Source of the DNA: Lytechinus pictus
Taxonomy: Eukaryota
NCBI RefSeq assembly: GCF_037042905.1
Contig: NC_087251.1
Coordinates: 40,488,001 to 40,552,000, forward strand
Reading direction: 5' to 3'
Length of the DNA stretch: 64,000 nt
Shown: positions 1 to 64,000 of the stretch, in pieces
Layout: every line of letters starts with the position of its first letter
Position numbering within the stretch: position 1 is the stretch's first letter
Notes under the pieces: generated by a model
Seen by the model: only the letters and a program-made list of their open reading frames with translations
Databases searched by the model: none
Told to the model about the DNA's origin: nothing
Translations under genes and position numbers: made by a program

Positions 1-3000
1 CTAGGCATTTACAGTCAGTTAAGAAACATAACTAGGCATTTACAATCAGGTAAGAAACATCTAGACATTTACATTCAGGTAAGAAACATAACTAGACATT
101 TAAAATCAGGTAAGAAACATAGCTAAACATTTAAAATCAGGTAAGAAACATAACTAGGCATTTACAATCAGGTAAGAAACATAACTAGACATTTACAATC
201 AGGTAAGAAACGTAACTAGACATTTACAATCAGGTAAGAAACATAACTAGGCATTTACAATCAGGTAAGAAACATAACTAAACATTTACAGTCAGTTAAG
301 AAACATAACTAGGCAATTACAATCAGGTAAGAAACATCTAGACATTTACATTCAGGTAAGAAACATAACTAGACATTTAAAATCAGGTAAGAAACATAGC
401 TAAACATTTAAAATCAGGTAAGAAACATAACTAGGCATTTACAATCAGGTAAGAAACATAACTAGACATATACAATCAGGTAAGAAATGTAACTAGGCAT
501 TTACAATCAGGTAAGAAACATAACTAGGCATTTACAATCAGGTAAGAAACATAACTAGGCATTTACAATCAGGTAAGAAACATAACTAGGCATTTACAAT
601 CAGGTAAGAAACATCTAGACATTTACATTCAGGTAAGAAACATAACTAGACATTTAAAATCAGGTAATAAACATAGCTAAACATTTAAAATTAGGTAAGA
701 AACATAACTAGGCATTTACAGTCAGTTAAGAAACATAACTAGGCATTTACAATCAGGTAAGAAACATCTAGACATTTACATTCAGGTAAGAAACATAACT
801 AGACATTTAAAATCAGGTAAGAAACATAGCTAAACATTTAAAATCAGGTAAGAAACATAACTAGGCATTTACAATCAGGTAAGAAACATAACTAGACATT
901 TACAATCAGGTAAGAAACGTAACTAGACATTTACAATCAGGTAAGAAACATAACTAGGCATTTACAATCAGGTAAGAAACATAACTAAACATTTACAGTC
1001 AGTTAAGAAACATAACTAGGCATTTACAATCAGGTAAGAAACATCTAGACATTTACATTCAGGTAAGAAACATAACTAGACATTTAAAATCAGGTAAGAA
1101 ACATAACTAGACATTTAAAATCAGGTAAGAAACATAGCTAAACATTTAAAATCAGGTAAGAAACATAACTAGGCATTTACAATCAGGTAAGAAACATAAC
1201 TAGACATTTACAATCAGGTAAGAAACGTAACTAGACATTTACAATCAGGTAAGAAACATAACTAGGCATTTACAATCAGGTAAGAAACATAACTAAACAT
1301 TTACAGTCAGTTAAGAAACATAACTAGGCATTTACAATCAGGTAAGAAACATCTAGACATTTACATTCAGGTAAGAAACATAACTAGACATTTAAAATCA
1401 GGTAAGAAACATAGCTAAACATTTAAAATCAGGTAAGAAACATAACTAGGCATTTACAATCAGGTAAGAAACATAACTAGACATATACAATCAGGTAAGA
1501 AATGTAACTAGGCATTTACAATCAGGTAAGAAACATAACTAGGCATTTACAATCAGGTAAGAAACATAACTAGGCATTTACAATCAGGTAAGAAACATAA
1601 CTAGGCATTTACAATCAGGTAAGAAACATCTAGACATTTACATTCAGGTAAGAAACATAACTAGACATTTAAAATCAGGTAATAAACATAGCTAAACATT
1701 TAAAATTAGGTAAGAAACATAACTAGGCATTTACAGTCAGTTAAGAAACATAACTAGGCATTTACAATCAGGTAAGAAACATCTAGACATTTACATTCAG
1801 GTAAGAAACATAACTAGACATTTAAAATCAGGTAAGAAACATAGCTAAACATTTAAAATTAGGTAAGAAACATAACTAGGCATTTACAATCAGGTAAGAA
1901 ACATAACTAGACATTTACAATCAGGTAAGAAACGTAACTAGACATTTACAATCAGGTAAGAAACATAACTAGGCATTTACAATCAGGTAAGAAACATAAC
2001 TAAACATTTACAGTCAGTTAAGAAACATAACTAGGCATTTACAATCAGGTAAGAAACATCTAGACATTTACATTCAGGTAAGAAACATAACTAGACATTT
2101 AAAATCAGGTAAGAAACATAGCTAAACATTTAAAATCAGGTAAGAAACATAACTAGGCATTTACAATCAGGTAAGAAACATAACTAGACATTTACAATCA
2201 GGTAAGAAACATAACTAGGCATTTACAGTCAGTTAAGAAACATAACTAGGCATTTACAATCAGGTAAGAAACATAACTAGACATTTACATTCAGGTAAGA
2301 AACATAACTAGACATTTACATTCAGGTAAGAAACATAACTAGACATATACAATCAGGTAAGAAACGTAACTAGGCATTTACAATCAGGTAAGAAACATAA
2401 CTAGGCATTTACAATCAGGTAAGAAACATAACTAGGCATTTACAATCAGGTAAGAAACATAACTAGGCATTTACAATCAGGTAAGAAACATCTAGACATT
2501 TACATTCAGGTAAGAAACATAACTAGACATTTAAAATCAGGTAATAAACATAGCTAAACATTTAAAATCAGGTAAGAAACATAGCTAAACATTTAAAATC
2601 AGGTAAGAAACATAACTAGGCATTTACAATCAGGTAAGAAACGTAACTAAGCATTTACAATCAGGTAAGAAACATAACTAGACATTTACATTCAGGTAAT
2701 AAATATAACTATACATTTATAATCAGGTAAGAAACATAACGAGGCATTTACAATCAGGTAAGAAACATAACTAGGCATTTACAATCAGGTAAAAAACATA
2801 ACTAGGCATTTACAATCAGGTAAGAAACATAACTAGGCATTTACAATCAGGTAAGAAACATAACTAGACATTTACAATCAGGTAAGAAACATAACTAGGC
2901 ATTTACAATCAGGTAAGAAACATAACTAGGCATTTACAATCAGGTAAGAAACATAACTAGACACTTACAATCAGGTAAGAAACATAACTAGGCATTTACA

Positions 3001-3885
3001 ATCAGGTAAGAAACATCTAGACATTTACATTCAGGTAAGAAACATAACTAGTCATTTAAAATCAGGTAAGAAACATAACTAGACATTTACATTCAGGTAA
3101 GAAACATAACTAGACATTTTCAATCAGGTAAGAAACATAATTAGACATTTACATTCAGGTAAGAAACATAACTAGGCATTTACAATCAGGTAAGAAACAT
3201 AACTAGACATTTAAAATCAGGTAAGAAACATAACTAGACATTTACATTCAGGTAAAAAACATAACTAGACATTTACTATCAGGTAATAAACATAACTAGA
3301 CATTTACAATCAGGTAAGAAACATAACTAGACATTTACAATCAGGTAAGAAACATAACTAGACATTTCCAATCAGGTAAGAAACATAATTAGACATTTAC
3401 ATTCAGGTAAGAAACATAACTAGACATTTACAATCAGGTAAGGATCATAATTAGACATTTACATTCAGGTAAGAAACATAACTAGACATTTACAATCAGG
3501 TAAGAAACGTAACTAGACATTTACAATCAGGTAAGAAACATAACTAGGCATTTACAATCAGGTAAGAAACATAACTAGACATTTTCAATCAGGTAAGAAA
3601 CATAATTAGACATTTACATTCAGGTAAGAAACATAATTAGACATATACAGTCAGGTAAGAAACATAACTAGACATTTACAATCAGGTAAGAAACATAACT
3701 AGACATTTACAATCAGGTAAGAAACATAACTAGACATTTACAATCAGGTAAGAAACATACCTAGACATTTACAATCAGGTAAAAAGCATAACTAGACATT
3801 TATAATCAGGTAAGAAACATAACTAGACATTTACAATCAGGTAAGAAACATAACTAGACATTTACATTCAGGTAAGAAACATAAC
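1..3885 (+). repeat. 31-bp tandem satellite (consensus CTAG(G/A)CATTTACAATCAGGTAAGAAACATAA), ~125 units, continuing beyond window start; probably intronic in RCE1
   Basis: Unit read directly. 29-bp deletion variants (AAACATCTAG) and recurring variants (GTCAGTTAAG at 14, 291, 721, 998, 1306, 1736, 2013, 2228) show higher-order periodicity. Frequent TAA/TAG; no ORF in the track. Confidence 0.97.
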
Positions 3886-3978
3886 AATGCTTGCATTTAA
3901 TGAAATATTATATGGTTTAAAAATGTAACATTGTTTGTAAAGTCACCCAGTTTTGGCACATTCTAGAAATAATTGTGG

Positions 3979-4965
3979 TTTTTGTCTCACCTGCATAGCA
4001 GAGTGAGACTATAGGCGCCGCTTTTCCGACGGCGACGGCGACGGCGGCGGCGGCGACGGCGGCGGCGACGGCGGCGTCAACACCAAATCTTAACCTGAGG
4101 TTAAGTTTTTGAAATGACAGCATAACTTAGAAAGTATATGGACCTAGTTCATGAAACTTAGCCATAAGGTTAATCAAGTATTACTGAACATCCTGCCTGA
4201 GTTTCATGTCACATGACTAAGGTCAAAGGTCATTTAGGGTCAATGAACTTAGACCATGTTGGGGGAATCAACATCAAAATCTTAACCTAAGGTTAAGTTT
4301 TTGAAATGTCATCATAACTTAGAAAATATATGGACCTAGTTCATGAAACTTATACATAAGGTTAATCAAGTATCACTGAACATCCTGCATGAGTTTCACG
4401 TCACATGACCAAGGTCAAAGGTCATTTAGGGTCAATGAACTTTGGCCGAATTGGGGGTATCTGTTGAATTACCATCATAACTTTGAAAGTTTATGGATCT
4501 GATTCATGAAACTTGGACATAATAGTAATCAAGTATTACTGAACATCCTGTGCAAGTTTCAGGTCACATGATCAAGGTCAAAGGTCATTTAGGGTCAATG
4601 AACTTTGGCCAAATTGGGGTATTTGTTGAATTACAGCCATAAATTTGAAAGTGTGTTGGTCTAGTTCATAAAACTTGGACATAATAGTAATCAAGTATCA
4701 CTGAACATCCTGTGCGAGTTTCAGGTCACATGATCAAGGTCAAAGGTCATGTAAGGTCAAAGAACTTTGGCCACGTTGGGGGTATTTTTTTAATTGCCAT
4801 CATATCTCTATAAGTGTATTGGTCTAGTTCATAAAACGTGGAAATAAGAGTAACCAAGTATCACTGAACATCTTGTGCGAGTTATAGTAGTTTTCAAAAT
4901 CAGCACTGCTGCTATATTGAATCGCGTGATGCAGGTGAGACGGCCAGAGGCATTCCACTTGTTTT
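3979..4965 (+). mobile_element. Helentron-associated (HINE/DINE-1-like) non-autonomous element, apparently full length
   Basis: Subterminal inverted repeats GTCTCACCTGCAT (3984-3996) and ATGCAGGTGAGAC (4929-4941); short internal IR GTGAGAC (4003-4009); GGC/GAC microsatellite; ~162-190-bp internal tandem units; T-runs at both ends. Further copies occur in the window. Confidence 0.7.
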
Positions 4966-5134
4966 AGTGTATATTCGTGTTTCAGGTGGTCATTGCCATT
5001 AAAATTGCATATATAATCTATGAATATTTTGTTATTCCTTATGTTCAGGCAGCCAGCGACATGAAAGAATCCATAAAACTAGTATTGTTATAATTTGTTT
5101 ATTATTATACTTAATCTCTTTTTTGATCTTTCAG

Positions 5135-5215
5135 GGATTGTCACTATGCGAGCATTTGGGTGTACGAAGTCAAGGTCTTCTAGCTGCCATCACTGTGCCA
5201 TTAGTCTTAACTATG
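5135..5215 (+). CDS. RCE1: CAAX prenyl protease 2 internal exon (GLSLCEHLGVRSQGLLAAITVPLVLTM)
   Basis: tttcag/gtgag boundaries, 81 nt, phase 0-0; resembles RCE1 '[21 protein letters not shown]'. Confidence 0.88.
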
Positions 5216-5358
5216 GTGAGATACATAGTATATATTAAATGGAGGGATAAATTAAGAGAAAGACGGGAGCTATGTTCTTCTCACAGTTCATGAGTTATGA
5301 AATATTAGGAGGACAAAGATTATTATCACTCTGGAATATTCATGAATTTGGCCATTAA

Positions 5359-6927
5359 CCCTAAAAGGGCCGGGGGGCAAAATTTGCCCCCCCCCCCTCT
5401 ACATTTTTCATGATAATCCGCCACACAAAATTTTTCAACCGCGCCGCATGCCGACATTTTAATTTCAATATCTCGCACAACTTCTGAGACCAAATTTGCG
5501 ATTTCCCTGTTCACGCCACTTAGGGTGGCTTTTCTCATGGGTTACGCCATTTAGGGTTGCAAATTTAGTTAATGTAGTTACGCCATTTAGGGTGCATTTC
5601 TGATGTTGTCGGACATGGGTGGGTAGCAGTCCATGTGGAGAGTGACCCCTCCCCCCGGACCCAAAGCTGCTCAAAAACGTGAATTCATGTACAAATCCAA
5701 TGCAATGCAAATTGTGTATTTAGCCAAAATTTATAAATGTATCATTATTTCTACTTTTACTGATTAAACTTAATTAATTTTGTCGTGTTTATGATCAGAA
5801 TCAAGTCTGCAAAAAATTCCATTAAAAAAAAAACAATAAAAAAAGTTGAAAAACAGAGAAATAAATAAGAAAATTTAAAAACAATAAAATGCATTAAAAA
5901 AAAATTGTGATACCTAATAAAAAAACCAAAACATTTGATCAGGATCCTACAAAGAGTCTGTGAACAAAAATTAGCAGTTTTGGGGCCGTATGATAGTTGA
6001 TTAGAGCATGGACCTATGAAAGCTGGACATTCATCGGTTAGTTAATGAATTCACTAACATCTGACTGTCATTGTCATGTGAATAACATTCTCTTCATATT
6101 TATCTCCTGTGATACCATCATGGTCGCCGTCAATTAAACCATGAGTTACAGAAGCTTTCGGTGATTAGACATTTAACATTAGACAAATTGTATGCGCAGA
6201 AGGTAATAAATTACCTGAATTCTCGGAAATTAATGTGCAGTTCTGGTTTACAAATGGTTATCTTAGTTCCATGGTTTTTATTTGGAAAAATGTATGAATA
6301 TTTCAAGATAGAGGCTAAAATGAAATTGACTGATTGTAATTTATAATCAAATTTTAAAGATTTCCTCATAATATTCCAGAGAAACATGGTGGGTTTCTTG
6401 TAGGGGTCGTCCCCCTCTCGTTAGAAAAGTCATTATGAGTGTGCAGAAGCGTGCAAATCGATAATGATAAATTTGATATCACAAAAATCGTCTGCTTCTC
6501 AATTTGCTGTTCCAAATCTGAAACATCTTAATTGAAAGGTATAATCTGCTACAAGACATCAGCCAACAAACGGCAAACATAGCGAAACATTCCTTTGTGA
6601 AGATCAGATTCGCCTTGGTAGTCGCTATTGTCAAAGCACCTGTATGTTATCATTAATATGCACATAATCAGGAGACGGCGACTATGATTGCATCAAAAGA
6701 ATGATCGCGTTAATTGTCCATTTCTTATAGGTCCATGATTAGAGCAAATGTTTTAATTCATGCATAGATTTGCATAATTAATTCATTAAATGAAAAATCT
6801 TATTTAAAAAAATTAACCATACAGCCTTGTAGATTTTATTGCACACTAACACTTTGCAAATTTTCGCAGCACTCGTGCGATCGAAGGCTGAGATCTCAGG
6901 GGGGGGGCGGAATCCGGGTTTATAGGA
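5359..6927. mobile_element. piggyBac-like MITE containing a nested insertion
   Basis: TTAA at 5355-5358 and 6928-6931; ends CCCTAAAAGGGCCGG ... CCGGGTTTATAGGA (imperfect TIR). Confidence 0.6.
6007..6737. mobile_element. P-element-like MITE nested in the piggyBac-like element
   Basis: ~23-bp imperfect TIR CATGGACCTAT...ATAGGTCCATG; duplicated flank ATTAGAG (6000-6006, 6738-6744). TSD could be read as 7, 9 or 11 bp because the boundary is ambiguous. Confidence 0.65.
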
Positions 6928-7023
6928 TTAATAGGAGAAGAGTAGGCACAAGGGATGCATTTTTTGTCTATAAACTATTATAGGCGCCGCTTTTTTGACG
7001 GCGGTGTCAACATCAAATCTTAA

Positions 7024-7616
7024 AGGTCAAGTCCACCACAGAAAAAAGTTGATTTGAATAAGTAGAGAAAAATCAAACATGAATAACGCTGAAAACTTCA
7101 TCAAAATCGGATGTAAAATAAGAAAGTTATAACATTTTAAAGTTTTGCTCATTTTTCACAAAACAGTTCTATGCTCAACTCAGTGATATGCAAATGAGAG
7201 AGTCGATGATGTCACCCACTCACTATTTCTTTTGTTATTGTTTGAATAATACAATATTTCAATTTTTACGAATTCGACAATAAGGACCCCTTTGCTTGAA
7301 CCACAAAATGTTAAAATAATGGAATTAAATGTGTTCAGGGAGGAATGAAACTTTGTTTCACATGACAATGACGAGAAAATCAAAATATTTCATATAATAA
7401 AATACAAAAGAAATAGTGAGTGGATGATGTCATCGGTCCCCTCATTAGCATACCGACCAGGATGTGCATATAACTGTTTTAGTGAAATTAAGCGAAACTT
7501 TAAAATGTCATAACTTTCTTATTTTTCATTTGATTTTCATGAAATTTTCAGTGTTATGCTTGTTGGATTTTTCTCCTTTTGTTCAAATCAACGTTTTGTT
7601 GGGGTGGACTTGTCCT
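7024..7616. mobile_element. Kolobok-like MITE (~600 bp); abuts a 5' HINE fragment at ~6960-7020
   Basis: TTAA on both sides (7020-7023, 7617-7620), AGG...CCT termini, long imperfect TIRs; multiple family copies in window. Confidence 0.8.
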
Positions 7617-7965
7617 TTAAACTATATGGTGTGATTCAGAGAGATGGGGGGTGTAATATTAAGTAGGTGGTATTTGTATGGAGAGCTTGAACATAATTAA
7701 GACTACCTTATGAGTACAGTATGAACATCCATGTGCTGAAACTGACAATGCTATCCCCAATGGCATAAAGAGATACATTTAATTTAGAACTGAAATCTGA
7801 ATTAATTTATTTTATCCTATTCTAATACCCTGTTGTAGAAGAAAATGTTGTTTCACCAATTACCTAAACATTAGAAAGTGAGAGATTTATGATTTAATGA
7901 TCCTCGTAATGACAACTATAATCGAAAATAAGATTAAACAAAACATTTATTCTGAGCACATGGTC

Positions 7966-10900
7966 TATGAGGCGCCGAATGTACCATTATTATATAGAAC
8001 AATTATTTGTTATATAATCATTATTTATTAAATAATAACTATTATTTATATATAATTAACATTTTATTTGTAAATAACTACTATTATATAAAATATCATT
8101 TCTAATTATTTATATATAATTCCAAGTAATACTTCATTATTTGTAAATAATAATAGTTCGACATTCCATTATTTATAAATAATGATTATTTGTTTTTCAT
8201 TATTTATAAATAATGATTATTTGTTTTTCATTATTTATAAATAATGATTATTTGTTTTTCATTATTTATAAATAATGATTATTTGTTTTTCATTATTTAT
8301 AAATAATGATTATTTGTTTTTCATTATTTACAAATAATGATTATTTGTTTTTCATTATTTATAAATAATTTGTTGAGTTTTCCATTATTTATAAATAATG
8401 ATTATTTGTTAAATAATGAAAACGTCTACTTCATTATTTATAAATAATTTTTTCGAGTGCACCATTATTCTCATTATTTATAAATAATCATTATTTAATG
8501 TTCGAGTTTTCCATTATTTATAAATAAAGATTATTTGTTAAATAATGAAATATCTACTTCATTATTTATAAAGAATAATTTTGTTTCAATATCCCATTAT
8601 TTATAAATAATCATTATTTATAAACAATTTTTACAGTTTGCCATTATATACAAATAATCATTATTTATATACAAATAACCATTATTTATTAAATAATGCC
8701 ATTATTTATTAAATAATGCCATTATTTATTAAATAATGGAAAACTCGCTATAACATGCAAATGTGGGACCGCCCATGATATGAATATTCATGATGCGATT
8801 TCCTTTTTCGTGATTTTTCTTCACAAATTTTTGTCCATTTCCTCTTCATAATGACATTTCTTGAAGCAATTTTCTAGGGATATGGTCTGATTGTAATATT
8901 CTTCATTTTCTATATAACTTCGTCTTCGTAGAAATATCAAAAAGTGTAATTTTATACGATTTTTCCTACAGTTCACAATCCCCATAGGCGCGCGTGTACG
9001 GTAGGGACAACCGGTGAATCGACGGAGTGCTCTTCATCGAAATACTACGTTGGTTGGTCCCCGGAAGTGGCGGGCGGAATTTAGCCCGAATCCTCGATGG
9101 AAGTCGATCAAGTGCATATGAGCTGAGAGAGTGAAATATCAGTGTACTTGTACAGGCCCTTCTACTTTTTATAAATATTTCTTGTTGCTTTTTTTGTTAA
9201 GTTAATTTTTCCTGGTGTAGAGATAAGTTTCAGTTCTAATAATGCACTTCAAATACATTTTGGAGTGTCTGTTTGAGGCGTTTGGGGCGATTTCACCCTG
9301 GCCCCAAAATGCTCGCAACGACAATACGGGGGCATGATGACCCCTAAATTTTTAAAAACTTATTTTTCTATTGAAAATTATCACAAAATTCACCAAAAGT
9401 GTGCACGAAAGCCTTCGTATTTCACTTTTAAAACTCCAAAAAGTGCCCAAATGACAAGCTTGGTCGCTTCGCTGTGTCGCTTTCAACTTGAGAACGTTTA
9501 CGCGTCTGCTCCCCCCCCCTCCTCCGAAAGAAATTCTGTATACGGCCATGCTCTAAAGAGCCTGGCACATTGATTTATGTATACTTTCATTTTCATTATT
9601 TTTATCTCATTATCAACATGGCCTTACGCAGAATTTTTTCCAGGGGGGCCGGGGCCGGAGCATGACGCGCGTAAACTTTCTCAAAAAAATCTTGAAAGCG
9701 AGACAGCCACGGGACCATGTAAACCCAAATGACAAGCTTTGTCGCTTCGCTGTCTCGCTTTCAACTTGAGAACGTTTACACGCGTCTGCCCCCACCCCCC
9801 GAAAGAAATTCTGTGAACAGCCATGCTCAAAAGAGCATATGGCACATTGATTTATATGTACTTTTCATTTTCATTATTTTTATCACATTATCATCATGGC
9901 CTTACACAGAATTTTTACCGGGGGGGGGGGGGGCAGCTAGGACGCGCGTAAAGTTTCTCAAAAAAATCTTGAAAGCGAGACAGCGACGCGACCAAGCTCA
10001 AATGACAAGCTTGGTCGCTTCGCTTTCTCAAGATTTTTATGAGAAAGTTTACGCGCGTCCTGCTCCGCGCCCCCCACCCCCCCCCCCCCCGGAAAAAATT
10101 CTGCGTAAGGCCATGATGATAATGAGATAAAAATAATGAAAATGAAGTATACATAAATCAATGTGCCAGGCTCTTTAGAGCATGGCCGTATACAGAATTT
10201 CTTTCGGAGGAGGGGGGGGGGGGAAGCAGACGCGTAAACGTTCTCAAGTTGAAAGCGACACAGCGAAGCGACCAAGCTTGTCATTTGGGCACTTTTTGGA
10301 GTTTTAAAAGTGAAATACGAAGGCTTTCGTGCACACTTTTGGTGAATTTTGTGATAATTTTCAATAGAAAAATAAGTTTTTAAAAAATTAGGGGTCATCA
10401 TGCCCCCGTATTGTCGTTGCGAGCATTTTGGGGCCAGGGTGAAATCGCCCCAAACGCCTCAAACAGACACTCCAAAATGTATTTGAAGTGCATTATTAGA
10501 ACTGAAACTTATTTCTACACCAGGAAAAATTAACTTAACATTAACAAAAAAAGCAACAAGAAATATTTATAAAAAGTAGAAGGGCCTGTACAAGTACACT
10601 GATATTTCACTCTCTCAGCTCATATGCACTTGATCGACTTCCATCGAGGATTCGGGCTAAATTCCGCCCGCCACTTCCGGGGACCAACCAACGTAGTATT
10701 TCGATGAAGAGCACTCCGTCGATTCACCGGTTGTCCCTACCGTACACGCGCGCCTATGGGGATTGTGAACTGTAGGAAAAATCGTATAAAATTACACTTT
10801 TTGATATTTCTACGAAGACGAAGTTATATAGAAAATGAAGAATATTACAATCAGACCATATCCCTAGAAAATTGCTTCAAGAAATGTCATTATGAAGAGG

Positions 10901-11826
10901 AAATGGACAAAAATTTGTGAAGAAAAATCACGAAAAAGGAAATCGCATCATGAATATTCATATCATGGGCGGTCCCATATTTGCATGTTATAGCGAGTTT
11001 TCCATTATTTAATAAATAATGGCATTATTTAATAAATAATGGCATTATTTAATAAATAATGGCATTATTTAATAAATAATGGTTATTTGTATATCAATAA
11101 TGATTATTTGTATATAATGGCAAACTGTAAAAATTGTTTATAAATAATGATTATTTATAAATAATGGGATATTGAAACAAAATTATTATTTATAAATAAT
11201 GAAGTAGATATTTCATTATTTAACAAATAATCTTTATTTATAAATAATGGAAAACTCGAACATTAAATAATGATTATTTATAAATAATGAGAATAATGGT
11301 GCACTCGAAAAAATTATTTATAAATAATGAAGTAGACGTTTTCATTATTTAACAAATAATCATTATTTATAAATAATGGAAAACTCAACAAATTATTTAT
11401 AAATAATGAAAAACAAATAATCATTATTTATAAATAATGAAAAACAAATAATCATTATTTGTAAATAATGAAAAACAAATAATCATTATTTATAAATAAT
11501 GAAAAACAAATAATCATTATTTATAAATAATGAAAAACAAATAATCATTATTTATAAATAATGAAAAACAAATAATCATTATTTATAAATAATGAAAAAC
11601 AAATAATCATTATTTATAAATAATGGAATGTCGAACTATTATTATTTACAAATAATGAAGTATTACTTGGAATTATATATAAATAATTAGAAATGATATT
11701 TTATATAATAGTAGTTATTTACAAATAAAATGTAAATTATATATAAATAATAGTTATTATTTAATAAATAATGATTATATAACAAATAATTGTTCTATAT
11801 AATATTGGTACATTCGGCGCCTCATA
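7966..11826. mobile_element. Foldback-type non-autonomous DNA transposon, 3861 bp, with ~1.75-kb near-identical inverted arms and IS3EU-like ends
   Basis: Termini TATGAGGCGCCGAATGTACC / GGTACATTCGGCGCCTCATA; exact 6-bp TSD ATGGTC (7960-7965, 11827-11832); arms ~7966-9700 and ~10020-11826; no transposase ORF. Confidence 0.9.
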
Positions 11827-24376: not shown

Positions 24377-27300
24377 TACCGTCCATCCTGGTAAATCAGT
24401 GCTCACCGTCAGCACACAGATTGTGGTCGTGAATTCACAAATTACTTTTTTGCTCACCTTTTTTTTTTAATTGGAAAGTATACTTGAAGAAGGTATGTGG
24501 ATTTTATGATAGGCAATGTAAGGACAACAGAGAGGGCTCAATCATGTTCTTTCCTCCAGTCAAAGACGTAACATTCTTGAGGTGTTTTGATAAGGACACT
24601 CACAAGTTATAAAATACCAACTATTTGTACATTCATGTATGAATTTGGACAAAAATTGAATCACTACAGGTGTGTGTGTGTTTTTTTTGTAAGCTATTAA
24701 TTTATGACTTAACAAACAACTAGAATATCAAATGTCAATACTGGAGTACCAAAAATGAAGTTTAAGGGGGGGGGGGTAAAAACATTTTGACAAAGTATAT
24801 GGTGTATCTCATAACATAGTGGCAAATCATGTATTTGGCACTGACAATGTGTTAATAGCACAAATATTAATGATGCATATTCAACTTTAGTTAACGCTAT
24901 TGCATTGATACAGAAACTCACTTAATTCGCAATATCCCAGCTGTTTGTAAAGTCATGTATACTATCACAAACAGCAGAATAAAACACCACCATATTGGCT
25001 AGGATAGTTCCATAAAGTATACCATTCACATTACCAGAAACTGTTGTACATGTATAAATCCAAGATTATTCAGTCTGGTACCTAGCTTGGGTAGCTGGCA
25101 TTGAGGATGCGATATAGCATTGATCATGAGGGATTACCAGAGATTATTTGTACTGTAGGTAAAATTGTGTGGTAATTCTTATTTCATGTAGTATAAACAC
25201 ACAAACTCATTAGCATGGGACAACTTGTGCAGTGAGTTGCCATCAATGACAACTCAATCGTACCTACCGGTAGATTAATTTGAATGTTATTTTGATTTTA
25301 TTTGCAATTTTTTCTTTTCTTACTGCAACAAACTGTTCATATTTTGTTTGCTTCTAAAAAGCATTGTGTGAGTACAATATCATTTTAATTTCAATTTTTC
25401 TGTAACATTCCAAAGTAGTCAGTGAATGTATTTTGGATTATATCCATCATAATGAAAATCTAATAATAATACTGATATAATACTGCAGAACTATGGCCAG
25501 TTATAATACTGTAGAACTATGGCCAGTCATAATACTGTAGGAATATACCCAATCATAATACTGTAGAATCTGTATATGTTGAATTGCATGGGACTACAAA
25601 AATCTTTTGATTTAAGGTGAAAATTGCAGATATTCTGGTCCTAAATAATGCTTTGACCTATGACTGATTGAATTATGTAGACTACTAATGATCCCTGGTC
25701 ACTGATCACAAGTAGTCACATTGTGCTGAGGCAAAATAAATGCATGGTCGTGTGCAAGCATAGCCAGTCATTGATTAGGAACAACTTCATCTTATGATAT
25801 TTAATGTAATTAAGGTTTCTGAGCTTTGATATTCCATAACATGCTCTCTAGTTATGGGGAAATCATTTTTGTCTCGCCTGAACAAAGTTCGGCAGAGACC
25901 CAGTGATCACTTTTCCTGTTACCGGTAGTCTGTTAGGTTGTTATGAAAATATTAAAATTTTTGTTCAATTTGCTCTCATTTCTTTATTTCTGCATCGCCT
26001 ATGTTCACATTTGGTACATATGATCCTTAGGAAGTAACACATGTGAGCCCGTGAGAATGATGGGGTCAAAGGTCATCTAGGAGTCAAAAGGTCAAATGAT
26101 ATGAGGCATTTACCATGTACCTCAGAGAAGACCTCGAGTCTTCTGTCCTCTGGTTGCTTGCTTACAAAGCATCCATGCTTTCTTAGCAATCGCCATAACC
26201 ACCTTATAAAGTGATAACAGACATTCCCTCTTTACACTGAAATGATTTACTGTGTGTGAGCTATGTTGCCTATTGGTATGATCGGGTCAAAACAATGTTG
26301 ATAGAAGTTAGATCTGTTAGTTAATTAGAATAGCATTCTTAGAAAAAAATGACACAATTCATGAATTAAAACATTACACAACCTTACACCCATGCAAGAA
26401 TGAATAGGGAAAAAAAGGTGCACTCTGCATCCACTATGAATGACCAACAACTCCCAGATCTGAATATGAATACAGATTACAAATGAATTTGTTACAAATG
26501 CTGATGGTTATGGATGTTAACAAACTCATTTGCATGTTCAAGCCAAAACATCACCGGCCACCAAGCATGTTTATGTGGTGCAAGCCAACTGTCTGTTATT
26601 TGTTCAGAGAAAATGTATCGGAAAGCTTGCAAGATTGTAGGAATTAGGGCAATGAATTGTAATATTCTGAGAATGACCCATTGCTATCACCTTATTTCCC
26701 AAAATGTCAGGGAAGACACTTGGGGGGGAAAAAGTTATTGAGGGATTTTTTTTTCCCCATTTTTTTCATTGACTGATCATGAAAATCTTAAGTGTATTAA
26801 TTTGTGCCAAGATTTACCTTGTAAAAACAAATCATGTCACCAGCACCAGTATCATCATTGTTAATCTCAGTCATTGAACTTTTTTTGAGGAAAAAGCTTT
26901 CCTCCTCATAATATATTAGTAACAAAACAGGAAAACATGAGATGAAATAGATTTTTAAATTTCCAGATTGTATCATGTGATATGTGATTTTTGAATTGTT
27001 TATTATTATCATTAATGTTTGCATTCAAAACTCATCAACTTTATGGTGCAACTTCTCATGAACATTTACTTTATTGTAATGTCAGTTTTTGATGATGAAC
27101 ATATGTGCTTATGCAGAGGTTATCATACTGACTGAATTTATTTTTTTAAGAAAATTGCTACTTGTACCAACTTATTTCTATTACAGATAAGCTAGTGTAT
27201 ACAATTCAATTGCTTTTCCATTTTATGATTGACTTATAGCAGCTGTAAATTTTTGTTTAATTTTCAATCTGATACATTAAAACTTTACTAAACATGTGTT

Positions 27301-28022
27301 TCACCATTCATTACAACTTATGAGGACGAGTATTTCCTATCGTTGATTTAAAAAGAAAAAAGGAAGAGAAAGGTTGAATTGAGGGAAGTTGAATTTCTGG
27401 CCTAGAAAATATTTCTGCATTGTCTTTCTGCTTAAAGTGTGAATACATGTATTTCCATAGTGAAATGGCAATAAGTGCCACATATTATAATGTGGTATTC
27501 AGATAGTGAGGAAGTATATATTTTCTTGTTTTGTTGTATTGTGATATTTGGTGACAGAATAGTTTTTGCACCTTTATCAAGGGTTTTATTGAATTTATAT
27601 AAACTACAGATATTGTTTTTTGTTTTTTTGAAAATTAGAATATTACCAATGAAGTATGTACTTTCAGTTGCGTGTGTTAATCAGTTAATGTAGTTGATAA
27701 TTAGGACAATCACAAAATGTGCCTGAACTTCGTATCTCCTTTTTTATGTTGTGAAAATTTATAAACAAAATGTGTTAGATCTATGCACTTGTGGATTTTG
27801 CAAATATTGTGTTTAGAGTGTTGAATTTAGATATAGTCCTATTTTTTCAGCACTTCAAGTATATATTGTTATGTATGTATATGGTTACTGTGAGATGGAA
27901 ACCCAAGTAAAGCAAACCATACATGCAAGAATAGAGTCTTGTATATGGTGAATTGAGCACAGTAGCAGTACTAGACAGTGAGTCTAATGGGCTGATTTTT
28001 ATGACTGATCATACACAACCGT

Positions 28023-28322
28023 GGAAGCGCCGTGGTGTAGCGGTTCTGACTCTCGCCTTGTAATCAGAGGGTCGTGTGTTCGAATCCCACCATGGCCTAG
28101 CGTCCTTTGGCAAGGCGTCAATCCACGATTTGCCACTCTCACCCAGGTGCTAATTGGGTACCGGTAGGAAACAACCGTCATTGTGGTTGGTTTAGCAAGT
28201 GTGCGCCTAACAAGCTGCTTGAAATGCTATGAATCCAGTGACCGGGTAATAATAATTGTGAAGCGCTTTGAGCTGTTGTAGGTTGATAAAGCACTATATA
28301 AATGCCATTTATTATTATTATT
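28023..28322 (+). mobile_element. tRNA-derived SINE with L2-like 3' end and (ATT)n tail
   Basis: Pol III A box TGGTGTAGCGG, B box GTTCGAATCCC, ~200-bp body, AAGCACTATATAAATGCC plus ATT repeats. Related tails near 47850-47905, 49075-49135 (-) and 56285-56355. Confidence 0.85.
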
Positions 28323-28333
28323 TTCACTGTTAA

Positions 28334-28842
28334 AGGGCAAGTTAACCCTGACAAAAAGTTTACTGTAAGCATAGCAGAAAAAATTATTAAAAAAAAAACA
28401 TCGGTGACGATATGAGGAAAATACATCAAAGATTTTAAAAAGTTATTAGAATTTGAGTCTTTTAATTTGTGACATTATATGCGAGCGGCTTCCCCATATA
28501 TTGTGTAGTAAAAAGATAATAAAATGTAATTTTCTCAAAAAAAAATGAAAATGGTTATTATTGTACCTGAAGTATATCAGCGGACAAATCATTTCACACC
28601 TGCTCCTAAAAAAAAAGATAGTCATCTTGAATCATTGAAAAATTGAAATTTATGCATTTTATATTACACAGCATATGGGGCTGCTGCTCATATATTATGA
28701 CATTAAAAATAAATGAAAAAACTTAAAATTCTAATTACTTTATGAATTTTTGATGGATTTTTCTCAAACCTTCACCAATATTTTTATAATTTTTTCTTGT
28801 ATTTTCACAATGAGTTTTTTTTCATCAGGGTGAACTTCCCCT
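28334..28842. mobile_element. Kolobok-like MITE, different subfamily
   Basis: TTAA|AGGGCAAGTTAACCCTGA ... TCAGGGTGAACTTCCCCT; long imperfect TIR. Confidence 0.65.
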
Positions 28843-31800
28843 TTGAAATGTTTGCTTTATGGACCTAGGTATAAACAGGACTTTAAATAGTCAGCAGTTG
28901 GGTTGAATTCCTATTTTCCTACTGTTTGGATTTAATGTAAATAATTTCTAAATGTTATTATTAAATACGTATTACTGGTGCAAGTATACTTTGATGAGCG
29001 TAGATTTAACTCAGGAGTACATTACCTGGGCCTCATTGCATAAAAGTTACCAGTATTTTGGCATGCAATGGTAACTTGCAAGGAATTCTTAATTTTGATT
29101 GGCTGTTGGTCATCATTACCATGGTAGTTACCATTGGATGGCAAAGTTACCATAATGGTAACTTTTATGCAACAGGACCCTGCAGTTGAAGTGATCATCA
29201 TCTTTACTACATGCACTTGCATTTTATTTTGATATGTATGCAATCCAAATCTTTATTAGTTTTCTGCATGTATGATGTACCCTATTTGAACTATAGTATT
29301 TCACATTTTTCAGTATTTTAAAAGATCATGAATCTTCAAAATGTCAGTTTTCAATCTACCTGTTGAAGGATGTGTATGCATAATTTGATATTTTAGCTGT
29401 ACCAAATAGTATCTTGAACCTTGGAGAAATAATCCCTTTTTCAGCTCATACTGGAAGCTAAACTGGGATCGGGTATCATTCACATATTTTTTTTCTGTTG
29501 GAATGAAATTAATTTCCTCATGTGAAGTTTGTAACTTTAGATCATTTGTGGTTGAAAGATGCATCATTATTTCAATTATTTGAAGTGGTTTTCTATATGC
29601 TCACATCTATATTGATGGGTTCAGTCACATCGACAAAGCCAATTCCAAACTTAACATATGGTATGCCATTGGAAATACTAGTCTGGTTCATTGATATGAC
29701 TGAAGCATTAGTGATCAGGGAACCCCTCTTTCTTTCACTAAACATAATATATTAGTTTAGACAGATCTCAGGGAAGGATACATTGGTTCAATGTACTCAT
29801 CGGTTTCATCAATGTTTGTTCAAGCTCCCTACAGTCTTTTCTAGTGATGCTAGACAGTGTAACATCTCACGTCAAAAGGTCACAAAGACATCGGTTCGTG
29901 TTAAGGGACATTTTTTTTAATGGAACACGAAGCAAGAGGCATTTAGAAGAGTTCTGAAAGTTCAAGCATCTCTCAGCTACACGAGAATGGAAAGGCAATA
30001 TTGTCGAATTAATAGAAGACTGGGATGTGAGATTCTCAACTTCATCATTGAATTAATAATAATAATAATGTGACTTATAAAGCGCCAATTAAGCTGAAAG
30101 AAAATATTTAACAATGTAAAGGGTTCCATTCCTACCAATGTACCTATGTGTGTTTTTCAATAATCCATGAGGTTTGATTGTATGCCACAAATGTCAAAAT
30201 CAAAATCATGATCGCATTTATAGTTGATGGAATCGTTTAATCCATTGAATAATTGCATTAATGTACACTGAATGTGCTGAAAGATGAGAGAAATTTTAAT
30301 CATTCCTTGCATGCCAGTTTTTTATGATTTTGCAATCTGCATTTTTATAAATATACTCATTGATATAATTTCCTGTAGATTGTTTGTTATCGGATTGGGT
30401 AGATCTTTCACGTTGACAAGATGTAATTTGGAATAGTGCATTTTAGATGATTTATTTACATTCAGTGTGAATTAATGAAACTGAAAACGATGGTTTGTGT
30501 TTGTTAACTATGACTTTGTGCAATTTATTATCAGTTTGCTTTTGTTTATTTTAATTGATGAAATATTTTCTGAATCTAAAGATATTATTTCATATTATGA
30601 AAGTATGTTTTATCATGGACCTTGGAGTGAGGTCATATTTTAGATACTTTGATATTAGTTGTCTATAACTAAGTCACAACATTCAAGCCTAGTTTTTCTT
30701 TTGATGTTTTATTCTTATTTCATTTTTGATAGATGAATATAATGAAACTTTCAATCATATCAAAATAAGTTAAAGTGAGATTGATTTTCCAAACCCTTTC
30801 GGACCTGAAGCTCCTTTATGGGGCAGAAAATTGAAATATTTTTCATTTCATGTAAGAATTTTTTAAAGTTGGCATTTGACCTGATCATCTATACCCTACA
30901 TCTACGAATTCAATCTGAATGTGTCCCAAGTTTAAATGGCCAGCATCGTCAATATCTAGAGACATATAAATCTGCTGAAGAACAATTAAAAAAAAGTGAA
31001 GGAAAAAAAAACCCACATGCTCTCGTTTCTAACACAGTATCATCAGATGACAAAGCGTGGCAGGGTCTATAGACCAATTTGGTTTGATGCTGGGTATTTT
31101 TTTTCTTTATTTTCTTATTAGAACACTGCAATTATGCCTACCAAAATATAATTTATGCATTGATATAGCATAGGACCTGGCTCATTGTATAATCAGTTGA
31201 AAGTGCTTTGTTAGACGTTGGAAGCCAATCTCCCCCCCCCCCTAAAAAAAAAAAAAAAATAAATGAATAAATAGATAAATATTAGATAAAAATAAATAGA
31301 TATAAATGAAATGGATAAATGAATTTAAAAATTAATAAGATTTTTTTTTCAAATAAAATAAAAATAAAAATGGCCGCAAGATCAGTGCACTGAAAAAGTC
31401 AAATTCATTTCTAATGTTGATCGGTCTAGAATGAGACTATTCATTCACCAGATCTGTCTTGGACTAGTATTGCCTAACCATAGTCATAGAGATGTCAACC
31501 TTGCTTCTTGTATGTAATGTATGGCCCTGCAATCCACCTTGTCATTTCAAGAGAGCCAAGAAGTAAAAAAAGCAAACTCACACGATCAAATCAGACTTAT
31601 GCAATTATGTTTTGGGTTGTTTGTATTTTTCTGTGATAGTAATTAAGATATTTATATTTATCTATATATTTCTCTAGATATATGTATGAAATGCATCTCA
31701 ATAAAGTAACAATGAAGTGCTTCATTTTGTTGTTGTGTTCGCCTATTTCTGTTTACCAACTTAGTGAGCTGAGGAGTATTTCATGAAGAGAGTTGATAAT

Positions 31801-33844
31801 GATTTTTACTTTGATAAGGTTTTGAAAATCCTCATATCTGATTGGTTGAGAGGAATAATTACTAAAAATGACTTCATGAAAGGTTCTCCATGCGTTCAGC
31901 AACGTATAAACTCTTGCTTGCGAAGGAAAGAAACGAAAATAATATGGGGGAACACTTTATGAATGGTAACGTAGTATAGCGTAGCTTATTGTAAAAAAAA
32001 GGCTGACGTACATAATGATAAAATGATGCTGTGGATATTACTTTTTTATATACTGGTTTATAAATAGTCTTGCTATTTGATTCGATTGGAAGAGATATCG
32101 AAAAAAAGATCTGAAAGAAAACTCGATAGAATGCTTCTTAATACACCACATTGAATTATTGAGATATGTCGCATAGGTATCGATTTCTCGTGGTGGGGGG
32201 GGGGGGAGGGTGATCCCTGATCAGTGGTGTCTGAGTCTCGGCGAGGGAGCGAAGCGACCGAGCGGGGGTTGTGATAGGGGGCTATCCGCCCTCCCACAGT
32301 AGGGACTTTTTAAGAAATTGACATGCGAAAATCGCATTTTTGAGCTTTCTAAAATCACCCAGGCCATAATATTGTAGTCCACTTTCACTATTAAGTTACC
32401 AAACATTGCAACACACAAGTTTCCAGGTAGGCCTATTTTATTTTAAGAAAAAGAACAACATAAAACATTGACAGTTAAATGAAAGTAGACCTACTTGAAT
32501 TCGGTATAGCATAAGTAACGCCTAAAACAACCAATAAGAACAGATTTATTGATCATATGAGGTAAAAACATGAAAAAAATGTTCTGTGTAATGTCAAAAT
32601 GTCATTTTTATGAGCTACATGATTTTTTTTTTCTCGTGTCAGCTAGATTCTGACATAATTGTTAACATGGCAAAAACAAAATAGTAGTACCATCAAAGTT
32701 TTCAAATACTAGTAGTTTACATAGAATCAAATCTAAATTGTGAAATTCAGGGCCTATACATCATCTTCTTGGAAGTAGCGTAGGCTCAAAATTTTATCGA
32801 TTGCCTGAAATTTGAGGCTGCGTAATTTACGACTTTGGATTATTGCTTTGTTACCCTTCAATCCGCATGTTCATTTCAAAGTTTCAAACAATGCTAGTGT
32901 GTATGAGCAAAGCGAAAAAATTATGTCATTCATAGAAGATGAAGCTATATTCCCAAACTGTGTAACTTCTGCTAAATTAATAACATATAAAATGCATTTG
33001 TTGATAAAACAATTTTGCTTTTATGCTCCATCGAAACGAGAGAGGGCCTAAACATTCATGACATATGCATTTGTCCATGGCTCATGAAATTACCCTATAT
33101 CGGCAAGTTCACTTATCACATATCGTATACCAGATGAGTGCGTTGACTGTTTTCAAAACAGACTTGTCAACTTCGGGAAAAAATAGGATGAACTAATTTG
33201 GGGAATTAATTTTGTTCTTTCTTCGTTTTGTGTTTCTGTGTTGTCAATTTTTATTGATTTTATGTATTTTTATAAATTTATCGATTTTTTCTTCTGGAGA
33301 TATACTGGTTTTTTTGTCATGCCCTCGAAATATTTTTTTGGGGGGTGACTGTACAGGCCATCCCCCATCCCCCGGGATTGACACCCATGATTATGTAGCA
33401 TGACGATTTTAAGCGTCATGTAATTTCTGCAACGGAACAAAATACAGCTCATCAATTACTACCAATGATAAGGTAAGGTAGCTAGTAGAAACGTGGAAAT
33501 TATTCATTTCCCTCGTCTCAATCAAACAGGAGGAAATAGTGAGAAAGCGAGTATCTTCCAGGTAACGCAAACATGATCGTGTAAACGATTATCTCAAGAG
33601 CGCTCTATTTTCATTCTTATATTTATGGTTTACAGATATTATTGTCGTCTATGAGGTGATAAAGTCTGTATGTCTAATATTTTCGAAAAGAAAAACAAAA
33701 TACTGTGTAATAATTACAAATATGATGCAGTTCTTCACTGTTTCTTATAATACATTGCCAAATCTTTGTATTTCCCACATCTTTTCACAAGCTCAATATC
33801 ATAAACAATAGTTTGGAAATTCGTCCTGGCCATACAAATCATAA

Positions 33845-33879
<35 letters not shown>

Positions 33880-34139
33880 GGCCTATATGTATATATATAT
33901 ATTTCTTATTTTCCCTTTGTCTAAACTCACATTTGATAACACGTTCTTGAATGATCAAGTAGTATATAATGTAAATATACTGTAAAAAAATGAGTGCATG
34001 CGTAGCGGGTGGTATATATTCAAAGACCGCAGGTGTAAATATGATACAGAGTTATTTGAATGAACTCTGTTCAAATACAATGAGGGTGGGGCATGGGTTT
34101 GCATGTAAACCCAAACAAAGAGTGAACCCTCCAGCGTGT

Positions 34140-34420
34140 TTTGTTCGGGTTACCAACGACCAATCAGGGACTTCCGTCAAGTGCACAACAATAGAACTCC
34201 GCTGGGTTAATTAGGTGACCTCCACTCGGCGCTGTATTTGAATCTTCCATAGCGACACGCTCGTAAACGCATAGTAGATTAATAATCGTATACTGCCGTT
34301 TGGGGAGCATGGGTAATGTTTAGTCATGCGAGGACCGCTGAAGATTAACTATTTGGATACAGGATAGATATTATTAAGCTGTCATTGGCGAGAGGAGGAA
34401 TTAGTCATTTTCCACGCTTT
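34140..34420 (+). promoter_or_regulatory. Candidate promoter of the kinase-like gene
   Basis: CpG-richer stretch with CCAAT box (GACCAATCAG ~34158), reversed CCAAT (~34384) and Inr-like TTAGTC (34401). Motif evidence only. Confidence 0.35.
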
Positions 34421-34652
34421 CTGTCAATTTCAGCGAGATCGAGCTCACTTGTTGCGCAACTTCAGACGCAGACGGTAGCAGTAATAAACAGTGTTTTTGG
34501 AATCGAGCTCGTCGACGTACATGTAGTTGCGACATATGGAAAGTAAACGAGACTTTCAACGGTAATTTACGGTGAAGAAGATTGAACTGCATAAATTGAT
34601 TCATTAACTTTGCTTGGTTACTTTGCTGATCTTCCAAGGAAATAAGTTCAAC

Positions 34653-35867
34653 ATGCATCAGTATACTGAAGTGGAGAAGCTTCGCGCTGGCTATTTCGGC
34701 ATTGAATATAAATACAGAGAGAGGGGTATCAACGGAAAGGATCGACTTGGCAAACTTGTACCGGTGAGCAAGCGAGGAAAAGCCAAGTGGGTCTTGGAGC
34801 AGTACTATCGGAAGATGGTTTTAAGACTCCCAAAACACGACAACTTAGTCAAGATCAAAGCAGCTTTTTTGAACAAAGTCACCGAAGACGGCGAAGACGA
34901 GGATGATATGTTTTTATGCACAGTTTGGAAGTTATACGGTGAGAAGAGTCTAAACCTGAATGCTTATCTTCTCTCTCGTCATGACAGACTTAATGATGAT
35001 GCCTATAAATCACTGATGATGCAGTTAGCCCAAGCAATGGAACATCTTCATTCTAATGGTACCGCCCATAATGCGTTAACACCTCACAGCGTAATGATTG
35101 TCGAAGGAGTCAAAGGACAAGCCGTGGTCAAAGTAGGAGATTATGGACTGACCCAAGTATGTGGTGCAGCTTGCAGTCAGGACTATAAACCAGATGGACA
35201 ACTGCCTAGGAGTTTGGACTTTTACCTGCCTCCAGAAGCCGCCAAAGAGGGTTGGGGACATCCAGGTCAAGCCAACACCACGGCGGATATTTTCATGCTT
35301 GGACTCCTGTTCAGTGCGATGACCGAGCATACAGTACTGGAAGGAGCTGATCAAAATGAAGAGACTATTATTGCTACTTTTGTCAAGTTCCCAGGGTACG
35401 GTGCTGTGCCGATTGGAAAGTTCCTGAATACCAACCCTAGCATCAATCTTGATCATCATCTTCATAGCAAACTCAGTCCGGAGCTCCGCAGTCTGGTCCG
35501 ACGAATGACTCTCATTGACGTCGACTCTCGACCTCCGGCCAACGGCGTCATCCATATGCTGACTGCTTGCGAAGCCATTCGAGGAAACGAGAAGACAGGG
35601 GCGAATATCGAGTCGCAAACAACGACCAGGTCGTCGTCGACGTTGCCACGGAATACGACGGTGACGAGAAAGACGAGTATGAGAAAGAGAGCAGCCACCA
35701 ACCCAGCCATGTTCAACCCTTGTGTATCACCACCACAAATGCCTAGGATGAGCTCTGCATCCGTCATCAAGCCACCAGCACCAACCAAAACCAATTTCAT
35801 CAGGAAAGCATCAATGAGGGCCAACAACTACTTGAGAAGAAGTCGATCAGTCAAGATTTCAAATTGA
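34653..35867 (+). CDS. Intronless STK35/PDIK1L (NKF4)-family kinase-like protein, predicted pseudokinase, 404 aa
   Basis: First ATG in TTCAAC ATG context. Kinase subdomains recognisable (RAGYFG, RLGK, HNALTPHS, DYG, FYLPPE, ADIFMLG, RP). Family-like segments LNAYLLSR, MMQLAQAMEHLH, KVGDYGLTQVC, DFYLPPE, VPIGKFLNTNP. Confidence 0.88.
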   Translation: MHQYTEVEKLRAGYFGIEYKYRERGINGKDRLGKLVPVSKRGKAKWVLEQYYRKMVLRLPKHDNLVKIKAAFLNKVTEDGEDEDDMFLCTVWKLYGEKSLNLNAYLLSRHDRLNDDAYKSLMMQLAQAMEHLHSNGTAHNALTPHSVMIVEGVKGQAVVKVGDYGLTQVCGAACSQDYKPDGQLPRSLDFYLPPEAAKEGWGHPGQANTTADIFMLGLLFSAMTEHTVLEGADQNEETIIATFVKFPGYGAVPIGKFLNTNPSINLDHHLHSKLSPELRSLVRRMTLIDVDSRPPANGVIHMLTACEAIRGNEKTGANIESQTTTRSSSTLPRNTTVTRKTSMRKRAATNPAMFNPCVSPPQMPRMSSASVIKPPAPTKTNFIRKASMRANNYLRRSRSVKISN

Positions 35868-36411
35868 TAGGTGTGTTGTATATTTATATATATATATATA
35901 AATACATATATATATATATATATTTATTTATTTATTTATATATACCTTACCGCAAATACTGGAAGAATGCGGAATCAGCAGTCGAGCTTCCAGGTCTATC
36001 TTCTTGTCAGCTTCCTTCAAGCTTCAATAAGTTTAAGGAGGCAGTGGGGCAAGTTGGTGAAAAATATATATATATACATATAATTTTTGAGCGAGCAATA
36101 GTCTTCGAGAAAATTGGGTTAGGTGGGGTTGAACCCCATGCAATTGGACTCGAAGCCCAACCATATATAATTTTTATATTCATAAGCACTTTCAAATAAA
36201 GTAATCCGCATTGCCCCCCCCCCCCGAAAAAATAAAAGAGAGAGGGCAATAATTATGATCTATACACGTATGCTCCCTTAAAAGCGGCATGGGGATGGGG
36301 TGCAGAATGCCTCCGACAGAACTTTGATAACGTTTGGTGGATTTTCAGAAAAATGCTATACATGTAGTTGTAAAAGTGTGCCCCTCGCCTCGATGCTGTG
36401 TTTATTATTAT

Positions 36412-36494
36412 CAGGGGCGGATCCAGCTTTCGCCAATAGGGGGGGCCGAAAAATATTTTCATCAACATTTTTTTTCGATTGGCCGCTATAAATC

Positions 36495-36528
<34 letters not shown>

Positions 36529-37478
36529 GGGGTAGTCCTAACTAAGGACTGAAGTTTTAGTTTTTATTGTTATAAACAAGATAAGGTATCTCATTTGGTC
36601 TTAATATATAATGCGAACGCGAAGCACGAGCTCAAATTCTAGACCTGAATACTTTGAGCAGTTTTTATAATCATGAACAAAGATAAGTATCCAACTAATC
36701 AATGCGAGCGCGAGCCGAAATTTTAATATAGTAACGTGAAAAGGGACTCAATGAGGATCGACTGTTTTTAGTGATTAATGAAGAGGATACAAGTATCACC
36801 AATTAAATAATGAGAGTGCGGAGCGCGAGCTCAAAATTGTTGATATTCCGACCTGAAAACTGGACAGTCTAAGCGCATTTTTATTTAAATAAAGAACAAG
36901 CTGTGTGTCTCAAAAAATTTAATGCGAGCGCGAAGCACGAGCTTAAATTTTTGATATAGGGCCTACTCACATGATAAAGGGGCATTTTGAGAAATTTTGG
37001 TAAGAATTTCCAAAGAGGATAGGTATCTCACAAATAAAATAATGCAAGCGCGCAGCGCAAGCTGAAAATTTTGATATTAACAATTTGTGTAAATCAAACA
37101 AAATAATGAAAGCTTGATATGCGAGCTAAAATATTGTGTGCAAATTGATTTCAGAACTGGATATACTAAGTGCCATTTAATCCTCTTGAATGAGATTCTT
37201 TACACAGGCAATTAATGCGAGCGCGAAGCGCGAAATAATTTTTTTTATATAAAGTCTATTTTCCAATTCTTCCCCTAACCTTTTTCTTGTTTCTTTTCGG
37301 GGTCGGGCCGGCCGTTACGAGGCTGTAAATTACACATCATGGGTATAATACCTCTTTCTTACTTTTCTTTGTGTTTTTCATCGTTTCTATCAAGTTTAAG
37401 AGTACATTTTTTCTGCAGGTTGTCAAAAATAGGGAGGGGGGCCGGGGCCGGCTCGACCCCCTCCTGGATCCGCGCCTG
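36412..37478. mobile_element. hAT-type MITE with internal degenerate tandem units (ATGCGAGCGCGAAGCGCGAGC)
   Basis: CAGGGGCGGATCCAG / CTGGATCCGCGCCTG ends; ATTATTAT on both sides; related internal units at ~59310-59800. Confidence 0.75.
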
Positions 37479-38676
37479 ATTATTATTATTATTATCATCA
37501 TCCTGAAGAAGTTTAGAATCGAACTCTACTGCTGTACATGAAGATTTATAAAAAAATGATTACGCGTTTTGTAACTTGACATCTTGATGAGATATTCAAG
37601 TTTATCTTTAGGTTCCTTTAAAAAGAAATGAAATGTATCCCTTTGAGTCCATATAGATATAAGGGAGACTGGTTGAAGTACAGCCATTTACCTTCATCAC
37701 CAATACTTTTCTCCCGCCATATCGGGTTTACCATGAATATTTCTAAAGGGTGATTTATTTTCAAACATACATTTAACATTTTTCTCATTCTACTTTTTGA
37801 AAGGGATGGCTTCCAAATTAGTGTTCATGGATTTGAGGAAGTTTGTCTGATAATAATAACAGAAATATCCAATTTCCATCCTTATAAGAGCTTCATGTAG
37901 ATGCTATTCAGTTCGATGAAAGAAATTCTAACGCCCGTTTTTTCATTGATCCACATGGATACAAATTCGGTTTGGGTACTCACTGTTTTATTGGTAATTT
38001 CGTACTGAGGAACTTCAAGTATATGCCTAGCAGCGTATATGCACCGACATAGCTACGCATCTGGCTCATTTCATTATCCAATGAAAGTGACTTTGTCCGA
38101 AAGTGTTTGAAAGCTAGCTCTCATGCAGTTCTGGGCGCCATATAAAATGAGTGCTCTGAGATGGGAGTTATTATCAGTGCCTGTACTTGTAACAATCATG
38201 ACAATGATATCCTTTTCTCATTTTCTCTTCCTGCAGGATCATTACGGCTTGGAGCTGCAGGTACATAGATAAATGACTTGCTTTGTGTGCGTGGGATTCT
38301 CTAAGATGTCTGGTAAACTCTGAAATCTGCCGATAATTTCCGATGAAATTTTGAGTTTTTGGCAATCTAAGGACAAGCTCTGACTCATCATGAGAGAGAC
38401 AAGGATCTTTGGCTCACAATCAAGTCGATGTGTTTAAAGAAATAAATTCGCGAGTTTTGAGATTAGAATTTCTACCAAACAAGTTATGGGTAGTGCATAG
38501 TGTGTAGTCAGCAGGCCCCGAGCATGCTGAAGTAGAAGGCATGCATAGGTCAGAACAGTTACATCTCTGTTTATAATTACCATCTTAATGTTTTCTCGAC
38601 TTTTAGAAGTTTAAATACGTCGATGCATAGCCTTGTTCGAATACCTCTAACATTATGCTCATCCCTGACAAATCAA

Positions 38677-39302
38677 AGGGACATCCAACCCAAATAAAAA
38701 GCTTTTGTTTTGAGGAAAAGGAAAAATCAGACAGGTACATGTATATAGGTGGAAGTTTGAACAATATCGGACAAACAATAAGAAAGTTATGAATTTTTAA
38801 TTAAAAGTTTATTAAAAGAAAATTGTAATTACTATCAAATTGGCCGCATGTGGTGATGTCATAGTGATGTGAGCACTGATCTCCCCAATGGATGTACAGT
38901 AAGGCAAGGACTAATCTACCATTTACTCCAATACATAAAATGGCTAAAATGTCCCTTTTTGTTCAGTGTTGCCTCAGCCAATATCTTTTTTCTTTCACGA
39001 GGACATAAAACAATATATGCTACTTTGTTTTACTTTAATTACTGCTCATGGGAATAATTGTAGGTACTGCGTACATGTAGAAATCCATAATTCTGTTATG
39101 GCTTATGGGAAAGTTGTTCCTTTCTACCACTTGTAAGGAATTTTTCTATCATCAATTTAAATTGACATAGTCTTACGGATCTCAACTTTAAAACAGCCAT
39201 AACTTACTTATTGCTTGTCTGATTTCTGTTAAACTTTCACCATTCTATTTTACTGAATTTTCTCTCTCACACAACATTTTTCTGACCGGTTTGGGTTCCT
39301 CT
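38677..39302. mobile_element. Old Kolobok-like MITE
   Basis: AGGGACATCCAACCC / GGTTTGGGTTCCTCT ends and shared AAGAAAGTTATG subterminal motif. Confidence 0.55.
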
Positions 39303-40811
39303 TTGACTGTAATGAAGACTTGCTTTGCTAGAGTGAATATAATTGTATATCTTATAAGGATATAGTGTGTTTTACTTGAATATATATCGATTTGAACATA
39401 TTCAAAGATTGTTGAATGTTTTCATACGTCATCATTTTAGGTACCATGTATCACATCATGCATTTGCATAACATTCCCCAAAAAGAACTGTTTTCACATG
39501 TTTTCTAAAATGTCTTTATGAATATACCGTTATATTCTTCATTTAACATTAATGTTTGATATAATGTTTAGTCTGAAATATTGTATTTTCTTGTAAAAAC
39601 GTTAAGTTATTATGTTTTCGAAATCTTATGATAACATTTCTAAAAACGCCTCCAAACTATAGCTTTTAAAACATGTCGATTGTCATTTTTAAATGTTTTT
39701 TACCATACGTAATTACGTATTAACCATACGTGTTGATGTTTAACAGTCTTTATAGCATTCAGCTATACTGTACACATACGGTACACCACACACATGTATT
39801 TTAAAGAGGGCTAAATTTTCGAAACGGTGTGCTATTTGCCGGGGCTATTTGTGATTTAGAGAGCGAGCAAAACAATTATCATTTTATTTTTACCAATTTA
39901 AATCGTGTCATTATATTTGTGGTGAGAAAAGAATCTACACGTAAATATCTTTATTCCTAGCACCTCAATTCGCGCCTATATAGTCGCAAGTCTACACATG
40001 GGATAATTGAAAAGCAGTTTATTTTTAAAGTTTTGATTGTAGTGTAGCATTTTTGGCTTGGTAGAAAATGCTTATGTACATTGACGGCACGCGTTGCCGT
40101 TTGTATCAACCCTTTTAAATCACATGTTAAGTAATTGCTATGTCTTGCCTCCTCATGACTGATATGTGTTTATTTATGTCATTTCTTTATTTAAACCAGG
40201 ACAATTTAACATTTTGCATTCCATTCCTTAGTAAGTAATTTAATCAATATCGCTTAATAGCATTGTATATTGATCAGGCGTATAACTTTTATATTTTACA
40301 TATTTTGCTCTCCCTTAATTCTGAAAGGCGGTCAGTATTGCAAATGATATTGCACGTCACGTCCTGGCTTGTTAAATTATCATAAAGGTGATGGAAAGGG
40401 AGCGATAAATGATAAAGAAGGAAAGAATTTTAAAAAGTGAAATACCAGTAGTGGCAAACATACTGTAATTTATTCGTCACCAACTGTATATAGCCTACAT
40501 GTACGTGTAAATAAAAACATTTTTGACTGTAGCCCAATGCATTTGGAACGCAGGAAGCAATGATATACATGTATTTGATTTCTTTCGAGCGGAAATGTCT
40601 ATTAGCGAAGAATTAGACGGATAATTCTAGAAAATCCAGTTGTGTAGCAGTTGTGAAATAGCAGATAGTGAAATGTTAATGTGTGGTGTTAGTTTCCTTG
40701 ATTACATGTACTTAGAGGTCCTTTCTTTAATGAGATAAGACGCGAAGGCTTGTGATTTGGCTCGTATCTCGTGGCTACACGTTTAAAATCATAGATCAAG
40801 CAATATTATGT

Positions 40812-40813
40812 AT

Positions 40814-40849
<36 letters not shown>

Positions 40850-41030
40850 GAGCATTTATATTGCGATGCTACTATAATGAAATATTCTGCTGCGTATAAC
40901 AAAATGAATGATACAATATAGAGTATTACTGAAAAGAGAAGTCTTAAAATGCATTTTGAACATACTAACATTGGGTGTTTCCCTTATAGATTGTGGGAGT
41001 GTGTTACATAATTTGGGAGCCGCATGATTA
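40812..41030 (-). mobile_element. 5'-truncated L2/CR1-group LINE 3' end
   Basis: Minus-strand translation AAPKLCNTLPQSIRETPNVSMFKMHFKTSLF resembles the L2-type ORF2 C-terminus; followed by an (ATT)n tail at ~40815-40845. Confidence 0.65.
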
Positions 41031-41207
41031 TTATGCAAATGCTCTATCACCAAGGGTAGGTTTTGATCTTCCAAGAGGATATTTCAAAAGTGTGTTAACT
41101 TTTGAACTAACCAGACAGTCATTATTCGTTTGCATGATGAGATTGACATTATTTTGAGATTCCAACGCACGTGGGGAGTTCGAAAAAGACAAACAAATTG
41201 TAATTTA

Positions 41208-41477
41208 GGGCCTTTTCACACGTGAATCTCGAATAATCATTGTGTTTAGAATAGTCGTACCTTTCACACGCTCACTTGAAAACTGTGATTTGAGTGAAAT
41301 TTAACTGGAATTCACCTCCGGAGTAGAATTTAAATTTGTGATTGTGATTAGCGTTCGTGATTCTATTCATGTTATGGTTTGGTTTCACACGTACTAAAAA
41401 AAAAATCGCCATTATAGCCTTATTTTTCACTGGAATCATCATTGAAATAACGAGTTTGTTTTACCGTGTTAAAGGGC
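41208..41477. mobile_element. Short Harbinger-like MITE
   Basis: GGGCCTTTTCACACG / CGTGTTAAAGGGC imperfect TIR. Confidence 0.4.
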
Positions 41478-42397
41478 GGCAAGACGAGTGGATAGGTGAA
41501 AGTGGAGCCTACACGTTTTAACTATCCACGAATCTTGACCTGGCTCCTGTATTACTAGAGTGTGCGATAAATCGCTATTAAAGAACTATTTTGATTGGTT
41601 GCTAGTTGGTCTTTTGAACTAGATTTTACAAAAAGCAATGATCTCAATTGGCGATTGCAATTCTACTTTTTGTTTGACGAAATATATACCTTCTAAAATA
41701 TGATGTATGTATCTGTTTCACTGAAACTTTATACTCGTATGCAGAAAATATGATGTGGTTAAGGGAAATTTAAACGGCCAATAAACAACCTGCCATCCTT
41801 TTACTGAGAATAGACATGTATTATATTGTCTATACATTTCAATCATCAAATTATGATTAAAGTTTTATATATGCCAGGTTTCCCTTCGGAGCTGCCACAA
41901 GTTCTGTTAAAGTATTTGAATTAAAAGCTTCGATCTTGTACAATTTACCGAGAATATGTTCGTTATGGTTTCATTATTCTGCTCCTTTTTGCAATTATAG
42001 TTCATGAAGATGTAAAGTGAGAGAGGAATTGACACGGTTTACGATAATATAGTGAAATGGAAGCGTGTAAGTATGAAAGAGTGATCTTTGGATAAGACAG
42101 TTGTGAATATCAATTTGAAGCTCACGATTGGGGATGCAAACATCGTATATCATTACTTGTTATTCCAAACTTTGAGATGCATATTTCATAGTGTTGCCGT
42201 GCATTGATGCTCTGACCATTGATAACCACCTCATTCTTTACCATAAGACATATTTTCAATGCCTTTGCCTTAAGGATTTGAAACCCGAAAACCCAAGGCA
42301 TATTGAATGCACTTTTTGATTTTGTAGATGGTAAGTGATAATGACAAACATCGTCACCATAATACTGCTACAATGCTTTTATATCAAGTTAACTATA

Positions 42398-43352
42398 CAG
42401 TACGTATCAAAAAAAAGTTTACACTTAGAAATAATCATTGTAATTGAAAAAAAAAATTGTAATATCCTGTCCACATTTGTACATTGGCACGGATCCCTTT
42501 AAGCGAATGACGATATAGCTGGCGAGAAAAATCTTTCCGCTTGAGTGAGCATCACTTACTTTTGAAAAGTTCGTGAAAACGATTTGCGCAGAGTTTGGAA
42601 ATAGTTATAGGGATAAAAAGTGGATACGTTAATCATGAAGAACGCTTGGACTTAAGCTAACAAGATTGATTTGGAGCTAGGAACCTTTTACTTTTTTAAA
42701 TTATTTTCTTTCCCAAAACACTCTACCGAACACCAAGCGCCCCCCCCCCCCCCACACACACACCGAGGTCATCTGCTTTACACGGAGCATGACATGAAAT
42801 GGAGTAGGCGGTATTTTTCTTTTTGTTAATCATTATCATGCTTGGGAAAAGTGTGGAGAAAAAGTATTAAATGAAATATGAAATGTAAACACACTGTAAA
42901 TAAAAAAAGTGAAAAAACGCTGGGGATGTCTGAAATAATCTTTTATTTACGTTCAGTTATGTCCTCAGATCCAGCTGGCAAACACAATGTAAAAGATTGT
43001 TCTTATAGGGTTAAAATGGTAATTTGGGTGACAAAGTTGTTACAAAATGTTAAAATGTATCTGTTTTATTTAAGTTGGCAGAAAACACAAAAGAAATAAA
43101 TGAGAAATATACCGCACGGTCAGTTTGTTTTCGCCGTTTTTCCATGACTCGGCCTGAAAATGAGCATTTCTGCGCTAACCAATATCTTCGAGCTTATAAA
43201 ACTGGACAGTACTCACTTAAGTGTAACATTCTGCCAGCATTTTACTTTCATTTGATAGATGAGACCCAAACCCAATAATACATGTAAAAAATGCATCTTT
43301 TTCAATTCCCAGGACTTCTCTATAAGTGTAAACCTTTTATTGATACGCTCTC
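42398..43352. mobile_element. Tc1/mariner-like MITE
   Basis: TA|CAGTACGTATCAAAAAAAAGTTTACACTTA ... TAAGTGTAAACCTTTTATTGATACG; TA flanks. Confidence 0.7.
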
Positions 43353-44029
43353 TATAGAGAAGTAATAGCATAGCAGAAGTATATGTAGAAATAACAAAAA
43401 TCACTGGTAATAATATCAGAAGGGCCATGGCTGATTCCGCCACTATACTACTAACACTCCAATAACTCTTACTTGTAAGGATAACGTTAATAATTATGAT
43501 GAGGATTGGTAAATTAGTATATGGGAAACATATTCCTATCATCCTACTCTGTATATGCCCTTAAGATGTATACTTCCCAAAATTTGGCAAGTTCCGACTC
43601 GGAGTCCTCGTATAAGACACAGTAGAAGTCCGGATCTATTCTAAGTTAGTTGAGCCACATGGCTGATTTGCTTGTTTGTTATGTTAAAACAGTAGTCGAG
43701 TAGGCCTACATCTTATTTAAGGCACTTGCCGGTTTAAAACAAAACTCGAATTTCAATTTCATTTTATTTTTCCAGTACGTTTGTCCCATTGAAGACACCG
43801 TTAGAAAAAAAATCGCACCGAAATTAAAAAAATCGCCAAAAATAAAAAACGCGTGTGATTACCAACGCGACGCGAGTGATTACGAACGCGAGTGAATATA
43901 ATAAGCCCCCCCCGGGGGCACTTCCATTGACGAGTGGATACCATGCGCGACCATGGGGTCTCGAAAAGCACCCTAAACAAGTATTTTCCATATTCTGAAA
44001 ATGCACCCCTTGTGAAAACCTACCCTTAA

Positions 44030-44632
44030 AGGACAAGTCCACCCCAACAACATGTTGATTTGAATAAAAAGAGAAAAATCCAACGAGCATAACTCTGAAA
44101 ATTTCATCAAAATCGGATGTAAAATAAGAAAGTTATGATATTTTTAAGTTTCGCTTAATTTCACATAATAGTTATATGCACATCCTGGTCGGTATGCAAA
44201 TGAGGGAACTGATGACATCACTCAATCACTTTTTCTTTTGTATTTTATAATTTGAAATATGAAATATTCTAACTTTCTCCTCATTGTCCTGTGAAACAAA
44301 GTTTTATTTCTCACTGAACATGTGGCGTTACCATTGCTTAACATTATATGGTTTAGTCAAGTTGGTCCTTATTGTCAAATCTGTAATAATTGAAATATTG
44401 TATAATTCAAACAATAAAAAACAAAAGAAATAGTGAGTGAGGGACATCATCGATTCTCTCATATGCATGTGACTAAATTGTGCATAGAACTATTTTGTGA
44501 AAAATAAGCAAAATTTCAAAATGTCATAACTTTCTTATTTTACTTCCGATTTTGATGAAATTTTCAGCATTATCTTGTCTGATTTTTCTCTGTTATTTCA
44601 AAACAACTTTTTTTCTGAGGTGAACTTGACCT
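44030..44632. mobile_element. Kolobok-like MITE, inserted in another repeat that starts CCCGGGGG at ~43910
   Basis: TTAA TSD (44026-44029, 44633-44636); near-identical reverse complement of 57000-57600. Confidence 0.85.
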
Positions 44633-44944
44633 TTAACAAGTATTGGAAACAAAACGATACTCTTGGCAAGTATTTCCTGAATTGAACCCCTTAACAAGTA
44701 CAGCGATATTTTATATGCCACGGACCTCGGTTTTACTTTGTCACGGGGGTCCATGCTGACACATAGTTGTGAGGGAGATCACTGCACGTCATAGTAGCAG
44801 TGCAGACTTTGAAAACATCCATGATGAATAATTATTCCCCAAAATACCTTTCATATGATAATAAAATGCTAAATCCATTGACCCTTATAACCTAGTCCAA
44901 GTTTCATTCGACAGATCCATTTACTTTCTAAGCATTTCCAACAC

Positions 44945-45043
44945 TAATAACCTTGGTTAAGATTTTAATGTTGACGACGCCGCCTCCGCCGTCTGAAAAG
45001 CGGCGCCTATAGCCTCGCTCTGCTTTATGCAGGCGGGACAAAA
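44945..45043 (-). mobile_element. 5' end of HINE-like element
   Basis: Reverse complement of the 3979-4105 head (…AAAAGCGGCGCCTATAG…GCAGGCGGGACAAAAA). Confidence 0.6.
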
Positions 45044-48000
45044 ACTGTTTTTGCGTGTGTTTTATTTTTTTTTGGAAAAAGGGGTAGTCCTTGGGTACTC
45101 CGGGCTGAAAATAATTAAATCTGAATAAAATATAATAAAATTCCCCAAATCAAACGCTGAAAATTCATCAAAATCTGATAACAAATTATCGGATAACAAA
45201 TCACGAAATTATTTTACAATATTTTGTGAAAACTGGGCTAGCCGTCATATGCACTCAGTCATGTATGTGGGCTGATAGTTTATATCCCCAAAGTCCTTTT
45301 TTATGTTTGAAATCACACTTATTTAATATATCATTTTCAAACATCCATGGCAAGTGTGTATGATAAGTCCATTGCAACAAAATAAGTTGCTGAAATGAAT
45401 ATTTTATGTAGTAAATCAGTTATTAATCCATTATTTTTATTCTTGGTGGAAAAATGAATAAGATTTCTTTACAATAACATATAAAAGAACAAGTGCGGAT
45501 ATGGCATCATCGGCTTGCTCATTACATGTTCATGAAGACAGGCCTAGACCGGTTTCTCTGAATAATGCGAAGCTTTAAAATGTAACTTTCTTATTCCTTT
45601 CCCGATTTGGATGTAATTTTCAGTGTGTTTGTTTATCTGATTTTACTCTATTCAAACCACATTACTTTCTGCATGATGAACCCCCTTCAAACTGAATTAC
45701 GTTTCAGATTTATTTTCACAAGACTATGTACTACAGATATAAAAACTTTTAAAAAGGGGAGCGCGAAGCGCGAGCTGAAAATGAGCCATATCCTGCCGGT
45801 ATTCACGGTTCTTTCCTTTTCATGCCTGCTGCTAAAGTTTAAATCTCTCTTCTTTTGTATCTTCTACACTTTGTTAAAACATAAACATGAATAAAGACTT
45901 CTATCGAATACTAAGTGATATTTATTTTTAAAATGTAGAATGAACGGGACGCCACTTGCGCTTGGTTGCGGGAAGGGGTAAATTTTGTTTTTTAAATGTA
46001 AAAGTTGGACATAACGGTAAACTCGAAGTGAACGTAGAGAGTGGCAATGTTACTCATTCTTACTTATGTTACTTATTCTCAAACAAGTGAAAACAAAACG
46101 TCATGAATTGACGGAACAAGAATACCAGAAATTTTTTCACGGTTTGGCGTTTATTTATTTTTTTCTTCAAAGTCACTCGATCACTTCACTGTCACAATGT
46201 ATTTACAAGACCACCAGAAAAGAGATTAATTTAAAGTATGTCTTCAAATCATAACATTTACATATCAAAAATAATGTTTAACTGTATGGAGTAAATGGTA
46301 ATAAAGATAATTTAAAGTGGTACCTTTTGAACATAGTAATTGATAAAATATATTTCGTTTTAATCAAAACACAAAATACTGTCATTTGCTGTGGCCTTAC
46401 AATCTCTGTATATACTGAGAATCCATTGGCGTGACTGATATATACATAGCAATACTGACGCATTGGCAAGGTAATTTTGTCTTCTTATACGTAAAAATGA
46501 AAACATACATCAAACATTTACAACATACACATTTTGATTATGAATTTGGGAGAAAAGATCAAAACCTAATCTGCAATTAACAAACACACACATTCAAACC
46601 CAAATAAACACTGAAGTTTCTACAATTTATAATGTTCTGTGTTATCAAAAGAAAACAAGAATATTCCTATACTTTAAATCAGTCTTTGCTAGTAATATGT
46701 CATGGCCAAATATTTCGCAGTACCCGCAGAGCATTATAAACCCGAAAGAAAAAGATGAGGAACATCGAAGAAAACAGGCGCAATTACTTTCACAACAAAA
46801 TTTGTAACTACATACACATAACACAGCAAAAATGGTTCGGCACATTATGTTATCCCGATACACGCGTTATTCAGTTTTGACCAAACAATATACTATAAAT
46901 ATTCATATCTAGCTTCATTTTCCCCCTTAGCGTTTATTTGGGGTGCCTCATAGTACAACTGGTCACAAATGTTAGAGATTATCGCTATAGATGGTTTCTC
47001 TTGAGAGGGGAAGGGGGTGTACATGAAAATCATTTGGTTCCTTTCCCGCAAGATGCGGCTTCGGGTTACCCAGTTTTTCTTTCAGCTCTAAAAAAATGCA
47101 TATAGGCGCCTATATCAAAATTCGGCGATAAAGTTTTAATATCCCTTTCAAGGGTCAGAATCGGTGTTAACGAATTCATGCAAGAAGATACATTGTTGTA
47201 TGTTTAAATTATAACCTCCCAAACATTACATTAGTCCCATACCGTATCTCCAATCCTTGTGTCATGCCTTGCGATTCACTAGAATGACGAATACCCAATT
47301 CTACCCAACATTATTTGGTCAAAATTAAAAAATTAAAAAAAACACGTGCATGAATGTCTATTTGTTCGTGGAGTAATATCGCGAAAAATAATGATCAACT
47401 TAGGACACACCCACCAAAACCCAAATTACGAAGTGACAGGGACAAACGAAGTTTTTTTGGTCGCAAGAAGATCGATTGTGCGTTAGCGACATCATGTACA
47501 GAAAAAAAGTTTTGAATCGTTTGCAGTAAGACTGAAAGCAAAATGACAAGATTACAAGAAAATAAAGAGGGAATAGCCGCACACTTAATCAAATAAGCAG
47601 CGAAGGAAGACGATAGGCCTATTAAAATGAAGAATCGACTGTATACATCATCTAGTGTAGAGTTATATATTATACTGTTCATATTATCTAGCAGAGGTGT
47701 CGTGGTGTAGGATGAGAAAGTTATTGTATGTTTGAATTTGCCAGCGCCTTTTGAGGCTGCGATGAATGCAAGGAATGCTCCCAAGAATTGGAAATTGTGC
47801 ACTTCCGGGATTGAAATGAATCCAATGACCGGGGAAATAATATGCTATAACGCGCTTTGAGTCGAATATGGGAAAAGCGTTATTAAAAACTGGCTATTAT
47901 TATCATTTGACTGCGCTGCTCGCTGACTAAAGCAAGGTTTCCACTTTGGCGAGTTAACATCGCGAGTTATGGCGAGTTATAGCGAGTTGCCAAAATGAGG

Positions 48001-48489
48001 CACTCGCGATAACTCGCATAAAGCTCACCATGAAACTCGGGATAACTCGCGACAACTCGGCATGGCTCGGCGGAGCTCGTTCAAGCTCGGGACAACTCTC
48101 CATGAAATCGTGAGCAGTTTCTAAATTTTTGAACATGTTCAAAAAATTTGCTAACTCGCTGTAACTCGTGCTGAACTCACCTAAACTCGTTATATACTCG
48201 CAGTACTCGCAATAACTCGTAAGAAGCTCGAGATAAACTCACAATAACTCGTAATAACTCGCCACATCTGAGTATACGCGAGTGCGTTCCGAGTTTTCAA
48301 GAGCGAGATACGAGCATTGCGATCGTTTTACGAATCAACTGGAGGTGCCTACGAGATTAGCGCGACTTTAGATCGAGCACCCCGAGTTACAGCGAGTTTC
48401 GTATGAGTTTATACCGAGTGCGTGGCAAGTGCTCAGAGGCATGCCAGCTGAATGATAAATGTCCAGTGATCTATATTTCCCCCACATCT

Positions 48490-49704
48490 AAACCCCTCAA
48501 GAAAAGTTTGGAAATCTGAGTTTGGCCATTGATTTCTCCCAACTCCAAAATTTACACATTGCATATTTGACATCATTAAAAAGGTCATTCAATTTTCTTT
48601 ACAATGATACCATGCTTATTATGACCATGCCATCGTGAAAAGAGCAGGATTCAAAAGTGTTGGATGAAGTCTGAATTGAAAAGCTGCAAAACGAGCAAAA
48701 ACGTTTAGAAATCTGAGTTTGGCCATTAATTTCTCTAGACTCCAAATTTTACACAATGCATATTTGATATCTTTCAAAAGATCATTTGATTCTCTTTAAA
48801 ATGATCCCATGCTTGTTATGATCATGCCATAAAAAAAGAGCAAAATTGAAAAGTGTTTGATGAGGTGTGAAGTAAAAAGCTGCAAAACGAGCAGAAATAA
48901 TCATGAAGGGTCAATACAGAACATGATTCTTTTGTCTGCTGTGTCAATAAAGATGAAAATACATTCAAATCAAACCCCTGCTTTTTCATTTCATAATGTT
49001 TTGTTGTGGTTTATGTTTGTTTGTTGTGCGTTTGCTTGTAAAAATAATATTAAAAAAAATAATAATAAAATAATAAAAAATAAAATAATATGGAGCTTTT
49101 ATATAGCGCTTAATACAATGCAGTTTCTAAGCGCTTGTTCAGAGGTGTGTTTGATTTCCATTTGAATGTTGATGTTAACTAGGTGCATGAAAACAATTGC
49201 TGAGAATCTCACTCATCATCATGGAAGAAAAGAACAGTGACTTTCAATATTGTGTCATTTTCAAATTTTTAATTTTGACTTTGCCCCACATTTCAAGGCA
49301 CTGCACCTCCATGTGAGTCAAATACATATCATGGAAAGTATCACTTTAAAGAAAATTAAATAATCTATTCATTGATATCAATTCAACATTGATATTTACT
49401 AAAACCGAGGCGGGATTACCGATCAAACTCAAAAGAAACCGCTTAAAAAACTCACTCATCACCACGGAAAAAGGAACAGTGACTTTCAATATTGTGTCAC
49501 TTTGCAACTTAATTTTGAATTTTGACTTTGCCCCACATTTCAAGGCACTGCACCTCCATGTGAACCATAATCATATCATGTAGGGTATCATTTTAAAGAA
49601 AATTAAATGATCTATTCATTGATATTAATAACAATTGATATTTACTAAAACCGAGGAGGGAGTTTTGATTAAAGTCGGATTTCCAAACTTTTTTTGAGGA
49701 GTTC
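48490..49704. mobile_element. TIR MITE with internal tandem duplications, nested in the Harbinger-like element
   Basis: CCTCAAGAAAAGTTTGGAAATC / GATTTCCAAACTTTTTTTGAGG; ~200-bp duplication (48510/48708) and ~240-bp duplication (49210/49452). Confidence 0.65.
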
Positions 49705-49986
49705 ATTTTAAAGTGAGAGCACATTTTAACTGACCCACGCAATGTACACGTACTTTTAAAAAGGCTGTTGCCACTGCATTATTACAACTTTCAACAAATA
49801 AGGAGAGAAATATGCCTCGATCCAAAAGATCCAAGAGTTGTGGCCATTCAGGTAGGGAAACAGCGAAAGAAGATGACATTCAAACAAGGGTAGAAGAAGT
49901 GCAGGAAGAGAAAATTGAAACGAAAGAGGAGGTCAATGACGAGCAGAGCCAAGGTAAAAGAACAAGACATCAAACTAGACAAGATC

Positions 49987-51068
49987 CAAGTGGAGCGCCT
50001 CTGGCAGTCTCACCTGCATCACGCTATCCAATATAGAAGCAGTGCTGACTCTGAAAACTACTATAAAATAATTATTCACAAAAACACCATTCATACAATG
50101 ATACAATACTACGTTCATTGACAATAAATGACATTTGACCTTTATCATGTGACCTAAGACCTATATCCACATTTTATAAACTGTATCTAAACTTTGAAAG
50201 TCATGACAGCAATATAGTATTAATCTCCAAAATGGCCAAAGTTCAATAACCTTAAATGACCTTTGACTTTGGTCATGTGACCTGAAACTGGCATGAGATG
50301 TTCGGTGATACTTGACTACTCTAATATCCAAGTTGATGAATCATATTCATAATCTTTCAAAGTTATGATGGTAATTCAACAAATATCCCCAACAAGGCCA
50401 AAGTTCATTGACCTTAAATGACCTTTGACCTTCGTCATGTGACCTGAAACTTGCACAGGATGTTCAGGAATACTTGATTACTCTTATATCCAAGATTCAT
50501 GAATCAGATCTATAAACTTTCAAAGTTATGATGGTAATTCAGCAGATCACCCGAACATCTCTAAAGTTCATTGACCTTTGACCTTGGACATGTGACCTGA
50601 TATCCGCACAGGATATTTAGTGATTCCTGATTACTCTTATGTTCAAGTTTCATGAATCAGATTCATAAACTTTCAAAGTTATAATGTTAATTTAACAAAT
50701 ACCCCCAATTGGCCAAAGTCCATTGACCCTAATTGACCTTTGACCTTAGTCATGTGACTTGAAACTCAAGCAGGATGTTTATATACTTTAATAACCTTAT
50801 GTCCACGTTTCATGAACTAGGTTCATATATTTTCTAAGTTATGATGACATTTCAAAAACTTAACCGTAGGTTAAGATTTTGATGTTGATTCCCTAAACAT
50901 GGTCTAAGTTCATTGACCATAAATGACCTCTGACCTTGGTCTTGTGACCTGAAACTCGAGAAGGATGTTTAGTAATGCTTGATGAACCTTAATACTTTCT
51001 AAGCTATGATGCCATTTCAAAAACTTAACCTTCGGTTAAGATTTGGTGTTGACGCCGACGCCGCCGGC
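49987..51068 (-). mobile_element. HINE-like element nested in the Harbinger-like element
   Basis: Reverse complement of the 3979-4965 family: 3' end CAAGTGGAGCGCCTCTGGCAGTCTCACCTGCAT, internal TGACCTTTGACC units, GCC microsatellite; extreme 5' end missing. Confidence 0.75.
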
Positions 51069-52929
51069 ATCCATCTTTGAGTGCCAAAAATGTGCATCTC
51101 CCGCCCCTTGGTCGTATGAAACTCTTATCACTCGTAACAAAATCTTTATAACTCGTTCAGAGCTCGCTTTAAGTCGTATAAAGGTCACCGCAACTCATAC
51201 TAAGCTCGGCCTGACTCGTTTCGCGCTCGGTTCACTCGTACAGCGAGCGTAGTGAACTCGATGTTGAGTCGTTTGTCACTCAAGCAAATTCCAGGAAAAA
51301 ATGTAAATTTCACGCGAGCTTGTGCGAGCTAAGGCGAGTTAGAGCTCGCGCAGCTCGCGTATGACTCGCAACTCCAACTCGCCAAAGTGGAAACCTTGCT
51401 TTACTATATATGACTTTCATGTCTTGCATGAGACCAAATTTGCGACGCACAGTACACGCGGTTCCGAAATTACGCAATGTTTTGTAGCGCACGTCCAGGG
51501 GCGTAACAGGGGTCGGTGGTCGGTGGCCCGGGGGGGGGGGGGGGGGGGGGAGGGAAAGAGCCAAACATTTCCCGGTCATATCATGGAACAGGCAACGGCG
51601 TCATGAGGCAAAAATTTTGAGGGGGCGATATGGTGTATCAGGCGAGCGAGCAAAATTTTGATATTTTTATTACAAAAATCAAATTTTGTGATAGATTTTG
51701 ACATATTCCACCCTTCTCTCTTTCCTTTTCTCTTTTTTTGTCTTGGTCTGTACGCCATGATGAACAGGATTTTTGTTATGATTGTGCGCGAGCATCAGTT
51801 TTCCGCGTTACAGATATATTGCAAAAAAAGGTCGAGGGGGGAGCTGGTTCGGCCCCCAATCTTTTTAAAAAAAATTTTTTAAAGAGTTTATTGGTTGCAG
51901 CATATAAAGAGGGGCTGGTCTTACAAGACAAATCCAATAGAGAAATAAAAATAAAACAATCAACATTTCAATAAATCTAATGTAATAAATAATCTTCTCA
52001 AGCTTTATCTATGATGTGCGTGTAAATGCTGATTAATATTTAACAACACAGCGTAATACTAAGCTTTCATCAGATAAGTACTTGCCCATATATTCTTTTA
52101 CATTTCCCTGCTCTTTTGACCTTTTTAGGAGGATACCAGTACCTTATTCTAACCAAAATATAGAATTATCTACTGATCTAATTGTAGATGGTTGTTTTAA
52201 ACTACATTAGCCAAATTATACTCGACATACAGTTGAATATATACATATGGTTGAATTCCCTTCACACCAATAATATACATGATGTATACTGCCTATGACA
52301 ATCAGGACATGATAACATAAATCGTTAGCATGGTGGAAGATTTCACAACATCAATTATTTACAAGTTATATGGCAAGTCATAGCCAAATCTTCAATGAAT
52401 TCCTCTGAATCCAAGATTCAACCAAGTTTTACATATACACAAAATGTTTTATTGCATTCGTATGTCTCATCTTATATTATCGTCTACACATGATTCAACG
52501 TTCAGGCCCCGCATCCTCGGAATGTCTGGCAATGAACTACTCAAGAATGAGTACTTCTTATTGTAATATAATTGATTGATATTTAATTATTATGCATACA
52601 TGATTGCAATATAAGACGAGAAAGACAATACGGATAGCATATTAAAGGGACATCAAATATTATTTGAAGTGATTATATCATATCGAGTATTGTTACAACT
52701 TGTTCTAATTATCTGTTGCAGTTAGGTTTGACCTTAGAATTGCTTTTTTTTTTCTCAAAGGAAGATTATGTTACCAACCAATCAAGCTAAATTTCTGATT
52801 TAGTTGGTTGCAAGCGAGGTATGCATGGTAACAAGAATATAATTTGTCATTAATAACATCACGTCATAATGTTTGGAGGGTATTCTTCATTACTAGCAAT
52901 GATATTGAGTGCAATGAAATGTTTTTTAA

Positions 52930-53457
52930 CCCTAACTAAGCCCGGGGGTGGTATTAACACTTCAACCTTTCCTATTCTCTTTCAAGTCTCGCACAATTGA
53001 TGTCAAATACGCATTTCGTAAATTACAGGTAATCTTATACACGTACAATGAACAACAAATTATTTTGTTTAGATACAAAACGAATTTTGTTTTCAGCTTA
53101 ATATTCATAAATGCATAATTATTTTGTTAACAATTAATAACAATTAGTTACTTGCATGTTGTCTATGATTGAAAAATTTAGTTATAAAATGTCATTATAA
53201 TAATAGAAATTAATATTGATATTGCATTTTTAATAGAGTTGTTAAGAATGTTCCAAAGAGTATCTAGACCAAAAATATAGTTGATTTAAATAGAACACAA
53301 TTTTTATTTCAGGCATAAATGCAAGAATTAGCACAGTCAATGACATCAATCAATAATTTTTCAAAAAATTAACTATGCAATTTATGGGGGAAATGCGTGG
53401 CGATTTTTCGGTGTGATCTACCAAAATAACCCGGCCCCAAGCCTAGCCTAGTTAGGG
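52930..53457. mobile_element. piggyBac-like MITE, just downstream of the SLC6 stop codon
   Basis: TTAA|CCCTAACTA ... TAGTTAGGG|TTAA. Confidence 0.7.
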
Positions 53458-53623
53458 TTAATTTGAAAGCTAAGTCGTCAAGAGTAAACTGCAAAATCAT
53501 AGAAGTAATAGGCCATCTACCCTGTGAGAATATTTCTTTTTTTATAAAATATCAAACATTCCCTTTCATAAACATCTACAGCAAAGCCATGGTCTATTGT
53601 TTGTCTGATTGATAAGTATTGCT

Positions 53624-53845
53624 TTAGACGCTTTCTGTAGCATCATATGTTTGTATTCCAATGGATTCATTATAAGGTGGTGGAGACATATCAGCCCCAC
53701 CATTCTTAATCACATCACCATCGCCATGGTTGGTGTGGCCGAGTTCCAGGTTAGAAAAGATTGGATCGATCACGTGTACATTAGGAGCATTCACTGTTTC
53801 GCTTCGGCAGTGAGGCAGGTATGGAGTGGTCAGGATGTTCCACCG
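53624..53845 (-). CDS. SLC6 transporter terminal exon (RWNILTTP...SPPPYNE...ATESV*)
   Basis: Polypyrimidine tract plus cag acceptor, phase 0 after previous exon, typical R-W-xx-L-x-x-P start of the SLC6 tail, TAA stop. Confidence 0.88.
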   Translation of the reverse strand, partial: RWNILTTPYLPHCRSETVNAPNVHVIDPIFSNLELGHTNHGDGDVIKNGGADMSPPPYNESIGIQTYDATESV

Positions 53846-54788
53846 CTGAAGGAAAGAAAATAAAAATGATAAACTATTCATACATTGCATAATTTTTTAA
53901 AGGATGTTTTATTGTATTCTCTCAAATCATGATTATAAATTATACAATAAATCCATAACAAATATAATTATTCAAATTATACATCAAACTTCAAAGATAC
54001 TAGAAATAAATACTAATGCGTTTCAGCAATTACAAAATGAAATATTAACAAAATGTATGAAATGATAAGAGAAAAAAAAAATAATCAAAATTGTACTCGA
54101 TATGTATTTCAAACGAAATTGAATATGAAGAATATTTGAATTCATTTACATATCAATGACATGTATGCAAAATATGTTGATATACTGATGAGCTGAGAAT
54201 AAACCCCCTCATTTCCATTTATGCTCAACATTATACTGTTTTTTGTTTGTTTTACGAAGTAAGAATGCTCGTCTGTAAAATTTTACTTGATTTGTATTAC
54301 TTTATATTACTTTGTATTATGTTTTGAATGGAAATGGAATAAAGAATTGAATTGAATTGAAAAAAACCTACATGGCATTCCAAGTGAGAGGGTGTCAGTT
54401 TCACCTCATCCTTCAAATCTTGCTTTCAAAAGTCCAATTGAAAGGAGGTTATTTACAATTAATAACTCTAATTAATTAGTAAAAAGTAAAAAAATAAACT
54501 CCAATATCTCTTGTGTTTCTGAAGATTAATTGGTTATGTATTTTGTTTCTAATTTGTTTGAATGATTTGAAAGTACTGTTATATTTTTTTAAGTATTGGT
54601 AATTCTAATTTGGTAACTGCAAGTTTCTTTGAATAAATAGCACTCCAAATGGGAAATAGGTTTAAAGCGATTAATAGATCTCATCATTATTATTACAATT
54701 CCTCTCCCAATGAATTTCAGTCAAATATCCAACAACTTTTTATAAGCTATGAAGTCATTGTACACCTTATTTGTGACATCATTCATAA

Positions 54789-54942
54789 CAGGGGCCGCGG
54801 AACGGTTTTCAAAGTGGGGGGGGGGGGGGGGGCTGACCATGCAAAAAATTATAATCATATGGTCATTTTTACGTTTTTGTACACGGTTTTGGAAAAAAAG
54901 TGGGGGGCTGAAGCTCCCCAGCCCCCCGCTTCCGCGGCCCCT
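54789..54942. mobile_element. Short G/C-tract MITE (hAT-like ends)
   Basis: TIR CAGGGGCCGCGGAA / TTCCGCGGCCCCTG; no clean TSD seen. Confidence 0.65.
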
Positions 54943-55642
54943 GCATAACATTTATTAGTATCAAACACTGCAACTCACTTTATACGTTTCATAATTTTAC
55001 ATTAAAAAATGACTTGTCATTCATGTCTGTTGGATACACCCATTTCTGCATCTAATTTAGTTTGAATAATTATTTTCTTTAGGAATGATTGACAACACTA
55101 ATTACCTTGTGCAGAATAATGTTCAGACAGAATAAGTGCCAAAGAACATCAATTAAAAAAATGGTTCAATATTCATAATACTGTTCACAGCCTTGCTTGC
55201 ATACACACAACTTTATGCAAGACTATAGTCTCCTCCTTTCCCCAATAATTTTTATTCCAAATCAGAAAAGATAGGTATCCCATCTTCAGAAATTAAGAGC
55301 CTCGTTCTTTATGAAAATCTGATTAAAAATTCAATACTTTCGGGTTTGGAATGCACTCCCATTCTACTAATAACAGTGAATTTTTGTGGGACCTGTTTTA
55401 GTGCGAAAAGGGGGCATCAATCGTCCATGTAGTTTTCTGTAACTTAATACACATGGGCTGCAAAAGAAGGGGTATCAGTAATGTGTACAAAAACACAGAA
55501 ATAACCATCAGAGTGTGATTTCATGCTTGTTTAGGCGCCCCCCTCCCCCTCTGACTCAGCCAACCACTTTCAAAACAATTACACTGCCCCAGTTACAAAC
55601 AGCCCCCCCCCCCCCTGCCCCCCAGGAATGATTATATCTTAC

Positions 55643-55816
55643 CTCAATAAGGGATCCTTTGGCATTGAAGATTAACTGATAAAAGAAGAATATAGGTATG
55701 TTGACCATGGTCATGAGGGCGAGGATCCATCCAATCATATAACCCCACCAGGGGTATACATAGGTGTTGTTATACGTCAGTGGTTTGTATTTCACCAAAC
55801 TAAAGATAAAGATTGC
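55643..55816 (-). CDS. SLC6 exon, end of TM11 to TM12 ([30 protein letters not shown]...KGSLIE)
   Basis: YKPLTY..YVYP.W..GW motif typical of GAT/TauT/CT1; cag/gtaag; 174 nt, phase 0-0. Confidence 0.95.
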
Positions 55817-56493
55817 CTGCAAAAAAAAAGGAAAATCATAACAATATAATTCAAATATTATTATTCTCATTAATATAAAACACGGTGAGGTGCTCAACTG
55901 GGGGGGGGGGGGGCACCCAGGGAAAGTGCCCCTTTTGCTTTGTTTTGATTTGTGCAATGTGCCTGACCTTTTCTAAGAAGTGCCCCTCCCCCCTTTTTCA
56001 TGTGTAATTTTTCTGCTCTGCTTTTCATAATTTTTTTTCTAAATCTGTGCATTTTCCTGTGCCCCCTCTTATATGAAATCCTGGATCCGCCCATGGATAG
56101 ACTGAGAGCAGATCTGATTTAAACGAACTAAGAAACTCATTCATATCAATTTGACTATGCTTTTCTTGCTATATTAAATCAGTCCCTTACAAGTTTTTAA
56201 GGGACTCCCCAGGGAGTGTAAGATGTGCATACATTATGTGCGGGAATGACTGATTGAATCCGATGACGGGGTAATAATATATCTGTAAAGCACTCAGACA
56301 GTCCTTCCCATGTATTAAGCGCTACATAAAAGCAAAATATTATTATTATTATTATATCATTGTCAGCCTGACAATGTCTAATCTTCCATGTCTCATATTA
56401 GATATAATGTTTATTGAGATTACATTGGAGTTGGGGAAATGATTACTCTCCAAATAAAAATTGGAAAAAAAATGTATTATTGGTTATACTCAC

Positions 56494-56597
56494 AGAAGTA
56501 AATAATGGAGAGAGGCAGATCCATGCTGTAACCATGTAAGGAGCAATCCATGTAACACCAGACATCTCAGTTACATTCTTCATGAACCGGCGACCAC
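56494..56597 (-). CDS. SLC6 exon (GGRRFMKNVTEMSGVTWIAPYMVTAWICLSPLFTS)
   Basis: RF...EM.G...W....P pattern; tag/gtgag; 104 nt, phase 1-0. Confidence 0.92.
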
Positions 56598-56999
56598 CTA
56601 CAACATAACAGATAGAAATAATATAGTTTTTATATAGCACAATGTCTTTGAGCACTTACCACAGTCATCTGAATCTATCTTGCCTGCATTCAATGAATGC
56701 TGATGATCATTATGTTTTACAAAAACTCATAATGCAACAAAAACAGGCTGTATGAAGATATTTTTGTAACGTTATATTACTAAATTAAACACACTGTTAA
56801 ATTAGTAAATAGCACTGGGCAGTTTATTCATTACTTCTCTATTCATTTGCATTCCATTACACATGGTATAACAATTCGGATATACATAAATAACATGTTT
56901 TAAGAATATATATATATATATATATGTTATTAAATTGATATGATTGTCAAAGTACAATATAATCTGTAATGAAGTTTCATTTAATGAGTCATTCATTAA

Positions 57000-57600
57000 A
57001 GGTCAAGTCCACCTCAGAAAAAAGTTGTTTTGAATCAACAGAGAAAAATCAGACAAGATAATGCTGAAAATTTCATCAAAATCGGAAGTAAAATAAGAAA
57101 GTTATGACATTTTGAAATTTTGCTTATTTTTCACAAAATAGTTCTATGCACAAGTTAGTAACATGCATATGAGAGAATCGATGATGTCCCTCACTCACTA
57201 TTTATTTTGTTTTTATTGTTTGAATTATACAATATTTCAATTTTTACAGATTTGACAATAAGGACCAACTTGACTGAACCATATAATGTTAAGCAATGGT
57301 AACGCCACATGTTCAGTGAGAAATAAAACTTTGTTTCACAGGACAATGCGGAGAAAGTTAGAATATTTCATATTTCAAATTATAAAATACAAAAGAAAAA
57401 GTGAGTGAGTGATGTCATCAGTTCCCTCATTTGCATACCGACCAGGATGTGCATATAACTATTATGTGAAATTAAGCGAAACTTAAAAATATCATAACTT
57501 TCTTATTTTACATCCGATTTTGATGAACTTTTCAGTGTTATGCTCGTTGGATTTTTCTCTTTTTATTCAAATCAACATGTTGTTGGGGTGGACTTGTCCT
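57000..57600. mobile_element. Kolobok-like MITE in an SLC6 intron
   Basis: TTAA TSD (56996-56999, 57601-57604), AGG/CCT ends. Confidence 0.85.
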
Positions 57601-57693
57601 TTAATTTGAGTTATTATTCAAAGTACATTTAAATACAAATTATCTTCTAACGGTAAGTTTTATTTGCTATTTTTACTCATATTTCATTATATG

Positions 57694-57926
57694 CACTCTA
57701 ACTTTCAAGGATTGAATACAAATCCAGATCAGCTGTTAATAAGAAGGGACCAGTCGGAGATTGGATTTATTTTGAATCCTAAAGATTAATTTTTAAATCT
57801 CAAAGGATTTATTTGTGAACCTCAAAGAACAAATCCTCAATGTTTAAATCTAAATCTAACGTCCAACTGGTCCCTATAAACTCACAGCCGATCTCGGTTT
57901 ATTTTAAATCCTTGAAATTTAGAGTG
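57694..57926. mobile_element. Palindromic CAC..GTG MITE (CACTA/EnSpm-like)
   Basis: CACTCTAACTTTCAAGGATT / AATCCTTGAAATTTAGAGTG. Confidence 0.6.
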
Positions 57927-58150
57927 TATATTTGTGAAAGTCCATTATTTTCCTCACCAATCTATCAATAATAATAAGTTCATCTGGCTCTTAAAATTTG
58001 TCCATAAAATTTTGTATTGATCTCGCCTTCAATAATTATAGCTTTCCACATTAACACATGTTATCCTACCGTCTGTGTTCCACCTAATGATAACCGTGCT
58101 CTTCAATCCTTCTTATCATAATCTTCTTTCATTTCCTTCCCTATACTTAC

Positions 58151-58253
58151 CGTAAGCCCATCCGATGGTGAAGCTTTCAAACATCGACACCCAGAGAAGA
58201 ACAAAGCCACTGGCCGCATAGTAATCAAACAATTGGAAGATGTACATGCCTCC
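58151..58253 (-). CDS. SLC6 exon, TM10 ([34 protein letters not shown])
   Basis: [16 protein letters not shown] is characteristic of the GABA/taurine/creatine branch; cag/gtaag; 103 nt, phase 0-1. Confidence 0.96.
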
Positions 58254-58579
58254 CTGGATAGAGTAAGAGAGGGCATTTAATTATCAGTTAATTGCATTCT
58301 TACAGAACCACGTCTGCATTCCAAACCCCCTTTAGCCCATGAATTAAAAACATGATAGCTGCTCCAGTGTGAGTGTGCAAGGACACCAAAATACGTGACA
58401 GTGGTGTAAGGCCAATTAGTCTTGGACTTCAAGCCTGAATGTGTGCCTCTTTTTTTTTCGCCAAAAGGGGGGGGGGGGCGAAAAACAAAGTTCATCCACA
58501 CCTATGCTCTTTTATCATGCATTCAAATAAATGATAATGCTTAACGCATTATTGGTAACTAGATGTGCACTTGTTTTAA

Positions 58580-59180
58580 AGGGATGGTCCGGGCTGAAAA
58601 TATTTATAACTAAATAAATAGAGTAAAATTCACAGAGCAAAATGCTGAAAATTTCATCAAAATCGGATAACAAATAACGAAGTTATTGAATTTTAAAGTT
58701 TATCAATATTTGTGAAAACAGTTATATGCACATCGTCATGAATATTCATTAGATGGGCTGATGATGTCACATCCCCACTTTCTTTTTTTCTTATACATGT
58801 ACATGAAATCATAAATGTTTCACTTTTTCATACATGTGTAAATGATGTGTCTCCATTATGATGAAATAAGTTGCGGCAATAAAAAAACTAATGCACTTCA
58901 TCAGTTGTCAATCCAATTGATTTAGTTCTTGGTAGAAAAATGTTGAATAAACCTAATATCAAATAATAAAATACAAAAGAACAAGTTGGGATATGACATA
59001 ATCAGCCCACCTAATGAATATTCATGGGACATGCCTAGAACTGTCCGGAAATAATGCAAATCTTTAAAATTCAATAACTTTGTTATTTGTTATCCGATTT
59101 TGATCAAATTTTCAGCATTTTGCTCTGTGAATTTTACTATATTTATTGCGATATAAATATTTCCAGACTGGACCATCCCT
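58580..59180. mobile_element. Kolobok-like MITE, second subfamily; degenerate relative at ~45100-45690
   Basis: TTAA|AGGGATGGTCC ... GGACCATCCCT|TTAA with long TIRs. Confidence 0.85.
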
Positions 59181-61948
59181 TTAAAAAGAAATCATCCACA
59201 TTTTCCCCGATTTTTCCTCGAAGCTGATTTTTGTTGTTAGTCCTAACAGTTGCTTCTTAGCTTTGTTCTTAGAAACAAGATAATTGTATGTCAAAAGCCA
59301 TATTTAAATAATGCAAGCGCGAAGCGCGAGCTATTTTTTTTTTCTTGTATTTTATCCTGAAAATTGAATATTTTGAGCAATGTTTGATGTCATGAACAAG
59401 ATGCGTATGGAACCAAATAATTACTGCGAGCGCGAAGCGCGAGCTGAAAATGTTTTGATACAGTATTCCGACCTAAAAATTGACATTCTAAGGTCTCTTT
59501 GTAATCATGAATAGGATAGGTATGTAACTAAAGAACAAAGGAAAATTATATTCCTATTCCTCCTCGTAAGATTAAGCTGAAAAATGTCGATATTCCGATC
59601 TGAAAAGGGGACAATATAAGAATAAGGAATTAATGAAAAGGATATTAATCTCATTTAATAATCTAATAGGCCTAATGAGAGCGCAAAATTTGATGATATT
59701 AAGGCCTGAAAATTTGACATTTTAAGCACTTTTGTAATTATGCAAATATGATGCATGGTTAAAATATTTTTAAGAATTAATGCAAATTCAAAGCGCAAGC
59801 CGAAATTTTGATAAAATGTCATGAAAATGGGGATTGTTTGTTTGAATTATATTGCAGTATATAACCTGTATCGGTGTACTCTTCAATGACTGCATTTCAG
59901 AGCCATCAATGTCATACCTTCTTCGTTCAACAGTCTCAGTAATGCACATTTTAGTATCATGAAAATTTATTACATGACTGAATATGATTTTATTTTCTTT
60001 TACCCGTTGTTTTCCAATTATAGGCAAAAGAAAATTGTATGATTTACGTCACAATATGTTCAAAATTTATACTCTTTGAAGTCCTAAGTTCTCATTTCCC
60101 TGAGACAAACTAAATAATTTACACTTTTATAAGGTCAAGGGAAATGCTAGTTTAACAGAATGAATGCAAGTCGACAATGTTGGGAATTCAATTTTAGTGC
60201 ATGTCTGATTAATACGATATAAAACAAAATCTGCTTCTTTTTGATGCAACTACTCTTACATTTGGGAAAAGAGCTATCAATTTGTGTTTTCAAATGAACT
60301 TTCTCTCTGCGACTGGTCTGTATTAATAAAACGCTTCTTGGCCAATCGTAGTTCTAGTGCACACGAAACAGGTGTACTTTTGACACTGCCTACCTTAGAT
60401 CTGAATTTGATCATATTATGGCGCACTTTGAGAGGAATATGATACAGGCAAAACGGCGGGAAAACGTCGTGAATTGGTAAATCGATCCCCGCTAGACGAA
60501 GGCTAACAGATATAGGATAAGGCTGATACGCTACTGCTTTCTACCTTTTTAAGAGTCAAGTCATAGCAATAAAGTGGCGACATTCTCTTTTAATACCCTG
60601 GAGCGAGAGGAATATCCGTACCCAGATCGCTGGAGTCGTCTGGTGACTGGTTTAGATATACGATCATACGGATATTCTTCCCGACGATCATACGGATATT
60701 CTTCCCGTTCATCTCACATTATGAATATACTCCTGTATACACAGACCCCGTCATCAACTGTGGTTACATCTCATCCACAACTTTCTGACCGCCGTATCTC
60801 ATGCAAAAACAAATTGGGATTTCTTTTATCATCGATGCCATTTACCAAAGAAAAAAAAACCTTGTCCTTATTATAAAAATGATAAACTTAAATCATTCCG
60901 CAGAGATTCAGATTTTAAAATTAATTTTATCGATACAACCTTTTATTTTAAGATAAAGGAGCAGAATCAATTGACTGTAATGGATAGCAGTTCTTTACAT
61001 AAGGCTGACTATCTACATGGGATTATACGTGTACACTGTTAAAAATATTACTAATTTTACAAAGAAAAATCGTAAATTTACAGGATGTTTATACCTTTTA
61101 AGTTAAATTATCATTCTATCATTCACCGCATCCACCGGCTCCGCCACCCCTGTTACTTCAAACTTAATTAGCTAAGTTTTTGTTTCTGATATTGTATTGA
61201 TCGAATTTACAGTAATATATTTACCCTATAGTTCTAGCTTCAAAATGAAATCTTACTCAATAAATTTGGTCAAGATTCTGTGATGTACCAACAATTTATC
61301 CATGGCACCGTGTGGAAAATTGTTCATCCGCCACCCTTTTGCATACCCAACTTCTGAAATGCGACCATTTGTAAATTAACGGCGATTCTCATGTTAAATT
61401 AATGTTAAAAATTACATTTTTTCTAAAACAGTTATCCAATATTTTTGCATTTTTACAGCCCATCGTAATTTAACAGTTCATACTGTTTGTGAGTCCAAGC
61501 TGCCAGTAATAATTACTGTATTTTTACAGTTTTATTTTCAACAGTTTAGTTATAAAATAAAAGCCCCGAATTTAATGAAAATATAACTGGCGATATCAAT
61601 GTGCTCCGAAAACTAATAATAATTCATAAAAATTAATTAATCATCCGAAAAATATAGAACAAATACGAAAGATCACATAAGTGAGCATATCGCAAGAGGC
61701 CTAATCATAAAAACAGTTTTTCTGTTCTTGTTTAAGTAATACCACGTTCTCACTGTCATGTGATCCTTGAAGGAAGCCGCGACGGGTCTTTCATAACTGA
61801 ACGCAAAAATGTTTTAACCATTCAAAATATTTATACGATCAATGCGATTGCCACGACTGATCTGATACGATCTGATAAGATCACTACGATTACTCCACGA
61901 TAAAGTACGAGGTTTGAATCGTGGCGCAGATCGTGGCAGTGGGTACTA

Positions 61949-62189
61949 CACTGCAAAAACTCGGTGTTGATTTAACACCAACCCGGAATCTATATCTGTC
62001 CACACCAGAGAAGTGTTAAACAACACCAGATTGGTTTTGGTCTAACACCAGATATGAGTTTATCCAACACCAATTAGTATTAAAACAGCATCGGTTTGAT
62101 TCCAAACTGGTGTTATTTCAATACTTCTCTGGTGTGGACAGATATAGATTCCGGGCTGGTGTTAAATCAACACCGGGGTTTTTGCAGTG
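61949..62189. mobile_element. 241-bp near-perfect palindromic CACTG MITE (CACTA/EnSpm-like); related ends at ~61034-61545 and 62198
   Basis: TA|CACTGCAAAAAC...GTTTTTGCAGTG|TA; ~80-bp arms with AACACC subrepeats. Confidence 0.8.
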
Positions 62190-62935
62190 TAGGTATACAC
62201 TGTAAAAAATATTGGGTAAAATTTTAACCAGCACGAGGATGATTAAGTGTCCAAACAATTTGGGGCAGTATTTTACCCAATTGCGAGAAGCATATTGTCC
62301 AGTAAGGTTAAAAAATAAGCAGCAATTACTTTAGAATGGGCAAAATTTTCATCAAGCTGGATACATAAAAATGCCCAAAAAGAAATACCCAATGTTGGTT
62401 GGACACATAAATACCCTCATGGAGCATCTTTTATCCAATATTCGATCGGCAAAGCAGCGTTCCGCTGGTACAATTTCTTTAGGAAACATTTTACGTCTAA
62501 GTTAATCAGTCATAATGGCTGACGTTATAGATGAGACGACAGAAATTACTCTCATGCCTTTTCGGTTAAAGTGTAGATAATGGCCGAGCGGGGATTCGAA
62601 CTTATAACCTCACAATCATGAGTCCAATAGACCACATGGCCATTATTTTGGGAAGCACTTTAAGTGAACGCATGGAAGAGGCAATAGTATAAAACAACAT
62701 CTGGATCGGAATGGAATAAAACTGATGAATGCCTCAATTTTTCTCGATCCATCAGCTGATTTTTTTCCACCCTTTAATTTCATGTAATTCGTTCAATTTT
62801 CAAGAGATGTTAACTTCGATAAATTGACCAAATAACGAAACAAAGAAGTTCCCCTAATAATATCACAATGGTTTACAAACACGTTAATGTTGAACTGAAA
62901 GGTTAATAAAAGGATAGAAATTATGGATGACTTAC

Positions 62936-63073
62936 GTAAGTACACATAGGTATTCCGGCAATACAGAAGAACAAGCAGACAAAGATACAGAAGATTTCAC
63001 GTCGGTGTCCTTTCAGGAGCGTGTTAGGAAACAAGTCCACGATAGTAGCCACGAAGCCTTCTACACCAACAAA
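62936..63073 (-). CDS. SLC6 exon, TM8-TM9 (FVGVEGFVATIVDLFPNTLLKGHRREIFCIFVCLFFCIAGIPMCTY)
   Basis: FVGVEGF...D..P...RE motif resembling creatine/taurine/GABA transporters; tag/gtaag; 138 nt, phase 0-0. Upstream exons lie beyond the window. Confidence 0.95.
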
Positions 63074-63627
63074 CTAATGCAATAAAAAAAATGTAGATGA
63101 AAATATATGACGATAATGATATAAAATTCCCCCTTCATAAAAATGATTGTCACCTTTGGATCAACTTGGCAACATCTGCAATTTTACTTTCCGGCTTTAA
63201 AATAATTCTTGTTAGTAGGCCTATGTTTGATGTGTTAAAGATCGTGTAAGGAATGAATATTCAATATCCTTATAAAGCTAGATCAAGCATTTGATGTTGT
63301 TTGTCGTTATATCACAGATGAATGCACATGCAGATATTCGAAATGAAAATGCGAACAATTTGGGGTCATTTTCAATTTTGTCATAAAATTTCATGCTCAA
63401 CAACCATGACAACTTACACAGCACCATGCTGGATGCTGCTGAGTAGGGCCATCCTCCCGTTTTCTATTTATCAATTCACATGTATCATTTTATATGTATT
63501 GTTATCTGTTTTTTTAACGGAAATAAATTCAAATCAATTCAATTGTCCAAATAACGGCTCAAATCCATTCACGATTTGAACCTATAGCAGTAAGAAATGA
63601 TTTTCGATAGGAGCTCGAGAAACCATC

Positions 63628-64000
63628 ACAAGTGGAGCACCTCTGACAGTCTCGCCTGCATTACGCGATTCAATATGGTAGTAGTGCTGACTTTGAAATC
63701 GACAATAATTATTCACAAATAACACCACTCAAATAATAATAAAATACTTTGTTCAATGACCCTAAATGACATTTGACCTTAACCTAAGACTTGAGCAAAA
63801 TGATCAGTGATACTTGTTTACCCTTATGTCCACATTTCATACACTGTATCCACAAACTTTTAAAGTTATGATGGCAATTAAAAAAATACCCCCAATTTGG
63901 CCAAAGTTCATTGACCTTAAATGAACTTTCACCATGGTCATGCTACCTGAAACTCGTGCAGGATGTTCACTGATACTTGATGTCCAAGTTTAAACGTTCA
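63628..64000 (-). mobile_element. HINE-like element 3' part, running off the window
   Basis: ACAAGTGGAGCACCTCTGACAGTCTCGCCTGCAT and internal units as at 49987. Confidence 0.7.

Follow-up and report, generated by a model that had tools for sequence, protein, structure and literature searches.

A young foldback transposon with IS3EU-type ends in an intron of the sea urchin RCE1 gene

An intron of the housekeeping gene RCE1 of Lytechinus pictus carries a foldback transposon, and the evidence supports its being a real, young and non-coding copy. The element occupies positions 7966–11826 (no strand assigned) of the window, the whole stretch of 64,000 nucleotides that was analysed, and is 3,861 bp long, opening with TAT at its 5′ end and closing with ATA at its 3′ end. 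Its left boundary is fixed independently by contigs of four public sequencing runs. Taken as a whole, it seems reasonably likely that this is a recent non-autonomous foldback insertion that an IS3EU/GingerRoot DDE transposase would have mobilised in trans, with arms made by fold-back and transcripts subject to ADAR editing. Foldback elements, non-autonomous IS3EU elements and the editing of inverted repeats are each already known, so that their combination, a real new variant, will interest mainly specialists.

Directly outside the element lie two copies of the hexamer ATGGTC on the forward strand, at 7960–7965 on the left and 11827–11832 on the right. Among all direct repeat lengths tried at the boundaries (k = 2 to 12) only k = 6 gave a match, and hexamer pairs drawn at random from the window matched in 178 of 400,000 draws. 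The hexamer is direct and not self-complementary, and this target site duplication (TSD) consequently lies outside the palindrome. Inside it, 39 of the 40 terminal bases agree between the two ends. Alignment of arm with arm (7966–9615 against 10117–11826) revealed 7 substitutions in 1,649 aligned bases, or 99.6% identity, and 5 gaps, with an extra 31-bp unit, an extra 20-bp unit and an extra 6 bp in the right arm. The alignment reaches ~9701 and 10028, which puts the arm lengths at ~1.74 and ~1.80 kb and leaves a middle of ~325 bp. No coding capacity was found in the element: the longest stop-to-stop frame spans 166 aa, none of the 8 frames scanned matched a Pfam profile at the cut-off (best E value of 0.028), and an Rfam search returned zero matches. 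A preliminary description of the sequence, as a 3,861-bp near-total palindrome with nearly identical arms of ~1.75 kb, an exact ATGGTC duplication and nothing to encode, is thereby upheld in each of these respects.

A scan of the whole window for the terminal pattern retrieved the element's own two ends only, and a scan for TA..TA termini with 6-bp repeats retrieved only this element, symmetric positions inside it and runs of (TA)n. The terminal pattern gave 0 hits in viral contigs and 2 in metagenome contigs. The latter extend over 19–20 bp, where the similarity ends, and have no inverted partner; as relatives of the element they were dismissed as chance matches.

The element end occurs in multiple copies under three organism labels, and the run contigs fix its boundary without recourse to this assembly. 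The left junction (7625–8130) was compared with contigs of 4 of the 24 public runs listed, a comparison that reaches 165 bp into the element and in which contig depth is not taken as copy number. In all four runs depth begins at ~7965, and the contigs cover the element end but not the left flank, so that an empty allele would not be visible in them; 6 of the 27 contigs listed, from a total of 158, start exactly at 7966. Among the 22 loose ends listed of 46, those at 7961–7966 lead into unrelated flanks in all four runs (five individual contigs and mixed sets of 4 and 8 contigs from run X14, which has 8 loose ends at 7966), and no flank pair joined into one insertion. Because contigs of all four runs start at this TAT or beside it and continue into unrelated flanks, this is the end of a multi-copy family and no read chimera. 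One contig of run X5 differs from the element at 2 sites over the full 165 bp; X14 contains a diverged subfamily. A contig of run X1 holds a copy of ~75 bp whose left end runs straight into the final 13 bases of the right end, from which it follows that internal deletion occurs in the family. Position 8058 shows the right-arm base in almost the entire contig depth, and the left-arm base is therefore private to the RCE1 copy.

Giant palindromes are a known artefact of long-read sequencing, and the structure might in principle reflect a fold-back read or an assembly error. None of the four runs spans the junction, and 5 of the 7 arm differences are transversions and possibly consensus errors, both as such an artefact would have it. 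On the other hand, the symmetry ends exactly at the family end that other runs define, the flanks are unmirrored and contain consecutive RCE1 exons in order, the TSD is direct rather than inverted, the number of repeat units differs between the arms, and the left-arm base at 8058 is private where nearly all depth supports the other arm. We consequently regard an artefact as highly improbable. That the TSD argues against a chimeric read had been proposed from the outset; the direct duplication, the unmirrored flanks and the boundary common to four runs now agree on the point.

The copy also appears young. None of the 7 arm substitutions falls at a CpG, and the observed/expected CpG ratio (o/e) is 1.05–1.17 inside the element versus 0.24–0.51 in the flanking intron. 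An arm divergence of 0.4%, the lack of CpG substitutions and the high inner CpG o/e together mark a recent insertion. The initial proposal of a young non-autonomous foldback family gains from this divergence, from the missing reading frame and from the occurrence of the end at many sites.

Placement of the bordering exons by tblastn with the queries P0001 and P0002 located the element in an RCE1 intron with GT/AG ends at 5216–12402. The exons of RCE1 (CAAX prenyl protease 2) lie upstream at 5135–5215 and downstream at 12403–12469, both on the forward strand, and the coding sequence thus ends at 5215 and resumes at 12403, in keeping with the intronic position first assigned to the insertion. 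The last RCE1 exon is 92% identical to RCE1 of Lytechinus variegatus (5 hits among 17 candidates). Insertion into an exon was also considered, as the right flank resembles a splice donor, and was rejected on the tblastn result of consecutive RCE1 exons with no residues missing. The element lies 570 bp from the nearest splice site and more than doubles the intron, from 3.3 to 7.2 kb. No host benefit is implied by the element.

Judged by its end signature, the element is likely to have been mobilised by an IS3EU/GingerRoot transposase and to be a member of that superfamily. The two sources used for this little-studied lineage are PMC10045372, by Kojima and Bao, and PMC6839031, by Cerbin et al. 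[quoted passage not shown] In the available part of the latter, 72 of 77 GingerRoots end in TA, with terminal inverted repeats (TIRs) of 100–150 bp (PMC6839031). The TAT..ATA ends of the element conform to the TA..TA terminus, and the duplication, in this copy, to the 6-bp length. The preliminary statement that TA-type termini with a 6-bp TSD mark IS3EU accordingly matches a rule set out in the accessible sections of PMC10045372. Members of IS3EU/GingerRoot (IS3EU in Repbase) are likewise TIR-bounded, and non-autonomous ones are known. Their described TIRs, however, measure 30–150 bp, whereas here modular arms of ~1.75 kb fill the element. Fungal IS3EU ends read TAYGG in the text available from PMC12730594, in contrast to TATGA in this element. 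A comparison of the terminal 7-mer with the supplement of PMC10045372 (IS3EU protein cores) gave 17 hits, and the 2 examined were internal and unrelated.

Several other enzymes were weighed. The Mutator-type foldbacks Tetris and Tm1 have TSDs of 8–10 bp in the available portions of PMC4079207 and PMC3169594, versus 6 bp here, and were set aside. IS481EU elements (TNT..AYA ends; TSDs of ~4, ~15 or ~25 bp; parabasalids) fit in end pattern but differ in TSD length and host, and were also rejected. A rather improbable option is that the same element was moved by a hAT6-type transposase or another enzyme that leaves 6-bp TSDs. A signature of three terminal bases is weak, which leaves room for such an enzyme, yet position 3 of a typical hAT end is G rather than the T of this element, and Polinton/Maverick elements, whose 6-bp TSD fits, have termini that begin AG, unlike the TAT here. 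Animal hAT families with a 6-bp TSD, namely hAT6, do exist (PMC12730594, available text), a length that fits this copy, and the foldback form arose independently in several superfamilies, as far as the accessible parts of PMC4079207 and PMC3169594 relate. hATs usually have 8-bp TSDs and 10–25-bp TIRs, however, in the part of PMC3942097 at hand, and TA..TA ends with 6 bp are the rule stated for IS3EU/GingerRoot in the available text of PMC10045372.

How an IS3EU/GingerRoot-type enzyme might act is suggested by the anatomy of the arms. Each arm begins with a 21-bp tip. The left tip (7966–7986, forward strand, 52% GC) is common to many insertion sites in the run contigs and is the likely cleavage end; the right tip (11806–11826, reverse strand) is its inverted copy in the arm alignment. 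Behind the tips lie outer domains of ~750–800 bp per arm. The left one (7987–8740, forward strand, 14% GC) is composed of 31-, 129- and 20-bp tandem units, and its counterpart (11001–11805, reverse strand) has one more 31-bp unit and one more 20-bp unit. An 18-bp perfect palindrome, CATTATTTATAAATAATG, recurs in these domains with at most 2 mismatches, in 15 copies on the left and 16 on the right, and has 0 sites in the rest of the window. We infer that this array is a candidate transposase-binding array. In the available text of PMC4079207, the TIR repeats of Galileo are reported to hold extra transposase sites. By analogy, a transposase supplied in trans would bind the 18-bp motif array behind each tip, cut at the TA end and insert with a 6-bp stagger.

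Farther inward, a unique domain of 705 bp on the left (8741–9445, forward strand) faces its inverted copy on the right (10290–11000, reverse strand), which carries a 6-bp duplication at 10541–10546. The left domain includes a CpG-rich patch at 8975–9115 with 56% GC and a CpG o/e of 1.37; the patch is promoter-like, though a promoter role is a guess. An arm design of tandem repeats outside and unique sequence inside, as first described, thus takes concrete form in the 31-, 129- and 20-bp units and the 705-bp domain.

Long modular TIRs, a tandem-repeat outer domain followed by an inner domain, and a non-coding middle assign the element to the foldback structural class. Tetris, Tm1, Galileo, FB and the sea-urchin TU elements share the tandem outer and the inner domain, the unequal unit numbers between arms and the non-coding middle. 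They differ in their 8–10-bp TSDs and Mutator- or P-type enzymes, as against a 6-bp TSD and TA ends here, and also in the middle, which in this element duplicates the last arm unit and is palindromic in itself. For the sea-urchin TU elements the TSD is 8 bp, versus 6 bp in this copy. The Tetris element of Drosophila virilis has long modular TIRs of up to 1,735 bp in the available text (PMC4079207). The foldback structure has so far been associated chiefly with Mutator and P enzymes, in the parts of PMC4079207 and PMC3169594 that are accessible; one that bears IS3EU/GingerRoot ends would bring in an integrase-like superfamily as well. The literature searched, a body to which Repbase, Dfam and subscription journals did not belong, contained no foldback with IS3EU-type ends, and the one paper in it that mentions both IS3EU and foldbacks makes no link between the two.

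The centre of the element is built from a 277-bp repeat. Unit 1, which has a MITE-like look, lies at 9446–9723 (forward strand); unit 2, the 'spacer', is a direct and self-folding copy at 9724–9996 (forward strand) and agrees with unit 1 at 236 of 267 aligned bases (88%). The spacer of ~320 bp, originally said to copy the inner arm unit, is recovered here as a ~325-bp middle with that similarity to unit 1. As a refinement, the copied 277-bp unit is itself an imperfect palindrome, its halves a and b being imperfect inverted repeats of each other on either side of a ~62-bp core c, and the middle of the element therefore folds too. At the turning point (9997–10027, no strand assigned) the start of a third unit, of which only the first ~26 bases are present before the inversion, is joined via a short shared motif to an inverted b half. 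There follows an inverted unit b-c-a at 10028–10289 (reverse strand), so that the element reads arm, unit 1, unit 2, third-unit start, inverted b-c-a, inverted arm. The inverted unit matches unit 1 at 109/109 bases in a, 60/61 in c and 72/78 in b; its b half matches unit 2 at 70/75 and is equally far from both units. Differences between the arms number 8 in 1,674 bases up to 9641 versus 6 in 53 beyond (p = 2 × 10−6). Four of the 6 inner differences, spread over ~55 bp, lie in or at a G-run, and the contrast has a p of 0.019 when the G-run is excluded.

How the two-armed form arose can be framed in two ways. We see an even chance that it originated by fold-back within the 277-bp array. In this scenario a parent element would have had one of its ends broken or copied as far as the inner self-palindromic 277-bp units, where a small inverted repeat of older date would let the strand fold back and copy its own left end. 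The product would have two equal ends and could still transpose. This origin is favoured by the two-to-one distribution of units over the sides, by the junction in shared sequence and by the older inner ~55 bp. In yeast, diverged and spaced inverted repeats prime fold-back in single-stranded DNA (ssDNA), according to the available text of PMC10164571, and in both cases a diverged, spaced inverted repeat forms the centre of a near-perfect long palindrome. The yeast product is a dicentric chromosome in that text; the present one would be mobile and equal at both ends, as read from one copy. The inner step in divergence lies largely in the G-run, which mutates fast by itself, and this counts against fold-back.

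Without any fold-back, the arms could instead be the long TIRs of an autonomous parent that lost its middle by abortive gap repair, with gene conversion acting from arm to arm, an origin that we hold to be quite possible at somewhat under even chance. The ~75-bp copy in X1 demonstrates internal deletion in the family, gene conversion, too, predicts lower identity next to the loop, and instability of the G-run accounts for 4 of the 6 inner differences. Against such a parent, the turning point is a junction, via shared sequence, between an inverted half-unit and the beginning of a third tandem unit, the unit count is unequal (two in one arm and one in the other), and published IS3EU/GingerRoot TIRs are short, being over 30 bp or 100–150 bp in the available texts. 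The preserved centre makes the source of the long arms testable through comparison of copies.

A further generalisation, that IS3EU/GingerRoot elements in this urchin routinely yield 'one-end-doubled' snap-back derivatives during transposition or gap repair, is doubtful. In this view a single-stranded copy would turn back at a small inverted repeat that the element had captured and would then copy its own end. If true, foldback transposons would have in this superfamily a new origin whose mechanism can be traced, and there would be a hint that IS3EU/GingerRoot elements pass through an ssDNA step or a replicative one of the IS3-like copy-out kind; no biochemical study of the superfamily was found in the literature examined. 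With its turning point preserved, the 3.9-kb copy would then offer a compact model, and the family a strong natural ADAR substrate.

Contigs from runs X1 and X2 carry changes that appear to follow an ADAR hyper-editing pattern, on the strand that reads outward. Three of the 6 downstream loose ends listed for these runs match the element except for T>C changes, which affect 11/17, 9/13 and 5/7 of their T residues, or 25/37 altogether, and 0/33 of the other bases (p = 5 × 10−10, hand count). Such clusters of a single change type are characteristic of hyper-edited double-stranded RNA (dsRNA), and none were seen in the 4 downstream loose ends listed for the DNA-type runs. Counted by place of change, T>C and A>G stand at 12 versus 1 in X1 and X2 combined and at 13 versus 12 in X14 (p = 0.015). 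X1 and X2 are probably RNA, as judged by assembly size alone (88–193 million letters versus over 1,000 million); they bear organism label A and the DNA-type runs labels B and C, with no DNA run of A, and no run recorded as RNA, among the 24 listed. The clustered contigs stem from other family members rather than from the copy at the RCE1 locus. Bisulfite conversion was rejected as a source of the changes, since it gives C>T whereas the contigs carry C where the element has T.

Overall, we think it quite probable that transcripts through family members form long hairpins and are hyper-edited by ADAR. The T>C changes could alternatively belong to a C-rich genomic subfamily, which we deem unlikely. 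This alternative draws on a comparison that includes no organism-A DNA, on an RNA status that is guessed, and on clusters that occupy one strand only, where a perfect hairpin should give both. Conversely, 70 bases hold no other change type, different contigs disagree at the same T (for example at 8003, 8008 and 8011), transitions in the DNA-type runs are symmetric and scattered, and the X1 and X2 assemblies are transcriptome-like in size. ADAR editing is moreover documented in S. purpuratus with young repeats as main targets, in the available texts of PMC9989829 and PMC5625713. As in ADAR hyper-editing of young inverted repeats, dense clusters of one A-to-G type (here T>C) occur in sea-urchin repeat sequence; here, though, they are seen in three short contig ends, all of one strand and with no DNA to match. 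ADAR favours U or A as 5′ neighbour and avoids G, in the accessible sections of PMC9989829, and in the contigs the corresponding bias is not significant (24/33 versus 1/4, p = 0.09).

With regard to the host gene, the minimum free energy RNA structure of the element has 95% of its bases paired, with 1,725 inter-arm pairs. The RCE1-intron copy would be predicted to behave like its relatives in RCE1 pre-mRNA, which would hold ~1.7 kb of perfect dsRNA and provide a ready test of tolerance to such insertions.

Shortened or interrupted relatives of the foldback element were represented in X1 and X2, two sequencing runs, probably of RNA, whose contigs matched the left junction of the element. In contig piece 6 of X1, aligned at 7980-8027, the left end of the element ran straight into the terminal 13 bases of the right one, beyond which lay new flanking sequence. 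The piece is an internally deleted mini-copy of ~75 bp or an excision remnant of the element's family. The same contig, of 1.3-1.4 kb and aligned at 7972-8041, was recovered from both X1 and X2, which derive from two studies, and carries a 70-bp terminal piece of the element with a 1-base deletion in the tip. The terminal piece ends abruptly at other sequence and reads as a truncated or interrupted copy.

Each arm of the element contains one CpG-rich patch (8975-9115, with its mirror near 10620-10760), and both patches include the ETS-like word CCGGAAGT. The patch could be a parental promoter, as would be expected if there had been two convergent genes, each once driven by one arm. Six AATAAA words lie in the right arm on the RCE1 sense strand (11011-11071, 11724 and 11763), with a further single word at 8523; these are putative premature polyadenylation signals.

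The host intron of the foldback element also contains a 600-bp MITE-like element (7020-7620) with 158-bp inverted ends of 82% identity. Tandem units of 192 and 163 bp, a common-looking repeat of interspersed type, occupy 4077-4883, and related pieces recur at 12824-13027. Just upstream of the first RCE1 exon detected in the window is a satellite with a 31-bp unit (1-3885; at least 126 copies, 91% matches), which extends past the window start; tblastn did not find the initial RCE1 exons within the 64-kb window.

Elsewhere, a single, apparently intron-less open frame of 419 aa (34608-35867) carries a protein-kinase domain, matched by Pfam PF00069 at E 2e-16, and a sodium:neurotransmitter symporter exon (SNF family, E 5e-11) lies on the minus strand at 55556-55972. 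Degraded nested inverted repeats at 57044-59135 (177 bp at 72% and 87 bp at 78%) are probably an old TIR element.

Follow-up and report, generated by a model that had tools for sequence, protein, structure and literature searches.

The question raised by this locus is whether a kinase-like gene that has lost its catalytic residues is a decaying copy of an active enzyme or encodes a protein kept for some other task. The gene lies in a window of 64,000 nucleotides (64 kb) of the Lytechinus pictus genome, which is the whole stretch of DNA analysed here; all features described below are on the plus strand unless stated otherwise. Its open reading frame of 404 codons is uninterrupted, as the original prediction had stated; it runs from an ATG at 34653 to a TGA at 35865-35867, and a stop codon stands in frame directly upstream of the ATG. 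The coding sequence is a single exon (34653..35867, stop included) specifying a protein of 404 residues, P0001, of which 399 agree with those of a named Lytechinus pictus record. The gene is transcribed and spliced and its frame is intact; neither the catalytic Asp nor the catalytic-loop Lys survives in any member of its family, and the C-lobe scaffold is conserved. We consider P0001 to be a kinase-fold protein, probably a scaffold or regulator, rather than a decaying copy.

Four sequencing runs aligned to the locus define the transcript. The 5' UTR (34340..34652) is unspliced in these runs, and the contigs of runs X1 and X5 start at 34340, although the 5' end of the transcript may lie further upstream. 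A few sense raw reads of run X22 fall at 34128-34325, upstream of 34340 and just past a CCAAT at about 34160, a possible longer 5' end. The 5' UTR carries two uORFs, with ATGs at 34521 (one codon) and 34536 (nine codons); one allele, in assembled form, differs by two substitutions and a deletion of 5 nt within 34520-34530, across the first of these. No splice joints are seen within 33930-35880. In all four runs the match to the window breaks at 35871 and its continuation maps to 38237 onward, marking a GT...AG intron of 2366 nt in the 3' UTR (35871..38236), which has a polypyrimidine tract and a CAG acceptor and whose donor GT sits 3 nt past the stop codon. The second exon, also 3' UTR, starts at 38237 and is given a provisional end at 38700, with candidate AATAAA signals at 38441 and 38693. 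At its start (38237-38280) the reads of two raw-read RNA runs show substitutions and a short indel relative to the window, differences that we read as an allele; the contigs of two other runs equal the window exactly. Two stranded RNA runs contribute 28 and 30 reads (about 6% of each run), which lie on a single strand and include spliced ends. Their first mates are all on the minus strand, which implies a sense transcript, given the usual library type. Expression is low, at roughly 2 fragments per kb per million as estimated from the read counts.

No second kinase domain was found among the 2060 stop-to-stop frames of the 64-kb window, and Rfam gave no match within 25000-45000; the Pfam scan of the neighbourhood covered 141 of the 841 frames of at least 35 residues in the window. 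Comparison of the DNA upstream of the gene with that of L001, a brittle-star-type genomic contig encoding the family member P0008, yielded no convincing conserved block. Two exons of an SLC6/SNF (sodium:neurotransmitter symporter) gene, at 55559-55972 and 58119-58280 on the minus strand, are convergent with the pseudokinase gene.

The gene had been described as intronless. Only its coding sequence is one exon, given the 3' UTR intron here and an apparent coding intron in the brittle-star member. In L001 the kinase domain is likewise a single exon, and similarity stops at a CAG/GT donor within the Gly298 codon, the acceptor lying beyond view; three further brittle-star-type gene calls diverge at Gly298, and full-length forms run on. 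From these breaks we infer a coding intron at Gly298 in the ophiuroid members. The kinase domain is uninterrupted by introns in both genomic sequences (the window and L001), and an ancient retroposition of the gene is possible. Vertebrate PDIK1L, for its part, is described as having one intron only (PMC2737284).

The gene is under purifying selection. The coding variants, pooled from four runs and representing at most four samples, number 20, 12 synonymous and 8 non-synonymous, which gives a pN/pS of 0.20 (binomial p 5e-4). Between the gene and L001, compared over 288 codons, pN is 0.34 and pS, which is saturated, is 0.80. The original proposal of a catalytically dead kinase-fold protein retained by selection is supported.

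Relatives of P0001 are seen in sea urchins, brittle stars, starfish, a crinoid and one hemichordate. Named members are known from the urchins Lytechinus (two species), Strongylocentrotus and Diadema (two), the brittle star Amphiura, the starfish Asterias (two records), the crinoid Anneissia and the hemichordate Ptychodera, with sea cucumbers not among them. XP_054758272, XP_041467916 and XP_001175788 are the orthologues in Lytechinus and Strongylocentrotus. Echinoderms and hemichordates separated more than 500 million years ago. The description of the gene as a lineage-specific paralogue holds only for echinoderms plus hemichordates and fails if a recent origin is meant, since four echinoderm classes and a hemichordate share it. 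A word-seeded search with P0001 recovered 9 proteins; exhaustive phmmer comparison with 1.84 billion representatives recovered five with E-values of 1e-30 or less and one more at 4e-30, each of the family type, and such matches precede the canonical kinases in its ranking. The partial records P0022 and P0030 also belong to the family. In P0022 similarity stops just past Gln168, and an intron may sit at this different position in one more lineage. Two other searches, both word-seeded, missed known members: a profile of 15 family sequences returned 10 matches at E<=1e-20, none of them new, and the hemichordate member returned only itself at E<=1e-25. In a metagenome scan one of 68 loci (L001) encoded a family member, the others being weak generic kinase matches that were left aside. 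Database names for the members are inconsistent (STK35-like, pdik1l-like, CDK-like 5, wee-1.3-like and uncharacterized). The family seems to be uncharacterised and misnamed as several active kinases: we found no account of it as a pseudokinase in the literature, although the gene may be listed in the 2006 sea-urchin kinome, in the 2019 pseudokinase survey or in the supplements to either.

The pseudokinase domain comprises residues 1-310 (34653..35582) and matches Pfam PF00069 with an E-value of 1.4e-16 over residues 4-300. Placing the end of the feature at 35590, as was done originally, covers this domain and leaves out a 94-residue tail. The motifs quoted in the original prediction are real and lie where it put them, namely RAGYFG (34683-34700), RLGK (34743-34754), HNALTPHS (35067-35090), DYG (35139..35147) and PPE (35229..35237); it overlooked the remodelling of the adenine pocket and the conserved motifs of the tail. 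The dead catalytic loop, HNALTP(H/Y)S, replaces HRDLKPxN. The His of the predicted form is allelic, a C>T variant at 35085 exchanging it for the Tyr of the nearest named record, which the reads show as well. All 22 family sequences that cover the loop lack both the HRD Asp and the catalytic-loop Lys; 21 of them have HNALTP, the crinoid having HGFLNP, and in 20 the Mg-binding Asn has become Ser. A kinase-fold protein is counted as a pseudokinase when at least one of the VAIK Lys, the HRD Asp and the DFG Asp is absent (PMC13519141), and the uniform loss of the HRD Asp places the family in this category. Judged from these residues, P0001 is very probably incapable of phosphate transfer.

The changes extend to the ATP site of the N-lobe (34683..34754), which consists in P0001 of RAGYFG, Glu18 and Arg31-Leu32-Gly33-Lys34. 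In canonical kinases the beta2 Val and the beta3 Ala cap the adenine ring; P0001 has Glu18 in the first of these columns and Leu32 in the second, and retains the beta3 Lys as Lys34. We compared such columns between seven family representatives and 25 NKF4-like controls. The beta2 Val column holds Glu, Asp or Ser in all seven representatives and V or I in 23 of the controls, and the beta3 Ala column holds Leu, Met, Val, Thr or Arg in all seven and Ala in 24 controls. The first Gly of the Gly loop is lost throughout (7/7), with G13, F15 and G16 kept in every case. The gatekeeper and hinge positions (34926..34931), canonically Met and Glu, are Trp92 and Lys93; the Trp is found in the urchin and starfish members, and the exchange of the hinge Glu for Lys in six of the seven representatives and none of the controls. 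The alphaC Glu column has Gln50 in P0001 and Glu in two of the seven, the urchin Glu lying one residue earlier. The beta3 Lys is retained in 6/7 and the Asp of the DFG equivalent in 21/22, the hemichordate member lacking both and having Asn in place of the latter, and the PPE equivalent of APE is present in 7/7. ATP binding has probably been lost, because the beta2 Val, beta3 Ala and hinge Glu that shape the adenine pocket are replaced; that P0001 is a non-binder of the Class 1 type is a view we hold with some reserve. Glu18 and Lys34 may be paired inside the pocket.

Beyond the active site, the C-lobe is well preserved. The residues that hold the fold together (H139, P194-E195, D212, G217 and R293) are kept in all seven representatives. 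Others are peculiar to the family: K119, P247, Y249, F257 and D267 occur in 7/7 representatives and in at most 4% of the 25 controls. These new residues cluster in the C-lobe, where K119, the (F/Y)PGYG hairpin, K256, F257, D267 and R284 are found. The hairpin (35388-35402), which is family-specific, belongs to an NKF4-type insert between alphaF and alphaH (35325..35453), in keeping with the NKF4-like segments noted originally, and is a candidate docking surface. An alignment-based AlphaFold model has a mean pLDDT of 66, with ten-residue blocks of the C-lobe mostly at 80-95 and some at 68-74; it places a two-strand hairpin at residues 243-253 (84-90 in such blocks). The activation segment is modelled at pLDDT 44-69, and residues 1-16 and the tail below 50, so that the pocket geometry is taken from alignment columns only. 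A single-sequence AlphaFold model was discarded (pLDDT 34). Foldseek and VIA-align comparisons of the alignment-based model returned kinase folds throughout the matches listed, the best with a Z of 20.6 and an rmsd of 3.6 over 252 residues, and together with the Pfam match they assign P0001 to the eukaryotic protein kinase fold. Sequence, profile and fold searches of the PDB gave generic kinases and no close solved relative among the matches listed; NCBIfam gave bacterial kinase models far below cut-off, and the ESM Atlas generic kinase clusters and no model of P0001. Homodimer prediction for residues 1-310, run without an alignment, scored 0.24 against a mark of 0.32, which speaks neither for nor against a dimer.

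The kinase domain is followed by a basic tail of 94 residues (35583..35864), modelled at low confidence, which bears an NLS-like RKR cluster (35682-35690), PCVSPPQ (35718-35738), FIRKASMR, a PKA-type site (35796-35819), and the terminus RSRSVKISN. We take the basic cluster to be an NLS and the RRAS-type motif to be a PKA-type site on the strength of consensus motifs. Conservation of the tail between classes is poor, the brittle-star and starfish tails being merely 19-30% identical. A basic cluster is nevertheless present in all 11 full-length tails; [FLIV][IV]R[RK]ASxR is present in all ten that are not from the hemichordate, and a terminal S-x-K-I/L in 10 of the 11, the hemichordate being the exception in both cases. 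The shuffle values for these motifs are not independent, since the pattern was derived from the same sequences. In the hemichordate tail the RRAS motif is missing and the C-terminus is a hydrophobic stretch; a mechanism based on the tail would therefore not be family-wide.

The source of the family is best sought among the NKF4-like kinases. In a quick tree of 80 rows, 12 family rows form one clade (SH-aLRT 98), as do the seven representatives (100/96) in a mixture-model tree of 41 rows from which the Gly-loop, beta3, alphaC, hinge, catalytic-loop, DFG and APE columns were dropped; the hemichordate branches first within the family, the crinoid next and the other classes last. STK35, PDIK1L and their amphioxus orthologue make up a separate clade (100/97), outside which the family falls. 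The alphaF-alphaH insert with VP(I/V)G..L..NP that P0001 shares with NKF4-like kinases, in a set gathered with P0001 as query, supports an NKF4 ancestry. A clade of all 32 NKF4-like rows as against other kinases is not rejected (p-AU 0.27) in the 41-row tree, whose backbone is weak, with several long branches and outgroup rows classed by eye. Assignment to the STK35/PDIK1L family, as first proposed, is compatible with the trees for the wider NKF4-like radiation and is not supported in the strict sense, a forced sister grouping being rejected (p-AU 0.019, from a single alignment of 41 rows with long branches). The amphioxus protein P0101, a sister of the family in the quick tree (SH-aLRT 97), was set aside as a candidate once its support fell to 74/41 without the catalytic columns.

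Could the family nonetheless be the true echinoderm STK35/PDIK1L orthologue, dead in Ambulacraria and retaining a non-catalytic role such as SCP4 binding? The core STK35/PDIK1L clade has no echinoderm row in either tree, and RefSeq names several family members STK35-like or pdik1l-like. Moreover, an HMM of the insert, built from four STK35/PDIK1L sequences and applied to 171 proteins, places the family directly behind 16 STK35/PDIK1L-type rows (the hemichordate member first at E 2.5e-7, P0001 at E 9e-5), a ranking biased by the use of P0001 as query in assembling the 171 proteins. Against such orthology stand the rejected sister grouping, an identity of only 27% between P0001 and the amphioxus core member, and the core full-domain HMM, by which most other invertebrate NKF4-like kinases outscore the family. 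The family also lacks the canonical HRDLKPDN and DFG of the core group. A sea-urchin gene earlier called STK35, SPU_003710, which may or may not correspond to the P0001 gene, was placed outside the STK35L gene cluster by Goyal 2009 (PMC2737284). Taken together, these points make a dead orthologue improbable. We find far less to recommend a young, non-functional processed copy of STK35/PDIK1L. The intronless coding sequence would suit such a retrocopy, for which the original prediction had named a dN/dS near 1 and no expression as the signs; the gene instead neither evolves neutrally nor lacks a spliced transcript. This reading is refuted by the open frame and dead motif common to four echinoderm classes and a hemichordate, the pN/pS of 0.20 and the spliced sense transcripts, and the chance that it is right is negligible.

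A more substantial alternative concerns the pocket itself. P0001 could be one of the pseudokinases that bind nucleotide or metal (Class 2-4), serving as a conformational switch or exerting some non-canonical activity through Lys34, Asp163 and the G-x-F-G core. The near-universal retention of that Lys and Asp and the invariance of G13, F15 and G16 would fit retained binding, and unusual binding modes are documented in FAM20A, SelO and others (PMC13519141). However, both adenine-capping hydrophobics are replaced in all seven representatives, the urchins and starfish have a Trp gatekeeper, the Mg-binding Asn is Ser in 20/22, and the hemichordate has dispensed with both the Lys and the Asp. We accordingly rate such a switch as rather unlikely, if less so than the dead orthologue. 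The explanation that we prefer, though with appreciable doubt, is that P0001 is an ancient NKF4-derived pseudokinase, dead and probably ATP-blind, which would serve as a tail-regulated nuclear scaffold via its FPGYG patch.

Under this preferred explanation, the family, putatively single-copy, would descend from an NKF4-like kinase related to STK35/PDIK1L, would date at the latest from the last ancestor shared by echinoderms and hemichordates, and would have been retained since. P0001 would act as a protein-interaction module, with a docking surface formed by a C-lobe patch of the (F/Y)PGYG hairpin together with Lys119, Lys256, Phe257, Asp267 and Arg284. Entry into the nucleus would depend on the basic tail, whose phosphorylation, at the RRAS-type PKA site and a nearby Ser-Pro, may switch the location or binding of the protein. 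As partners, the phosphatase SCP4/CTDSPL2 or an NKF4-like kinase that is still active would be likeliest, because STK35/PDIK1L act in a nuclear SCP4 complex; this step is a guess by analogy that we think doubtful. Bolder still, and improbable as a whole, is the proposal of an undescribed family that may be as old as the deuterostomes, if the amphioxus proteins with HGGLT loops belong to it, and was lost in vertebrates, its members being ATP-blind, phospho-switched nuclear regulators of an NKF4 kinase-SCP4 module acting through the FPGYG hairpin as a docking element of recent invention. If true, the P0001 family would be to that module what KSR3 is to RAF.

Comparison with known systems puts these features in context. 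Behind the P0001 family itself, the commonest eukaryotic matches are STK35/PDIK1L and other NKF4-like kinases. STK35/PDIK1L share with the family the insert ending in VP(I/V)G..L..NP and a paucity of introns, and the amphioxus member resembles P0001 in having its kinase domain from the N-terminus. In the P0001 family, by contrast, the catalytic Asp and Lys are lost, the pocket is remodelled, a basic tail of 94 residues is present and the long pre-hinge insert of the vertebrate proteins is absent. STK35/PDIK1L are described as having HRDLKPDN, requiring catalysis and working in a nuclear complex with SCP4 (PMC8796272). As a kind, pseudokinases are common and familiar; another ancient example in sea urchins, KSR3, is encoded by a different gene and has been studied well. 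Both KSR3 and P0001 are ancient non-chordate pseudokinases with a remodelled ATP site, and KSR3, as an allosteric activator of RAF, offers a precedent (PMC10322840). Its distinguishing marks, according to the same account, are a cysteine-rich domain, a 14-3-3 site reading HSLSEP, VLIQ in the VAIK position and the absence of DFG (PMC10322840), none of which is found in P0001. With the Class 1 pseudokinases, of which VRK3 and STK40 are pocket-filled examples, the family shares a lost catalytic loop, charged or bulky side chains in the adenine pocket and a conserved C-lobe, a likeness in sequence that is set against the retention of Lys34 and Asp163 in P0001. Membership of Class 1, in which neither ATP nor cation is bound, is described as set by binding assay (PMC13519141).

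The replaced residues are themselves conserved across the echinoderm classes and the hemichordate, which points to a specific non-catalytic job. For the NKF4 kinases, which are poorly understood, the family provides a natural experiment on their non-catalytic surface, and its single coding exon in a tractable genus, Lytechinus, makes for an easy knockout.

The probable source radiation comprises the invertebrate NKF4-like kinases of amphioxus, hemichordate, starfish, Lingula and sea anemone, which are named STK35-like or pdik1l-like. The HRD is kept in 19 of its 21 rows, and starfish have a canonical representative, P0077. The amphioxus proteins P0101 and P0102 (Branchiostoma) have dead HGGLT loops and hydrophobic C-terminal tails, and are probable pseudokinases annotated as active pdik1l-like proteins. 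A Gly/Ala-rich hydrophobic C-terminus resembling a tail anchor is seen in the NKF4-like proteins P0020, P0064, P0075, P0101 and P0102, from hemichordate, amphioxus and others. The radiation is large and divergent, with tandem kinase domains in some of its members (P0023, P0026, P0046, P0077, P0081, P0084, P0099 and others); P0046 and P0020, both from Ptychodera, are on contigs of equal length and probably lie on one chromosome.
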